Source: Planctomycetaceae bacterium
GTDB lineage: Bacteria > Planctomycetota > Phycisphaerae > Phycisphaerales > SM1A02
Direction of reading: 5' to 3'
Assembly: GCA_002684855.1 (NCBI GenBank)
Contig: NYWD01000037.1
Coordinates: 1,671 to 65,670 of the forward strand
DNA length: 64,000 bases
This document shows, in pieces, positions 1 to 64,000 of the stretch (position 1 is the first letter of the stretch; every line of letters begins with the position of its first letter). Under the pieces are notes generated by a model that made no database searches, had not been told where the DNA came from, and saw only the letters and a list, made by a program, of their open reading frames with translations. The position numbers and the translations under genes are program-made.

Positions 1-729
1 TCGGACCTCCTCGGCCGCGATCACCTCGTCACCGAAGGTCGTGAGCCCGACGAAGGTCCCCGCGTAGTCGGCGAGGAAGTATTCGCCCGCGCCCATCGAC
101 GGCGGATTCGGGCGCAGCAGCGAACCGGCGAAGACCCAGGTCGGGAGCGCCCGCTCACGGGCGTCCTCGATCATCGATCCGAGTGCCACCTCGCTCGCCT
201 CCGGTCCGTCCGGCCCCGAGGGTCCGAATCGGACCTCGATCTCGACTCGCGGACCACGCGGGGGGATCGGCGAGCTCGTCGCCTCGTCCCATGCCGCCGG
301 CGCGCCCGGCTCGAGGCCGGCGAGGAGCAGTGCGGCGTGAACCACGGATGGAACCGCATCGGTCACGACGATCGATTCGTGCTCCCGGGTGGATCGACGA
401 CACACCGCGACTTCCAGCCAACCGGTCTCGAGGGTGATCTCGCCCGGGAACTCGACCCGTCCGGCATCGACCCAGGCCCGGACTCCACCGTCGAGATCGA
501 TGATCCTGGGGTCCGACGTCGCCTCGGGCGACGACGCGTCGGGCATCGTCGCGTCGGAGATCGGGGCCGGCATCCCGTGATGAACGCCCTCGACCGTCGT
601 CGGATCCGTCGGCGACGAACCGGCCGCGGGGGCCGCGTGTCCACCGGCGTCGGCCATCGTCGGGAGGGAACTCCGATGCGGCTCGCCACAGGCGACGAGC
701 GAATGCAGGATGCCGAGGATCATGACCAT
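1..729 (-). CDS. YdjY-domain lipoprotein, 3' end cut by the window edge
   Basis: My own minus-strand translation; the ORF has no stop in the window, so it is absent from the ORF track. It reads MVMILGILHSLVAC (lipobox) ... LETGWLEVAVCRRSTREHESIVVTDAVPSVVHAALLLAGLEPG ... PTWVFAGS. Third codon positions are G/C-rich and the frame stays open to nt 1. Confidence 0.7.
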   Translation of the reverse strand, partial: MVMILGILHSLVACGEPHRSSLPTMADAGGHAAPAAGSSPTDPTTVEGVHHGMPAPISDATMPDASSPEATSDPRIIDLDGGVRAWVDAGRVEFPGEITLETGWLEVAVCRRSTREHESIVVTDAVPSVVHAALLLAGLEPGAPAAWDEATSSPIPPRGPRVEIEVRFGPSGPDGPEASEVALGSMIEDARERALPTWVFAGSLLRPNPPSMGAGEYFLADYAGTFVGLTTFGDEVIAAEEVR

Positions 730-1253
730 GAGGACCCGCGGCGGACCCGCGGCGTCGATCGAACCCGCGGCCCCGGTGCCGCCGTCGGTCCTCGAGCGGG
801 ATCCTGCACGGATCCTGGAGATGCGGACGTTCGAGGATTTCAAGGGAGAGCGGCTCCAGCGACTCGAGGGATCGACGAGGCATCACCCCGTCCAGTGACC
901 CGACCAGTCCGTCCATCGGTGCCGATGCGGCGATCGGCCGAGAAAAAAAGGCCCGGCTGAGGCAAGCCTCGAACCGAGCCCTTCCGGGGGCGAAATTGGG
1001 TCGCGGTCGAATCCAAACGACTCGGACGAGCGACATCGGAATGCTAGCATGCATCGGTCCGTTGGCAACGCATCGCCTCCCGTAAACCGGAATTTTCCGC
1101 CTTCCAGCCCATGCGGCGTCGGTCAGGCGCCTCCCGAAACTACCCATCTTCACAATCAGCCGCGTCTCGGACCAACCCCGATCCGGATTCCCCGCGACGT
1201 CCGTCACGGGCGGCCCGCGGGACCGAACGCGAGCCTCGGAAGCAACCGCCGCC

Positions 1254-2048
1254 GTGGTCACACTCAACCGAACCATCCGCTTCTCCCTGACCCGAACGAT
1301 CCCCCCGGAGGTCGCGATCGCGTCGTCGCGGGGCAACACCCATGCGGGCTGGCCGTCGATGGACCTCGTGGCGGGCTCGTCCTGGGAGGCCACCGTCGAG
1401 GTCCGGGGGACACCCGATCCACGCACCGGATACCTCGTGGGCATCGACAAGCTCGATGCCGCGGTCCGCGAACGGGCCCTTCCGGTGCTGCTCGAGACGC
1501 ATCAACGACGCGATCTGTCCGCGATCGAGGTCGCTCGCACCATCCTCGACCAGGCCAGCGGCGGCGACGGACCGACCTTCGACGCGATCGAGGTCGGGAT
1601 GGAACGCGACACCCGCTGGCGGGTAGATTCAGGAGACATGTCCATGGTTCTCGTTCAACGACGCTACGAATTCTCGGCCTCGCATCGGCTGCACCTCGCC
1701 GAACTCGATGACGAGGCGAACGCCGCGATGTTCGGCAAGTGCAGCAATCCCCACGGGCACGGCCACAACTACGAGGTCGAGGTCCAGGTCCGGACCGACG
1801 GGGATGCGCCGGTCTCGATCCTCGCCCTCGACCAGGTGGTGGACGCGGTGGTGATCGACCGGTTCGACCACAAGCACCTCAACCTCGATCTCGACGACTT
1901 CAAGAGCCGGGTTCCGAGCGTGGAGAACATCGCGGCCCGCTGCGTCGACCTGCTCCGGGATCCGGTGGCCGCCCTCGCACCCGGCTGCGGGCTTCACGGC
2001 GTGAAGGTCTGGGAGACCCCGCGCACTGCCTGTACAGTGCTGGCCTGA
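1254..2048 (+). CDS. QueD/PTPS-family protein (6-carboxy- or 6-pyruvoyl-tetrahydropterin synthase) with a tandem T-fold
   Basis: The C-terminal half is canonical: YEFSASHRLH...CSNPHGHGHNYEVEVQV...DHKHLNLD. The N-terminal half (RFSLTR...WEATVEVRG.DPRTGYLVGIDKLD) looks PTPS-like but lacks the His ligands. GTG start at 1254. An internal AGGAG followed by ATG at 1638/1644 could also give a stand-alone QueD. Confidence 0.8.
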   Translation: MVTLNRTIRFSLTRTIPPEVAIASSRGNTHAGWPSMDLVAGSSWEATVEVRGTPDPRTGYLVGIDKLDAAVRERALPVLLETHQRRDLSAIEVARTILDQASGGDGPTFDAIEVGMERDTRWRVDSGDMSMVLVQRRYEFSASHRLHLAELDDEANAAMFGKCSNPHGHGHNYEVEVQVRTDGDAPVSILALDQVVDAVVIDRFDHKHLNLDLDDFKSRVPSVENIAARCVDLLRDPVAALAPGCGLHGVKVWETPRTACTVLA

Positions 2049-2077
2049 ACACCCCTCCCCCCCTTCGGGAACTCCGC

Positions 2078-3259
2078 ATGAAGATTCGACCGATCGTGCT
2101 CGCCGCCCTGCTCTCCACCGTTCTCCCGGCCCTTCCAGCCGGTGCGGAGGACTGGGACGGGTTGAGGTCGGATTACACCCAGCTTCGAGAGTACATGTCG
2201 TCCAAGCGGCGGATCGGACCGTCCGAGCGCACCGCCCTCGAAGGACTCCTCGAACGACTCGACGGATTCATCGCGGAAAATCCCGACGACCGTCGTGCCC
2301 TCGCGATGGACATCAGCGTGTCCACGTGGCTCGGACGCACCGAGCGGGTCGAGCGCGACTACGAACTGCTCGCGCAGCTCACCGATTCGGATGCCGTCTG
2401 GGTCGCCTGGGCGAAGATGAAACTCGCCGAGAACAAGTATGACGAGGCCGGCAGCATGGCCAGAAGCCGGCCCTACGATCTCGCCGAGACCCCGGAGATC
2501 GCGATCATCAACGCGCGATCCATGATGTCGCGGAACGACTTTCAGGCGGCGATCGACGCGATCGACGCGATCCCCGAGGAGGGACTCGCGAAGCCGGGCA
2601 TCCGGGCGCAGGCGACCCGGTACCGCAGCGAGAGCGAGCGATGGCTCGCGTCCTGGGAGGACGAGGCGGCCGCCCGAGCGGTCGAGGACGCGGCTGGAAC
2701 CGCCCCCGTGATGCAGCTGATCACCAGTCGCGGCCCGGTCACGATCATGCTGTTCGAGGAACAGGCCCCGAACACCGTCGCGAATTTCATCGAACTCGCC
2801 GAACAGGGCTTCTACGGCGGGACGCGCTTCCATCGGGTCGAACCGAACTTCGTGGTCCAGGGCGGGGATCCGAACTCCCGTCCCGGGACGGCGGGCCAAC
2901 CCGGAACCGGCGGTCGAGGCGCCCAGATCCCCGATGAGGCGAATCGGGACGACAAGCGTCTGCACTTCGCCGGCGCGGTGGCGATGGCCAAGGCACCGAA
3001 CCCGAATCTGCCGGGCGCCTCCATCCCGAACACCGCGAGTTCGCAGTTCTACGTGGTGCTCGAGCCGCGCGAGTCGCTGAACAAGGAATACACGGTCTTC
3101 GGCCGCGTGATCGACGGCATGGAGGTCCTGCAACGCATCCGCCGGGACGACGAACTCACCGCCGTCACCACCATCTCCCGCCCCGACCGCGAGTACAAGG
3201 CGACCACGATGCTTCCTTCCAGCGTCCCGCCCGCCGGAACCAAGATCGACCTTCCGTAG
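2078..3259 (+). CDS. secreted peptidyl-prolyl cis-trans isomerase (cyclophilin type) with an N-terminal helical-repeat domain
   Basis: ATG at 2078 gives the signal peptide MKIRPIVLAALLSTVLPALPAGA. Cyclophilin motifs are present: VANFIELAEQGFYGGTRFHRVEPNFVVQGGDP and SQFYVVL. The Arg-rich upstream part of the ORF overlaps the queD-like gene and is probably not translated. Confidence 0.85.
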   Translation: MKIRPIVLAALLSTVLPALPAGAEDWDGLRSDYTQLREYMSSKRRIGPSERTALEGLLERLDGFIAENPDDRRALAMDISVSTWLGRTERVERDYELLAQLTDSDAVWVAWAKMKLAENKYDEAGSMARSRPYDLAETPEIAIINARSMMSRNDFQAAIDAIDAIPEEGLAKPGIRAQATRYRSESERWLASWEDEAAARAVEDAAGTAPVMQLITSRGPVTIMLFEEQAPNTVANFIELAEQGFYGGTRFHRVEPNFVVQGGDPNSRPGTAGQPGTGGRGAQIPDEANRDDKRLHFAGAVAMAKAPNPNLPGASIPNTASSQFYVVLEPRESLNKEYTVFGRVIDGMEVLQRIRRDDELTAVTTISRPDREYKATTMLPSSVPPAGTKIDLP

Positions 3260-3445
3260 ATCGGGGCCGCCAGCGGACCGCGGGTGCGATCATCGCGACC
3301 CGGCGACGTGCACGTCCTTCCCGGGGGCGGATGGAGCTCCTTCTCCGGAACCCCGGGGCGTCGACGTCGCGGGATGATCCCGTTCGAGGACGAGCGACCG
3401 GTCATGACGTACCGAGGTCGCCGCGGTGGCCCCGGAGCGAGCGGG

Positions 3446-3470
3446 CCGGTCCGGTCCGGTCCGGTGCGGT
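3446..3470. repeat. pentanucleotide microsatellite (CCGGT)x4 plus one imperfect unit
   Basis: Read directly: ccggt ccggt ccggt ccggt gcggt. It lies in the convergent intergenic region between the cyclophilin gene and the ACT gene. Confidence 0.6.
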
Positions 3471-3491
3471 CGGTCGCGGAGGGCGGCGGAC

Positions 3492-3959
3492 TCAGGTGAG
3501 ATCGGCTTCGCCCAGCAGGCTGAAACCCTTTCGGAGCAGGATCTGCCCCGCGAAGGTGTGATCGTCGACCGCGATCGCCATCGCCGGCGGCCCGTCGCCG
3601 GTCCGGTTGATGGGGTAGGTGAAGGCGATGTTCACTTCGGCCGCGAGCAGGAAGCGAAGGGCCTCCCGGAGCGAACCGTCGGCCACCAGCTCGAACACCA
3701 GGATGTCCAGTTCGGAGAACGTGAAGTCATTCTGTCGCAGGGCGAACCGGGCGCCGTCGGCGTTGTCGCAGACGAGTCGGACCACGGCGTGGTCGCTTGA
3801 ATCGAGCACGCAGGTCGCCCTGACGTGGACGTCCGGCGCCGCCTCGAGCATCTCGAGGAGTTCCAGCATCTTGCCGACCCGGTTGTCGAGGAAGACGCTG
3901 AACTGTCGGACGGAGGGCGGAACATAGCCACGCTCGGTCTCGGGCATCGGGAGGGACAT
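3492..3959 (-). CDS. ACT-domain (tandem) regulatory protein
   Basis: 155 aa with two ACT-like beta-alpha-beta-beta-alpha-beta units (SVFLDNRVGKMLELLEMLEAA...; AIAVDDHTFAGQILLRKGF). Codon bias looks coding-like. Confidence 0.6.
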   Translation of the reverse strand: MSLPMPETERGYVPPSVRQFSVFLDNRVGKMLELLEMLEAAPDVHVRATCVLDSSDHAVVRLVCDNADGARFALRQNDFTFSELDILVFELVADGSLREALRFLLAAEVNIAFTYPINRTGDGPPAMAIAVDDHTFAGQILLRKGFSLLGEADLT

Positions 3960-4043
3960 GGGCGTTCCGTTCGAGGCGAGACGGTTCGAAGCGAGGGGTC
4001 GCGGGGCCGGACGCGAGCGACCGGACCGCGGAAGTATACCGAG

Positions 4044-4958
4044 TCAGCCGCCGGTCGCCGTCGCATCGCCTCTGACGAACTCGATCGAATCGACGGGCGG
4101 CACCAGCCCCGCCTCGGTCGCTTCCTCGAACAGCCGGCGCACCGCCAGGAGCCCGCGAACGCCCGCATCCACCGTCAGCCGGTTCACGTAGAGCTCGATG
4201 AAACGATCCGCGGTGGCATGATCGATCCCGCGACCGAATCCCATCGCGTACTCGACCGAGCGGGTCCAGTGCTCGAGGGCGTGGGCGATGCTCCGTTCGA
4301 GCAGGCCGGCGATCTCCTCCAGCGTGCCGACGCCGTACGCGGTCTCGAGATCGCGGCGAACGACGTTCAGGCCGAGCGGGAGCGGGCCGCCGGTCCGTCG
4401 GCCCCACCAGTCGCCGAGGTCCTCGAGGAGATGCAGACCGTCGTCGGCGAAGGTCAGCTGCCCCTCGTGGATGACGACGCCCGCGTCGACCTCGCCGGCG
4501 AGCACGCGGTCGCCGACCTCCTCGAACGGGACCTCGACCTGTTCGTGATCGATGCCCCGCATTCTCAGTCCGAGGGTCAGCGCCGCGGTGGTGCGGCGAC
4601 CGGGAGTCGCGATCCGCGGCCGAGCCGCGGCGAACCGCTCCCAGGACAGGTCGGTGGCCGCCACCAGTTTCGGTCCGTAACCCTCGCCCATGGACGACCC
4701 GCAGGCCGTGATCGCGTACCGGTCCGCGACGCGCGGGAACTGGCCGCAGCTCAGGGCCGTGATCTCCAACAGGTCGGTGTCGGCCTCGGCGCGTCGGTTC
4801 GCCGCCTCGATGTCGATCTCGACCTGTTCGAAACGGAATCTCGACGAGGGGATCGCCGGCGGCTCGCCGTCGATTCCGAAGAGCGGCCACCACATGAAGG
4901 CGTCGTCGGGATCCGGGCTGTGACCCAGGCGAAGGACGATGGGGTTCGAGTTCGACAT
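4044..4958 (-). CDS. MqnA/MqnD-family menaquinone (futalosine pathway) protein, probably 1,4-dihydroxy-6-naphthoate synthase
   Basis: The internal ATG at 4958 gives MSNSNPIVLRLGHSPDPDDAFMWWPLF..., the SPDxDDAFMF signature of the MqnD/COG2107-type family. The upstream part of the ORF is junk-like. Confidence 0.7.
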   Translation of the reverse strand: MSNSNPIVLRLGHSPDPDDAFMWWPLFGIDGEPPAIPSSRFRFEQVEIDIEAANRRAEADTDLLEITALSCGQFPRVADRYAITACGSSMGEGYGPKLVAATDLSWERFAAARPRIATPGRRTTAALTLGLRMRGIDHEQVEVPFEEVGDRVLAGEVDAGVVIHEGQLTFADDGLHLLEDLGDWWGRRTGGPLPLGLNVVRRDLETAYGVGTLEEIAGLLERSIAHALEHWTRSVEYAMGFGRGIDHATADRFIELYVNRLTVDAGVRGLLAVRRLFEEATEAGLVPPVDSIEFVRGDATATGG

Positions 4959-4965
4959 CGCGTTG

Positions 4966-4971
4966 ATGCTA
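4966..4971 (-). promoter_or_regulatory. -10-like hexamer TAGCAT, 7 nt upstream of the mqnD-like ATG (possible leaderless mRNA)
   Basis: Minus strand reads TAGCAT-caacgcg-ATG. No Shine-Dalgarno is possible in that spacing. Confidence 0.3.
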
Positions 4972-5070
4972 GCACCCCGGACCGCCTCGTCGCCGATCGC
5001 GACGACGCATCTCCCGCGACCTCGGATTCCCGCCCCGGCGGGACCGGGAGCCCGTTCCGGTTCCAGCGGT

Positions 5071-5910
5071 TCAGCAGCCCCAGAGGGACAGGAAGATCCC
5101 GAGATCGGCACCGTCGGTCACGCCGTCGCCGTTCAGGTCCTCCGGACAGCCGTCGCAATCACCCCACGCGGCGAGCAGGAAGCCGAGGTCCCCGCCGTCG
5201 ACGCAGCCGTCGCCGTTGAAGTCCCCCTCCGTCTCGCTGGTCTCGAGCGTCCCGATCAGGCTGGTGTTCGAGAGATTGACCTCCGCGAGGATCGTGACGT
5301 TGTTGACGCCGATCGGGAGGTCCTTCGGATCGAGACCGAAGGAGAAGGGCTGCAGGATCAGGTTGTCCATCAGGACCTCGTCCCCCTTGAGGGGAAGGAC
5401 GTCGGTTCCGAAGCTGTAGAAGTCGGGAACCACGTTGGAGCCCTCGATGTTCACGAGGTCGCCCGAGACGCTGTAGTTGAAGGAGGAGACGAAGGGCGAA
5501 TCGGGGAAGAACACCGTGTCGCCGTCGAAGACCCCGGCGACCCCACCCGCGTCGAGCTGGATGATGAAGTCGGAGACCGTGATGTCGAGCGTCTGGCATC
5601 CGAAGATCGGGAGGCAGAAGAGGTCGTAACTCACCGTGCCCTCGCCGAGATCGAACACCAGCTCCGGGACCTCCATCGCCAGGAACGGCGGAATCGACGG
5701 ATCGAAGTTGGCTCGCACGAATCCGGTGACCTGCTGGGTGGTCGAGTCGACGTCCGAGCTGGTGCCGATCGACGTCTCGATGGTGAGCGTCAGGGTGAGG
5801 TCCGCGGTCGAACCCTCGACGACGATGAATTCGGCGGAACTCTGGCCCACCGCCGCCGATCCGAGGAGGAGCGACGGCAGGACCACGGTGACGAGCGAGG
5901 CTGACTTCAT
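5071..5910 (-). CDS. secreted protein with a C-terminal dockerin-like double repeat
   Basis: ATG at 5910 gives the signal peptide MKSASLVTVVLPSLLLGSAAVGQS. The protein is Ser/Thr/Asn-rich and probably a beta-protein. The C-terminus reads DFNGDGCVDGGDLGFLLAAWGDCDGCPEDLNGDGVTDGADLGIFLSLWGC. Confidence 0.75.
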   Translation of the reverse strand: MKSASLVTVVLPSLLLGSAAVGQSSAEFIVVEGSTADLTLTLTIETSIGTSSDVDSTTQQVTGFVRANFDPSIPPFLAMEVPELVFDLGEGTVSYDLFCLPIFGCQTLDITVSDFIIQLDAGGVAGVFDGDTVFFPDSPFVSSFNYSVSGDLVNIEGSNVVPDFYSFGTDVLPLKGDEVLMDNLILQPFSFGLDPKDLPIGVNNVTILAEVNLSNTSLIGTLETSETEGDFNGDGCVDGGDLGFLLAAWGDCDGCPEDLNGDGVTDGADLGIFLSLWGC

Positions 5911-6048
5911 GTCTTGGACTCCGATGCGAAGGGCTGGTGGAGGGGAGCGGCACCACCAAACTAGCCGCTCGAAGCGGAAATCCAATCCGCGACCCGGGAA
6001 CTTCCTTCGAAAACCGGGTCTGCGGCGTGGGCGGGACCCTCGAATCGT

Positions 6049-6717
6049 TCAGAAACGAGGTTGACCGCCGTCGAGGAATGGATTGCCGGACCGCTCGCGT
6101 CCCACGGTGGTCTCGCCGCCATGCCCGGGAAGCACGCGGGTGTCGTCGTCGAGCTCGAGGATGCGGACCAGGGATCTTCGCATCGCCTCGGGGTCCGAGG
6201 TCGGAAAGTCGATCCGACCGATCGAACCCGCGAACAGCGTGTCCCCCGCGATCAGGGTCCGCGTCGGTTCATGCAGGAATCCGCAAGAGCCGGGACTGTG
6301 CCCGGGGAGATGGAGGATCCGCCACGCAGGCCCGAGCGGGCACGGGTCACCCTCCGCGAAGATCTCGTCGGGCGGCGTCGCGGTGGCCGGAGCGCCGAGG
6401 AACGCCGAGAGGTTGAGCATGGGTTCGCCGTTCCAGTCCGCTTCCGCGGCGTGGCAGCGGATCGGCATCGGGCCGAATCGGGTCAGCGCCTCGTCGATGC
6501 CGGCGATGTGATCATGGTGACAGTGCGTGAGCACGATTCCCGCTGGACGGCGGCCCGAAGCCTCCACCGCCTCCAGCAGCGAGGTCGGACGCTGTCCGCA
6601 GTCGACGATCCAGCATCGTCCGGGATCGTCGTCGTCGGCGACCACGAACCCGTTGGTCTGGTAGTCCCCCAGCGGGAGGATCGAAAGGATCGGATCCGTC
6701 GGAGTCTGTTCGGTCAT
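6049..6717 (-). CDS. MBL-fold metallo-hydrolase (glyoxalase II-like)
   Basis: ATG at 6717 (MTEQTPTDP...). Carries the THCHHDH motif and later HLPGHSPGS and GDTLFAGSIGRID. Only the 3' 222 codons of the 615-aa ORF look genuine. Confidence 0.85.
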   Translation of the reverse strand: MTEQTPTDPILSILPLGDYQTNGFVVADDDDPGRCWIVDCGQRPTSLLEAVEASGRRPAGIVLTHCHHDHIAGIDEALTRFGPMPIRCHAAEADWNGEPMLNLSAFLGAPATATPPDEIFAEGDPCPLGPAWRILHLPGHSPGSCGFLHEPTRTLIAGDTLFAGSIGRIDFPTSDPEAMRRSLVRILELDDDTRVLPGHGGETTVGRERSGNPFLDGGQPRF

Positions 6718-6724
6718 GGGCACT

Positions 6725-6730
6725 ACAGTA
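6725..6730 (-). promoter_or_regulatory. -10-like hexamer TACTGT, 7 nt upstream of the MBL hydrolase ATG
   Basis: Minus strand reads TACTGT-agtgccc-ATG. Confidence 0.25.
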
Positions 6731-6783
6731 CGGTAAGTGGCGATCCGAATCGCCCCCCGACCCCCGCACCGGAGCTCGCCGGC

Positions 6784-7152
6784 ATGATCCGCACCAGAAT
6801 CGATTCCTCCGAGACCACCCCGGTCGATCTCGACGGCGTCCGGGACGTCGCGATGCGCGTCCTGCTCGGTGCCGCGGAGGACGTGCCCCACTTCTCGATG
6901 CGTCACTTCGTCGTGCAACCGGGCGGGCACACGCCGAAGCACGCCCACGACTACGAGCACCAGGTGATCGTGCTCGCGGGCGACGGCGAGGCCGACCACG
7001 GCGGCGAGACCGTGTCGTTCCGACCCGGAGACGTGATGTACGTCGAAGCGGATCAGACCCACCAGTTCCGCAACACCGGTTCCGAGCCGGTCGAGTTCAT
7101 CTGCCTCGTCCCCCGGACTCGGAACGGCGGCGGCGTGGTGCCGGGCTCGTGA
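6784..7152 (+). CDS. cupin-domain protein
   Basis: ATG at 6784. Cupin motifs GGHTPKHAHDYEHQVIVLAG and PGDVMYVEADQTHQFRNTG. Confidence 0.8.
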   Translation: MIRTRIDSSETTPVDLDGVRDVAMRVLLGAAEDVPHFSMRHFVVQPGGHTPKHAHDYEHQVIVLAGDGEADHGGETVSFRPGDVMYVEADQTHQFRNTGSEPVEFICLVPRTRNGGGVVPGS

Positions 7153-8093
7153 CCCCGCCACTCCACACGACGATGCGTCCCGGTCTTCCGTGGTTCGCCC
7201 TGGCGATCTTCGTCGCGACCCTGCTGGGGTCGATCGCGTTCCGCCGCCCCGATGCGCCGTGGTCCGCACCCGTGCTCGCGGGTTGCGTCGCGGGCGGGAT
7301 CGTCTCGTTGCTCGCGATCGGAATCGCGACGCTCCTCGCAGGCCGGGCCGCCACGACGGATGAGACCAACACCCCGATCCTCGAACGGATCGAGGAGCAT
7401 TCGATGCTTTCCGACCAGGCCAAGCGCCTGGTCTACCGCGACCGGGAACTCGAACTTCTTCGAATGCTGGTGGAACAGGACATCGCCGCGGGCGAGTTCG
7501 ACGCTGCGTTGCGGATGGTCGACGAACTCGGGAACCAGTTCGGGCGGCGCGAGGAGGCCGAGGCCCTGCGGAGCCGCATCGACGCCAGTCGGCGCGAGGA
7601 CGTCGATCGGCGGATCGGCGAGGGGACCCGGCACATCGCCCGACTCCTCGCGGCCGGGGACTGGGACGCCGCCGCCACCGTCCAGCATCGACTCGAGCGG
7701 CTGTTTCCGGAGGCCCCCGCGATCGCGAGCCTTCCGGAGCAGATCCTCGCAGCACGGCTCCGCCACGCCGCCGAGGTCGAGACGCGGATGCGGGACGCCC
7801 ACGCGACCGGCCGGATCGACGATGCGATGGCGCTGCTCCGCGATCTCGACCGGCATCTCGTCGGACGCGAGAGCACCCGGGTGCTCGACGTCGCACAGCC
7901 CATCGTCGCGGCCCATCGGGAGCGGTGCGGCGTCCGGTTCCGGGACGCGATCAACGCACGCGATTGGAGCACCGCGGTCGAACTCGGCGAACGTCTCGTC
8001 GAGGAGTATCCGAACACCCGGATGGCGGAAGAGGCGTCGGAACTCCTCGCCGGGCTCCGAAGCCGGGCGGATCGCGTTCAGGACCGCTCCTGA
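7149..8093 (+). CDS. membrane protein, two TM helices plus a helical cytoplasmic domain (hypothetical)
   Basis: The GTG start overlaps the cupin stop (GTGA). TM segments LPWFALAIFVATLLGSIAF and VLAGCVAGGIVSLLAIGIATLL. Codon usage looks coding-like. I recognise no family. Confidence 0.6.
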   Translation: MTPPLHTTMRPGLPWFALAIFVATLLGSIAFRRPDAPWSAPVLAGCVAGGIVSLLAIGIATLLAGRAATTDETNTPILERIEEHSMLSDQAKRLVYRDRELELLRMLVEQDIAAGEFDAALRMVDELGNQFGRREEAEALRSRIDASRREDVDRRIGEGTRHIARLLAAGDWDAAATVQHRLERLFPEAPAIASLPEQILAARLRHAAEVETRMRDAHATGRIDDAMALLRDLDRHLVGRESTRVLDVAQPIVAAHRERCGVRFRDAINARDWSTAVELGERLVEEYPNTRMAEEASELLAGLRSRADRVQDRS

Positions 8094-8130
8094 GCCTCGT
8101 GCGAATCGCGAACGGACGTATACTCCGCCG

Positions 8131-9021
8131 GTGCTCCCCCGACGCCGAATCGAATCCCGGTCGAAGGTCGTGCAACGACCCTTCCCGCTGCTCGCCGCCA
8201 TCTGGCTGGCGACCGGTGTCCTCGGCTGCGACGCGTTGAACGAGGACCTCAACGACTTCACCGAGAAGTTCTCGCCGCCGAGCCCCTTCCAGGCGGCGGT
8301 GTGGGCCTCGGATTTCAACGACCCCGGACTCCAGCGGAAGGGCGTGATCCTGCTGTCCAACGCGCCGTTCGGCGGCGATCGGACCTACGTGGACCTCTAT
8401 CGCGTCCTCGCGACCGAGAGTCCCGATCCGCTGGTCCGATCCTCCGGCATCCGCGCCCTCGGCCGATGGGGATCGCCCGATGACGCGGGCCCGATCGCGG
8501 ATCAGCTCGCCAACGACTACCGGCAGGTCCGGCTGGAGGCCGCGATCGCGCTGCAGCGGCTCCACGCTCCCGCCGTCGAGGACCGGATCTGGCGTCGCCT
8601 CATCGACGAGGACGAGGACGAGTCGATCCGGATCGAACTGGCGATCGCCCTCGGGCAGTACCCGACCGATTCAGCCTTCCAGGCGCTGGCCCTCGCCCTC
8701 GAGGATCGAAGTCTCGCGCTCAATCTCGCGGCGGCCGACAGCCTCCGGATCCTGACCGGTCGAGACTTCGGGGTCGACGCCCCCGCATGGCTCTCCTGGT
8801 ACGACTCCACGAAGTCGGCCTTCGCCGACGTCGAGATCTTCCTGTACCCAACCTTCGAACGCCGGGTCACCTTCCTCGAGCGACTCGCGTTCTGGGCGCC
8901 GGTCGAGTTCGAGAAGCCCGGCGTGCCCCGCGGACTCGACGAGGGCGGCGAGGAGACCTACGGACAGGCCTCGAACGACGCCGCGATCCGGACCTACGAG
9001 AACGTCGGCGAAGGTCCTTGA
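8131..9021 (+). CDS. HEAT-repeat lipoprotein
   Basis: Lipobox LATGVLGC. HEAT-like repeats (PLVRSSGIRALGRWG, RLEAAIALQRL, IRIELAIALGQ, LNLAAADSLRIL). The start is uncertain: GTG at 8131 or 8170. The upstream part of the 589-aa ORF overlaps the previous gene. Confidence 0.65.
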   Translation: MLPRRRIESRSKVVQRPFPLLAAIWLATGVLGCDALNEDLNDFTEKFSPPSPFQAAVWASDFNDPGLQRKGVILLSNAPFGGDRTYVDLYRVLATESPDPLVRSSGIRALGRWGSPDDAGPIADQLANDYRQVRLEAAIALQRLHAPAVEDRIWRRLIDEDEDESIRIELAIALGQYPTDSAFQALALALEDRSLALNLAAADSLRILTGRDFGVDAPAWLSWYDSTKSAFADVEIFLYPTFERRVTFLERLAFWAPVEFEKPGVPRGLDEGGEETYGQASNDAAIRTYENVGEGP

Positions 9022-9131
9022 CCGAACGCGAATCCCACCACGAGCATCCGGTCGGCGACGAGGGGCCCCGGCCTCGCGTGGTCGGAGACGCCGGCCTTTC
9101 GCCCGACGATCCGGTGAACCCGATCCTCACG

Positions 9132-10604
9132 ATGCAGGAGGAGGAGGCGGACGGCATCGAGGACGGGGTCATCCGATCGGGGCGTCTCGCGGGCAGGTCG
9201 ATGTGGTCCGCCATCGGGATCCTCGCGATCCCGGTCCTCCTGCAACAGACGCTCACCGCGCTGGTGGGCCTCGTGGACAAGATGCTCGCGGGCGGGCTGC
9301 CCGAAGCGATCGTCGTGGCCGCGATGGACGGCGTCGGAATCGGCTCGTTCGTCGGCTGGTTCGTCTCGATCGCCCTGGGCGGGGTGGGCCTGGGCGGCCA
9401 GGCCCTCATCGCGCGAGCGATGGGCTCGGGCGACGGTGACCTCGCGGCCCGCGGGCTGGGGACCACGATCGTGCTGGGCGTCGCGTGGTCGACCCTGGTC
9501 GGGATCGTGATGTGGCTCGCCGTGGCCCCGCTCGCGATGCTGACCGACCTCACCCCGGAAGCCAGTCGGCATGCCGTCGACTACGTGCGGACCATGTCGC
9601 TCGGGATGCCCCTCTGCGGCGTGATGATGGTGGGATCGATGTGCCTCTTCGGCGCAGGCGAGACCCTCAAGCCGAGCCTGATCGCCGCCGCGGTGAACGT
9701 CGTGAACGTGATCTCCTCGTGGCTCCTCTCCGGCGTCACGCTCGAGTTCGGGGACGTCGTCCTCCCGAATCCCGGCGGCGTCGATCCCCTCGAATGGGGC
9801 GTGATCGGGATCGCGGCCGGCACCGCGACCAGCTGGGCGGTCGGCGGGCTCGTCACGCTGCTGGTCCTCTTCCGAGGCGTGAAGGACCTTCGGCTCGAAC
9901 CACCCCGGATGCGGCCCGAACCTTCGATCATGCTGCGGGTGGTCAAGGTCGGGATCCCGACGTTCTTCGAAGGCATCGCCATGTGGGCGGTCAGTCTCAT
10001 CGTCGTCGGCTTCATCGGCCGCATCGCCACCCGCGCCGCGGAGCTCGGCGACGTCGTCGAACCGGGGGGACTCGTCGGTGCGCACATCATCACCGTCCAG
10101 TGGGAGGCCTTCAGCTTCCTGCCGGGCTTCGCGATGGGAACCGCCGCCGGCGCGCTCGCGGGCCAGTACCTCGGCGCCGGCAACCCCCGCATGGCGCGCC
10201 GGGCCCTCGTCGCGTGCACGGTCATCGGCGTGCTGATGATGTCCGCGATGGGCGTGGTCTTCATGATGTTCGGACGCGGCCTGACGGCGATCATCAGCGA
10301 TCAACCGATCCACCTCGAGGAGGTCCCCCGCCTGCTCTTCATCTGCGGGACCACGCAGGCCTTCTTCGCCCTGACCATGGTCCTCCGGCAGGGACTCCGC
10401 GGGGTCGGCGACACCCGCTGGACGCTGCTCATCACCACCTGCTCGAGCTACGGCATCCGCCTTCCCGCCTGCTGGCTGCTGGGGATCCACTTCGAACTCG
10501 GACTGGCCGGCATCTGGATGGGCCTGATGGGCGAAATCGTGGTGCGGGGCGTGCTTTTCCTGATCCGCTTCCTCCACGGTGGCTGGGCGCGAATCGAGGT
10601 CTGA
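9132..10604 (+). CDS. MATE-family efflux transporter
   Basis: About 12 predicted TM helices. The N-terminus MWSAIGILAIPVLLQQTLTALVGLVDKMLAG is typical of MatE. Start taken as the ATG at 9132. Confidence 0.8.
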   Translation: MQEEEADGIEDGVIRSGRLAGRSMWSAIGILAIPVLLQQTLTALVGLVDKMLAGGLPEAIVVAAMDGVGIGSFVGWFVSIALGGVGLGGQALIARAMGSGDGDLAARGLGTTIVLGVAWSTLVGIVMWLAVAPLAMLTDLTPEASRHAVDYVRTMSLGMPLCGVMMVGSMCLFGAGETLKPSLIAAAVNVVNVISSWLLSGVTLEFGDVVLPNPGGVDPLEWGVIGIAAGTATSWAVGGLVTLLVLFRGVKDLRLEPPRMRPEPSIMLRVVKVGIPTFFEGIAMWAVSLIVVGFIGRIATRAAELGDVVEPGGLVGAHIITVQWEAFSFLPGFAMGTAAGALAGQYLGAGNPRMARRALVACTVIGVLMMSAMGVVFMMFGRGLTAIISDQPIHLEEVPRLLFICGTTQAFFALTMVLRQGLRGVGDTRWTLLITTCSSYGIRLPACWLLGIHFELGLAGIWMGLMGEIVVRGVLFLIRFLHGGWARIEV

Positions 10605-10706
10605 AGGTCCGAGAGCCCCCGCCGACATCGCCGAGACGGGTTTTCCCGGCTAGCATCGGGGAGTTCGACCCCGAGCCCCCGTCGATCCGTCTCCTGGAAT
10701 CACTCG

Positions 10707-12170
10707 ATGATCACCCCGGAACCAGAACGCCCGCAGCGACCGAACGTCGATCCCGGCGCGGATCCCCTCGATCCCGGCTTCCAGGACGCGCTGGTCGCCG
10801 GGGAGACCCGGATGACGCCGGAACAGGCCCTGGCCGCCTGGCATCGCATGCCGATCGCCGACCTCGGCCGACTCGCGGATCGACGCTGCCGGGAGATCCA
10901 CGGCGATTCCGTTCGAACCTACGTGATCGACCGCAACATCAACTACACCAACGTGTGCACCGCGAAATGCACCTTCTGCGCCTTCCGCCGCACCCAGGAG
11001 GACGAGGACGCGTACACGCTGGAGTACGAGCAGCTCCTCCAGAAGATCCGCGAGGTCGTGGCCATTGGCGGCACGCAGATCCTGATGCAGGGCGGGATGA
11101 ATCCGGAGCTGCCGCTGGAGTGGTACGTGGAGCTCCTTCGCCGGATCAAGTCCGAGTTCCCCGACCTTCACGTCCATGCCTTCAGCCCCCCCGAGTTCAT
11201 CGAGTTCGTGAACTTCTTCGATCCACCCGGGGACACCCTCGCGGACAAGCTTCGAACCGTCTTCGCGCCACTGGTCGAGGCGGGCCTCGATTCCCTCCCG
11301 GGCGGCGGTGGCGAGATCTTCGCCGACGCGGTCCGCCGCCGGATCGGGCTTGGAAAGTGCACCGCGGAGGCGTGGCTCACCGTGATGCGGGTCGCCCACG
11401 AGTTCGGTCTCAACACCTCGGCCACCATGATGTTCGGTCACATCGAGGGGATCGGCGACCGCATCCATCACATGGAACTGGTTCGTCGCTGGCAGGATTC
11501 GGCCATCCGGGACTTCGCGTCCGATGGTGGCGGCCGGTATCACGCCTTCATCTCCTGGCCGTTCCAGCCCGACAACACGCCGCTCGGTCGGGTGAAGCGG
11601 TGGGGCGAGACCGAAGGAGACGATCCGGATGCCCCGTTCCCCGGCGACGTGGTCGGGCTCCTCGACGGCTCCGGCGACCGGTCGCTCCACCGCGAGTTCG
11701 GCCGCCGGATCCGGCTGGCGGGTGCCACCACCTACCTTCGCACCCAGGCGCTGAGCCGTCTCTACCTCGACAACATCTGGTCCATCGGATCGAGCTGGGT
11801 CACGATGGGCCCGCACGTCGGCCAGGTCGGCCTCCGGTTCGGCGCCAACGACATGGGGTCGGTGATGATGGAGGAGAACGTGGTGTCCTCCGCCGGCACC
11901 GCGCACTGCCTCAACGAGCCGATGATCTGCCGACTGATCCGGGACGCCGGATTCGTTCCCGCCCAGCGCGACAACGACTATCGCGTGCTCCGACCGCACT
12001 TCGCACCGGGAGGACCGGACCTCGAGGTCGAGGACTGGTCGAAGTATCGCGCCACGTCGCTGCACCGGCAGACCGAGGACGCGGAGGAGGGTGCGGGATG
12101 CGGGTCCCACTTCGGAACGACCAGCGGCGACGCCTCCGCGATCGTCGATCTCACGGTCAAGGGCGACTGA
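10707..12170 (+). CDS. radical SAM futalosine-pathway enzyme (MqnC/MqnE family)
   Basis: DRNINYTNVCTAKCTFCAF is a CxxxCxxC radical SAM cluster motif. GGTQILMQGG and FGANDMGSVMMEENV are typical of MqnC/MqnE. The protein is longer than usual (insertion plus C-terminal tail). Confidence 0.8.
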   Translation: MITPEPERPQRPNVDPGADPLDPGFQDALVAGETRMTPEQALAAWHRMPIADLGRLADRRCREIHGDSVRTYVIDRNINYTNVCTAKCTFCAFRRTQEDEDAYTLEYEQLLQKIREVVAIGGTQILMQGGMNPELPLEWYVELLRRIKSEFPDLHVHAFSPPEFIEFVNFFDPPGDTLADKLRTVFAPLVEAGLDSLPGGGGEIFADAVRRRIGLGKCTAEAWLTVMRVAHEFGLNTSATMMFGHIEGIGDRIHHMELVRRWQDSAIRDFASDGGGRYHAFISWPFQPDNTPLGRVKRWGETEGDDPDAPFPGDVVGLLDGSGDRSLHREFGRRIRLAGATTYLRTQALSRLYLDNIWSIGSSWVTMGPHVGQVGLRFGANDMGSVMMEENVVSSAGTAHCLNEPMICRLIRDAGFVPAQRDNDYRVLRPHFAPGGPDLEVEDWSKYRATSLHRQTEDAEEGAGCGSHFGTTSGDASAIVDLTVKGD

Positions 12171-12194
12171 TCGCGAAGTCGGTGCGGGGTCCGT

Positions 12195-13640
12195 TCAGGA
12201 TCCTCCGGTCAGATCCGGGCGTTCCGTCGCGGAAGCGCCGGCGAGCCATCGGTCGACCAGCATCGGATCGACGGGAGACTCCACCCCCAGCCCGAGAAAC
12301 GCGAGTTTCGAGACCAGCGTCTCGAGGAAGTCGGCTGCTTCGACGTGGAGACGGATCCGATCCTTCCCGTCGATCACGATCACCGCGATCCGGTCCGGAT
12401 CGGCCGGATCCGAGCGAATCCCGATCACCGCCTTCGAGGACGCTTCGCCGGACGGCGCGGGCACGACCGTGAGCCAGAGGTCCCCGCCGTTCAGGTTGAT
12501 GCATCCCCCCTGGGAGACCGAGATGATCTGGAAGTCGAACGGATCCTGGAGCGGCGGGTCGAGGTCTCGGAGCCTTTCCGCCAGTTCGATGCGGAGGAGC
12601 GCCGCTGGATCCGACGATGCGGAGAGTTCGGGCAGCAGTTCCCGCACGATCCGTTCGACGTTCCGCTCCCGTGCATCGACCGATCCGATCGACTCGGTCG
12701 GTATCGCGGTCGCCGCCGGCCTCGGAGGCGGCATCGTCATCCTCGCGGTGGTGGCGGACATGCCGGAGACGATCGTCAGGACGATGATCGCGAACAACAA
12801 CAGCACGGGCATCAGCAGCACCGCGAAGGACGCCCGAAGACCGCTGACCCGCTGTCCGGCGGAGAGGAGGAGGATGATGGCGACGAGGGACCAGATTCCG
12901 CTCACCTGGCTGCCGCAGTACGGACCGAGACAGGGGATCGCGACCAGGATCGCCGGTCCGCAACCGAAGCATGCGAGCGACATGGTTCGCCCGATTCCAT
13001 CCTGCACGGGTCCGGTGAGCCGGAGCACCAGATGGCCGGCCGCCGCGATCGCCACCACGGTCAGCAGGGTCGAAGTGACCGTCGTCACGCCCATCATCCC
13101 GATGTAGAACGCCGCGAGGGCGAGGCCGGGTCCTCCACCGGCGTTGAGCGCCCCCTGCCAGATCGGGACGGCCACCACCACGACGAAGATCGGAAGCACC
13201 CCGAAGCACAGCAGGAGGAGGTTGATCATCGCCAGGAACTGGAACCCGGGGAGCGGGCCGGACTTCGGGGGAATGCCCCGGGCGAGATCACCGGGCCGCA
13301 CCATCGCCCAGCCCGCGGTGAGGAGCGTCCGCTTGAAGATTCCTCGGGACGCGTCGAACCACGGTGCCACCGCGTTCTCGATCCCGTCCTTGCCGACGAG
13401 CGGACGGATCACGCATTCGTCCTGGGTGATCCGGGTGCCGCATTCGACGCAATCGAAGTCCGCGGGATCGAGCAGACCGTCGGCGGTGTCCCCGTAGTAG
13501 GCCTGGTCGCAGTGCGGGCAGCAGAAGCGCACCTCGCCGATCTTGAAGACGAAGTCGCCCGGCCGGAAGCCCCCGCCGCACTCCGGGCAGCTTCCCGGGG
13601 GGAGGTTCCACAGCGGGTATTCGCACTGCCTGCATCGCAT
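12195..13640 (-). CDS. double zinc-ribbon, multi-pass membrane protein with a C-terminal soluble domain (hypothetical)
   Basis: ATG at 13640 is preceded by GAGGGAG. MRCRQCEYPLWNLPPGSCPECG and CCPHCDQ...CVECG form two Cys4 ribbons. About 6 TM helices follow, then a soluble domain of about 170 aa. Confidence 0.65.
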   Translation of the reverse strand: MRCRQCEYPLWNLPPGSCPECGGGFRPGDFVFKIGEVRFCCPHCDQAYYGDTADGLLDPADFDCVECGTRITQDECVIRPLVGKDGIENAVAPWFDASRGIFKRTLLTAGWAMVRPGDLARGIPPKSGPLPGFQFLAMINLLLLCFGVLPIFVVVVAVPIWQGALNAGGGPGLALAAFYIGMMGVTTVTSTLLTVVAIAAAGHLVLRLTGPVQDGIGRTMSLACFGCGPAILVAIPCLGPYCGSQVSGIWSLVAIILLLSAGQRVSGLRASFAVLLMPVLLLFAIIVLTIVSGMSATTARMTMPPPRPAATAIPTESIGSVDARERNVERIVRELLPELSASSDPAALLRIELAERLRDLDPPLQDPFDFQIISVSQGGCINLNGGDLWLTVVPAPSGEASSKAVIGIRSDPADPDRIAVIVIDGKDRIRLHVEAADFLETLVSKLAFLGLGVESPVDPMLVDRWLAGASATERPDLTGGS

Positions 13641-13723
13641 GAGGACGCTCCCTCGGCGGAATGCGCCGTTCCGTTCGTGTTCCACCCATCAGGACCCGGA
13701 AGGACCGGCGACGCCGGAGCGGA

Positions 13724-14596
13724 TCAGTCTTCCGGACATCCTTCGGAGACCCGTCGCCGGAACTCCGCGACCAGACGGCGGGTGATCTCGCCCATCCGAC
13801 CGGTTCCGATCACCGCATCGTCGATTCGAGAGACGCCGATCACCTCCGCCGCGGTGCCCGTGAGGAAGACCTCGTCGGCCTCCAGCAGGGTCTCGATTCC
13901 GAAGACCGCCTCCTCGACCTCGAATCCGCAGGCCGGGGCGATTTCACGCATCACGAAGCGGCGGGTCACCCCGTGGAGGATCCCCGTGCTGGTCGCGGGC
14001 GTGATGATCCTCCCGTCCTTCACGGCGAAGATGTTGTCGCCGGTGCATTCCGCGACCTGGCCGTCGGTGTTGAGCATGATCGCCTCGAGGACGCCGGCTT
14101 CGATCGCCTCCACCTTCGCGAGGATGTTGTTGAGGTAGTTCAGGCTCTTGATCCGCGGGTCGAGGCACTCGATCGGGATGCGCGGGCGCTTCGCGACGAC
14201 CACCTTCATCCCCTCCTCGTAGAGCTCCTCGGGATAGAGCTGGATCCGATCGGCGATGATGAAGGTTCCGGGTTCGGGGCAGCGAAACGGGTGCAGCCCG
14301 AGCGTGCCGACGCCCCGGGTGAAGACCAGTCGGATGTAGCCGTCCTCGATCCCGTTGGCATCGACGGTGGCCCGAACCGCGTCCTCGATCTCCTCGAGGT
14401 CGTAGGCGGGCTTGAGGTGGATGAGGGCCGCCGATTCGTACATCCTGGCGAGATGCGTCTTGAGCTTCAGGATCCTGCCGCCGTAGGCGCGGATCCCCTC
14501 GAAGCATCCATCGCCGTAGAGCAGCCCGTGATCGAAGACCGAGACCATCGCCTCGTCCTTGGGAACCAGTTTTCCGTCAAGCCAGATGTAGGACAT
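13724..14596 (-). CDS. ilvE: branched-chain amino acid aminotransferase (class IV)
   Basis: Full-length match in style to IlvE: DHGLLYGDGCFEGIRAY, RIKSLNYLNNILAK, EVFLTGTAAEV. Confidence 0.9.
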   Translation of the reverse strand: MSYIWLDGKLVPKDEAMVSVFDHGLLYGDGCFEGIRAYGGRILKLKTHLARMYESAALIHLKPAYDLEEIEDAVRATVDANGIEDGYIRLVFTRGVGTLGLHPFRCPEPGTFIIADRIQLYPEELYEEGMKVVVAKRPRIPIECLDPRIKSLNYLNNILAKVEAIEAGVLEAIMLNTDGQVAECTGDNIFAVKDGRIITPATSTGILHGVTRRFVMREIAPACGFEVEEAVFGIETLLEADEVFLTGTAAEVIGVSRIDDAVIGTGRMGEITRRLVAEFRRRVSEGCPED

Positions 14597-14605
14597 GGGG
14601 GGACC

Positions 14606-14611
14606 ATTCTA
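14606..14611 (-). promoter_or_regulatory. -10-like hexamer TAGAAT, 9 nt upstream of the ilvE ATG
   Basis: Minus strand reads TAGAAT-ggtcccccc-ATG. Confidence 0.3.
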
Positions 14612-14651
14612 CCGACTTCGCCGGGGCTGCGAATCGACGCCGCCGCATCGT

Positions 14652-15887
14652 TCAGGAGCCGCACGGGCCCCAGTTCGACAGGAGCAGCCCGAGGTCGCCG
14701 GCCCCGACCACCCCATCCTCGTCGATGTCGGATCGGCAGCCGTCCCGCCCGCCCCAGTCGAGCAGCATCGCCCCGAGGTCGACCCCGTCCACCCGGGCGT
14801 CACGATCGAGATCGCCGCTGCAGAACGCGATCGCGGTGCGAATCGCGCCGGATCCCAGCCCCTTCGCCACCACGTCGACGAGGGGTCGCGAGGATTCGTC
14901 GTGCGGTTCGGCGATCGATCGGGGAACCTCGATCTGCCCCCCCGAGTTGTAGCCCCAGCACGCGACGCTTCCGTCCTCGTGCAGCAGGACCGTGTGGCCC
15001 TGGCCGGCGGCCAGTGCGATCCCGGGTCGCGTCGGCGTTCCGATCCCGCGGGGCACCGAGAGCTGGCCCACGCTGTCGTCTCCCCAGCACCGCACCGAGC
15101 CGTCCTCCAGCAGCACCACCGTGTGGGAGTAACCGGTCGCGATCGCGATGACCCGATCGCCGGGTCCGCCGACGCCCTCGGGGATGTCGCACTGCCCATG
15201 GAAGTTGGCGCCCCAGCAGCGGATCGATCCGTCGTCCATCAGCCCGATCGTGTGGTTCTCCCCGACGCTCAGTCGCCGAAGGCCGCGTTCGGGCAGGTCC
15301 GTGAAGGGATCGCAGTCCTGGGCCGCCGCATTGCCCCAGCAGGCGACGGAACCGTCCATCATCAGCGCCGTCGTGCTGTAGACCCCGGCGTGGACGGAGC
15401 GCACCGGGTTGTCCGGCGAGCCCACCCACGGCGGGACGACGCATTCGCCGTACTCGTTCTCGCCCCAGCACCGGACGGAACCGTCGGCGAGCACCACCGC
15501 GGTGTGCCCCTCCCCCGCCGACGCCTGCACCGCCGGGACCTGGAACGGTCCGGGACCGACGTCCCCCGGAATCTCGCACTCGCCGAAGAAGTTGCTTCCC
15601 CAGCATTCGATGGTGCCGTCCTCGAGCACCGCCGCGGCATGCAGGATCCCCATCGAGAGCTGGGCGACGGAGCCACGGATGCAGGGATCGGAGTGGTAGT
15701 AGGGCGTGCCCCAGAACACGAAGTCGTCCGCGGCCTCGACGTCTCCGGAACCTCCCGCCGCGGCGACCCCGAGACCGCTCGCGAGGACGGTCGCCGCGGT
15801 GATCGCGGACTTCCGGCGGCGGGCGCGAGCCGCGTCCCCACGGAGGGTGAAGCGTGGTGTCACCGTCGATGCCCTGGATCCGACCAT
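14652..15887 (-). CDS. secreted RCC1-repeat beta-propeller protein with a dockerin-like C-terminal double repeat
   Basis: Tat-like signal ARRRKSAITAATVLASGLGVAAA. Six or more repeats of the form G..H..(L/V)..DG.(V/I).CWG.N..G(Q/E)C. The C-terminus reads DLDRDARVDGVDLGAMLLDWGGRDGCRSDIDEDGVVGAGDLGLLLSNWGPCGS. Confidence 0.8.
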   Translation of the reverse strand: MVGSRASTVTPRFTLRGDAARARRRKSAITAATVLASGLGVAAAGGSGDVEAADDFVFWGTPYYHSDPCIRGSVAQLSMGILHAAAVLEDGTIECWGSNFFGECEIPGDVGPGPFQVPAVQASAGEGHTAVVLADGSVRCWGENEYGECVVPPWVGSPDNPVRSVHAGVYSTTALMMDGSVACWGNAAAQDCDPFTDLPERGLRRLSVGENHTIGLMDDGSIRCWGANFHGQCDIPEGVGGPGDRVIAIATGYSHTVVLLEDGSVRCWGDDSVGQLSVPRGIGTPTRPGIALAAGQGHTVLLHEDGSVACWGYNSGGQIEVPRSIAEPHDESSRPLVDVVAKGLGSGAIRTAIAFCSGDLDRDARVDGVDLGAMLLDWGGRDGCRSDIDEDGVVGAGDLGLLLSNWGPCGS

Positions 15888-15992
15888 GTCTTCATCGTAT
15901 CGAGCCGGCGATGAATCACCTCGAAACGCGGTTGGCGGGGCCGTGAGGCGCCGCGGAACGCCCCCCCGCGCCCGGTCCGCCCGCCGGTCGGT

Positions 15993-17492
15993 TCAGGCGT
16001 GGATCTTGCGACGTCGGGCGGGTGGGATGTCGAGTTGCTCCCGGTACTTCACGACGGTGCGTCGCGCGATCTCGACCCCTCGCTCGGCGAGCGCGTCGGC
16101 GAGCTTCTGGTCGCTGAGCGGCTTCGCCTTGTCCTCCGCATCGACGATCTCGCGCAGCATCTCCTTGATCGCCTCCCAGCTCCGATCGTCGCCGGCGTCG
16201 GATTCGCGCCCCCCCGAGAAGAATCGACGAAGCGGGAACATGCCGCGCGGCGTCTGCATCCACTTCTCGCTGACCGCCCGGCTGACCGTCGCGACATGCA
16301 CCCCGAGTTGATCCGCGACCTCCGTCATGGGGAGCGGCTTGAGGAACTGCGGACCGTGATCGAAGAACTCCCGCTGTCGCGAGAGGACCACCCGCACCAC
16401 CCGGAGCAGCGTGTTCGTACGCTGGTTGACCGCGTCGATGAGCCAGGTGGCGTCGCGGATCGCGTCGTCGATGAAACCCCGGTCCTTCTTCTCGAGTTTC
16501 GCGTCGCCCTTCATGCCCTCGACCTGGGGATTGATCCGCAACGGGGGGATGATGCCGTCGGCGAGCGCAGCCACGTACGTGTCGGATTCGGGCTCGTACT
16601 CGACGAGCACGTCGGGGACGATCACCCCCGCGTCCGGGTTGACGAGTTCGCGACCGGGCCAGAGCGTGAGTCGGCGCATCAGTTCCTTCGCCGCCTGCAC
16701 CCGGTCGAGGGACATCTCCGCGTCCTTCGCGATCTTCGGGAGTCGGTTCTCGACGAGATCCTCGAAGTGCTCCCCCACGAGCACCGCGGCATCGGTCCAG
16801 GCACCGTCCGCGTCGCCCTCCTGCTCCGCGATCGAATCGATCTGGAGCAACAGGGATTCCTGCTTCGATCTCGCCATCAGTCCGGGTGGATCGAGCACCC
16901 GTTGGAGGCGATGGAGGGTGGTTTCGAGGAGTTCGAACGACCAGCCCTCGATGCCGAGGTCGGCACCCTGTTCGACGATCGTGTCGAGATCGGTCTCGAG
17001 CAGTCCGTCGTCGTCGACGTATTCGATGAGTCGCCGACCCGCCGCCGCGACGTTCTCGACCGCATCGACGAACCGCCACTGCGCCTCGAGCTGCGCCGCG
17101 AGTCCGAGTCCGCGTCCCTCGGTGTTCGCCATCGCGTCCATCTTCCGGTCGCGGTCCCCGGCGGAGGCGGCGCGACGCGACCCGTAGTCGTCCGCGTCCC
17201 AGATCTCCCGGTATCGGTTCTCGAGGTCCGCGAGCCGGCCGAAGTCCTCGCCCGCGATGAATTCACGTTCGGTCTCCGCGACATCGCCGCCGGCTTCGCG
17301 ATCGGCGGGGCTCCCTTCACCCGGTTCGACGAGTTCGAGCGCGACGTTCTTCTCGAGCTCCTGCTCGATCCGCTCCTGCAGCGCAGCGAGCGGCAGCTGG
17401 AGGATCTCCATCGACTGGATCATCCTCGGGGCCAGCTTCATCTGCTGGCCGAGCTTCATCTGTTGACGCGTGTCGAATCGCATCACGGTCAT
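15993..17492 (-). CDS. rpoN: RNA polymerase sigma-54 factor
   Basis: ATG at 17492 (MTVMRFDTRQQMKLGQQMKLAPRMIQSMEILQLP). HTH region and RpoN box ARRTVVKYREQL at the C-terminus. Confidence 0.9.
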   Translation of the reverse strand: MTVMRFDTRQQMKLGQQMKLAPRMIQSMEILQLPLAALQERIEQELEKNVALELVEPGEGSPADREAGGDVAETEREFIAGEDFGRLADLENRYREIWDADDYGSRRAASAGDRDRKMDAMANTEGRGLGLAAQLEAQWRFVDAVENVAAAGRRLIEYVDDDGLLETDLDTIVEQGADLGIEGWSFELLETTLHRLQRVLDPPGLMARSKQESLLLQIDSIAEQEGDADGAWTDAAVLVGEHFEDLVENRLPKIAKDAEMSLDRVQAAKELMRRLTLWPGRELVNPDAGVIVPDVLVEYEPESDTYVAALADGIIPPLRINPQVEGMKGDAKLEKKDRGFIDDAIRDATWLIDAVNQRTNTLLRVVRVVLSRQREFFDHGPQFLKPLPMTEVADQLGVHVATVSRAVSEKWMQTPRGMFPLRRFFSGGRESDAGDDRSWEAIKEMLREIVDAEDKAKPLSDQKLADALAERGVEIARRTVVKYREQLDIPPARRRKIHA

Positions 17493-17713
17493 GGCGAGGT
17501 CTTTCCGGAACGGAGACGCGCTCCCTCGGCGTCGTGCCTGCTGGCGCCGCGGGGCGTCGATCCATCGACGCCCGACCATCGCGGGCCGTTCCGGGGTCCG
17601 ACCATGCGGGTGCATGGTATCGCCCCGTCCGGGAAAACGATCTCCGAACGAGAATCCTCGACGAACGCCCTCGTTTCGGGATCGCCGGGGGAACCCCGGA
17701 TTCCATCGACGCG

Positions 17714-18337
17714 TCAGTCGATCGGACGCCGTTCGGTGATGGCGTCCGCGAGCACCGCCCGACTCGCGTACTCGATCTGGGAGCCCGATGGCAGACCCCG
17801 GGCGAGCCGGGTGGTCGAGATCCCGAGTCGACGGGCCTCCTCGGCGATGTGGAGCGCGGTGGTGTCGCCCTCCATGTCCGGATTGAGCCCGAGGACGATC
17901 TCCCGGACCGGGATGCCCCGGGCGTTCCGTCCCGACTCCCGGAGCCGGGCGATCAGGTCGTCCACGGTCAGGCCGTCGGGCCCCACCCCGTCGAGGGGAT
18001 CCAGTCGACCGAGGAGGACGTGGTACACGCCGGCATGCATGCCGGTCTGCTCGAGGCTGATCAGGTCGCGAGGTTGCTCCACGACGAGGACGACCGAGGC
18101 GTCGCGCTTCGGATCGCTGCAGATCGGACAGGGATCGACGTCGGCCAGGTTCCAGCAGATCGAGCAGTGCCGGACCGACTCCTTCACCCGCGTGATCGAG
18201 CGGGCGAGTCCGAGCGCCTCGTCACTGGAACTCTTCAGCACGAAGAAGGCGAGCCGCTCGGCGCTCCGGCGGCCGATGCCGGGAAGCCGCGCAAACTCGT
18301 CGATGAGGTTCGAAACGCTTTCGGGGTACGCGGCCAT
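17714..18337 (-). CDS. recR: recombination protein RecR
   Basis: LPGIGRRSAERLAFF helix-hairpin-helix, CSICWNL...CPIC zinc finger and a Toprim region. GAGGAGG Shine-Dalgarno upstream. Confidence 0.92.
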   Translation of the reverse strand: MAAYPESVSNLIDEFARLPGIGRRSAERLAFFVLKSSSDEALGLARSITRVKESVRHCSICWNLADVDPCPICSDPKRDASVVLVVEQPRDLISLEQTGMHAGVYHVLLGRLDPLDGVGPDGLTVDDLIARLRESGRNARGIPVREIVLGLNPDMEGDTTALHIAEEARRLGISTTRLARGLPSGSQIEYASRAVLADAITERRPID

Positions 18338-18365
18338 GGACGCCTGCCTCCTCGCGATCCGGGGT

Positions 18366-18743
18366 TCACATGAGGCCCGGCAGACCGCCGGGGGGAAGCG
18401 GGATGTTCAGTTCCGAGGCGACCGACTTCAGGCGCTCCCCGATCATGTCCTGCGCCCGCTCGAGCGCCGCGTTCACGGCGCTCGCGATGAGGTCCTCGGC
18501 CATCCCGCGATCGGTCTCCTCCCCGTCCTTGACGAGGATCGCGAGCATGACCGGATCGACGTCGATCGATCGGATCCGCATCTTTCCGTCGGCCACCGCG
18601 GTCACCGCCCCACCGCCGACCTGCGCCTCGACCGTCGTCTCCGCCAGTTCGGCGCGAGCCTGTTCGAGCCGCTCCTTGATCCGGGGGAGGTCCTTCATGA
18701 GACCACCGAGGCCCGCCATTCCCTTCAGTGCATCGAACATCAT
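18366..18743 (-). CDS. ybaB: YbaB/EbfC nucleoid-associated protein
   Basis: ATG at 18743 (MMFDALKGMAGLGGLMKDLPRIKERLEQ...), 125 aa. The start overlaps the dnaX stop (ATGA). Confidence 0.85.
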   Translation of the reverse strand: MMFDALKGMAGLGGLMKDLPRIKERLEQARAELAETTVEAQVGGGAVTAVADGKMRIRSIDVDPVMLAILVKDGEETDRGMAEDLIASAVNAALERAQDMIGERLKSVASELNIPLPPGGLPGLM

Positions 18744-20551
18744 TCTTCCTTCTCTGGCTTGACGGCGGGTTCCTCGACCTTCGGGGAACCGTCGATCCTC
18801 CTGACCTGGACCACGTGGGCGTCGAAGAGCTCCATCGCGTCCGCGACCAGCGGGTGCGATTCCACGTCGTCCTCCACGACTCGCGAGGGTGCCGAACCCC
18901 TGGTCTCTGCGCCGACGAACCCGACTCGGATGCGACGGCCGAGGGCCTCGGAGGCGAGCTCCTCGAGCGACGCCGGATGGGAGACCGTCCAGTCGGCCCC
19001 CGGAGAGGCGTCTTCCCGGCGACGGAGACGGAGATGGTCCCCTTCCAGCCGGTCGAACTCGAAGTCGGCGAGCATGGCGCGATGCCTCGGCGTGGTCGCC
19101 GCGGCCGCGAGCCGGGCCCACGGCCCCCCCGTGTCATCGCCTTCGACGCCCCGTGCCGGCTCGGGCTCGGGCGTCGACGGTGACGTCCCGGCCGCGCTGC
19201 CCGTCCCGGTCTCCCCGTCCCGCGGCACGCCACCTTCCGGGGCCGTCGCGCTCGGGACCGGAGACGCTTCGACTTCCCCGGGCGCTTCGACGACCGGGGC
19301 GGGCGTCGGAACCGCCGGCGTCGACCGGGCTCCGGAGGACGATGCGGGCTTCGACGACCGCCGGGGTTCAGCGGCGTTCAGCCTTTTTTTTTTCGTGGGG
19401 GTCGAGGCGACGGCTTCTCCCGCGAGGAGCGATGCAGCCCTTGCGAATCGTTCCGACATCGCCATCCGCGCCACCGCCGCGTCGAGGATCGCCCGAGGCG
19501 ACGCGCTCACGCGGACCCGCGCGTTCGCCGCATCGCAGAGCGCGATCATGTGGACCAGCTGCTCCGGTTCGAAGCGGGCCGCCTCTTCGACGAGGGCGGC
19601 GGCCTCCTCGGGTCCCGTACCGAGCATCTCCGGATCCGCCCCGCACGCACCGGCGGCGAGGAGCAGGCGGAATCGCTCGGCGATGCCATCGAGGGCCCGT
19701 TCGGGGGCGAGCCCCTCGCCCAGCAGCGTGGCCATCGCGCGAAGCGTTCCCCCGAGATCCCCCGTCCCGATCGCGGCAACCACCTCCCGCACGATGTCCT
19801 CCGGCGGCACGCCGAGCACCCGCTCGAGAAGCTCGGCATCCAGCCGGCCGTCCGCCGCGGCGACGATCCGTTCGAGAATGCTGAGTCCGTCCCGCATGGA
19901 ACCGTTCGCGAGACGCGCGACGCGCAGGACGACGGCTTCGTCGGACTCGATCGATTCCCGGGCCAGGACGTCGGCGAGATGGGCCGCGATGCCGGGAATC
20001 GAGATCGGACGGAAGTCGAATCGCTGGCACCGACTCTGGATGGTCGGGAGGACCTTGTGCGGCTCCGTGGTGCAGAGGATGAACTTCACATGCGAGGGAG
20101 GTTCCTCCATCGTCTTGAGCAGGGCGTTGAACGCCGCGTTCGAGAGCATGTGGACCTCGTCGATGATGTAGATCTTGAACGGCGATCGCGCGGGCCGGAT
20201 GCTCGCGTTCGCGATCAGGTCCCGGGCGTCCTGCACGCCGTTGTTGCTCGCGCCGTCGATCTCCACCACGTCCATGTCCTCGCCGCGGAGGATCGCGTCC
20301 TCGACCGCCTCCACCTCGCCGGCCGGATCGGCGGCGTTCAGGGCGCGAGCGAAGATCCTCGCCATCGAGGTCTTCCCGACCCCGCGGGTTCCGCAGAACA
20401 GGTAGGCATGGGCGGTCCGGTCCCGTTCGATCGCCCGCTCGAGCGTCTCCGCGATCGACTCCTGCCCCACCACCTCGCCGAAGGTCCTGGACCGGTAGCG
20501 TCGAGCGAGGACCTGGTAGCCGGGGACGTTTTCGGTGGCGGTTTCGGGCAT
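18740..20551 (-). CDS. dnaX: DNA polymerase III subunit tau (and possibly gamma)
   Basis: ATG at 20551. Motifs FGEVVGQE, FCGTRGVGKTS (Walker A), IIDEVHML and CTTEPHKVLPTIQSRC. A Pro/Ala/Ser-rich linker and a C-terminal domain follow. Confidence 0.9.
   Translation of the reverse strand: MPETATENVPGYQVLARRYRSRTFGEVVGQESIAETLERAIERDRTAHAYLFCGTRGVGKTSMARIFARALNAADPAGEVEAVEDAILRGEDMDVVEIDGASNNGVQDARDLIANASIRPARSPFKIYIIDEVHMLSNAAFNALLKTMEEPPSHVKFILCTTEPHKVLPTIQSRCQRFDFRPISIPGIAAHLADVLARESIESDEAVVLRVARLANGSMRDGLSILERIVAAADGRLDAELLERVLGVPPEDIVREVVAAIGTGDLGGTLRAMATLLGEGLAPERALDGIAERFRLLLAAGACGADPEMLGTGPEEAAALVEEAARFEPEQLVHMIALCDAANARVRVSASPRAILDAAVARMAMSERFARAASLLAGEAVASTPTKKKRLNAAEPRRSSKPASSSGARSTPAVPTPAPVVEAPGEVEASPVPSATAPEGGVPRDGETGTGSAAGTSPSTPEPEPARGVEGDDTGGPWARLAAAATTPRHRAMLADFEFDRLEGDHLRLRRREDASPGADWTVSHPASLEELASEALGRRIRVGFVGAETRGSAPSRVVEDDVESHPLVADAMELFDAHVVQVRRIDGSPKVEEPAVKPEKEE
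19384..19393 (-). other. A10 homopolymer inside dnaX, a candidate programmed frameshift or transcriptional-slippage site
   Basis: Coding strand reads ACG AAA AAA AAA AGG CTG. The -1 frame stops after 5 codons (TGA at 19368-19370) and the +1 frame after 1 codon (TGA at 19378-19380). Confidence 0.5.
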
Positions 20552-20594
20552 CGAGCACCGGATGTCGAGGGGACGCGAGAAGCGACGCGGGATG

Positions 20595-20716
20595 GCGACG
20601 TGGAGGACGGCCAGGCGATCGACGGCCCGAACGACGACGCGTATGGCTGCTGCCGTCAAGCCCTGACCAGGTTGGCGAGCCGTCCGTCCGACGGACCCGA
20701 CCGTCCTCCACGCCGC
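20595..20716 (-). ncRNA. ffs: small signal recognition particle RNA (4.5S type)
   Basis: Minus strand contains ACCUGGUCAGGGCUUGACGGCAGCAGCCAUAC, against E. coli ACCAGGUCAGGUCCGGAAGGAAGCAGCCAAGG. A 12-16 bp terminal stem (CGUGGAGGACGG / CCGUCCUCCACG) closes a hairpin of about 114-122 nt. It lies immediately upstream of dnaX, as scr does in Bacillus. Confidence 0.75.
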
Positions 20717-20785
20717 GATCCGCACCGCGGACCCGCATCCTAGCCCGAATCCCGTCCCGAGGCCCGGCGACCGCGGCCGCCCGCG

Positions 20786-20791
20786 TAGAAT
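20786..20791 (+). promoter_or_regulatory. -10-like hexamer TAGAAT, 8 nt upstream of the PIN/TRAM gene ATG
   Basis: Reads TAGAAT-ccgatccg-ATG in an otherwise very GC-rich intergenic stretch. Confidence 0.35.
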
Positions 20792-20799
20792 CCGATCCG

Positions 20800-22071
20800 A
20801 TGGAACGAGACGACGCCATTCCGACGCCCGACTCCGCGATCGTGACGCCGTCGGACCTCGATTCGAGCAGGCTCCGCTCGCAGCGGCTGCTGCTGCTCGT
20901 GGTGCGGCTGCTCTTCCTCGTGCTGCTGGTCTCGATCTCGATGCTCACCATCGCCGGCCGGCAGTCCGGCCCGCTGGAATTCCGCCTGCAGACCTTCCTC
21001 GGCGTCTTCCTCGCCAGCGCCGCGGTCGGGACGATCGTGATCGTGCTCGACGTCATGACCCCGAACAAGCGACTCTCGTCGGTGGTCGGGGTCTATCTCG
21101 GGATCTGCTTCGGACTGCTCGCGGCGGTCGCGGTCAGCTTCCTGATCGACGTGGTCGCCAATGCGATGGGCGGCGTGGAAAGCACCACGTCGATCTACCT
21201 CGGGGTCTCCAAGGCCACCCTCGCCCTGGTCTTCTGCTACCTCTCGGTCTCGGTGGTGCTGACGACCAAGGACGATTTCCGGGTGGTGCTGCCCTACGTC
21301 GAGTTCGCCCGACAGGTCCGCGGGATCCGGCCCCTGCTGGTCGACACCTCCTCGCTCGTGGACGGCCGGATCGAGGACGTCGGTCGAGCCGGCTTCATCG
21401 ACGCGCCGATCCTGATCGCCGAGTTCGTGCTCGAGGAACTGCAACGCCTCTCCGACAGCGGCGACCGGCAGAAGCGGCTTCGTGGCCGGCGAGGACTCGA
21501 CGTCGTCGCGAAGATGCAGCAGAACCCCTTCCTCGACGTCGCGATCGATGGAACCCGGCCTCCGGGGGTCGGCGTCGACGCCATGCTCGTGGAGATGGCT
21601 CGCGGCCAGGATCTCCGGATCCTGACGTCCGACCTGAATCTGCGGAAGGTCGCGGAGATCAACGGCGTGTCCGTGCTCAACATCAACGACGTCGCACGTT
21701 CCCTGCGACCGGCCTCCCTCCCGGGCGACTCGATGGAGATCGAGCTGGTGAAGGCGGGCGAGGAGCCTTCGCAGGCGGTCGGCTACCTGCCGGACGGCAG
21801 CATGGTGGTGGTGCAGGACGGCGGCGACCGCGTCGGTGACATCGTCGAGGCGGTGATCACCAACTCGCTCCAGACCGCGGGCGGAAGGATGATCTTCGCG
21901 AGACTGGCGGACGACGCCCCGGACGACGGAGACGAGCGGCCGTCGGAACCGGGCGCCATCGGCCGTGCCGCGACGACGCAGCCCCGGTCGACCGGACCCG
22001 CGCCGGGCGGCGCGCGCGGCGGCTCGGGTGATCGCGGGCGTTCGCCCCGTCGGAAGAACCGCCGGGACTGA
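20800..22071 (+). CDS. membrane-anchored PIN/TRAM-domain protein (YacL-like)
   Basis: Four N-terminal TM helices. PIN region LLVDTSSLVDGRIED...ILTSDLNLRKVAEINGV. TRAM-like region GDSMEIELVKAGEEPSQAVGYLPDGSMVVV. Confidence 0.8.
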   Translation: MERDDAIPTPDSAIVTPSDLDSSRLRSQRLLLLVVRLLFLVLLVSISMLTIAGRQSGPLEFRLQTFLGVFLASAAVGTIVIVLDVMTPNKRLSSVVGVYLGICFGLLAAVAVSFLIDVVANAMGGVESTTSIYLGVSKATLALVFCYLSVSVVLTTKDDFRVVLPYVEFARQVRGIRPLLVDTSSLVDGRIEDVGRAGFIDAPILIAEFVLEELQRLSDSGDRQKRLRGRRGLDVVAKMQQNPFLDVAIDGTRPPGVGVDAMLVEMARGQDLRILTSDLNLRKVAEINGVSVLNINDVARSLRPASLPGDSMEIELVKAGEEPSQAVGYLPDGSMVVVQDGGDRVGDIVEAVITNSLQTAGGRMIFARLADDAPDDGDERPSEPGAIGRAATTQPRSTGPAPGGARGGSGDRGRSPRRKNRRD

Positions 22072-22085
22072 GGCCGACGCCTCCT

Positions 22086-23612
22086 TCACCCACCGGCTTG
22101 GTCGACGCCGTGACCGCGTTCGAAGGCGGCCATCCGATCACCGAACGCCTCCGCCCTTCCCAGTCCGCCCCGGCCGATCGGCTGCCGGACCTGGTGCATC
22201 GACAGCGTCGGCATGAACCGACGCCCGCCCCGGCCCTCCTCCGACCGGTGCGGTTCGAGGCACCGCGCATCCCAGTCGAGGCCGAGGAACCCGATGAGTT
22301 CGCGGATCCGGGGCTCCGGGTCGGTCACCAGCGCGGTGTAGTCGACCTCGAACCAGGGGTTCGGCACCCGCGACCGCATCGCCTCCGCGAACCTCGCCTG
22401 GCTTCGAATCATGCGACCGATCCAGTCCAGCCGCGTCGTCCAGGGCATGCGGTCGTGTGCGAGATTCTGGCCGTAGATGGAGATCGCGACATCCCCGGGC
22501 GGGCGATCGATGGTGATGATCCGGGCCCGTGGGAACCAGCGACCGATCACCGGCAGGCGCTGCCAGTTCGAAAGATGCTTGTTGACGATTCGCGCCGACC
22601 GGCCGAACAACGCCGTCTGTCGTTCGAGATAGTCGACGCGCATCCGCTCGAGCACGTCGGGTGCGGCGGTTCGAATCGCGGCGTCCGGATCGCCGTCGAG
22701 TTCCTCGCGGAACCCGCGCAGGACGTCTCCGATCAGCCCCGTCTCGCCGGCCCCGTGCGCCTCCGGATGGACGCCGACGATCCGCTCCACGAGCGACGTC
22801 CCGCTCCGGGGGAGCGAGGCGATGAAGACGGGGACCTCGCTGGCCTCCGCGACCGAGGGATCCGCCCCCGGCTCCAGCCGGTCCGTCGCCGCGATGATGT
22901 CGTCGAGTCGACGGTCCCATGCGTCGGGATCGAACTCCACCGGCAGCAGCGCGTGCGCGGCGTCGAACGCGTCCATCGCCTCGTCGGTGCGGCCGAGCTT
23001 CTCGAGCATCCGTCCACGGTGCAGGAGCAGGCGACGCCGGATCGGCGGCGGCGTGGACGACGACTCCAGCAGCCGGTCCGCGACCACCAGACCGTCCTCC
23101 CGACGACCGGCGAGTTCGAGGACGTTGGCGTAGGTTTCCGCCATTTCTGGATCCAGGCCCCGGCTCGCGATCGTCCGTTCGACGAATTCGATCGCCCGAT
23201 CGAGTTCGCCGGCCCCCTCGAAGGCCTGCACGAGCATCGCCTCCGCCCGTCGATTCCCCGGCATCCGGCGGCAGGCCTCGCGAGCCGAATCGATCATCTC
23301 GCGGTACCGGCCTCCGAGCTTGTGGATCACCGCCTGGTCAAGGGGGATCATCGGGTTGCGCGGATCGGCCTTGTGGGCTCGGTCGAGGATCCGCTGCGCC
23401 TCCAGCATGAGTCCGCCCTTGAGGAGGATCAGGGCCTTGATCCGGAGCGCATTCGGATCCTTCGGATTCCGGGCGACCGCCGCATCCACGAGTCGGGCGG
23501 CCTCCCGGGTGCGACCGACGTGGAACAGTTCCGTGGCCCGCTGCAGATCCGGGTCGGGTGCGTTACCCCGCGGGCCGCGTTTCACTGGTCGCTTCGATGG
23601 TCTGCCTTTCAT
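22086..23612 (-). CDS. TPR-repeat sulfotransferase-family protein
   Basis: N-terminal TPR repeats. The 5'-PSB-like motif FIASLPRSGTSLVERIV is followed by a sulfotransferase-like C-terminal domain. Confidence 0.75.
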   Translation of the reverse strand: MKGRPSKRPVKRGPRGNAPDPDLQRATELFHVGRTREAARLVDAAVARNPKDPNALRIKALILLKGGLMLEAQRILDRAHKADPRNPMIPLDQAVIHKLGGRYREMIDSAREACRRMPGNRRAEAMLVQAFEGAGELDRAIEFVERTIASRGLDPEMAETYANVLELAGRREDGLVVADRLLESSSTPPPIRRRLLLHRGRMLEKLGRTDEAMDAFDAAHALLPVEFDPDAWDRRLDDIIAATDRLEPGADPSVAEASEVPVFIASLPRSGTSLVERIVGVHPEAHGAGETGLIGDVLRGFREELDGDPDAAIRTAAPDVLERMRVDYLERQTALFGRSARIVNKHLSNWQRLPVIGRWFPRARIITIDRPPGDVAISIYGQNLAHDRMPWTTRLDWIGRMIRSQARFAEAMRSRVPNPWFEVDYTALVTDPEPRIRELIGFLGLDWDARCLEPHRSEEGRGGRRFMPTLSMHQVRQPIGRGGLGRAEAFGDRMAAFERGHGVDQAGG

Positions 23613-23621
23613 CGCGGCTCC

Positions 23622-23677
23622 ATGCTAGACGAAGGATGCTAGACGAAGGACGCTCGACGAAGGACGTCGACGGGAGA
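23622..23677. repeat. 14-bp tandem direct repeat, three good copies plus one degenerate copy
   Basis: Plus strand reads atgctagacgaagg atgctagacgaagg acgctcgacgaagg acgtcgacgggaga. It starts 10 nt upstream of the sulfotransferase ATG and lies about 85 nt downstream of the flgE stop. Confidence 0.8.
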
Positions 23678-23762
23678 ACGACGAACCGCGGCCGAAGGCG
23701 TCCCCTCGGGCGCCCGCGACCGCGGTGGCTCGTCCGCGTCGATTTCCTCGTCTCCGCAGCCG

Positions 23763-25502
23763 TCAACGACCCAGTGCGAGCAGCTGGGTCATCAGTTCAT
23801 CGGTCGTGGTGATCACGCGACTCGCGGCCGAGTAGCCGGTGGAGGCGAGGATCATGTCGATGAACTCCTGCGAGAGATCCACGTTCGAGAGTTCGAGCGC
23901 CCCCCCGACGACCCTGCCGGTGCCGAATTCCCGCGGCGTGGCGATCAGGGGCGTGCCGGAGTTGGGACCGCTCCCGAAGAGGTTGTCCCCCACGTCGACC
24001 AACCCCTCCGGGTTGGAGAACTTCGCGAGCGCGACCTGTCCGATGGTCCGGGTGAGGCCGTTGGTGAACGACCCCGAGATCATCCCGTCCTCGCCGATCG
24101 AGAAGGAACCGAGGGTGCCGATCGGGGAGCCGTCCTGGTAGACCGCCGCGAAGTTGCTGGCGCTGTCGGTGAAGCTGGACAGGGCGTCGGTGCCGCTGTC
24201 GAAGTCCATGTTGACCGTGAGCGGGTTCACCGCACCGTTCGTCCGCTGGATCGAGAAGCTCTGGTTCGTCGCGCCGACGAACCGTCCGTTGGAGTCGAAA
24301 CTCACCTCTCCGAGCGCGAGGAGGCGATCCGCGGCGTCGTTGTCGCTCGATTCCGCGACGAATTCCCACGTGGTTCCGCCGGACGGCGTGGTGCCCTGGA
24401 GCACGAAGGAGAGATCGATGGTGAGCGGGGTCCCGAGCGAGTCGTAGACCACGAAACTGGTCCGGACGCTCTCACCCTCCGCATCGGAGATCTTGGACAT
24501 GACCATGGGATTGGCGAGCCCGGCCCCCGGGGTGTCGATCGTGATGTCGCCGGTCGCGATGTCGAGGTCCTGCACCGTTCCCTCGTTGCCGGTCACCACG
24601 ATGGAACCGTCGGCGTTGATGACCACCGAGCCTCCGAGATTGCTGACCCCGCCGATCGCGGAGGAGTCGGTGCCGAGATACTCGTCGAGGAAGGCCACGT
24701 AGTCCCCGAAGGTCGTCGTGCCGTCGACGATCTCGAAGCTCGCGGATCCGAGGTCCTTGCCGCCCTTCTCGACGCCCGCGATCGTGATGGTGCTTCCGAC
24801 CACGCTGGCCGCTTCGAAGGCGAGGGTGAACCCGCCCGCGCCGTCGCTCACGTAGATGTCCTGCGAGCCGAACTGGGTCGAGGCGTCGACCGGGACCGTC
24901 CCGGCGGGATCGGTGTAGAAGGCGCGGCTCTCGTGCACCGATCCGGTCGTGGCGATCTCGCCCGAGGCGTTGAGGTTCCCGTTGAAGATGACGTTGCTGG
25001 TCTGTTCCGCGAGGGTCAGGGTGCCCACCGGGATGTTGAGCTCGGCGAGGTTGCCCTCGACGATGTTGAACTGCTCGTCGACCGCGTAGCCCATGACCTT
25101 CGCACCGGACTGCGTCACGAGATCGTTCTCCGGGTTCCGGATGAAGCCGCCCGACCGGGTGAAGTACCGGGATCCCGCCTGGTTCACGATGAAGAATCCG
25201 TCACCCTCGATGGCGAGGTCGGTCGCGACCCCGGTCACGCCGATCGCCCCGTTGGTGAAGTTGCGCTGGGTGCCGCCGATCGTGACCCCGAGCCCGATCT
25301 GGCCGGGGTTGCTTCCACCCGTCGCGTCGCCGGGCGCGGTGCCCAGGGAGAAGTTCCGGCTGAAGGTCGGGGCGAACGTCATCCGGTTCGACTTGTAGGC
25401 GGTGGTGTTGACGTTCGCGATGTTGTTGCCGATCACGTCGAGACGACGTGAGTTGCTGGTGAGACCGGAGAGACCGGTGAAGAGTGCGGTGGTGGATGCC
25501 AT
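23763..25502 (-). CDS. flgE: flagellar hook protein FlgE
   Basis: N-terminus ALFTGLSGLTSNSRRLDVIGNNIANVNTTAYK and C-terminus GALELSNVDLSQEFIDMILASTGYSAASRVITT are canonical rod/hook terminal motifs. Confidence 0.9.
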   Translation of the reverse strand: MASTTALFTGLSGLTSNSRRLDVIGNNIANVNTTAYKSNRMTFAPTFSRNFSLGTAPGDATGGSNPGQIGLGVTIGGTQRNFTNGAIGVTGVATDLAIEGDGFFIVNQAGSRYFTRSGGFIRNPENDLVTQSGAKVMGYAVDEQFNIVEGNLAELNIPVGTLTLAEQTSNVIFNGNLNASGEIATTGSVHESRAFYTDPAGTVPVDASTQFGSQDIYVSDGAGGFTLAFEAASVVGSTITIAGVEKGGKDLGSASFEIVDGTTTFGDYVAFLDEYLGTDSSAIGGVSNLGGSVVINADGSIVVTGNEGTVQDLDIATGDITIDTPGAGLANPMVMSKISDAEGESVRTSFVVYDSLGTPLTIDLSFVLQGTTPSGGTTWEFVAESSDNDAADRLLALGEVSFDSNGRFVGATNQSFSIQRTNGAVNPLTVNMDFDSGTDALSSFTDSASNFAAVYQDGSPIGTLGSFSIGEDGMISGSFTNGLTRTIGQVALAKFSNPEGLVDVGDNLFGSGPNSGTPLIATPREFGTGRVVGGALELSNVDLSQEFIDMILASTGYSAASRVITTTDELMTQLLALGR

Positions 25503-25529
25503 GTCGGACTCCTTGACTCGCTCGACGGC

Positions 25530-26048
25530 TCAGGCCGCGTCGTCGCGATTGGTGGACTTGAATTCGGATTCCGGATCGTCGGCGGCGAACTGGAGCGCCT
25601 CCGCGATCCCGTTGGGAAGACTGGTGGCGACCGGGCCGGTCGCGGACGCCGGCGCGGCCTCGGCCTCGCCGAGGCGCACCGCCGCGTCGATCGGAAGCAG
25701 TGGTGCGGGGGATGCGTCGTCCGCGGCGAGCTCGCCGTCGATCCGGCGGTCCGCGATGTCGAGCAGGAGCGGGCGCTGATCCGCGATCACGAGGATCCGC
25801 TCGTAGCCCGCGGCCTGCGCGGCGTCGGCGATCTCCGAGAGCCGGTCCGCGAAACGATCCTCGATCGGCGATTCGAGCCGAGCCTGGTCGATCGATCGAC
25901 CGCTCGCGAACTCGCCGTCCGCGGCCCGCGAGAGGAGCTCGTCGAAGTCCGCGATCCCGATCGACCTCCGACCCTCCGGCGACGCGACGCCGGCGGGGCG
26001 GACCGCCGGTTCCAGTCGTCGAAGGAGTTGTCGGGGATCGATGTTCAC
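25530..26048 (-). CDS. flagellar operon protein (TIGR02530-like), hypothetical
   Basis: It sits between flgD and flgE, as in Firmicutes and spirochaetes. The pattern FDELL...S....RL....RL.EIA.AA...G.ERILVI resembles that family from memory, unverified. Confidence 0.45.
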   Translation of the reverse strand: MNIDPRQLLRRLEPAVRPAGVASPEGRRSIGIADFDELLSRAADGEFASGRSIDQARLESPIEDRFADRLSEIADAAQAAGYERILVIADQRPLLLDIADRRIDGELAADDASPAPLLPIDAAVRLGEAEAAPASATGPVATSLPNGIAEALQFAADDPESEFKSTNRDDAA

Positions 26049-26076
26049 GATGGGGTGTTCCGGTGACGAAGCGCGA

Positions 26077-26496
26077 TCAGGGAAGGGTGCTGGGATCGAC
26101 GATGATCTCGACGTTGTCCATGGGCAGGAGCCATCCGCTGCTCAGTTCGAGGGAGACGGTGTCACCCTCGCGAAGGACCGACAGCACCGAGCCGGCGACT
26201 CGATCGCCGGTGGGAAGGATGCCCTGCACGGTCTTGCCGAGAAGGTTGCCGGCGGAGGAGAGCTGGTTCTGGAAGACGATGTTCTCGAGCTTCTCGGTCA
26301 TCGAGATGTCGGATTCGATCTGGCGGATCGAGTTCAGCTGGTCGAGCAGGGCGGACGAGTCGTTGGGCTCGAAGGGATCCTGCTGCTGAAGTTCCGTGAA
26401 GATGATCTGCATGAAGTCCTCGGAGGACATCTCGTTGAATCGATTGACGCCGGCGTTGCCCGCCACGCTCGATGCTGCAGATGGAATCGCACTCAT
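26077..26496 (-). CDS. flgD: flagellar hook assembly (capping) protein FlgD
   Basis: MSSEDFMQIIFTELQQQDPFEPNDSSALLDQL is the FlgD N-terminal motif. Operon position agrees. Confidence 0.85.
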   Translation of the reverse strand: MSAIPSAASSVAGNAGVNRFNEMSSEDFMQIIFTELQQQDPFEPNDSSALLDQLNSIRQIESDISMTEKLENIVFQNQLSSAGNLLGKTVQGILPTGDRVAGSVLSVLREGDTVSLELSSGWLLPMDNVEIIVDPSTLP

Positions 26497-26514
26497 GGGA
26501 GAGACCTCCGTGAC

Positions 26515-28068
26515 TCATTCGCCCGAGGCGACGCCCGAATCGGCGAGCACCTCGTGGAACCGATCCGAATCGGCGCGGTTCCGTTCCGACCGTCGTTGCC
26601 CCGCCTCGTCGCGGCGGCCCCGACTTCGTTCGTCCGAGGCATCCTGCCGATCGGACGATCCCTGACCTCCACGGGCGTCCTGCCCGTCGCCGCGGGACTC
26701 CCCGCGGGACCCCGAGGTGTCCGTGGTGGTGCGGGCCGACGACTCGACCGTGAGTCGCTCGACCGCGAAACCGCGATCCTCGAGGGCGTTTCGCAACGCA
26801 CCCAGGTTCTCTCGAAGCAAGCCGCGTGCCGCATCGCCGGCGGCCGCGATGACGACCTGGACCCGACCCGCATCGAGGCTCATCTCCATCCGGACCTGGC
26901 CGAGATTCCCCGGATCCAACCGCATCACGAGGGTTCCGCCTCGCTGGGAGGTGAGAGCCTGGAGGCCACGGGCGACCCCGGCGACGGTCCGGCCCGAATC
27001 GATGCCGGACTCCATCGGCGCAACCGACGCCGGACCGGTCGGCAGGGACTGCGCTTCGGACGTCGCGGCCGTCGCGACCGGAGTTCCGGTCATTCCCGTC
27101 GTGGTCGTTCCCGCGGCGGTCGCGAGATTCGCCCCGGCCTCGCCTCCGGGCCGCGAGCCGCTCGTCGCGACGGCGGTGTCGCGGGCGTTTCGCAGCTCGG
27201 CGTTCACTTGAGCGGCCCGATTCGCCGCGGCGTCGCCTCGATGTCGGTCGCTCGTTCCGGGCTTCGCCTCGACCCGCGGGCGTCCGGTCATGGCCGCCGC
27301 CGTGGACTCGATCGGCCGCATGCCTTCCGGCAGCGTCCTGCCGCCGCCGGGGTCCGCGACGGGCGTCGCCGTGGATGGATTCGTTCCGGCCGCCTCGACT
27401 CGTGCCGGTGAACGCTGATCGGCGGACGATCGAAGTGCGCCGGCCGCCGACGCGGCGGTCGCGGTCCCGGGACCGGCGTGCGGGGACGCCTCGACGCGGG
27501 TCGTCGCATCGGCCGGCACCGCCGTCGCGGAAACCGCCTCGACCCCTCGCCCCGACGTCGCCGTCCGGCCCTCGACCGGTCGCCGTTCCTCGATGCGTTC
27601 CGCATCGACTTCGACGATCGCGTCGAGACCGGTCGCTTGTTCGGATCTCGGCGTCGAGGCGGGGTCGACGACGGACCCCCGTGCACGTGGCTCGGGCGTG
27701 CCGGGGGTCGCATCGTCCGTTCGATCCCCCGACGTGGCGTCCGGTGCCGGTCCGGCATCGGGCGCTTCGGACGATCCCCGGCCCTCCGGGGCCGGCGCAT
27801 CATCCGTCGAACGACGCGTGGGCTCGGTCCCCGCCGGTCCGCCGGCCGCCTCATCGATGCCCGTAGGCGCAGGATCCGCCGGTTCACCCGCGCCGCTTTC
27901 GCGCTGCGTGGTCGCTCGACCGACCGGGGCGAGGGCGCGAGACGCATCCTCGAGCTCGCCCGCGAAGGGCGGTTGATCAGGCCTCGAATCCCCTTCTCGG
28001 GGCGTCTGGGGCTGAATCGCTGGTTGAATCGTCATCGACTGCATCGGAGCGCTCCGGATCCACCGCAT
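26515..28068 (-). CDS. fliK: flagellar hook-length control protein FliK
   Basis: Long Pro/Ala/Thr-rich region, then the C-terminal Flg_hook-type domain GGTLVMRLDPGNLGQVRMEMSLDAGRVQVVIAA...ARGLL. The start is uncertain because the ORF overlaps the preceding gene by up to 92 nt. Confidence 0.75.
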   Translation of the reverse strand: MRWIRSAPMQSMTIQPAIQPQTPREGDSRPDQPPFAGELEDASRALAPVGRATTQRESGAGEPADPAPTGIDEAAGGPAGTEPTRRSTDDAPAPEGRGSSEAPDAGPAPDATSGDRTDDATPGTPEPRARGSVVDPASTPRSEQATGLDAIVEVDAERIEERRPVEGRTATSGRGVEAVSATAVPADATTRVEASPHAGPGTATAASAAGALRSSADQRSPARVEAAGTNPSTATPVADPGGGRTLPEGMRPIESTAAAMTGRPRVEAKPGTSDRHRGDAAANRAAQVNAELRNARDTAVATSGSRPGGEAGANLATAAGTTTTGMTGTPVATAATSEAQSLPTGPASVAPMESGIDSGRTVAGVARGLQALTSQRGGTLVMRLDPGNLGQVRMEMSLDAGRVQVVIAAAGDAARGLLRENLGALRNALEDRGFAVERLTVESSARTTTDTSGSRGESRGDGQDARGGQGSSDRQDASDERSRGRRDEAGQRRSERNRADSDRFHEVLADSGVASGE

Positions 28069-28738
28069 CGACCGCGGTTCGATCTCGAAGTTTCAGGAGC
28101 AAGTCGCCTGCCATCTCGGTCTTGCCCCGCTCGATGAATCCCTCGAGGATCTCCTGGCGCCGCTCCTCGTCGACCGCGGCGAGGAGATCGACGACGAGGG
28201 CCTCCTCCGCTCGCGCGATGAAATCAACGACGATCGCGATCGCCGCATCGAGTTCGAGCGCCGCGACGTCCCCCACCAATCGAGTGAATTCGGCGTCCCG
28301 GGACCGTGCTTCCATCGTGGCGATGCGGGCCTCTCGCGCGTCGAGGGCTGCGGAACGGGCGACGAGCATGCGGTCGTAGCGGGAGGCCTGCTCGTCGATC
28401 TCCCGCTTCAGCGTCTCCGCCTGCCGCTGGAGACGCGCCTGGCCGAGACGCTCCAGTTCGCGGTACTGCTCCTGGGCGTCGATCGCGCCCTCGGTCGAGA
28501 ACGGCATCTGCCCCCATCGGTCGAGCTCGAGCGCCTCCTGCGAAGCCGCCTCCTCGATCGCGGCCCGCTCGCTCACGAGGCGGGCCGCCTCCGAGGTCGG
28601 AATCCGGAAGAGGTCTCGCACCTCGTCGAGCCGGGATCGGTCGAGCCGTCCCGTCCAGCCGAGCCAACCGACCGCGAGACCGATCGCCAGCAGGTTCACG
28701 ACGGCGAGGAAGGCGACCATGTTCCAGATCGTTCGCAT
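27977..28738 (-). CDS. YlxF/MotE-like flagellar protein (single TM, coiled coil, MgtE-N-like C-terminus)
   Basis: TM segment MVAFLAVVNLLAIGLAVGWLGW and a long coiled coil. It occupies the same slot between fliJ and fliK as B. subtilis ylxF. Confidence 0.6.
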   Translation of the reverse strand: MRTIWNMVAFLAVVNLLAIGLAVGWLGWTGRLDRSRLDEVRDLFRIPTSEAARLVSERAAIEEAASQEALELDRWGQMPFSTEGAIDAQEQYRELERLGQARLQRQAETLKREIDEQASRYDRMLVARSAALDAREARIATMEARSRDAEFTRLVGDVAALELDAAIAIVVDFIARAEEALVVDLLAAVDEERRQEILEGFIERGKTEMAGDLLLKLRDRTAVDAVDPERSDAVDDDSTSDSAPDAPRRGFEA

Positions 28739-29193
28739 CAGAGGGACTCCACTGTTCGTCGCGACCCGCGGATCACGGCCATTTCATCGAGCTCGGCCTG
28801 TTCGAGCCGGTCCTGCTCCAGGCGCCACGTCTCGAAGCGTCGCTCCTTGAGAAGCTCCACCGCCCGTCGCGCCCGGGAGGCCGCCCGGAGATCCTCCCGC
28901 ACCGCTTCGAGTCGTCGATGGATCCCCGCCAGTTCGAGCACCACGCGCTGGGCGTCCCGCATCTCGGCCAGCGACGCATTGGCCTGCCCGCGAAGACTCG
29001 ACGCATCGATCGGCCCCGCGAGCCGGTCCCGGAGCTGGTTCCTGGCCTCGCCGATCTGGGCCTGCCGACGGCGGAGTCCGTCCTCCAGTCGGCGACGAGC
29101 GGTCTCGAGTTCCCCCACGCGGCGGCGTTCCTCCCGTTCGGCGCGAAGCCGGACGTCGAGGACCGCCTGGAGTTGGAATCGGAATCTCGGCAT
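28738..29193 (-). CDS. fliJ: flagellar export chaperone FliJ
   Basis: 151-aa coiled-coil protein starting MPRFRFQLQAVLDVR, directly after fliI. Its stop overlaps the next start. Confidence 0.75.
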   Translation of the reverse strand: MPRFRFQLQAVLDVRLRAEREERRRVGELETARRRLEDGLRRRQAQIGEARNQLRDRLAGPIDASSLRGQANASLAEMRDAQRVVLELAGIHRRLEAVREDLRAASRARRAVELLKERRFETWRLEQDRLEQAELDEMAVIRGSRRTVESL

Positions 29194-29211
29194 GGATCAA
29201 GTCGCCTCGGA

Positions 29212-30570
29212 TCAGGATGCACCGGCGCCGGTCGCCGCTTGTCGGAGCCGCTCGCTCTCGGCGGCGATTTCGTACAGGGAACGGCAGGTCTCGGGGAACG
29301 AGGATCGTTCGTCGCGTCCCTGCCGGAGGAACGCCTCGAGTCGAGGCCGCAGCGCGATCGCCACGTCGGTCATCGGGCTCGATCCGGCGGCGTACGCGCC
29401 GATGTTGATCAGTTCCTCGCTCTCGCGATACGCCGCGAGCAGTTCGATCACCCGTCGCCTCGCCACCTCGTGATTCGGCTCGCTGACCTGGTCGGCGACC
29501 CGGGAGATCGAATCGAGCGGCTCGATGGCGGGAAAGTGCCCGCGGGCCGCGAGTCGACGACTGAGCACCACGTGGCCGTCGAGGATTCCGCGGGCCGCAT
29601 CCGCGACCGGTTCGTTGAGGTCGTCGCCTTCCACCAGCACCGTGTAGATCCCGGTGATGGATCCAGCCCCTTCGATCCCACCGGCCCGTTCGAGCAGCTG
29701 CGGGAGGAGCGAGAACACCGACGGGGTGTACCCCTTCGTGGCCGGCTGCTCCCCCGCGGCCAGTCCGATCTGACGCTGGGCCTGGGCGAAGCGGGTCACC
29801 GAGTCCACCATCAGCATCACGTCCAGCCCCCGATCCCGGAAATGCTCCGCGGCGGTGATCGCGGCCGCCATCGCCCGGACTCGGAGCAGCGGGCTCTCGT
29901 CGCCGGTGGCGACGACCACCACCGATCGGGCCAGTCCCTCGGGCCCCAGCGCGTCGACGATGAATTCCTTCACCTCGCGGCCTCGTTCACCGACGAGGGC
30001 GATGACGTTCACGTCCGCGCTGGTGCCGCGGGCGATCCCCGAAAGCAGCGTGCTCTTGCCGACGCCGGCGCCGGAGAAGATCCCGATCCGCTGCCCCTTG
30101 CCGATGGTCAGCAGTCCGTCGAGCACCCGCAACCCGGTCCCGAGGGGCTCCGAGATCATGCCCCTGGCCATCGGATTGAGAATCGGCGGAAAGAGCGGTC
30201 TCGGCGCCAGTCCCGACGGCGGCGGCCCGCCATCGATCGGGCGGCCGAGTCCATCGACCACCCGGCCGAGGAGCGCATCCCCCACCATCATCGAATCGCT
30301 CACCCGCTCGAGATGCACCCGGTCGCCCGGGGAGGTGCCGGTCGCGCCTCCGAGCAGCATCACGATCGCACGGGTCTCGTCGAAACCGACCACCTCGCCG
30401 AGCACGCCCTCGCATCGAGGGTCGTCGCCGCCGATCCGGACCACCGAACCGATCGGGACGCGAAAACGACGGACGAGCACCGTGAGCCCTCGCACCGCAT
30501 CGACGGTTCCCGTGATGGCCCGGGACTCGAAACCCCGAACGGTGTCGACCGCAGCATCGAGCAACGTCAT
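29212..30570 (-). CDS. fliI: flagellum-specific ATP synthase FliI
   Basis: Walker A GAGVGKSTLL, then MVDSVTRFAQAQR and GSITGIYTVLVEGDD. Confidence 0.93.
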   Translation of the reverse strand: MTLLDAAVDTVRGFESRAITGTVDAVRGLTVLVRRFRVPIGSVVRIGGDDPRCEGVLGEVVGFDETRAIVMLLGGATGTSPGDRVHLERVSDSMMVGDALLGRVVDGLGRPIDGGPPPSGLAPRPLFPPILNPMARGMISEPLGTGLRVLDGLLTIGKGQRIGIFSGAGVGKSTLLSGIARGTSADVNVIALVGERGREVKEFIVDALGPEGLARSVVVVATGDESPLLRVRAMAAAITAAEHFRDRGLDVMLMVDSVTRFAQAQRQIGLAAGEQPATKGYTPSVFSLLPQLLERAGGIEGAGSITGIYTVLVEGDDLNEPVADAARGILDGHVVLSRRLAARGHFPAIEPLDSISRVADQVSEPNHEVARRRVIELLAAYRESEELINIGAYAAGSSPMTDVAIALRPRLEAFLRQGRDERSSFPETCRSLYEIAAESERLRQAATGAGAS

Positions 30571-31355
30571 TCGCCGTCTCCGCCGATCGTCCCCGCCGCT
30601 TCCTCGTCCGGATCGGCCCCCGACGCGGGCGGTGCGTCCAGCAGCTCCGGGAAGAGCCCCTTCACGATCCGCGACATCTGCACGTCGAGCCGTGCGTCGA
30701 CCTCACCGTCGCCGGCCGCCGCGACGCAACCCCCTCGGACGATCGTGTCGTCGGTCTCGAAGACGAGGTCGTGGGCGGGACTCGCACCGGCGATCCCGAC
30801 CACCGCGTCGAAGTGCGACTGCACGATCGCGAGATCTTCGGGGTGCACGCGAAGACGGACCGCGGTGGCGGAGGCGAGCATGTCGATGGCCGTCGTCGCC
30901 TGTTCGACGACCCGCGACGGGTCGTGCGCCGGCAGGCGGCCGAGCACGCGTTCCGCGATCGCGATCGCGAGCCGGAGCAGATCCCGTCGGGCCTCCTCCC
31001 GAACCGCCTCCCGGCCCGCCGTGAATCCCTCGAGGGCGTCGCTCCATCCACTCGCGATCGCCTCCAACTGCGCCTCCATCGAGGCCATGGCCTCCGCACG
31101 CCCCTGAGCGAGGCCCGCCTCCAGTCCGGTCTCCCGGCCTTCCGCCAGCCCCGCCTCGAGCCCCTCGGTGCGTCCGGACTCGGCCGCGTCGGCGGTGAGA
31201 CGGGCCGCCTCCTCGCGGGCCGCGTCGATGATCGCATCCGCTTCGAGCCGGGCCGACGCGACGATGTCCACGGCCTCCCGGCGCACGTCGGCGAGATCGA
31301 GGACCACCGCCGACCCCAGCAGTTCGCGAGCTTGTGCGTTCTTGACGATCGGCAA
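30567..31355 (-). CDS. fliH: flagellar assembly protein FliH
   Basis: Ala/Glu-rich N-terminal coiled coil plus a C-terminal FliH-like domain ending TIVRGGCVAAAGDGEVDARLDVQM. ATGA overlap with fliI. Confidence 0.75.
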   Translation of the reverse strand: MPIVKNAQARELLGSAVVLDLADVRREAVDIVASARLEADAIIDAAREEAARLTADAAESGRTEGLEAGLAEGRETGLEAGLAQGRAEAMASMEAQLEAIASGWSDALEGFTAGREAVREEARRDLLRLAIAIAERVLGRLPAHDPSRVVEQATTAIDMLASATAVRLRVHPEDLAIVQSHFDAVVGIAGASPAHDLVFETDDTIVRGGCVAAAGDGEVDARLDVQMSRIVKGLFPELLDAPPASGADPDEEAAGTIGGDGE

Positions 31356-31370
31356 CGGAAATCTCCAGGA

Positions 31371-32411
31371 TCAGACGACCACGTCGCCGCCACCACCTCG
31401 GCCCGCGATCACGATCTCGCCGGCGTCCTCGAGGCGCCGGACGACGTCCACGATCCGCTGCTGCGCGGTCTCGACGTCGCTCACCCGGACCGGCCCCATG
31501 AATTCCATGTCGTCCTTGATCATCTCGGACGCCCGACTGGACATGTTGCCGAGGATCTTCTCCGAGAGCTCCGGCGACGCCATCTTCAACGCGAGGCAGA
31601 GTTCGTCGTTCTCGATCTCCTTGAGCATCCGCTGGATGCCCTTGTCGTCGACGAGCTTGATGTCGTCGAAGACGAACATGAGCCGGCGGATCTCCTCGAC
31701 GAGATCGGGATCCTCCGTCTCGACCCCTTCCATGATCGATCGCTCGGTGTTGCGGTCGCAGAGATTCAGGATCTCCGCGACGGTGTCGACGCCGCCGACC
31801 CGTTCCGTCGAGTGCATGATCATGTTGCTCAGGCGGGCTTCGAGCCCGCGCTCCACCTCCCGGATGACCTCGGGACTGGTCTGTTCCATGTTCGCGACCC
31901 GTCGAACGACCTCGATCTGCCGCTCCTCCGGCAGGCCGCCGAGGATCTCGGAGGCCTTGTGGTGTGGAAGGTGGCTCACGATCAGCGCGATGGTCTGGGG
32001 GTGTTCGTCCTGGATGAAGGTCAGCAGGTTCTCCGTCTCCGCCTTCTGCAGGAAGGCGAACGGGGTCCGCTGGACCTGGGTCTGGATCTGCTGGATGACC
32101 CGATCCGCGACGCCGCCCTCCAGCGAATCCTTCAGCAGACGCGTGGCGTACTCGAGCCCGCCCTCCCGCGCCCAGCCCTGGGCCATGGCGAGCCCGTAGA
32201 ACTCGTCCACGATCCCCTCGCCGAGCTGCGATGGAACGTCGCCGAGCGAGGCGAGCGCGCGGGTGACCTCCTCCACCGATTCCGTGGGGAGTTCGCGAAG
32301 GATCGCGCCCGCGGCGTCGGGGTCGAGGAGGAGCAGCAGCACGGCGCTCTTCACCACGCCGTCGAGTTCGTCGGCGACCTCGGGGAGCTTCTGGCCCGGT
32401 CGGATCGTCAT
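31371..32411 (-). CDS. fliG: flagellar motor switch protein FliG
   Basis: Motifs LTFIQDEHPQTIALIVSHL, MFVFDDI and the C-terminal torque helix region. Start taken as the ATG at 32411; the alternative at 32459 would overlap fliF. Confidence 0.9.
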   Translation of the reverse strand: MTIRPGQKLPEVADELDGVVKSAVLLLLLDPDAAGAILRELPTESVEEVTRALASLGDVPSQLGEGIVDEFYGLAMAQGWAREGGLEYATRLLKDSLEGGVADRVIQQIQTQVQRTPFAFLQKAETENLLTFIQDEHPQTIALIVSHLPHHKASEILGGLPEERQIEVVRRVANMEQTSPEVIREVERGLEARLSNMIMHSTERVGGVDTVAEILNLCDRNTERSIMEGVETEDPDLVEEIRRLMFVFDDIKLVDDKGIQRMLKEIENDELCLALKMASPELSEKILGNMSSRASEMIKDDMEFMGPVRVSDVETAQQRIVDVVRRLEDAGEIVIAGRGGGGDVVV

Positions 32412-32437
32412 GAGCGTGGGTTCTCCGGCATCCGTGT

Positions 32438-34153
32438 TCAGGCCTCCGTCCGCATCCACCGTCGAAGGAGGGTCGCGACCTCGGTCGGCTCCTTCTTGAT
32501 CAGTTCGTTCAGCTGGTCGAGCATCTGCTTTCGGCGAAGCTCGTCGTCGTCGAGCTCGACCCCGACCAGCGCGGGCGTGACCTCGTCGGCCTCGCCGACG
32601 ATCTCCCGTGCATCGTCGTCGAGCACCGGCGGCACCCCCGCGAGCTCCTCGACGGTCGGCAGGGCCTCGGGTTCGCCGGACCGGCGGACCATCAGGAACA
32701 TCATCGCGAGCGAGACCAGGGCCAGCCCGACGAGGCCGGCGTTCTTCAATGCCCGGCCGGTGTCGCCCTCGGTGATGCCCGCGAAGGTCTCGACCACGGA
32801 ACCCGCGGTCGCGGTATCGAGCCCGGAATCGCTCGCGAAGGGCATGATCGCGACCTTGACCTCGCCGACCCCGCCGTCCCGGAGGCTGGAGTTGTCGACG
32901 AGGGGCTCGAGGAGCGCGATGATCTCGGTCCGGATCCGCGTCTTCTCGAGTTCGAGTTCCGCCGCGGTCACCTCGCCCCCCGACTCGCCGCCGCCATCCG
33001 CGTTGGCCCGGATCGCGGTCTTGACCTCCGCCTCCGAGAGGAGGATCGCCGCGGTGACCTTGACGGGATGGTTGGCACGCTGGGTGATGTCCGTCCGGAC
33101 GCCGGGGACGCCGACGACGTTCTCGATCTCCTCGGTCTCCCGGGTCGCGACGTCCCCGCCCGCGGCGGGATTTCCGTTGATCGAGGCCGCCCCGCCCATC
33201 TGGGCCTGGGCGATGCCGGCGTTCGACCGGAATCCGGGCGCTCCTCCGGCCCCCGCGGCCGAAGGGGTCCTCGACTCGTCGGTCCGCTTCGACCGCTCCG
33301 CCTTCACCGGCTTGCCGATCTGCGTCTTCTGCTCGTTGATGTCCGCGACGAGGATCTGCGCGTTCACGCTGACCATCGCACGCGGGAACGCGACGCGGAC
33401 CACCCGGGAGAGTCGCTCGATCGCGTCTCGCTCGAAGTCGCGGACCTTCGAAAGGTAGTCGCCGCCGGTGCCGCTTCCGTCGTCCCCGAAGGTGAAGGTC
33501 CGTCCGTTGCCACCGTCGACGACGGTGATGTGGTCGAGATCGAGGTCGTTCTCGACCGCCAGCGCGATGTAGGCGATCGACTCCGCGGTGGCCCGGTCGA
33601 GCTCCCGCGACTTCATCCGGACGTTGACGCTCGCCTTGGGCGCGGGGCCGTCGATCACGAACGCCTTCCGCTTGCCGGTGGAGACCAGGATGTTGACGCC
33701 GTCCACGCCCTCGATCATCCGGATGTTCTTCTCGGCCTCGAAGACCCGGGCCCGCCGCCAGGTCTCCTGCATCTCCGATTCGGCCTGCCAGGATCCGGAA
33801 CTCGCGGCGGACGGCGCATCCTCGATCGTCGGCGCGAGTCCGTCGTTCTCGAGCATCTCGGCGATCGACCGCTTCTCCCGGACGTCGACGAGGATCACGT
33901 CGGTGCCGCCGTCCGAGACCTCGTAGCCGAGTTCACGGACCCGGGAGATGGCCGTGGCCTTGTCCTCGACCCGCACCTTGATGGGCGACATCGAAGGCCC
34001 GGCCGCGTACTGCGACACGAGGAAGAAGCCCATCGCGAGAATGATCGCGAGCGAACCGACGAGCAGGCGGGCCGATGGCCCGAGTTCGCCGAGTCGACGA
34101 GAGAGTTCGGTGATTGAATCTCGAAATCGCTGCACCACGGGGGAGGCCTCCAT
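32438..34153 (-). CDS. fliF: flagellar M-ring protein FliF
   Basis: N-terminal TM segment (LLVGSLAIILAMGFFLV), a YscJ/FliF periplasmic domain, a second TM segment (GLVGLALVSLAMMFLMV) and a C-terminal FliG-binding tail. Confidence 0.9.
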   Translation of the reverse strand: MEASPVVQRFRDSITELSRRLGELGPSARLLVGSLAIILAMGFFLVSQYAAGPSMSPIKVRVEDKATAISRVRELGYEVSDGGTDVILVDVREKRSIAEMLENDGLAPTIEDAPSAASSGSWQAESEMQETWRRARVFEAEKNIRMIEGVDGVNILVSTGKRKAFVIDGPAPKASVNVRMKSRELDRATAESIAYIALAVENDLDLDHITVVDGGNGRTFTFGDDGSGTGGDYLSKVRDFERDAIERLSRVVRVAFPRAMVSVNAQILVADINEQKTQIGKPVKAERSKRTDESRTPSAAGAGGAPGFRSNAGIAQAQMGGAASINGNPAAGGDVATRETEEIENVVGVPGVRTDITQRANHPVKVTAAILLSEAEVKTAIRANADGGGESGGEVTAAELELEKTRIRTEIIALLEPLVDNSSLRDGGVGEVKVAIMPFASDSGLDTATAGSVVETFAGITEGDTGRALKNAGLVGLALVSLAMMFLMVRRSGEPEALPTVEELAGVPPVLDDDAREIVGEADEVTPALVGVELDDDELRRKQMLDQLNELIKKEPTEVATLLRRWMRTEA

Positions 34154-34275
34154 GCCATCCGTCGTGTTTCACGGGTTGTCCCGGCCTCCAGGCCGCGCAC
34201 GTCATCCTGACAAGCGACCCGGGACCGTTTCCCTTTCGGCGGCCGGGAGTGGAATCCGGCCGACGAGGGGAGATG

Positions 34276-34599
34276 TCACACCCGCACGTTCTTCACCTCG
34301 TCGTACGCATCGACGAGCTTGTTCCTGACCGCGAGGAGCATCCGGAAGGCGGTGTCCGCCGTCTCCGTCGCGACGATGACCTGGTCGAGGGAAGCCTCGC
34401 CGGTCACCGCGTCGATCTTGACCTGCTCCGCGTTCTGCTGGAGCCGGTCGACTTCGGCGATCTGGTTCATCAGATCGGTCTTGAAGTCCGCCCCGCCGAC
34501 GGTGCTCCGACCGTTCGCGGGCGAACCGGGGCCCTTCACGCCGGTCGAGGGGATGCCCTGGGCCGAGTTGTTCGAGACGAGTCCGAGCGGATCACTCAT
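34276..34599 (-). CDS. fliE: flagellar hook-basal body protein FliE
   Basis: 107 aa with the C-terminus AFRMLLAVRNKLVDAYDEVKNVRV, typical of FliE. Confidence 0.85.
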   Translation of the reverse strand: MSDPLGLVSNNSAQGIPSTGVKGPGSPANGRSTVGGADFKTDLMNQIAEVDRLQQNAEQVKIDAVTGEASLDQVIVATETADTAFRMLLAVRNKLVDAYDEVKNVRV

Positions 34600-34629
34600 G
34601 ACGGAAGTCCTGAAGAAGGGGAACGGTCA

Positions 34630-35013
34630 TCACGCGAGCACGCGAAGACCCGCATCGATCATCGACCGGGTCGCCTCCACGGCCTGAATGTTGGCTTCAT
34701 AAGCCCGAAGCGCCTCGATTCCGTCGACCATGGCGGTGGCGTAGTCCACCGCCGGGTAGTAGACGAATCCATCCTCCCGCGCCGCGGGGTGGTCCGGATC
34801 CCGGACCGGGTTGAACACGGGCAGCCGATCGACGCCCGAGACGTGCACGCCGAGGGGATCGCCGGAGACGGGGTCGCCGGCCTCGAACCGCACCTGCATC
34901 ACCTCGAATTCGGGAGTCCGCTGGTTGGCCAGATTGGCCGTGACCGCGTCCATCCGCACCCGCTGGGCCTGAAGCCCGGAACCCGCGATGTCGAATGCGC
35001 CGTAGATGCTCAT
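34630..35013 (-). CDS. flgC: flagellar basal-body rod protein FlgC
   Basis: MSIYGAFDIAGSGLQAQRVRMDAVTANLAN ... RAYEANIQAVEATRSMIDAGLRV. Confidence 0.9.
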   Translation of the reverse strand: MSIYGAFDIAGSGLQAQRVRMDAVTANLANQRTPEFEVMQVRFEAGDPVSGDPLGVHVSGVDRLPVFNPVRDPDHPAAREDGFVYYPAVDYATAMVDGIEALRAYEANIQAVEATRSMIDAGLRVLA

Positions 35014-35052
35014 GCAGCCTGCTCCGTCCTTGTGAAGTCAATGCCCGGGAAG

Positions 35053-35490
35053 TCAGGGTCGTTCACGAATTGCCGCCCGAAGGATGTCATGGGACTTTCG
35101 AAACAGCTCGCTGGCGAAGCGGAACGTCATCGCGTTCTCCGTCAGACCCTGCATGAGGCGTTCCAGATTGCGATCGTTCCCGTCGTGGTAGAGAAGATCG
35201 TCCCCTCGCTCGACCGGCCGGAGCTCGATCGATCGATCCGAGAAGCGGATCCCGGACCGATCCTCGAAGACGCCGGATCCCCGGCTCACGCCCCCGATAC
35301 CGCTGCGTTCCCGGTCCCGAGCGTCCCGCATGGCCGCCTGGAACTCGGAAACGGGCACGTCCCGGGTCCGATATCCGGGCGTGTCGATGTTGGCGATGTT
35401 GTCCTGGAGGAGCTCGTTTCGCTTCCACGAGAACTGCATGAGCCGTTCGAGATACGGGGTCGCCCCCCATCCTTCGATGCCACCGCTCAT
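35053..35490 (-). CDS. flgB: flagellar basal-body rod protein FlgB
   Basis: ATG at 35490 is preceded by GGAGG. Motifs NELLQDNIANIDTPGYRTRD and NDRNLERLMQGLTENAMTF. Confidence 0.85.
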   Translation of the reverse strand: MSGGIEGWGATPYLERLMQFSWKRNELLQDNIANIDTPGYRTRDVPVSEFQAAMRDARDRERSGIGGVSRGSGVFEDRSGIRFSDRSIELRPVERGDDLLYHDGNDRNLERLMQGLTENAMTFRFASELFRKSHDILRAAIRERP

Positions 35491-35575
35491 CGAGCACCTC
35501 CGGATCGAAGCGCAGAATCCGACCCCACGAGCGGATCCTGCGCGATGCCGGCGGCGGAAATTGCGCCTGTTCGGA

Positions 35576-37036
35576 TCAAAGATCGGCCTCCACGATCTGG
35601 TCTTCCTTCCACTTCTTGAGCTTGAGCCCGAGGGTCCTGACCCCGATCCCCAGGGCCTTCGCCGATCGCTGCCGGTGGCCGTCGTGACGACGAAGGGTGG
35701 CGACGATGGTCTCGCGTTCGATGTCCGCGAGCGTGAGTTCACCGTCGCAGGCCAGCCACGCCTCGGCGGTCCCGGTCCCCCGCCCCCCCTGCTTGACCTC
35801 GGTGGTCGAGGAGGACAGACCGGCCTGCACGCCGCCGATCGCGGCGGAGGCGTCACCGCCGGCCGCGAGCCAGGGCGCGATCAGGGAACCGGAGATCTGG
35901 TCGGTGGTGGCGAGCACCGCCGCTCGTTCGCAGATGTTCTGGAGTTCACGAACGTTGCCGGGCCAGCCGTATCCCTCCAGCACCGCGACGGCGTTCCCGT
36001 CCAGGACCTTGGTGGAGCGGCCTTCCCGGGCGGCCACGCCGCGGAGGAAGTGCGCGGCCAGCGATTCGATGTCCTCGACCCGGTCCCGCAGCGCCGGCAT
36101 CTCGATGGGGAGCACGTTCAGCCTGAAGAACAGGTCCCCGCGGAACCGCCCCGCATCGACTTCGCTCGCGAGATCCCGATTGGTCGTCGCGACGAGGCGG
36201 ACGTCGACGGTCTGCGTCGTGCTCGAGCCCACTCGCTCGAAACTCCGCTCCTGCAGCACCCGAAGGAGCTTCGCCTGCAGTTCCGGCGGAATCTCGCTGA
36301 TCTCGTCGAGCAGCAGCGTGCCGCCGTCGGCCAGTTCGAACCGCCCCTTCCGAAGCCGGTCGGCACCGGTGAAGGCGCCCTTCTCGTGACCGAAGAGTTC
36401 GCTTTCGAGGAGGCTCGCCGAGAGGGCGGCGCAGTTGATGGCGAGGAAGGGCGCGTCCCGCCGGGGACTCGCCGCGTGGATCGCCCGGGCCGCGACCTCC
36501 TTGCCGGTCCCGCTCTCGCCGTTGATCAGCACGGTTCCGTGACTGTCGGCGATCTTGCCGAGCCGCTCCCGGACCTCGGTCATCGCCGCCCCCGCCCCGA
36601 CCATGTCGTCGGTCCCTCCCGCCGGAACCGACGGCTCGACGGCCGCCCGCAGGACCTGGTTCTCGGTGCGAAGCCGGCCGTGCTCGATCGCCCGATCGAC
36701 GGCGATCATCAGTTCGTCGCCGCTGAAGGGCTTGGTCACGTAGTCGAAGGCCCCTTCGCGCATGGCCTCGACCGCGGTCTCGATCGTCGCGTAGGCCGTC
36801 ATCAGGACCACCGGGAGATCCTCGTCGATCCGACGGATCGCGGCGAGCAGTTCGATCCCGCTCATTCCCGGCATCTGCAGGTCGGTCACGACCACCGCCG
36901 GCTTCTTCTCCGCGAGCTTGGCCAGGGCGGTCTCGCCGTCACCGGCGCCGATCACCGAGTGACCCTTCCTGCCCAGGATCGTCGCGACGCTGTCACGCAT
37001 CATTTCCTTGTCGTCGACTACGAGAATCTTCGCCAT
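35576..37036 (-). CDS. sigma-54-dependent response regulator (NtrC family; FlgR/FleR-like by context)
   Basis: Receiver domain ([15 protein letters not shown]...[12 protein letters not shown]). AAA+ sigma-54 activator domain ([30 protein letters not shown]). C-terminal Fis-type HTH ([19 protein letters not shown]). Confidence 0.9.
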
Positions 37037-37081
37037 CCATGGCCTCCATCGGGTATCGAGACCCGACTCGTTCCTGTGATC

Positions 37082-38071
37082 TCAGGCCGCGCCTCGGCCC
37101 GAGTTGTCCCTGACCCGTCGCCTCACGGCGCCTTCGAGGGACCGTCCGTCCTCATCCCCCGCCGTCGCCTCCTCGCCCGCGGCGACACCCGCGAGCGGCA
37201 GGGACAGACGCATGATCGTTCCCGGTTCGGCATCGACGACGTCGAGCCGACCCCCGTGGGCGTCGACGATTCGATGCACGATCGCCAGCCCCAGCCCGGT
37301 CCCTTCGGCCCGGGTCGTGAAGAACGGATTGAACATCCGCTCCCGCACCTCGCCCGGAATCCCCGGGCCGGTGTCGCGGATCTCGAACACGGCGTGGCGA
37401 ACCACGCCTCGCTCGGGATCCCGCAGTTCGCGTTGGTCGAGCGAGATCTCGAGCCGGCGCCGACCCTCGATGCCGGACATCGCCTCGCAGGCGTTTCGCA
37501 CGAGATTGAGCAGCGACTGCTCGAGGAGCGAGGCGTCCGCGACCAGCTCGAGGTCCTCGTCGATCGCGAGGTCGACGTCGATCCCGTGGGCGTCGACCAG
37601 ATCCTCGGCGTGGGCGACCGCCGAGACCACGATCCGACCGGGACGGATCGAATCCGATCGGACCTGCGTGTCCCGCGCGAACGAAAGGACGTCGCCCACG
37701 ATGAGATCGAGCCGCGAAACCGCGCGCGAGACTCGACCGCAGAGCTCGAGTTCGCCGGGACGATCCGCGAGATCCTCGGTGAGCACCTCCAGGTTGAGGG
37801 CGATCGCGCCGAGCGGATTGCGGATCTCGTGCGCGATGCCCGCCGCCATCTCCCCCAGTGCGGCGAGCTGCCGCGAGCGACGAAGCCGACGGTGGGTCTC
37901 GTCGAGTTCGATCTTCAGCGACGCGACCTCCTCGCGAAGCGACGCATGGGTCGCCTCCAGGCGACTGGTGACGTCGTTGAAGCTCTGCATCAGATCGGCG
38001 AAGTCGTTCGCGTCGATCGGCGAGGAGGACCGGGATCCGGCCGGGTCGGCATTGGTCTCGATGATGCTCAT
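37082..38071 (-). CDS. soluble histidine kinase with no recognisable sensor domain (FlgS-like by context)
   Basis: No TM helix. A coiled coil is followed by the H-box AAGIAHEIRNPLGAI and by HATPase_c motifs (LLNLVRNACEAM, DTGPGIP, GTGLGLAIV). The start codon abuts the stop of the upstream small ORF with a 0-nt gap. Confidence 0.85.
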   Translation of the reverse strand: MSIIETNADPAGSRSSSPIDANDFADLMQSFNDVTSRLEATHASLREEVASLKIELDETHRRLRRSRQLAALGEMAAGIAHEIRNPLGAIALNLEVLTEDLADRPGELELCGRVSRAVSRLDLIVGDVLSFARDTQVRSDSIRPGRIVVSAVAHAEDLVDAHGIDVDLAIDEDLELVADASLLEQSLLNLVRNACEAMSGIEGRRRLEISLDQRELRDPERGVVRHAVFEIRDTGPGIPGEVRERMFNPFFTTRAEGTGLGLAIVHRIVDAHGGRLDVVDAEPGTIMRLSLPLAGVAAGEEATAGDEDGRSLEGAVRRRVRDNSGRGAA

Positions 38072-38527
38072 TCAGGCCTGGTCCGCCAGATTCCGCCGGT
38101 TCCCCGCGGCTTCCCGGTCCCCCGACCGGTAGGCCCGACCCACTCGTCCCGCGAGCGTGATCTTCTCGAGTTCCTTCCGCGATCGCTCGCCCTCGACGTG
38201 CGTGAACTCCAGCGACGCCGCATCGAGCGCCTCGATCTCCGACGCGATGCGCTCCGCCTCGGCCAGCCGGCCGAGGATCGCCTCGTCGTCGCTGCCCGCG
38301 ACCTCGCGCGCCAACGCCTCGAAGCCCGCGGCGTCGTCGACGAGCGAATCCACGATCGAGGCGCGCTCCGCGAGCATCCGGTCGAGACCCCCGAAGTGCC
38401 TTCGCCGAATCGCTTCCGACTGGCGGGTCGCGAGGACGCGAACCGCCTCGAGCCGTTCGATCCGGGACTCGACGGCCGCGCGGACCCGGTCCTTCGCCTG
38501 GTTCACGCCGAGGTCCTCATGGTTCAT
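38072..38527 (-). CDS. small all-helical protein, possibly FlgN-like (hypothetical)
   Basis: The ATG at 38527 overlaps the stop of the TPR gene (ATGA). 151 aa, predicted coiled coil. The FlgN-like assignment is only a pattern impression. Confidence 0.5.
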   Translation of the reverse strand: MNHEDLGVNQAKDRVRAAVESRIERLEAVRVLATRQSEAIRRRHFGGLDRMLAERASIVDSLVDDAAGFEALAREVAGSDDEAILGRLAEAERIASEIEALDAASLEFTHVEGERSRKELEKITLAGRVGRAYRSGDREAAGNRRNLADQA

Positions 38528-41142
38528 CCCGCACCTCCGCCACCACCCGGCGGAAAGAGGCGGAGCCATCGATCGAGCGATGCGCTTCCCCCGCCGACGA
38601 ACAGGTCCGGACCGTGCCCTTCGATCCCGTCTTCGACGGAGAGGCCGGTGCGCCGACGCTGCTCGATTCGCTGCAGCTTGATCCGGGCGCGACGGGTCGC
38701 CTTGTTCGCCATCGCTTCGTCGCCGATCCGGGAAGCGAGGTTCGCGAGCGAGACCAGCGCCTCGACCGCCACCGGTTCCTCCGCGAATCGCTGCTCGACC
38801 TCGCGATAGACGGCGATCGCCGCGTCGCTCTCTCCGAGTCGCTCCCGGACGGTCCCTCGTTGCAGGCCCGCCACCCGGAGGAGGTGCCGCTGCAGCGGCG
38901 AGAGCAACGGCGGATCCACCCCGTCGAGCCGGGCCACCACGCCTTCGAATCGATCGAGCGCCTGCACCAGCGAGGACCGACGGGCGATCTCGAGCTCGGC
39001 GCGGTACCCGGGGGAGATCGGGGAATGCTCGAGATCCTCCGTCGAATCGTCATCGAGCTGCGTGGCCAGCATCTCGGCCCGGTTCAACCATCCCACCCCG
39101 GCGAGGGCCGACGCCTCTCCCCAGCGGTCGTCGTCCGGGTAGCGGTCCAACCAGGGCTCGAGGCTCTCGACGGCCTCGAGCCAGCGTTCCTGCCCGATGA
39201 GCAAACGGCCGAGATGGAAGGTCGCGTCCCGATAGTCGACCGAGCGAGGGTCGACTTCGCGGCCCTCGAGGAAGTCGCGCAGAAGACGCTCGGCCTCGAG
39301 CGAACCGCCGCTGCCCGGGGAAACCAGCAGGGCGCGGGCGAGCCCGACCTTCGCACGCGTCCAGTACCCGGACTTCTCGTCCGGGTTCGCTTCGCCCTCC
39401 TCGAGGAGACGCCGGTACCAGACCGCCGCCTCGTCGAACCGCATCATTCCGTGGAGTCCGAGCGCGATTCGATACATCGCCTCGGGCCGGTTCTGGTGAT
39501 CCGCCTCGCCGTCCACGAACCGCTCGTAGAGAGCGAGCGCCTTCCGCGGCCGACCGGCGGTGTCGTACAGCTCCGCGGCCTGCCAGAGCAGGTCGCTTCG
39601 ATAGGTCTTCGACGGCGTGAGCAGGTCGATCTCGAGCACCGCCTCCGCCGCCGCGACGAGATGACGGTTCGCCTCGATCCGGGCGGCGACCGGGATCGCC
39701 TCGTAGGGCACCTCGCGGAGATCGACCCCGTCGAACGCGGGTCCCACCGCCAGTTCGACGGCCCGACGATGGGTGTCGGCGACCGTGGCGAGGGCCTGCA
39801 TCCGCGTGGTCGGATCGCCGCCGAAGCGGACCGCGAAGCGAGCGAGATCCCGTGCGACCGAGACGACCTCCGCCTCGGACGCCCGATCCACCACGACCCG
39901 GGCGTGCCGCATCATTCGATCCGACGACCGCACCGCGGCGAGCACCGGCTCCGCCAGCGCCGAGGCGGGGAACGACGGATTCCCGCGGATGATGACCGCC
40001 GCATCGTCGAACTCCCGCATCGCCGCATCCGGATCACCGACGATCGCCGCGAGCTCACCGAGCCCGATCCGCGCCGCGAGACGCTGGCGAGCCGTCACCT
40101 GCGGGACGGAGGCGACGCCTGCGAACCGAAGCTTCGCCGCATCGAATTCACCGCGAGCGAGATGGAGACGGCCGAGGGCGACCATCGCCTCCGCGACCAC
40201 CGTGGAGGTCGCTCCGAGGCGATCGATCACGAATTCGTAGCGTTCCGCGGCCGGCACCGGGCGACCGGCGGCGAGGTAGGCGTGGCCGAGCAGCACGTGG
40301 AGCTCCGCCCAGTCCACCACGACCCCGGGCGACCGCTCGGACGCGCCTTCAAGGCGCTGCATGTCCACGATCATCGCCGGAATGAGTCCCGCGAGGTCAC
40401 CTTCACGGATCCGAAGCCGCGCCCTGAATCCGACCGCCCAGGACTCGATCGCGAGCCCCGGATCCTCGTCGAGCAGGGCGTTGACGGAGTTCGCGAGCTC
40501 GACGGGCTCGACGCCCGCCTCGAGATCCTCGAGCAGGGCCCGCTGCATCAGGCCATGCCGCCTCGCGCGGGCGTCGGTCGCGATTCCCTGATCCCGCGCA
40601 TCGAGCAGGCCGCCGAAGCGGGTGACCGCATCGGCGTGTCGCCCCGCGTTGGCCTCGGAGACGGCGAGATGCCGACGTTGCAGCTCCGAGAGCGTGGCGT
40701 CCGCGGAGACGGCGGCGAGATAGGCATCGGCGATCCGGGACGCGACGTCGGGCCCCGCGGATTCGAGCGGAGCGTGCCGTTCGGCGAGGCAATCGGCGAG
40801 CAGGAGCCGGTACTCGGATCGATGCGGCTCGAACGCCTCATGGTCCGGATCGAGTTCCGCGAGGATCGCAGAAGCGCCCTCCGCATCGCCTCGCTCCAGG
40901 AGCGAAGCCGCGAATCGGAGCCGGGGACTCGGATCGAACTCCGCGGCCTGGATGTTGGAGCGATGCCAGAATGCGGCCAGGATCGCGAGCAGCGACATGG
41001 CGATGAGCGGGAACTGCCAGGAACGCCCCCGGGAGTGACGGCGTTCCGAACCCGGTTCAACCGGCGCGGAATCCGCCGACGCAGGTTCGGCCGACGCACC
41101 GCTGGCCTCGGGGGCCGTTGATTCTGGACGATCGTCCGTCAC
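38524..41142 (-). CDS. single-pass membrane protein with a very large TPR-repeat domain
   Basis: GTG start. RRHSRGRSW is followed by the TM segment QFPLIAMSLLAILAAFW, then about 800 aa of TPR-like helical repeats. Confidence 0.7.
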   Translation of the reverse strand: MTDDRPESTAPEASGASAEPASADSAPVEPGSERRHSRGRSWQFPLIAMSLLAILAAFWHRSNIQAAEFDPSPRLRFAASLLERGDAEGASAILAELDPDHEAFEPHRSEYRLLLADCLAERHAPLESAGPDVASRIADAYLAAVSADATLSELQRRHLAVSEANAGRHADAVTRFGGLLDARDQGIATDARARRHGLMQRALLEDLEAGVEPVELANSVNALLDEDPGLAIESWAVGFRARLRIREGDLAGLIPAMIVDMQRLEGASERSPGVVVDWAELHVLLGHAYLAAGRPVPAAERYEFVIDRLGATSTVVAEAMVALGRLHLARGEFDAAKLRFAGVASVPQVTARQRLAARIGLGELAAIVGDPDAAMREFDDAAVIIRGNPSFPASALAEPVLAAVRSSDRMMRHARVVVDRASEAEVVSVARDLARFAVRFGGDPTTRMQALATVADTHRRAVELAVGPAFDGVDLREVPYEAIPVAARIEANRHLVAAAEAVLEIDLLTPSKTYRSDLLWQAAELYDTAGRPRKALALYERFVDGEADHQNRPEAMYRIALGLHGMMRFDEAAVWYRRLLEEGEANPDEKSGYWTRAKVGLARALLVSPGSGGSLEAERLLRDFLEGREVDPRSVDYRDATFHLGRLLIGQERWLEAVESLEPWLDRYPDDDRWGEASALAGVGWLNRAEMLATQLDDDSTEDLEHSPISPGYRAELEIARRSSLVQALDRFEGVVARLDGVDPPLLSPLQRHLLRVAGLQRGTVRERLGESDAAIAVYREVEQRFAEEPVAVEALVSLANLASRIGDEAMANKATRRARIKLQRIEQRRRTGLSVEDGIEGHGPDLFVGGGSASLDRWLRLFPPGGGGGAG

Positions 41143-41307
41143 GAGATCCTCTCATTCCGCACCCGGAAACCCGCATGCGGGGATCCGAGGCGCGACGATC
41201 CACGGCGACTCCATTCGCCGATTGCAGTCTTCATCGGCTGCAGGGTCGAGAATCCTCCAAAGCTGCCGATTATTCGCGCATCGAGTGCGCTTCTCGAGAA
41301 AGCCCCG

Positions 41308-42975
41308 TCAATCCGAGCTGGATGGGCCGGAATCGGGGTCCGAGGCCGCCGGATCGACCCCCGCTCGCGTCGTGACGCAGGTCCGACTGAGGAGCTCCGG
41401 CATCCCCCGCCCGAGCGGATCGATCACCACCAGCAGGGCGAGGGGGGGCAGCAGCAGCACGATCAGCTTCAGGATCGCTCGAAGCCCTCGTTGCACCATG
41501 GTGCCGCCCGTGCCGTCGATCGAGGAGACCCGCCCGCCGACGATCGCCTTTCCGGCGGATCGACCGAAGAACATCTCCCCGATCCCCGCGATCACCGCGG
41601 TCACCACGATGGCGAACACCGCAGGCGCCGCGGTCTCGGGGTCGCCCGACCGGAACCCCTCCAGGAACTCCGACGGATCGAGGTCGAAGGTGACGATCGC
41701 GACCATCGCGCCGGGCACGAGGTCGATGCAGAGCGCCGCGATTCGGCGTGTGAGCGACATCGGTCGCAGCCCCGCGACCGGTTCCCGGGGCGCCGATCGC
41801 TCGATCCACGGTCGGAGCAGCAGTGCCGCCATCAGCGCGGAGATCATGGCGATCCCCGTCAACGGGAAATGAATGAGGGAGAACTCGCCGGTCTCGTCGA
41901 CCGGCCGGACCGGCTCCCCGGTCGAGCCGCCGAGTGGATCGACCACCGTGATGCGCAGTCCCTCCTCGTCGGCATCGATCACCCACGGGCCCATGGCGAC
42001 GCCGACCACCGTGGCCCGCGGCCCCGCCACCGCCGGCTCGATCGCGCCGAGCCGCAGCAGGGAGACGCTGCCGTCGCCGTCGCCGGGCCGAACGTAGTCG
42101 AGGAGGATCCGACCGGATTCCACGCGATTCGCGAGGAGGGTTCCGCCCTCGGACTCGACGACGGCAAGCGGTCGCGCCGCCGCGTCGAGCGGGAGCGCCA
42201 TGGAACTCCAGGCGTTCTCCATCCAGGTCGAGAGGCGTGCGTCACCATCCTCCGCCCGCCACGCGAGCGCCGGGCGAGCCCCCTCCCGGGTGCCACCCAC
42301 ACCGAGGGCCGCGTCCCGGACCGCCAGGAATCCCGCCGGCGGCGGCTCGATCGACCAGCGCCAGCGATTCGTCTCGCCGATCACGAACGTGCTCCCGGCG
42401 TCGAGGTCGACCTCGGATTCGGCACCGTCGTCCGCCGCCGACGCGTCGATCGAGCCGGTCGCGTCGCCCCGATCGCGTTCGATCCCTCGTGCCGCACGCT
42501 GCGAGGGCCGCATCACCGCGACCGGACCTTCCGCATCCCCGACCATCCCGATCAGCACCGGCTCCCGGGGCAGCACGGGAAGCACCTCGAATCGGCCCAC
42601 CGGTTCCGCGTACCAGAGACCGGTCGCGGGATTCCGCACCACCTTGAAGGAGATCACCTCGCGATGGGGATTGTCGGCGTCGAGGGGGGGCAGGACCACC
42701 CAGCAACGGTCACCGGTCGCGGCGATCGCCTCCGGTCGTCGGGGGACTCGGGCGACGATCCGTCCCGCACCGGGTCCGGACTCGCCATCGAGATGCATGA
42801 TCTCGAAGCCGGTCGTGACGTCGCCACCATCCATCGACACGAAGACGTGGCGACCGCCGGAGGCGGCGAGCACGGGTCGCGGTTCGTCCGAGGCGTCCGC
42901 CGTCCCGGGCCCCAGCAGGCCCGCGACGAGGATCGCGACGAACCGCATCGACTTCATCCGAGCCAGACGTGCCAT
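41308..42975 (-). CDS. secreted-domain plus C-terminal RDD-family membrane-domain protein
   Basis: Signal peptide MRFVAILVAGLLGPGTADA, an unassigned domain of about 370 aa, then RRIAALCIDLVPG...FGRSAGKAIVGGRV, an RDD-type TM domain. Confidence 0.65.
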   Translation of the reverse strand: MARLARMKSMRFVAILVAGLLGPGTADASDEPRPVLAASGGRHVFVSMDGGDVTTGFEIMHLDGESGPGAGRIVARVPRRPEAIAATGDRCWVVLPPLDADNPHREVISFKVVRNPATGLWYAEPVGRFEVLPVLPREPVLIGMVGDAEGPVAVMRPSQRAARGIERDRGDATGSIDASAADDGAESEVDLDAGSTFVIGETNRWRWSIEPPPAGFLAVRDAALGVGGTREGARPALAWRAEDGDARLSTWMENAWSSMALPLDAAARPLAVVESEGGTLLANRVESGRILLDYVRPGDGDGSVSLLRLGAIEPAVAGPRATVVGVAMGPWVIDADEEGLRITVVDPLGGSTGEPVRPVDETGEFSLIHFPLTGIAMISALMAALLLRPWIERSAPREPVAGLRPMSLTRRIAALCIDLVPGAMVAIVTFDLDPSEFLEGFRSGDPETAAPAVFAIVVTAVIAGIGEMFFGRSAGKAIVGGRVSSIDGTGGTMVQRGLRAILKLIVLLLPPLALLVVIDPLGRGMPELLSRTCVTTRAGVDPAASDPDSGPSSSD

Positions 42976-43877
42976 CAGTCGACGCCTCCCGGAGTCCGGT
43001 CCTCGATGATCGCCGGCTCGGACCGGCGAATCTGCGCCTCCAGATCGAAGAGCCGGTCACTCACCCGACCGTTGGCGACGGGTGCGTCGAAGGACATCAC
43101 GACCCGGTCGCCGGCGTCCCGACGGACCTCGACGCGATGCGGGAGGAGCGGCCAGGCGCCCGGGGCGGATCCCAGGGTGTCGACGGTGTCGAACCGCGAC
43201 AGCATCGATCGCGCGATCTCCCCGCCGTCGTCATCGAGCAGCCGGATCGACGAAGGACCCGCTTCCGGCGATCCCACCTCGATCTCGAGTGCGCCTCGGA
43301 GCGGGAGCGTCGCCGCACCACCACCCCAGTCGATCGATCGCGTCGAGAACCGGCAGCCATCCTCGAACAGCACGAGATCCGACGGCATCTTCTCCGGGAA
43401 CCGCAGCAGTCCGAGCATCGCGAAGAGCGTCGGAGGCGAGATGATCGCGGCGTCCCCGGCATCGACGCCCGGCGCCTCGACCGGCCGGATTCGAAGCACG
43501 ACCTCGTCCTCGCGCTCGTCGAACATCCACCACCGCGGTCCGTTCCACGCCGCGGTCATGAACGCGGCACCCAGCTTGGAGACCCGAATCGCCGCACGCG
43601 ACGGTCCCGATCTCCAGATCCGGTGATCGGCCTGCTCGCGGTCGACGTCCTCACCGTTCGCGAGGGTGATGGTCAGGGTGCCCGCCGACGAAAACCGGTC
43701 GAGCCGCTGGAGCCGGAGGTTCTGGAGATCCCGGATGGAGGTCCACGAAGCCGGATCGCCGGGGCGGCCGGGCCCGCGATCCTCCTCCTTCACGGCGACC
43801 GGCCGACAGCCGGCGGACCCGAGGGCGACCGTCGCGGCAAGCACCGCCCCCGTCCATGCTCCGCCTCGCTTCACCAT
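42975..43877 (-). CDS. lipoprotein, possibly with a LolA/LolB-like fold (hypothetical)
   Basis: ATG at 43877. Lipobox VALGSAGC. The stop overlaps the next start (TGATG). Confidence 0.55.
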   Translation of the reverse strand: MVKRGGAWTGAVLAATVALGSAGCRPVAVKEEDRGPGRPGDPASWTSIRDLQNLRLQRLDRFSSAGTLTITLANGEDVDREQADHRIWRSGPSRAAIRVSKLGAAFMTAAWNGPRWWMFDEREDEVVLRIRPVEAPGVDAGDAAIISPPTLFAMLGLLRFPEKMPSDLVLFEDGCRFSTRSIDWGGGAATLPLRGALEIEVGSPEAGPSSIRLLDDDGGEIARSMLSRFDTVDTLGSAPGAWPLLPHRVEVRRDAGDRVVMSFDAPVANGRVSDRLFDLEAQIRRSEPAIIEDRTPGGVD

Positions 43878-43884
43878 GCAGGCC

Positions 43885-44442
43885 TCACCCCTCGTCCGCG
43901 AGGATGGTCGACAACTGTTCGGCGATGGCGTCCGCGTCCTCGTCGGAAAGTCGCGGATCGCGCACCGACCACAGCGGCGCGTCATCTCCGCCACCGACCC
44001 GCTTCAGCACCCAGACGTCGTCGTCACCGGATCGTGTTCGATCGACCAGGCGGATCTTGCGACGACGGAGCAGGATCAGCCCGAGGACGAAGCGGAACGC
44101 GCGACGACCGGGATCCGTCTCCTCCTCCGCGACCAGTCGCTCGAAGAGATCGACGAGGGTCTCGTCATCGACGAACATCTGCCTTTTGGAGCCGGGATCG
44201 GGGATCTCGGTCCGCCACCAGCAGAGAAGCCGATCGCCGAGACGACGGGCCGCGTCGCCGGCCTCCCACGCCGCGGGATCGAAATCGAGCCGTTCGAGCA
44301 CGGGGCGGTCCGGGCGCGTCTCCGTCGCGAGCGGCCTCGTGAGGGCGGCGATGCAAGGCGTCCCCACCGGAAGCTCCGCTTCCGTCTCGGCGCAGCGTCC
44401 CGTGGACCGACCGATCACCAGACCCTTCAGCATCGTGGACAT
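43885..44442 (-). CDS. hypothetical protein (185 aa)
   Basis: Codon bias looks coding-like. It lies 7 nt upstream of the lipoprotein gene. I recognise no family (contains RFVLGLILLRRRKIRLV). Confidence 0.55.
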   Translation of the reverse strand: MSTMLKGLVIGRSTGRCAETEAELPVGTPCIAALTRPLATETRPDRPVLERLDFDPAAWEAGDAARRLGDRLLCWWRTEIPDPGSKRQMFVDDETLVDLFERLVAEEETDPGRRAFRFVLGLILLRRRKIRLVDRTRSGDDDVWVLKRVGGGDDAPLWSVRDPRLSDEDADAIAEQLSTILADEG

Positions 44443-44448
44443 GCCCCC

Positions 44449-44454
44449 ATCGTA
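44449..44454 (-). promoter_or_regulatory. -10-like hexamer TACGAT, 6 nt upstream of the ATG at 44442
   Basis: Minus strand reads TACGAT-gggggc-ATG. Confidence 0.3.
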
Positions 44455-44498
44455 GCCGAGCCGGGCCGGTTCCGAACGGCTCCCCGCTCAGGCTTCGA

Positions 44499-44504
44499 TA
44501 TACT
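44499..44504 (+). promoter_or_regulatory. -10-like hexamer TATACT, 11 nt upstream of the cdaA ATG
   Basis: Reads TATACT-cgaccccgagc-ATG, within a divergent 73-nt intergenic region. Confidence 0.3.
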
Positions 44505-44515
44505 CGACCCCGAGC

Positions 44516-45352
44516 ATGGACAGCCTTCGACTTCCCGCCTTCTTCGACGTTTTCCGAGGTTACGAGCCCATCGAGCTCGTCGTCGAGTTGTCGATCATCT
44601 GGCTCGTCGTCTGGATGATCCTGCGTTTCCTGCGTCGTTCGAGCGGAGCCGGCGTCATTCGCGGCTTCGCGGTGCTCGTCGTGGTGGTCGCGATCCTGCT
44701 CCGCCTCACCGGCGATGCGAGCGACACGCTCGGCCGGGTCCGGTTCCTCGGCGACCGCGTCGTCGGGCTGGTGGCGATCATGCTGGTCGTGGTCTTCCAG
44801 CCGGAACTCCGGCAGGCGATGATCACGCTCGGTCGGGCCAAGATCTTCGGGCGGAGCCCCGCCGCGCGGGATCGCGTCGTGACCGCCGTCACCGAGGCCG
44901 TCGACTTCCTCGCGAAGAGCCAGTTCGGCGCGATCATCGTCTTCGAACGGACCCTCGGACTCGAGTCCCTGCTTCGGAACTCCGTGCCGATCGACGCCCT
45001 CGTCGACCCCCGGCTCGTCCAGTCGATCTTCTATCCGAACAATCCGCTCCACGACCTCGCGGTCGTGATCCGGGGCGATCGAATCGCGGCCGCCAAGGTG
45101 CAGCTGCCGCTGGCCCCCTCCGGCATGGTCCCGAGCCAGCTGGGGAGCCGTCATCGCGCGGCGGTCGGCGTGACGCTCGATTCCGACTGCCTCGTCGTGG
45201 TGGTCAGCGAGGAGAACGGGCGGGTCCGGATCGCGGAGGACGGCGTGCTCTCGCCGCCCATCGCCCGGGAACGGTTCGCGGAGGAGTTCACCCGACGTTT
45301 CGCCGCGGAACCCGCCCCACCGTCTCCCGGCAGCGCCGAGGAGACCGCCTGA
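44516..45352 (+). CDS. cdaA: diadenylate cyclase CdaA (c-di-AMP synthase)
   Basis: Three N-terminal TM helices. DAC-domain motifs GAIIVFER, NPLHDLAVVI, GSRHRAAVG and VVVSEENGRV. Confidence 0.88.
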   Translation: MDSLRLPAFFDVFRGYEPIELVVELSIIWLVVWMILRFLRRSSGAGVIRGFAVLVVVVAILLRLTGDASDTLGRVRFLGDRVVGLVAIMLVVVFQPELRQAMITLGRAKIFGRSPAARDRVVTAVTEAVDFLAKSQFGAIIVFERTLGLESLLRNSVPIDALVDPRLVQSIFYPNNPLHDLAVVIRGDRIAAAKVQLPLAPSGMVPSQLGSRHRAAVGVTLDSDCLVVVVSEENGRVRIAEDGVLSPPIARERFAEEFTRRFAAEPAPPSPGSAEETA

Positions 45353-45353
45353 C

Positions 45354-46379
45354 ATGGAGACGCGACGCGAGCGGATCACCAATCTCGTGACGGTCACCCT
45401 CGTGACCGTCCTCATCTGGATCTGGGCGGCGGGCGAGACCCGCGAGGAGATCACCTCCTTCGCCGATCTTCGCTTTTCAGGCCAGACCAGGGACTCCCTG
45501 CGGATCGCTCCCGAGGAACTTCCCTCGGTGAGTTTCCAGATCCGGGGTCCGCGCCGCGAGGTCGACGCCGTGGCCTCCCGCTTCCGGGAGACCGTGGACA
45601 TCGCGGTGGGCACCCTCGGGGTTCCCGCCACCCCCGGTGAACACGAAGTGGATCTCGTCAAGTTGGGTCAGACCTTCGTGGACGCCGACGAACTTCCGGT
45701 CACGGTCCTCGCCGCGGACCCCCGGACGATCCGGATCACGATCGAGTCGCTGGAACGTCGGGCGGTCCCCGTCACCGTCGAACTCCCCGACGGCGTGCAG
45801 ACCACCAACGCCGTCGACGTGGTTCCGGCCGAGGTGGAACTCCTTCTTCCATCCGACCTCGCAAGCCTTCCGGGGCTGTCCGTGACCGCGCGGGTGGACG
45901 ATGCGGACGTCGCGAGTCTTCCGCCGGGCCGTCGGCACGAACTGGAGATCGCGCTCACCCTTCCCGACCGGCTCGCGGGCCAGTCCGAGGCAATCCGCGT
46001 GACGCCGCGAAAGGCCCGGGTGGGTCTCGATCTCGTCTCGACCGACGCGTCGATCCAGGTGCCGTCGATCCCCGTGCAGGTGTCGGGCCCGCCGGCCGAT
46101 CTCGACCAGCACGTGGTGACCATCGATCCCGCCTCGGTCTTCCTCCGCGACGTGACCCTGCGAGGACCGAGGGCCGCGATCGACGACATCTCGAACGGCC
46201 GCGTGAACGTGATCGCGTTCATCCACCTCACCAGCGACGACCTCGCGAACCGGATCCGCGAGACGCGGATCTCGATGTGGCGACTGCCCCGCGGGGTCGA
46301 GGTCTCGAGCATCGGCGAGAAGCCCGACACCAGTCCCCCGATCTCCATCACGATCGAGGATCGATCCGCCCAGCCCTGA
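45354..46379 (+). CDS. YbbR-domain protein (CdaR-like regulator of CdaA)
   Basis: The start lies 1 nt after the cdaA stop. One N-terminal TM helix is followed by repeated beta-rich YbbR-like units. The synteny is typical for cdaA-cdaR. Confidence 0.7.
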   Translation: METRRERITNLVTVTLVTVLIWIWAAGETREEITSFADLRFSGQTRDSLRIAPEELPSVSFQIRGPRREVDAVASRFRETVDIAVGTLGVPATPGEHEVDLVKLGQTFVDADELPVTVLAADPRTIRITIESLERRAVPVTVELPDGVQTTNAVDVVPAEVELLLPSDLASLPGLSVTARVDDADVASLPPGRRHELEIALTLPDRLAGQSEAIRVTPRKARVGLDLVSTDASIQVPSIPVQVSGPPADLDQHVVTIDPASVFLRDVTLRGPRAAIDDISNGRVNVIAFIHLTSDDLANRIRETRISMWRLPRGVEVSSIGEKPDTSPPISITIEDRSAQP

Positions 46380-46415
46380 ACCTTCGTCCACCCGACGTCA
46401 CCGCCTTCGGAGGCG

Positions 46416-47720
46416 TCAGTCGGTCCAGGTGATCGCGGCCCAGTTCTTCCGGCCTCGCCGCAGCAGCGTGCATTCCCCGTGGAGCAGGTCCTCGGCGACC
46501 AGCGGACGGTCCTCCGCGACGGGATCCCCGTTGATCCGGACCGCACCGCTCTTGATGAACTCGCGAACCTCGCGGTTGCTCGACGCGAGCCCGAGGGACT
46601 TCAACGCCTCACCGATGGTCGGCGGGGTTGCTTCGAGCAGGCCGCGACGCGACCTCGACTCCGACCGGAGGTCATCCGCGATCGCCTTCAGCGTCGAGGC
46701 GTCGAGGCCCCGCACCTCGCCGCTGAAGAGTGCCGCGGCCGCGGCCCGGGCCGACTCGACGGCGACGGCGCCGTGCATCATCGCGGTGACCTCGTCGGCC
46801 AGTCGTCGTTGGGCGGCTCGCTCCTGTGGACGATCGACGTTCGCGGCCGAGAGGGCCTCGATCTCCTCGCGTTCCAGGAAGGTGAACCACTTCAGGAAGT
46901 TCACCACGTCCTCGTCGGAGGAGTTGAGCCAGAACTGGTGGAATCGATACGGGCTCGTGCGGTCCGCCGAGAGCCAGATCGCCCCGGTCTCGGACTTCCC
47001 GAACTTGCCGCCGTCCGCCTTGGTCACCAGCGGTGCGGTGAGCCCGAAGGTCTCGACGCCGTCGCCGTCGTCCTTCCGTTCGAGGCGACGGGTGAGATCG
47101 ATGCCCGCGACGATGTTTCCGTACTGGTCGCTCCCCCCCATCTGGATGGTGACGCCACGGGTCCGGTGGAGATGGAGGAAGTCGTACGCCTGGAGGATCT
47201 GATAGCTGAACTCGGTGTAGCTGATCCCCTGCTCCCGCTCGTTCAGACGGGAACTCACCGACTCCTTCTGCATCATCACGTTCACCGAGAAGTGCTTGCC
47301 GACGTCACGCAGGAGTTCGATGAAACCGATCCGGGAGAGCCAGTCGAGGTTGTCGACGATCTCGGCGCGGTTGACGCACGACGGCGAGAAGTCGAGCACC
47401 CGTTCGAAGATGGATCGCTGCGCCTCGACGTTCGCCGCCACCTGCTCCGCGGTGAGCAGCGGTCGCTCCGCGCTCTTCCCCGACGGATCGCCGATCAGCC
47501 CGGTGCCACCGCCCATGACGACCACCGGATGGTGACCCGCCCGCTGGAAGTGGGCGAGCAGCATGATCGGAACCAGATTGCCGATCGTGAGGCTGTCCGC
47601 GGTGGGATCGAAACCCACGTATCCGCGACGCGGCTCCGCCCCGAGATGCTCGCCGAGCGATTCCGAGGTGCTCTGGTGCAGCAGTCCCCGCCAGTGGAGT
47701 TCTTCGAGAAGTTTGTGCAC
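46416..47720 (-). CDS. tyrS: tyrosine--tRNA ligase (type 1, with C-terminal S4 domain)
   Basis: Motifs GFDPTADSLTIGNLV (HIGH-type), KFGKSE (KMSKS-type) and the S4-like C-terminus. Start taken as the GTG at 47720 (MHKLLEELHWRGLL). The ORF remains open up to a GTG at 47813. Confidence 0.85.
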   Translation of the reverse strand: MHKLLEELHWRGLLHQSTSESLGEHLGAEPRRGYVGFDPTADSLTIGNLVPIMLLAHFQRAGHHPVVVMGGGTGLIGDPSGKSAERPLLTAEQVAANVEAQRSIFERVLDFSPSCVNRAEIVDNLDWLSRIGFIELLRDVGKHFSVNVMMQKESVSSRLNEREQGISYTEFSYQILQAYDFLHLHRTRGVTIQMGGSDQYGNIVAGIDLTRRLERKDDGDGVETFGLTAPLVTKADGGKFGKSETGAIWLSADRTSPYRFHQFWLNSSDEDVVNFLKWFTFLEREEIEALSAANVDRPQERAAQRRLADEVTAMMHGAVAVESARAAAAALFSGEVRGLDASTLKAIADDLRSESRSRRGLLEATPPTIGEALKSLGLASSNREVREFIKSGAVRINGDPVAEDRPLVAEDLLHGECTLLRRGRKNWAAITWTD

Positions 47721-47839
47721 GCGCGACTGCCGTTCTGGTGTGGTCCCGCCCCCACCGGCGTCGAAGACGCGGGCGCATCCGGACGGGACGGGGTCGTGAT
47801 CGCCCGGTCGCACCGGGACTCGAACCTCGCCGGGCGGGA

Positions 47840-48922
47840 TCAGCCCCTGGCGACCGCTTCCGCCTTCGCGGCGATGTCCGCGATCATCGCATGCCAGGCG
47901 GCGTCGAAGGAATCCCGGCCCTCGACCTGGAGCTGCTCGGCCAACGCCTCGAGATCGACGCCCGCCCCGGTGATCCCCGCGAGGACCGCCTCGCAGTCGC
48001 CGCCGTCGGTCGGCATCGCGCCGTCGACCGAACCGTGGTCCGCGAAGGCGAGAAGCGTCTTCTCCGGCATGGTGTTCACGGTCTCGGGGGCGGCGAGCGC
48101 GGTGACGTAGAGCGTGTCGGGCAGCGCCGGATCCTTCGTGCCGGTGCTCGCCATGAGAAGCCGCTGCGGCTTCGCGCCGTGCTCCTTCAACTCGGTCCAG
48201 CGATCACCGTTGATGAATTCGTGGAAGGACTTGTAGGTCCGTTCACCGATCGCGATCCCGGCCGCGTTGCGGAGGTCGCCCTGGAGCACATCGGCGGTGC
48301 CCTTGTCCCATCGCGAGATGAAGAGGCTCGCCACCGAACAGACGAACGGATCGAGTCCCGCCTCGACGCGACGCTCGACGCCGCGGGTGTAGGCCTCCGC
48401 CGCGGCGAGGTAGTGCTCGCGGGAGAAGAGCAGGGTCACGTTGATCGGGACGCCGGCGAAGATGAGTTCCTCGATCGCCGGGAGGCCCTCCCGGGTTCCG
48501 GGGACCTTGATGTACAGATTCTCCCGACCGGCCCTGGCGTGGAGCTCCTTCGCCTGGGCGATCGTGTTCTCGGTGTCGTTGGCGAGCAACGGCGAGACCT
48601 CGAGGCTGACCCAGCCGTCGACGCCGCCGGTCGCCTCGTGGATCGGCTTGAAGAGATCGGCGGCCCGCTGGAGATCGCGAATGGCGAGCTCGAAGAAGAG
48701 CGGCTCGGTGTCGAGTCCCTGCCCGAGCAGCTCGCGGATCTGGTCGTCGTAGCGGTCGGATCCACCGATCGCCTTCTGGAAGATCGAGGGATTGGACGTG
48801 AGCCCGGTCACCGACAGGTCGTCGATGTACCGCTGGAGCGTTCCGTCGTCGAGGATCTCGCGGGTGATGTTGTCGAGCCAGAGGCTCTGTCCGAGTTCGT
48901 GGAGATCGCGGGTCGCGGGCAT
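47840..48922 (-). CDS. tal: transaldolase
   Basis: [23 protein letters not shown] and the active-site region NLYIKVPGT. Confidence 0.9.
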
Positions 48923-49068
48923 CGGAAATTCCTCTGGTTCGTGCGTCCGGGCCTTCCACCCGGGGACGATCCCGAGCGGGTTCTGGTAGGTTCGCCCCGC
49001 AGGGTATCACGGGAACAACCGGCCCACCGCCGTCCCCCCAGAACGACCAAGACCGGAGCGAGCCGACC

Positions 49069-50733
49069 ATGACCGCGAAGAGCGTCAAGAGCATCATCGA
49101 TCGTCCGCGAATCGACCGGCTTCCGGAGTGGAAGGCGCTGGCGAAGCACCGGAAGCGGATGGGGAGGACCTCGCTCACCGAACTCTTCGCCGCCGATCGT
49201 CGCCGCGGAACCCGTTGCTCGACGGAGGCCCTCGGCATCCACTTCGACTGGTCCAAGCATCTCGTCGACGCCGAGACCATGAAGCTCCTGTTCGCGCTCG
49301 CCCGGGCCGCGGGGGTCGAGAAGCACCGCGATGCGATGTTCAAGGGCGGGAAGATCAACATCACCGAGGATCGGGCGGTCCTGCACACGGCGCTTCGGGC
49401 GCCGGCCGACGCGGTCATCGAGGTCGACGGCGAGAACGTGGTGCCCGCCGTCCACGAGGTCCTGCGACGCATGGGCGCCTTCGCCGACAAGATCCGCCGC
49501 GGACGCTGGCTCGGTCACTCGGGTCGTCCCATCCGGAACGTCGTGAACATCGGCATCGGCGGCTCCGATCTCGGACCCGCGATGGCCTACGATGCGCTTC
49601 GGAAGTACTCGGACCGCGGACTCACCGTCCGTTTCGTCTCGAACGTCGACGCCAACGACTTCCACGAGAAGACCCTCGACCTCGATCCCGAGGAGACGCT
49701 CTTCATCGTCTGCAGCAAGACCTTCACGACGCTCGAGACGATGACCAACGCCCGCACCGCGCGGAAGTGGGTCCTCAAGGCGTTCGACGGCGAGCAGGCG
49801 GCGAGCGCGAAGCACTTCGTCGCGGTGTCGACCAACGCCGAGGAGGTCGCGAAGTTCGGCATCGACACCCGGAACATGTTCGGGTTCTGGGACTGGGTCG
49901 GCGGTCGCTATTCGATGGACTCCGCGGTCGGCCTAAGCACCATGGTCGCGATCGGCCCGAAGCGATTCCGCGAACTGCTCGACGGCTTCCACGACATGGA
50001 CGAGCACTTCCGGAGGACGCCCATGACGCGGAACCTCCCGATGATCCAGGCCCTGATCGGACTGTGGTACGCGGACTTCTGGGATGCGGGCACGGTGGCG
50101 ATCCTGCCGTACGACCAGTACCTGGACCGCTTCAGCGCCTACCTCCAGCAGCTGGAGATGGAGTCGAACGGCAAGCACACGCAGCTCGATGGCAAGCGGG
50201 TCGCCTGGGGCACCTGCCCGGCGATCTGGGGCCAGCCCGGGACCAACGGCCAGCACGCCTTCTACCAGATGATCCACCAGGGGACCCGCATGGTGCCCGC
50301 GGACTTCATCGTGTTCGCGGACCCCGTGAACAGGATCGGCGACCACCACGACAAGCTGGTCGCGAACGTCTTCGCCCAGACCGAGGCCCTCGCGTTCGGC
50401 AAGTCGGTCGACGAGATCGAGGCCGAGGGGATTCCGGCCTGGCTCGCCCCGCACAAGGAGATGGAGGGCAACCGCCCGACCAGCACCTTCCTCTGCGAGA
50501 AGCTCACGCCGCGGATGCTGGGGCGACTCATCGCCCTCTACGAGCACAAGGTCTTCGTGCAGGGATCGATCTGGCGGATCAACTCGTTCGACCAGTGGGG
50601 CGTCGAACTCGGCAAGAAGCTCGCGCAGGCGATGATCCCCGAACTCAAGTCGAAGGACCGGCCCAGGCTCGCCCACGACTCGTCGACGAATTCACTGATC
50701 CGGAAGTACCGGAAGCTCCGCGGCCGGCAGTGA
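49069..50733 (+). CDS. pgi: glucose-6-phosphate isomerase
   Basis: Motifs [38 protein letters not shown] and [10 protein letters not shown]. Confidence 0.95.
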
Positions 50734-50770
50734 TCGGACCCCACCGACTTCCCGGGAGTCGAAGGGTCGA

Positions 50771-51940
50771 TCAGGAGGGGCGGGCGTCCCCGGCGAGCCG
50801 TCCGAGCACCTCGGCGATCGCCGACACGCCCGTTGAAATCTCCCCGTCCGTGGTCTCCCGCGAGAACGAGAAGCGGACCGATCCGTGGGCGATCACCTCG
50901 GGAACGCCCATCGCGAGCAGGATGGGTGATGGTTCGAGGGAACCGCTCGCGCAGGCGGCGCCGGCACTCGCGGCGATGCCGCGTTCACTCAGCGACATCA
51001 GGATCGCCTCCGCCGCCAGCCGGGGGAATCCGAGGTTCGACGTGGTCCAGAGTCGCGGGGCCCGGCCGCCGTTGACCACGACCTCCGGCCACGCGTCCCG
51101 GACCGCGGCTTCGAACGCGTCGCGACGCCCTTCGAGGTCCCGCCACGGCGAGGGGTCCGACGCCATCCACGCCGTGGCCGCATCCGCGGCCACGCCCATC
51201 CCGGCGATCGCCGCGACGTTCTCGGTGCCGCCCCGTCGGTCACGCTCCTGCGATCCACCGGTGATCCCGGGCTCGAGCCGCGTCCCTCGGGAGACGAACA
51301 TCCCGCCCGCGCCCTTCGGTCCGTGGAACTTGTGCGCGGCGAAGGACATCAGATCGACGTCGAGCGATGCGCAGTCGACGGGCATCCGTCCCACCGCCTG
51401 GACGGCATCGGTGTGGAACCGGACGCCGTGTTCGCGACAGAGACGACCGATCTCCGGAACCGGCTGGATCACGCCGGTCTCGTTGTTGACCCACATCACG
51501 CTCAGCACCGCGATGGAATCACCATGGGCGACGAGCAGTGACTCGAGCGCGTCGAGATCGATCCTTCCATCCCCGGCGTGCTCGAGCCAGTGCACCCTGG
51601 TCCCCGACCGCTCCAGCGATTCCGCGGTCTCCCGCACGGCCGAATGCTCCTGGCGACTCGTCGCGATGCCGTCACGGCCCGGCCGGACGCCGAGTGAACC
51701 TCGAATCGCGAGATTCGCCGCCTCGGTGCCGCCCGAGCACAGCAGCAGGTCGCGTGGCCGGCAACCGATCAACCGTGCGACCGACTCCCTGGCCAGTTCG
51801 ATCCGGCGACGCGCCGCGATCCCCTCGCGATGGGTGCTGGACGGATTGGCCCACTCCCCGCGAAGACAGTCGAGCATGGCGTCCACCACCGCTGGAAGCG
51901 GAGGCGTCGTCGCGTTGTGGTCGAGGTAGGTATCGGACAT
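50771..51940 (-). CDS. cysteine desulfurase (NifS/IscS family)
   Basis: ATG at 51940 (MSDTYLDHNATTP). PLP lysine region SFAAHKFHGPKG and catalytic Cys region SAGAACAS. Confidence 0.88.
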   Translation of the reverse strand: MSDTYLDHNATTPPLPAVVDAMLDCLRGEWANPSSTHREGIAARRRIELARESVARLIGCRPRDLLLCSGGTEAANLAIRGSLGVRPGRDGIATSRQEHSAVRETAESLERSGTRVHWLEHAGDGRIDLDALESLLVAHGDSIAVLSVMWVNNETGVIQPVPEIGRLCREHGVRFHTDAVQAVGRMPVDCASLDVDLMSFAAHKFHGPKGAGGMFVSRGTRLEPGITGGSQERDRRGGTENVAAIAGMGVAADAATAWMASDPSPWRDLEGRRDAFEAAVRDAWPEVVVNGGRAPRLWTTSNLGFPRLAAEAILMSLSERGIAASAGAACASGSLEPSPILLAMGVPEVIAHGSVRFSFSRETTDGEISTGVSAIAEVLGRLAGDARPS

Positions 51941-52275
51941 CTTGCGCTCAGGTTCCCATGACCGGATCTCCCGACCCGGCCGTCCACCGCGCGAGGGACG
52001 GTCCGCCCGACGCGGCGGTCCCGCCACCGTTCCGGCGACCGAAGGCCCGCGCGGTCACCGTCCATCGCCCATCGCCGGCGAAAGGCCGGCATCCCGAACC
52101 TCCCGGTCCGGACCCCGAGTTCGGCCCGCCGGCCGACCGCGGTCACCGGCCCGGCTCGACGTTCGACGCTCCGGGCGGCGATGGCGGAATCGCGGACGCC
52201 CGCGACGAGATCCGTCCCAGTCTAGACTCCGCAGGACCACCCCGTCCTTTCCGGAACGACCCTCGGAGCGTTCGC

Positions 52276-54099
52276 ATGCGACCGGTTTCCCGAATCATCC
52301 CCGCGGCGCTCGTGTCCGTGCTCTCGTCGATCCTCGTGACGATGGCCGTCGGTTGCGTGGACTCGACGAGGGTGGTCGTCGATCCCGAGACCACGTGGCA
52401 GGCCGATGGGTCGTCGACGCTGGAATCCGCGCCGCCGGTGACGAACCCGCGATTCGCCAACGGCGCCGTGGCGGCGGACTCGGCGATGGCCAGCGAGGCG
52501 GGGGTCGAGATCATGAAGGCGGGCGGCAACGCCGTCGACGCCGCGATCGCCACCGCGCTCACGCTTTCCGTCACGCGGCCCTATTCCTGCGGTCTCGGCG
52601 GCGGTGGCTTCATGATCGTCTTCGATCCCGCCTCCGGGGAATCGATCGCACTCGACTTCCGCGAGACCTCCCCGGCGGGCGTGGGTCCGGACTACTACGT
52701 CTCGCTTCCGCCCACCGCCAGTGGATACGACCCGAGCCGCTTCGGCGGCCGCGCCGTCGCGGTCCCCGGCCAACTGCCCGGAATGGTCGCCGCACACGAT
52801 CGTTTCGGCTCGCTGCCCCTGCCTCGCCTCGTGGAGCCCGCGGTCCGCGCCGCCCGGGAGGGATTCCGCGTGGACGCGAATCACCTCGCGGCGGTGGACG
52901 CGGTGCGTCGGACCCGCGAACGCCACCCCGACCTCAGGCCGACGAGTCGATGGGTCTGGAATCGCCTCTGCGGCGGCGGCGAGCTCGAGGTCGGTGACCT
53001 CGTGCGCCAGCCGGAGCTCGCGGTCTTCCTCGAACGCTTCGGCCGCGAGGGCCTGGCCGCGTGGAGCGGACCCGACGGCGCCGCAGATCTCGTCGCCGGC
53101 GTCGACCGCGCCTACGACGGCGTGCTGCAACCCGCGGACCTGCGCGACTACCGGGTCGCGTGGCGACCTCCGCTGATCGTCCGCGATGCCTTCGACGGGC
53201 ACGACGCCATCCTGATGCCGCCGCCCAGCTCCGGCGGGATCGCGATCGCCCAGGTCCTCTCGATGATGCGGCACCGCCTGCCCTCCGCCGGCGATCCCCT
53301 TCCGGGCTCCGCCGCGTATTCCCAACTCCTCACGGAGTCGATGCGCCACGCGTTCGCGGATCGCGCCCGGCATCTCGCCGATGCGGATTTCGTCGAGGTT
53401 CCGGTGGATGCGCTGCTCGATCCGGCCGCCATCGAGATCGCGGCGGACCGGATCGACTTCGACGCGGCCATGTCGATCGATTCCTGCGGCGTGATCGACT
53501 CCAGGGGCACCGCGGACCTGCTGCGTGACGCCGGCACCAGTCATTTCAGCGTGATCGACGCCGAGGGAATGACCGTCGCGTGCACGCAGACCATCAACGG
53601 GAGCTTCGGTTCCCTCCTGGCCGTCCCCCGCCTCGGGATCGTCCTGAACAACGAGATGAACGACTTCACCACGATCCCGGGAGCGGCGAACCTCTTCGGG
53701 CTCCGCCAGTCCGATCGGAATCTCCCGGAACCGGGAAAGCGACCGCTCTCGAGCATGTCACCGACCATTCTCGTCAAGGACGGCCGCACCACCATGACCG
53801 CGGGGGCGAGCGGTGGCCCGAGGATCATCACCGGCACGCTCCAGGTCCTCCTCGAGGTGCTGCACGGGAATCGTTCCGCGGTCGGCGCCGTCGATGCACC
53901 GCGTCTCCACCACCAGTGGAATCCCGATGCGCTCCGACTGGAGGCGGGACTGCTCGAACTTCGACCGGAACTCGAAGCCAAGGGCCACGCGATCGAGGAG
54001 ATCGGTGCGGTGGGGGTCGTCCAGGCGATCGTGGTGCACGAGAACGGACTCGAACCGGCCAGCGATCCACGCAAGGGTGGTCGCCCCGCGGGATGGTGA
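52276..54099 (+). CDS. ggt: gamma-glutamyltransferase
   Basis: ATG at 52276 with a lipoprotein-like signal (LVTMAVGC). GGGGFM and the autoprocessing site DAGTSHFSVID are present. PGKRPLSSMSP and GASGGPRI also match. Confidence 0.9.
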   Translation: MRPVSRIIPAALVSVLSSILVTMAVGCVDSTRVVVDPETTWQADGSSTLESAPPVTNPRFANGAVAADSAMASEAGVEIMKAGGNAVDAAIATALTLSVTRPYSCGLGGGGFMIVFDPASGESIALDFRETSPAGVGPDYYVSLPPTASGYDPSRFGGRAVAVPGQLPGMVAAHDRFGSLPLPRLVEPAVRAAREGFRVDANHLAAVDAVRRTRERHPDLRPTSRWVWNRLCGGGELEVGDLVRQPELAVFLERFGREGLAAWSGPDGAADLVAGVDRAYDGVLQPADLRDYRVAWRPPLIVRDAFDGHDAILMPPPSSGGIAIAQVLSMMRHRLPSAGDPLPGSAAYSQLLTESMRHAFADRARHLADADFVEVPVDALLDPAAIEIAADRIDFDAAMSIDSCGVIDSRGTADLLRDAGTSHFSVIDAEGMTVACTQTINGSFGSLLAVPRLGIVLNNEMNDFTTIPGAANLFGLRQSDRNLPEPGKRPLSSMSPTILVKDGRTTMTAGASGGPRIITGTLQVLLEVLHGNRSAVGAVDAPRLHHQWNPDALRLEAGLLELRPELEAKGHAIEEIGAVGVVQAIVVHENGLEPASDPRKGGRPAGW

Positions 54100-54208
54100 C
54101 CGCTTGGTAGGCTTCGGCGGGGTCGTCGGTCGCGAACCACCGACGACCGCGCCCGCTGACATCGACGGTGACGTGATCGAGTCCATTGAACCCGCCGGAG
54201 CCCCCCGG

Positions 54209-56392
54209 ATGCTCGACCCGACTTCCCGATCAATCCGATCCGCGATCATCCCGAGGGTCGGACCGGCCGCCGCGCTGCTGGTCCTGTTCGCTTCGTTCGT
54301 GGTGCGGACGGCGACCGCGCAGGACGAGAACGCGTACGAGGCCTGGTCGAGGATCTTCGACGTGATCAGGCCGAACTGGAGCGATCCGGAGGCGGCCCGG
54401 TCTCCCGCCTTCTTCACCGAGGACGAGTACGACGCGATCTTCGAATGGCAGGATGGACCATCGGAGGCGCCGCGCGGTGCGGCCCTCCGGTACTTCGAGA
54501 AGGCGGAGTCGATCGCGCCGCTCATTCGAGATCTGCGGGGCACCCCGCGATTCGACGCGGGCATCGATCTCAACGATGGATTCATGGTCATGCTCCCGCA
54601 TCTCGCGCCGATGCGGGAGATCGCCCGAGTCTGCTCGCACCTCGCTCGACGGGCCACGATCGCGGGCGACGCGGACGCCGCGGTCGAGTGGCTCGGCACG
54701 TCGAACGAGATCGCGGCCCATTCCGGACAGGATGGCACCGCCATCGGATCGCTCGTCGGCGCGGCGATGTACCAGCGATCCGACCAGACGATGGAACTGG
54801 CGATCGCGAACGGCATCATCGACGTCGAGACGGCCGCGAACCTGCTGGACAGCCTCGCTTCGCTGCGCGCACAGGAGGATCCCTTCCACTTCGGCGCGTG
54901 CGTCGACGGGGAACGGCTCATCTTCATGCAGTCCATCGACGCCATCCTCGGCAAGAACGGGGAGCCTCCGGTCGAGGCTGATCTGGAGCTCTACCGAGAC
55001 GCGTTCGGGGACCGGTTCATCGAGTCGTTCACGCGACTCCCGGATGCGGGCGAAGGGCTTCGAGACCGGATGGACGGCGTGTTCGACCGGATCCAGCTCG
55101 CGTTCGACGACCCGGATCGGGATCGCGGAATCGACACCCTCGCCGCGCTCGAGCGGGAACTCGAGGCGTCGGACCTTCCCGAGGCCCTCAGAATGCTGAT
55201 GCCATCGATGACCCAGATCGCCCGAGCGCGGCTGCGCGTCGAACGAGCCCTCGACGATCGGATCCGCGGTCTCGACGCGGTCGCGTCGGGCCGGATCTCG
55301 CCGGACCAGATTCGAAACGCCGCCATTCTCTGGGCCCAGATCGGACGCGGCATGCTCACGCTCCCGGACGATGTCCAGCAGGCGGGCCTCGCGCTGCTCG
55401 AAGGACGATCACCCCGAGACCGCGAAGAGTCCGACCCGAGCGACCCGGACTCGCCGGCGACGGACTGGAGGGACGCCTTCGGCCCGATGGCCGCCGATCA
55501 ACTGACGCTCGGGCTCGACGCCGCGGCGATCCTGGAGGCCGACTTCGACGGACGACGCGGCCCGCAGGCCGAGACGTCCGAAAGTCTGGGGGCGGTTCGT
55601 GCCGCGGCGCGGGGGTATCTCGCCGATGCCGCCGATCGACTGCGACGAGCCGCCTCGATGCGGGCCGAGGGCGATGGCGACTCGACGCCCGAGAACGAAC
55701 GCTTTCTCGCCGCGAACGAGATCGCGGTCGTCATTTCGCTCGCCGCCCATCTGATCCGGGATCCCGGAATCGCACGAGTCCGAGTCGCCGCCGCCGTCCT
55801 CGAGGACATCGCCGACCTGCTGGCCGGCGGCGATGCACAGGCGATGCGAATCGATCCGGTCCTCCGCATGCTGATCGCGGACGCGGCCGCGAAACTTCCG
55901 CGGCTCGAAGGATTGGACGCATCCGCCGCCGCGCGCCAGGATGCGGCTCGGTTCGCCGCGACGCGACTTCGGGACCTGCGTGGAGAGGCGGCGGAGGCGG
56001 CGACGAGGTCGCTCGCGGAAATTCCGCCGGGGCGGCTGTATTCGATCTTCGCCATCGCGGACAACCGCGTGGTCGTCACGTCGGAGACGGCTGCGACCCC
56101 GGAGGCGCCCTCGACCGATCCGTTCGCGGACCTCGACGATCTCCTTCCCTACCGCACCCTCGCGACCCCGGGGTCCGCGACCGAGGCCTCCCCACGCGAC
56201 GCTCGCACCGAATTCCAACGCCGCCTGGCGGACGCCGGGGACCGACCGGCGGAGGCGGGCCGCCTGCTCGGCGGCCTCGAACTCGGTCCGACCCTCCCCA
56301 TCCGGAGGGCCGCGGACGCCGCGATGATTCGGATCATCGAGATCGACGACTTCAGCGAGGCACCGAGGGCGGATCAGGTGTCACGGGACTGA
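54209..56392 (+). CDS. secreted all-helical protein (hypothetical, 727 aa)
   Basis: ATG at 54209. Signal peptide PAAALLVLFASFVVRTATAQ. High G/C at third codon positions. I recognise no family. Confidence 0.6.
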   Translation: MLDPTSRSIRSAIIPRVGPAAALLVLFASFVVRTATAQDENAYEAWSRIFDVIRPNWSDPEAARSPAFFTEDEYDAIFEWQDGPSEAPRGAALRYFEKAESIAPLIRDLRGTPRFDAGIDLNDGFMVMLPHLAPMREIARVCSHLARRATIAGDADAAVEWLGTSNEIAAHSGQDGTAIGSLVGAAMYQRSDQTMELAIANGIIDVETAANLLDSLASLRAQEDPFHFGACVDGERLIFMQSIDAILGKNGEPPVEADLELYRDAFGDRFIESFTRLPDAGEGLRDRMDGVFDRIQLAFDDPDRDRGIDTLAALERELEASDLPEALRMLMPSMTQIARARLRVERALDDRIRGLDAVASGRISPDQIRNAAILWAQIGRGMLTLPDDVQQAGLALLEGRSPRDREESDPSDPDSPATDWRDAFGPMAADQLTLGLDAAAILEADFDGRRGPQAETSESLGAVRAAARGYLADAADRLRRAASMRAEGDGDSTPENERFLAANEIAVVISLAAHLIRDPGIARVRVAAAVLEDIADLLAGGDAQAMRIDPVLRMLIADAAAKLPRLEGLDASAAARQDAARFAATRLRDLRGEAAEAATRSLAEIPPGRLYSIFAIADNRVVVTSETAATPEAPSTDPFADLDDLLPYRTLATPGSATEASPRDARTEFQRRLADAGDRPAEAGRLLGGLELGPTLPIRRAADAAMIRIIEIDDFSEAPRADQVSRD

Positions 56393-56607
56393 CCTCGGCA
56401 CCCCCGCGACCGAGCGAACCCGCACCGGTCACGTCACGTTCCCACCCCCCGATGCCCTTCGCCGCTCGCCACGAGGTCCGAGAACCGTCGTTCGAGATCG
56501 GTGCCGATGTTCGGTCGAACCGGATGCCGAATCGAGCCGTTGACCAGAGTGGTGGCCGCAGTCGCGGCCACGAACCCACGACCAGGGACACGCGGAAAGG
56601 ACGGCAC

Positions 56608-57057
56608 ATGACGCCTCGAGAATCGACCGACCAGGGGCCTCACCAACTCCCCGGAAACCGGGCGCCGGCCGAAGTCGACGCCACTTCCCGATCCGAGGTC
56701 GATCGGACGGGGCAGGTCGCTTCCGGGCACCCGCACGCGATGGTCTCGATCCGCTGGAAGGACGCCGAGAGCCAGGGCGGCCCGGGCTGGGAGGATTGCG
56801 AGGAGATGCTCGAATTCGCGCGACGCCCCCTGACCACGGTCCACACCATCGGCCTGCTGGTTCATGCCGACGAGGAGCAGATCGCGGTCACTGACACGAT
56901 GACCACCGACCAGATGGGCGGTATCACCAAGATTCCGCGAGGCTGGATCGAGAAGATCGAATACCTCCACGCCGCGGGCGCGTTCGACGATCGCGACGTG
57001 AACACCCCCCTCGCCGAGGATTCGATCGACCGCAGGGATGCACGAAGCGCCGGCTGA
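56608..57057 (+). CDS. small hypothetical protein
   Basis: Coding-like codon bias is strongest from the ATG at 56740 (MVSIRWKDAESQGGPGWEDCEEMLEF). The ATG at 56608 is preceded by GGAAAGGA. The antisense 224-aa ORF looks spurious. Confidence 0.5.
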   Translation: MTPRESTDQGPHQLPGNRAPAEVDATSRSEVDRTGQVASGHPHAMVSIRWKDAESQGGPGWEDCEEMLEFARRPLTTVHTIGLLVHADEEQIAVTDTMTTDQMGGITKIPRGWIEKIEYLHAAGAFDDRDVNTPLAEDSIDRRDARSAG

Positions 57058-57153
57058 GCAGGTCTGATCACCCTCGCCGACGACGCGGACATTCGAAGTC
57101 CGGATCACTCAAGCAGGACGCCCCGTCCGGTGATGGACGAGGCGTCTGTCGAA

Positions 57154-57239
57154 TGCGGGTGAGAGGGCTCGAACCTCCACGGGATTTTACTCCCACTAGA
57201 ACCTGAATCTAGCGCGTCTGCCAATTCCGCCACACCCGC
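57154..57239 (-). tRNA. tRNA-Leu (anticodon CAG)
   Basis: Minus strand reads GCGGGTGTGGCGGAATTGGCAGACGCGCTAGATTCAGGTTCTAGTGGGAGTAAAATCCCGTGGAGGTTCGAGCCCTCTCACCCGCA. The 7-bp acceptor stem pairs and the anticodon loop is TTCAGGT. It has a long variable arm and a T-arm GGTTCGAGCC. CCA is not encoded. Confidence 0.9.
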
Positions 57240-57376
57240 CGGGCTCGGTGGAATCCTCGCATGCGAGGAACGTTGCAGGGTATCCGATTCACCGAAGGCG
57301 TCAACATCCCGAACCATCGGTCCGGCTCGGTGAGGCCGTCGAGGCGTCGAGCATTCCCCCCCGGGAATCCCCGATG

Positions 57377-57410
57377 AGGAAAGCCCCTCCGCACTTCCGC
57401 GCGGAGGGGC
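57377..57410 (-). terminator. probable intrinsic terminator of recA
   Basis: Perfect 10-bp GC-rich stem GCCCCUCCGC / GCGGAGGGGC with an 8-nt loop, followed on the minus strand by UUUCCUC. It lies about 60 nt after the recA stop. Confidence 0.55.
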
Positions 57411-57474
57411 ATGATTCGGATCATCTGCAGTCGGTTCGGGCGGCGGGAAGTCCGGAAGCCGGATCCCCTCGCCG

Positions 57475-58638
<1,164 letters not shown>

Positions 58639-59104
58639 GTTTTCTTCGCCTTCCGTTGCGATGGTCGGATCGATCCGTCGGTGATCCGGGTTCTTGTCGA
58701 GTCGAGTGTCGTGGGGAGTCGTGATTCGGCGTGAGTGGTGATCCGCGGCGGGCGGACCGGTGTCCGATTCGGGGTCCTGCTGGGGGTCGTCCTCCGGATT
58801 CCGGTCGAATCCACCGGATCCTCGTTGGATCAGGTGACTCATGGTGATCGGGGCCTCCGCGACTGGCCCGATGCGAGGGGACGTTCCTGAGCCAGGCCGA
58901 CACGTCTCCACCTGCGAATCGTAGAAGCCGCCCGATCCGGGGATCTCCAATCGGCGGATTCTCCCGACCGCCGACCCCGGTCCCGGGCTTCGGACGCGAC
59001 CCGAGGCCGGAAGATGCGGATCGGCCGGGTCGGGTCGGAGCAGGTTCGGGATGGTGGGCTGGAGCTGGTCATGAATCGTTGCCTGCTGGAGGACGACCGG
59101 AATA

Positions 59105-59169
59105 CCGAACGCTGACCGAACATCATCGGATTCGGGCCCGAATGACGTTCGGTTTTTGTTCGGATTCGG
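59105..59169. promoter_or_regulatory. phased array of CCGAAC / GTTCGG hexamers around a 14-bp palindrome (candidate operator)
   Basis: CCGAAC at 59105 and 59116 (11-bp phasing). ATTCGGGCCCGAAT at 59130-59143. GTTCGG at 59147 and 59158 (11-bp phasing), then ATTCGG at 59164. These read as GAAC-N7-GAAC and GTTC-N7-GTTC. Confidence 0.3.
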
Positions 59170-59549
59170 AGTTTCGATCCTCGGTGCCCCCCTGTCAAGG
59201 CTTGCCAGGGGGGATTTCCGGCACAACGAATGGATTCCGGGCCATGCCCGGCACCGGTTGGAGCTCGATCGAGGCTGGAACCGGGCCGGGGATGCCGGAC
59301 GAAGGAACCACCCCCTCCGCCTCGGAATCGATCATTCACCACGTCACGTGGAAGCGAGGACGGCGCGAAACGTCGGTGGACCGGTCCTTCGGACCGACGT
59401 CCCGCACGCGCGCCACCCGGTGCACGGGGAGTCCACTTGCCGGTCGAGTTCCGCACCGATGGATTCGTGCCCGGTGCCGCCTGCGCGATCGCGTCGCCGC
59501 GAACCGCGTCAGGTCAGGCCGGAGTCCCCCCCTGTCGACCTTCGGCGAT

Positions 59550-60521
59550 TCAATAGTCGGGCGTCGGCGGACGGTACTGCGAGAGATCGGCGGCCCGGAA
59601 CCATTCGATGGTCCGCTGGAGCCCCTCGCGAAGCGCGACCTTCGGCTCCCATCCGAGCTTCTCCCGGGCGAGCGTGATGTCGGGTTGTCGCTGGAGGGGG
59701 TCGTCCTGCGGCAGCGGACGCGCCTGCACGATCTCGACCCCGGTGCCCGCGATCTCGACCACGAGTTCCGCCAGTTCGCGGATCGTGAACTCACCCGGAT
59801 TGCCGATGTTCACCGGGCCGTGAAAGTCCTCGGGGCCGTTCATCATGCCCATGATCGCATCGAGCAGGTCGTCGCAGTAGCAGAAGGATCGGGACTGCGA
59901 ACCATCGCCGTAGATCGTGATCGGTTCTCCGGCGAGCGCCTGCCGGATGAAGTTGCTGACCACCCGGCCGTCGTACGGGTGCATCCGCGGACCGTAGGTG
60001 TTGAAGATCCGGACGACTCGGATGTCCACCTTGTTCTGCCGGTGGTAGTCGAACATCAGCGTTTCCGCCGCACGCTTCCCCTCGTCGTAGCACGCGCGGA
60101 TCCCGATCGGATTCACGCTGCCCCGATACGACTCGGGCTGCGGATGGATCTCCGGATCACCGTAGACCTCGCTGGTCGAGGCCTGGAGGATCCGCGCGTT
60201 CAGTCGCTTGGCGAGGCCGAGCATGTTGATCGCCCCCATGACGGAGGTCTTGATCGTCTTGATGGGGTTGTACTGGTAGTGGCCCGGCGCCGCAGGGCAG
60301 GCGAGGTTGTAGATCTGGTCGACCTCGACCTTGTAGGGATCGATCACGTCGTGCCGGATGAATTCGAAGTTCGGACGACCGATGAGGTGTTCGATGTTCG
60401 ACTTCTGGCTCGTGAAGAGGTTGTCGAGGCAGATCACCTGGTGTCCCTGCTCGACGAGCCGGTCGCAGAGATGCGAACCGAGAAATCCGGCACCGCCGGT
60501 GACGAGGATCCGCTTGAGCAT
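59550..60521 (-). CDS. UDP-glucuronate decarboxylase (UDP-xylose synthase), SDR family
   Basis: ATG at 60521 ([22 protein letters not shown]). Motifs STSEVYG, YDEGKR and [10 protein letters not shown]. Only the 3' 323 codons of the 658-aa ORF are genuine. Confidence 0.9.
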
Positions 60522-60638
60522 CGAGCCTGATTCCTGTGGGTGGGAACGGGGAGACCGAGATCGGAAGGCGACCTCCGGACGGTAGAGTATCGGCGTTCCT
60601 CGCCTCGAACCCGTGATGCAAAGGCCGGATTTCCCCGA

Positions 60639-61790
60639 ATGGACGCTCCCCGACACGCCGCCGGCTTCATGACGGGAACCAGCATCGACGGGATCGATGC
60701 CGTCGTGATCGAGGCCCGGGGATTCGGGCCCGGGATCTCGGCGAAGATCGTCGAACACCTCCAGGAACCGCTCGACGATCTCCGACCGGAGCTTCGGTAT
60801 CTCGCACAGGGGGGATCGATGACCGCGGCCGAGATCACCCGCCTGTCGCGACGGTTCGGCGAGCTGCACGCCGGCGTGCTGAATCGCTGCCGTGGCGGTC
60901 GGTCCCTCGCCCTCGTCGCCGCCCACGGCCAGACCGTGACCCACGCGCCCCCCGATTCCCTCCAGCTGCTCGACCCCTGGCCCCTCGTCCGCGAAGCCGG
61001 GTGCCCCGTCGTCCACGACCTTCGCGGCGCCGACCTCGCCGGAGGCGGTGCCGGCGCACCGATCACCCCGCGGGCGGATGCGGTGCTCTTCCGCGATCAT
61101 CGAGTGGGGGCGGGCACGCTCGCCATCGTCAACCTCGGGGGCTTCGTGAACGTCACCCTGCTGCCGGAACCGTCCGACGCCGATGACGGCATCTTCGACG
61201 GCGTCGAAGGATTCGACTGCTGCCCTTGCAATCACCTCCTCGACGCCGCGGCCGAAGCGCTGCTCGGGACCCCCTTCGACGTCGATGGCGGGGTGGCGAT
61301 GACCGGAACGCCCGACGAGCCGGCGGCCGATCGACTGCAGGGCTCGATCTCGAAGTTGTTTCACGCCGGTCGAAGCGGCGGCGACGGCGACGAGACCCGG
61401 AGCCTCGCGATCGAGGTCGCCCGATCCGCGGGGTCCCCGGCCGACGGACTCGCCACCCTCCACCGTGCCGTGGCCTCGGCCGTGATCGACTGCGTCCAGA
61501 CCCGGTGCGACGAACGCGGAATCCAACGCCCCGTCGAGTTCGTTCTGGCGGGCGGCGGCGTCCTGAATCGCCGTCTGGTCGAGGAGATCGGGAGCCGTGC
61601 CACCGGCCGCGTCCGGTCGTCCGACGCGCTCGGCGTCCCCGCCCAGGCCCGGGAGGCTGCCGCGATGGCGATCCTCGGCCTGCTCGCGTTCGATGGTTTG
61701 CCGATCACCGATCCAGCCTCGACCGGACGTCGGACGCCGGCGATCCCCGCCGGACGATGGTGCGGGCTCGATCTTCCTAACGAATTCTGA
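60639..61790 (+). CDS. anmK: anhydro-N-acetylmuramic acid kinase
   Basis: ATG at 60639. The motif [14 protein letters not shown] is the AnmK N-terminal signature. The C-terminus has GGGVLNRRL. Confidence 0.8.
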
Positions 61791-61871
61791 ACGCTTTTCA
61801 CGCCAGCCTTTTACCCACGGATCCCGGGCCGTCGTCGACTATGGCACCCTGTCACCTCAGGAGGCCCCTCC

Positions 61872-62291
61872 ATGCCCGCCGGCGTGCTGATCGTCGAAGA
61901 TGAACCTGAGATCGCCGATCTCTGCAAGGGCATGTCCAAGCGGGTGATCCGCGTGAGTTCGATGCCCGCGGTCCGGGTCCCCGAGACGCTGGCGGAGATG
62001 TGCATGGCGGTACGGGACGTCTTCGCGAAGGCGCTGCGATCGGTGGCGGACAACGACGCCGCACTGGCCCGGGAGGTGAACGCCGACGACGACGAACTCG
62101 ATCGCCTCCACAAGGCGATGCTGGTCTGGGCGCGGGAGGAGATCCCGCGGGACCCCACCGCCACCAACGCGACGATCGAACTGCTCGCCATCGCGCAGCG
62201 GCTCGAACGGACCGGCGACATCTCGGTGTCGATCGCCGGGAATCTCATTTATCTCGTCGAGGGCCGGGTGGTGCGGCACGGCAACGCGTGA
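61872..62291 (+). CDS. PhoU-domain protein (single repeat, 139 aa)
   Basis: AGGAGG lies 7 nt upstream of the ATG. VNADDDELDRLHKAM and IAQRLERTGDISVSIAGNLIYL match one PhoU repeat. Confidence 0.65.
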   Translation: MPAGVLIVEDEPEIADLCKGMSKRVIRVSSMPAVRVPETLAEMCMAVRDVFAKALRSVADNDAALAREVNADDDELDRLHKAMLVWAREEIPRDPTATNATIELLAIAQRLERTGDISVSIAGNLIYLVEGRVVRHGNA

Positions 62292-62516
62292 GCGGCGCCG
62301 GCCGCGCGACGTGATCGGACCCACCCGCAGAATCCGCGCGATCGTCACAGGCCGATTGCATGACGGCGATCCCGAATCCCCCTGTGGACGAGACGACGAT
62401 CCGACTTGGATCCCGGCGGTCGCGATCTAGACTCCGGACGGTCGAGTGAACAACCCGCCCCCGCCGAGCGTAGTTCGGGGGCGGCGATTCCCGATCGACC
62501 GCGCCGGGATCGATTC

Positions 62517-62993
62517 ATGTCGACGATGCACGCCAACCTGCGATTGGAACCCACCGACGGTGCCAGGGCCGAAGCGGGGCTGCGTGCGCGTCGGGAACTC
62601 GAGTCGGCACGTCGTCGCATCGCCCTGGAGAACCGGCTGGCGTCCACCGCGCCGGGCCTCGACACGAACGCGCCCCACCTCGCCTTCGCGAGCCGGGTCG
62701 CGAACGCGTTGGAGGGTGCCATCCTTTCGCCCGATCGGCGTGCGGAGCTGCTCCGATTCGCCAGAACCGCGGGCCTCCGCGATTTCGACGCGAACCTGGT
62801 CATCGCCGTGATGCAGGACCGTGCCCGCCGGGGCGAGTCCATCGAGGACATCACCGGGCCCCTCGACGTCCTCGGCGCGAGCCGGACGCCCGCACTCCGA
62901 CAGGGATTCCAGGCCGTCCGTTTCGGCCTCGCCGCGGGCCTCGCCATCGGGCTCGCCACGCTCGCGGTCCGCTGGCTCGTCGGCACGGTCTGA
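62517..62993 (+). CDS. tail-anchored membrane protein (hypothetical)
   Basis: ATG at 62517. C-terminal TM segment FGLAAGLAIGLATLAVRWLV. I recognise no family. Confidence 0.45.
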   Translation: MSTMHANLRLEPTDGARAEAGLRARRELESARRRIALENRLASTAPGLDTNAPHLAFASRVANALEGAILSPDRRAELLRFARTAGLRDFDANLVIAVMQDRARRGESIEDITGPLDVLGASRTPALRQGFQAVRFGLAAGLAIGLATLAVRWLVGTV

Positions 62994-63268
62994 TCCTGCG
63001 ATCCGGCTCGACTTCCCGACGCCGTCGACGACCCCGCACATCCCGTCCGACGTCGATCGCGACCCACAAACGGCCGCCGGGCGACGACATCCCGCCGTCG
63101 CCAGCCCCGCTGCCGCCCGTTCGCGAATCGTCAGGAAATCCACCTCGATTCCGAGCCGAGATCGAGCCCCCGGATCGACTGGCGTTCCGACGTCAGGATC
63201 GGTACGCTTCCGGCCCCGAGACGACCTCGGCCATCCAAGCGAGTTCAGCACCCCCCCGCGCCGGACCC

Positions 63269-64000
63269 ATGACGCCCACCCCCACCCTGTCGCCACCGCG
63301 TCGTTCCTTCCCGATCTTCAACGCCCTGTTCGCACTGGTCGCGCTCTATCTGTTTCTCTGCGCGATCAACGTCATGGGTTCGGGGCTGAAGGGCGTCGGA
63401 AACCAGTCCGACTGGCTCGAGACGATCATCGCCCAGGGCCAGAACCCGCTCTTCGCCCTCTTCGGCGCGGTGCTCGTCACCTCGATCGTCCAGAGCTCGT
63501 CGTTCACGACCTCGCTGATCATCACGATGGTCGCCGCGGGCCAGATGCCCATCGAGACCGCGGTCTTCGCGGTGATGGGCGCGAACATCGGCACCAGCGT
63601 GACCGGTCTGATCGTGTCCCTGGGAACCATGCGGATCCGACGCCAGTTCAGGCGGGCCTATTCGGCGGCCCTGCTGCACGCGGTCCCGAACATCCTCACG
63701 GTCGTGGCGCTCTTCCCGATCGAGTGGATCACCAGCACGATGTTCAAGAACGGCCAGGGGATCCTGGCCAACACCGCCGGGGTGATCGCCGGATCACTCG
63801 GGTTCGACGAGGTGACCAAGCCGACCAATCCGATCAAGTTGATCACGAAGCCGGTGGTCGGCTCGCTGCAGTCCCTGACCGAGTGGATCGGCGGCGGCTC
63901 GATCGCGAGTTCCGTCCTCCTCTCGATCCTCGGCCTGCTCCTGCTGTTCCTCGCGCTCGTGTTCCTCGTCCGGAACCTGAAGGGAGCGGTGCTCAGCCGG
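63269..64000 (+). CDS. Na+/phosphate cotransporter family protein (NptA-like), 3' end runs off the window
   Basis: My own translation from the ATG at 63269; the ORF is absent from the track because it has no stop in the window. It reads ...INVMGSGLKGVG...FGAVLVTSIVQSSSFTTSLIITMVAAGQMPIETAVFAVMGANIGTSVT, which matches the Na_Pi_cotrans repeat. The frame is open to nt 64000. Confidence 0.8.
   Translation, partial: MTPTPTLSPPRRSFPIFNALFALVALYLFLCAINVMGSGLKGVGNQSDWLETIIAQGQNPLFALFGAVLVTSIVQSSSFTTSLIITMVAAGQMPIETAVFAVMGANIGTSVTGLIVSLGTMRIRRQFRRAYSAALLHAVPNILTVVALFPIEWITSTMFKNGQGILANTAGVIAGSLGFDEVTKPTNPIKLITKPVVGSLQSLTEWIGGGSIASSVLLSILGLLLLFLALVFLVRNLKGAVLSR

Follow-up and report, generated by a model that had tools for sequence, protein, structure and literature searches.

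The dnaX locus

The window, i.e., the whole 64-kb stretch of DNA that was analysed, carries on its minus strand a dnaX gene (Table 1). The encoded protein is identical to NCBI MAD19140.1 and scores 354 bits against TIGR02397 (dnaX_nterm), for which the cut-off is 250. Its Pfam domains, PF13177 (DNA_pol3_delta2), PF22608 (ATPase lid) and PF12169 (gamma domain III), cover residues 29 to 367, and the E. coli gamma/tau structures match it at an E value of 7e-64. An SRP RNA lies at 20606-20702 and YbaB and RecR are encoded downstream, giving the usual ffs-dnaX-ybaB-recR neighbourhood.

The AlphaFold model of the protein is folded from residue 14 to residue 376, mostly with pLDDT above 85, and the last helix of this part (366-376) belongs to domain III. 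It is followed by a disordered linker rich in proline, alanine and serine, and by a second folded domain. The latter is the probable polymerase-binding domain V. A Pfam search of this C-terminal domain gave no match. Its fold matches are weak: the best is to DnaA domain I, a related fold (4tps_D, E 2.5e-3), and those to domain V of E. coli tau (5fku_E, 2aya) reach an E of about 0.08.

Table 1. Features of dnaX in the window. Codons are numbered from the ATG at 20551, which makes the first AAA of the run codon 387.
Feature	Position	Strand	Remarks
dnaX CDS (tau, genomic zero frame)	18740..20551	minus	603 codons + stop; 603 aa, 64.0 kDa
Clamp-loader core (domains I-III)	19412..20551	minus	codons 1-380; Pfam and AlphaFold; predicted to be common to tau and the gamma-like products
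A10 slippery run	19384..19393	minus	codons 387-389 (AAA AAA AAA) and first base of AGG
TGA reached with one A fewer, two extra or a +1 shift	19378..19380	minus	1 codon past the run
TGA reached by a -1 shift or with one added A	19368..19370	minus	5 codons past the run
Disordered Pro/Ala/Ser-rich linker, tau only	19133..19408	minus	codons 382-473; pLDDT <50
Folded C-terminal domain, tau only	18824..19123	minus	codons 477-576; AlphaFold models; probable domain V

An A10 run with close stops in both alternative frames

At 64% of its length, dnaX carries a run of ten adenines (T10 on the plus strand); the minus strand reads CCC ACG AAA AAA AAA AGG CTG AAC GCC GCT GAA. A preliminary description of this DNA had proposed the run as a candidate tau/gamma recoding site, and had its coordinates and sequence right. 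Its codon label, 387-390, was attached to a quotation of six codons (386-391), a trivial slip that leaves the site and the sequence unaffected. The run is exceptional in its surroundings. It is the single A/T run of at least 8 nt in the window, which has 68% GC and where 0.0004 to 0.0012 runs of A10 or T10 are expected. The remark that no other homopolymer reaches this length holds throughout the 64 kb: the next longest A/T run is an A7 at 943-949, and C/G runs do not exceed 7. The impression that lysine is mostly encoded by AAG is borne out by counts in the 41 high-GC3 open reading frames of the window, with 288 AAG and 18 AAA codons (6% AAA). The A10 site supplies 3 of these 18 AAA codons and the sole Lys-Lys-Lys of the 41 reading frames.

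The zero frame remains open for 214 codons past the run, and both other frames end in a TGA almost immediately. Leaving the zero frame would give proteins of about the predicted length of 390 to 395 residues: the +1-frame product would end in ...TKKKG* (390 aa, 41.7 kDa) and the -1-frame product in ...TKKKKAERR* (394 aa, 42.3 kDa). Such proximity of stops is rare in this gene, since both alternative frames close within 9 codons at just 7 of 567 dnaX codon positions. The truncation would fall 10 residues past the last domain III helix of the clamp-loader core and ahead of the disordered linker, a sensible place for it. This agrees with the earlier placement of the truncation between the ATPase core and the Pro/Ala/Ser-rich linker, as the Pfam match to domain III extends to residue 367 and disorder begins at 382.

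Conservation of the run and its stops

The closest relatives were gathered from contigs encoding related proteins; genome and metagenome pattern scans were dominated by the universal YIIDEVHM motif and missed these loci. Among close relatives (11 loci, 63-95% identity) the cassette CG-A(9-11)-GSC-TGA-N7-CTGA is kept while its flanks vary, forming an invariant island in an alignment whose mean column identity is 56%. All relatives of 65-95% identity have a run of A9 to A11, GSC-TGA directly follows it in 10 of the 11 aligned relatives, and the CTGA located 10 nt past the first TGA is conserved in close relatives. Comparison with dnaX of related genomes had been suggested as a check on the recoding idea, and it came out clearly in its favor, with both the run and the nearby out-of-frame stops conserved.

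The run extends well beyond these relatives. About 19 of 24 representative genomes of Planctomycetota have A7 to A10 at this position, including the cultured Gemmata sp. IIL30 and Aporhodopirellula aestuarii, and the site in Gemmata is an A9; the planctomycete dnaX loci L020, L021, L027, L035 and L070 have no run. In a 540-nt segment at the linker, 35 of 80 loci with a GC content of at least 0.55 have A9 or longer, versus no A/T run of at least 9 in 338.7 kb of flanking sequence. The stops are conserved as well. In 41 of 42 loci with A9 to A11, two frames stop at most 15 codons past the run and the third is open for at least 90 codons, an arrangement found at 12.8% of control positions.

Could the run simply encode a Lys-Lys-Lys motif, either by chance or because the protein needs it? 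These lysines are the sole conserved residues of the linker among the 25 homologues compared, and could form a functional basic patch. However, AAA is used for them throughout, in genomes where AAG accounts for 94% of lysine codons, and about 0.001 such runs per window would be expected by chance. Furthermore, the codon phase of the run is 0, 1 or 2 depending on the lineage, and in the other phases it encodes EKKK, QKKN, IKKN and the like. The encoded residues differ with the phase, which points to a constraint on the nucleotides and not on the protein, and a protein motif does not account for the conservation of the out-of-frame stops. The AAA-only coding, the enrichment of runs and the conserved stops effectively refute an origin in chance or in the protein sequence, to which we give almost no credence. 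Instead, the comparative data indicate that the A-run cassette is selected at the nucleotide level.

Relatives differ in which of the two proteins the genome encodes directly. In the window the zero frame continues past the run. In L162, L163/L164 and L177/L178 we found a two-ORF layout, in which the zero frame stops right after the run and the tau C terminus lies in another frame. Gamma is in the zero frame in all of them, with tau in the +1 frame in the A11 loci (L162, L177) and in the -1 frame in the A9 loci (L163/L164). Strains with identical flanks differ in run length alone.

A hypermutable homopolymer, acting as a contingency locus or reflecting assembly artefacts, would place these length changes in the DNA or in the sequencing only. 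Two comparisons fit this idea: L179 (A10) and L163/L164 (A9), assemblies of the same strain, do not differ at any of 2216 nt of flanking sequence, and the protein entry P0043 (A11) is 99.7% identical to the full-length P0035. Nevertheless, we regard it as very improbable. Tau is the essential form, which makes an on/off switch in dnaX implausible. The A9 was found in two independent assemblies, as was the A11 of L177/L178, and hence they are not random errors. In the cluster of the window protein, 7 of 8 members are full length, all of 603 residues, and this in-frame form is present on about 18 contigs of the window's species. Mutability alone does not explain why stops are conserved in both alternative frames. 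Finally, if slippage during expression leaves the frame in the genome nearly neutral, drift between A9, A10 and A11 in the DNA is itself expected (PMC5009743). Where a planctomycete metagenome-assembled genome has its dnaX split at an A9 or A11, the gene is probably intact and recoded rather than a pseudogene or an error. This matters for the annotation of split planctomycete dnaX genes, examples being the "DnaX" entries P0041, P0043 and P0097 (388, 391 and 403 aa).

Search for frameshift stimulators

If the run is a recoding site, the shift could take place on the ribosome. A faithful A10 mRNA would then be read with a -1 shift on A_AAA_AAA or with sliding on poly-A, much as in E. coli but without its stimulators. 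An A_AAA_AAA heptamer is indeed present within the run in the zero-frame X_XXY_YYZ phase, a condition that any long run meets trivially. AAA is rare in the window and could cause pausing, and E. coli ribosomes are able to slide on iterated AAA codons (PMC4363877). Moreover, some other Phycisphaerales (L001, L003) appear to carry an E. coli-type cassette, in which an A7 in X_XXY_YYZ phase is preceded at 11-14 nt by GGAG(G) and followed by a strong 3' hairpin. A Shine-Dalgarno-like motif at -11 to -14 was seen more generally in the A7/A8 loci L001, L002, L003 and L005.

The window and its A9-A11 relatives do not have these elements. Within 20 nt upstream of the run, GGAG and GAGG are absent from the window and from all but one of 16 A9-A11 relatives; the exception is L081, with a GAGG at -7. 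RNAalifold on 11 relatives gave essentially no conserved structure near the site (-0.33 kcal/mol), and the z-scores of single-sequence folds (-0.08 to -2.3) were mostly not significant. The folding energy of the 45 nt downstream had a median percentile of 0.34 over 27 loci, not different from the locus background (KS p 0.08). A small hairpin, present in several relatives about 7 nt past the run, does not differ significantly from either shuffles or the locus background. The 45 nt upstream did seem more structured than the background (KS p 3e-6), but this difference vanished when dinucleotide shuffles served as the reference (mean z -0.45, p 0.05) and thus reflects high local GC; the window itself has no structure in these 45 nt. 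An Rfam search of positions 18000-21000 returned no frameshift element: just the SRP RNA scored above the gathering threshold, and the sub-threshold matches to PyrR204 and CsrB are at chance level (E 0.5-0.8). We also considered that the T10 of the plus strand might be the tail of an antisense terminator, and rejected this because a terminator scan was negative here and the plus strand has no gene that such an element could end.

Other features are difficult to reconcile with the ribosome. A pure -1 mechanism has no need of the +1-frame stop, and yet this stop is conserved. The production of tau would need a +1 shift in the A11 relatives and a -1 shift in the A9 relatives, and the phase of the run differs among lineages. 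Together with the missing Shine-Dalgarno-like element and 3' structure, this makes ribosomal recoding an unlikely explanation, although some -1 shifting or sliding on the in-phase heptamer may occur.

Proposed mechanism

We therefore favor transcriptional slippage. The run is likely to be a programmed recoding site by which a single dnaX gene gives two clamp-loader subunits, and the comparisons point to the RNA polymerase as the enzyme that slips. The mechanism is narrowed towards the type known from Thermus because there are stops in both non-zero frames, the phase is variable, the shifts go in opposite directions and stimulators are lacking. Slippage in Thermus has been described with just such an arrangement, each of the two non-zero frames having a stop nearby (PMC5009743; PMC1088944). 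Antonov et al. take opposite shift directions in orthologues as the criterion for transcriptional realignment (PMC3711429); the A11 and A9 relatives, which need opposite shifts for tau, show this pattern and thereby favor slippage in transcription.

In the proposed sequence of events, slippage of the RNA polymerase on the ten A:T pairs would yield a mixture of mRNAs, with A9, A10 and A11 among them. Full-length tau would be translated from those with A10 (or A13, or A7); it carries the disordered linker and the C-terminal domain that would tie the clamp loader to the polymerase. The other lengths would lead into the two other frames and their early TGA codons, giving gamma-like proteins of about 42 kDa that would consist of the ATPase/collar core alone. 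We infer from the arrangement of the site and its relatives that slippage occurs, that it is transcriptional and not translational, and that the short product is used. Neither of the exact predicted gamma sequences is present in a collection of about 15 billion proteins, an absence that says nothing about the mRNA but also lends the proposal no support.

The site in the window is thus very probably a conserved device for making a second, shorter protein from dnaX, of the expected kind but in a new phylum, and poly-A recoding of dnaX appears to be the rule in Planctomycetota and not the exception. It opens no new kind of biology. The class Phycisphaerae seems to hold frameshift-type and slippage-type cassettes side by side, providing a compact natural system to study how one replaces the other. 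We suggest, tentatively and at somewhat less than even chances, that dnaX of Phycisphaerae switches freely between three layouts: an A7 with a Shine-Dalgarno-like motif and a hairpin for frameshifting, an A10 for slippage with tau in frame, and a two-ORF A9 or A11 with gamma in frame. If true, the RNA polymerase would slip so efficiently that, for an essential replication gene, the frame in the genome would be effectively neutral, and transcriptional and translational recoding would interconvert on short evolutionary timescales.

Comparison with known systems

Truncated DnaX proteins without the C-terminal domains arise in several ways. In Caulobacter crescentus tau is partly proteolysed to the same end product (cited in PMC5009743). 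This route is post-translational and uses no slippery sequence, and would leave the conservation of an A run and its flanking stops unexplained. E. coli has a recoding site in the same gene, also past domain III, also with an in-phase A-rich heptamer, and its gamma likewise lacks the tau C-terminal domains. There, a -1 ribosomal frameshift on A_AAA_AAG is stimulated by a 5' Shine-Dalgarno-like element and a 3' stem-loop. The window differs in having neither a Shine-Dalgarno-like element nor a conserved 3' stem-loop nor an Rfam frameshift element, and in having a 10-nt run with a conserved +1-frame stop instead of a heptamer ending in G.

A further group are the two-ORF dnaX genes with poly-A predicted by Antonov et al. 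2013 (PMC3711429) in Chlorobi, Bacteroidetes and Coraliomargarita (Verrucomicrobia). They share with the window an A10-type run followed by close stops, their occurrence in PVC/FCB bacteria, and slippage deduced from the sequence. The relatives L162, L163/L164 and L177/L178 have exactly this two-ORF layout, whereas the window has the Thermus layout, in which it is gamma that needs slippage. In the excerpts of PMC3711429 consulted, the dataset includes just 2 Planctomycetes genomes, and the poly-A dnaX figure names no planctomycete among the species listed. We found no description of poly-A recoding of dnaX in Planctomycetota in the literature searched. The preliminary description, which knew of no report for this type of organism, was correct to that extent, but the device itself is known in Thermus and predicted in other phyla.

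A close parallel is dnaX of Thermus thermophilus (Larsen et al. 2000, via PMC1088944 and PMC5009743), which like the window has an A run on the sense strand past the clamp-loader core. The sequence features of the Thermus type are found at the window site: a run of at least A9 past domain III, stops in both other frames, and conservation independent of phase. In both, tau is in the zero frame and both other frames have close stops, so that every transcript whose length change is not a multiple of three would encode gamma. Even the local sequences are similar, with A9-GCC-TGA in Thermus, A10-GGC-TGA in the window and A10-GCC-TGA in relatives. The differences are the length of the run (A9 versus A10), the phylum, and the basis of the slippage, which is experimental in Thermus and comparative here. 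Planctomycetota would thus join Thermus, where poly-A recoding of dnaX has been shown, and Chlorobi, Bacteroidetes and Verrucomicrobia, where it is predicted.

The dnaX gene, its A10 run and the predicted products

The assignment of the gene as dnaX is secure: its product matches dnaX_nterm TIGR02397 (354 bits, cut-off 250), carries the Pfam delta-prime-like ATPase, lid and gamma domain III, matches E. coli gamma/tau structures (E 7e-64) and is identical to a deposited protein from a planctomycete MAG (MAD19140.1). Upstream, 55 nt from the dnaX start, lies a gene for the bacterial small SRP RNA. It overlaps the 5' part of a 661-aa GTG-initiated ORF from a mechanical ORF list, which indicates that this longer ORF does not mark the real gene start and confirms the ATG (see the table).

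Positions of features in the window and of A-runs in related dnaX loci
Feature	Position	Strand	Remarks
dnaX CDS	ATG 20551 to TGA 18742-18740	minus	603 codons
A10 run	19393-19384	minus	within dnaX codons 386-391, ACG AAA AAA AAA AGG CTG
tau C-terminal domain	18824-19123	minus	residues 477-576; AlphaFold2, mean pLDDT 79
Small SRP RNA gene	20606-20702	minus	RF00169, 46 bits, E 4e-8
Run starts, A9/A10/A11 relatives	L179 1567; L163 1567; L164 1582; L162 3650; L177/L178 3197		
Run starts, A7/A8 Phycisphaerales	L001 4131; L002 1397; L003 4188; L005 4119		

Direct reading of the sequence bore out the A10 run, its position and both nearby stops as reported in the preliminary description, which had quoted the right codons under a wrong label (387-390). 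Its further remarks that the run is unmatched in length and that lysine is mostly AAG also hold. In this window of 68.4% GC, it is the only A/T homopolymer of at least 8 nt, where about 0.0004 (first-order model) or 0.0012 (independent-base model) A10/T10 runs would be expected, and the next longest is A7. The 41 ORFs whose GC3 looks like that of real genes contain 288 AAG and 18 AAA codons; three of these AAA codons form the A10 site, the sole lysine triplet in the set. One extra A makes the reading end in KKKKAERR-stop (394 aa, 42.3 kDa) and one A fewer in KKKG-stop (390 aa, 41.7 kDa), in agreement with the truncation to about 390-395 aa proposed earlier. Both alternative frames stop within nine codons at just 7 of 567 dnaX codon positions. 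The window's second-longest A/T run, the A7 at 943-949 (plus strand), lies in GAG AAA AAA AGG CCC GGC TGA at the close of ORF 337-960 and bears a superficial likeness to the dnaX motif (A-run, GGC, TGA), but its place is at the end of a gene.

The truncation point had been placed right after the clamp-loader core and before the linker, and the domain boundaries agree. Pfam places the end of domain III at residue 367, the last core helix of the AlphaFold2 model (25 homologues) spans 366-376, model confidence is below 50 across 382-473, and a second folded domain follows at 477-576. The run thus falls exactly where the disordered linker begins, and a truncated product would comprise the complete clamp-loader core and nothing more. 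The best, though weak, PDB fold match of the second domain is DnaA domain I (4tps_D, E 2.5e-3), followed by E. coli tau domain V (5fku_E, 2aya; weak, E about 0.08) and DciA (7ykm), all of them replication-protein domains; DnaA domain I, tau domain V and DciA domains have a common KH-like fold. The weak fold matches are consistent with residues 477-576 being a tau-specific polymerase-binding domain.

Conservation of the run and its stops

An alignment of dnaX from relatives, proposed as a check in the preliminary description, reveals that both the run and the adjacent out-of-frame stops are conserved. A protein search gave homologues of graded similarity, and between 99% and 53% identity every one of them has KKK at position 381-391, except that in P0010, P0036 and the partial P0045 the position differs, solely through length differences upstream of the motif. 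KKK is the sole conserved feature of the linker. We compared the DNA of twelve homologues. All relatives at 65-95% identity keep A10, with A9 or A11 in some close relatives, and most keep CG-A10-G(G/C)C-TGA-N7-CTGA between freely varying flanks; in L173/L174 the A10 is present and the TGA displaced. When 11 sequences are aligned (mean column identity 56%), the columns of the run and of both TGAs stand out as an invariant block.

Across the phylum, about 19 of 24 representative Planctomycetota genomes have A7-A10 at the equivalent place, including Phycisphaerales, Sedimentisphaerales, Tepidisphaeraceae, Gemmata sp. IIL30, Pirellulales, Aporhodopirellula aestuarii, Planctomicrobium and Planctomycetaceae. 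The codon phase at the run start is 0, 1 or 2 by lineage, and the encoded residues vary (EKKK, QKKN, IKKN, GKKKR), which argues that the constraint is on nucleotides. Among 80 loci of at least 55% GC, the 540-nt linker window contains a run of at least A9 in 35, and the remaining 338.7 kb of these loci contain no A/T run of at least 9. Of 42 A9-11 loci, 41 have stops in two frames within 15 codons after the run, usually within 8, and a third frame that is open for 90 codons or more; two frames stop that soon at 12.8% of control positions. This strong comparative evidence supports the tau/gamma recoding interpretation of the site.

A9-A11 runs with adjacent stops also occur at the same dnaX position in representatives of Bacteroidota, Fibrobacteria, Ignavibacteriota and Bdellovibrionales (L023, L038, L045, L056, L057, L060, L062, L071, L072 and L075), with a two-ORF form in Chryseobacterium (L072, L075). 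Five Verrucomicrobiota loci (L025, L036, L042, L052 and L074) lack the run.

Run-length variation among close relatives

The run is A11 in L162 and L177/L178 and A9 in L163/L164. In these relatives the zero frame ends at once (KKKKPEPV-stop and KKKA-stop, respectively), and the homologous tau C terminus is encoded in frame +1 in the A11 relatives and in frame -1 in the A9 relatives. Locus L179, with A10, encodes the full-length 571-aa P0029, whereas L163/L164, two independent assemblies with A9, encode the 388-aa P0041; run length is their sole difference, with no mismatch in 1566 nt upstream and 650 nt downstream, and these assemblies appear to represent one strain. Likewise, P0043 (A11) is 99.7% identical to the full-length P0035. 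Three proteins annotated as "DnaX", with 388, 391 and 403 aa (P0041, P0043 and P0097), are cut off precisely at the run, and the tau C terminus lies in another frame. The differences may be real polymorphism or else consensus or assembly errors. If real, they fit the idea that, at about 50% slippage, a single-base change merely exchanges which product counts as the standard one (PMC5009743). In the window's species, all full-length copies, on about 18 contigs, have the in-frame 603-aa form.

Polymerase slippage or ribosomal frameshifting

The site probably works by transcriptional slippage, as judged from sequence comparison. RNA polymerase would slip on the run, giving transcripts with a varying number of A residues added or missing; tau would be the in-frame product and the gamma-like products would arise by slippage. 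The conservation of stops in both nonzero frames favors this mechanism, as both are needed if gain and loss are variable, and nearby stops in both other frames are the arrangement described for Thermus slippage (PMC5009743; PMC1088944). The lack of conserved run phase across lineages points the same way, as does the location of the tau C terminus in opposite frames in A11 versus A9 relatives; opposite shift directions among orthologues are the criterion for transcriptional realignment in Antonov et al. (PMC3711429).

The ribosome may contribute: an in-phase A_AAA_AAA lies inside the run, in a genome region where AAA is rare, and ribosomal sliding on iterated AAA is documented (PMC4363877). We consider a mainly ribosomal recoding unlikely. 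The stimulators of the E. coli cassette are absent, which again favors polymerase slippage. GGAG/GAGG is missing within 20 nt upstream of the run in the window and occurs there in 1 of 16 A9-11 relatives (L081, GAGG at -7). RNAalifold found no conserved structure at the site, fold energies near the run are ordinary relative to shuffles and to the locus background, and no Rfam element matches the run.

Four Phycisphaerales loci (L001, L002, L003 and L005) carry a shorter A7/A8 run whose first base is in every case at codon position 3 (X_XXY_YYZ). GGAG(G) precedes it by 11-14 nt, and a strong hairpin (MFE percentile 0.000-0.05) follows immediately; L001 has a stop in the -1 frame only, and an Rfam scan gave no match to a frameshift element. 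In this small sample, the arrangement looks like an E. coli-type -1 ribosomal frameshift cassette, occurring alongside the A9-11 runs otherwise used in this class.

Polymerase slippage might also change downstream expression. The ybaB start overlaps the dnaX stop (TGATG at 18740-18742), which suggests that translation of ybaB-recR is coupled to that of tau; a ribosome that terminates at a gamma stop would do so about 630 nt short of this junction. The window shares the gene order ffs-dnaX-ybaB-recR with L001, L003, L005 and L006.

Comparison with known systems

The textbook cases of dnaX recoding are E. coli (-1 frameshift) and Thermus (slippage on A9). The Thermus layout is that of the window, with tau in frame and gamma, here putatively, made by slippage, and Thermus thermophilus also has an A-run/GCC/TGA motif like the cassette of the close relatives. 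The survey by Antonov et al. (2013, PMC3711429) predicts poly-A two-ORF dnaX genes in Chlorobi, Flavobacteria, Cytophaga and the verrucomicrobium Coraliomargarita, and includes only two Planctomycetes genomes. In the texts returned by full-text searches, nothing except a table row in that survey links dnaX recoding to Planctomycetes, in line with the initial impression that such recoding had not been described for this type of organism. The site therefore seems to be a known type of dnaX recoding site in a new phylum, where it is well conserved.
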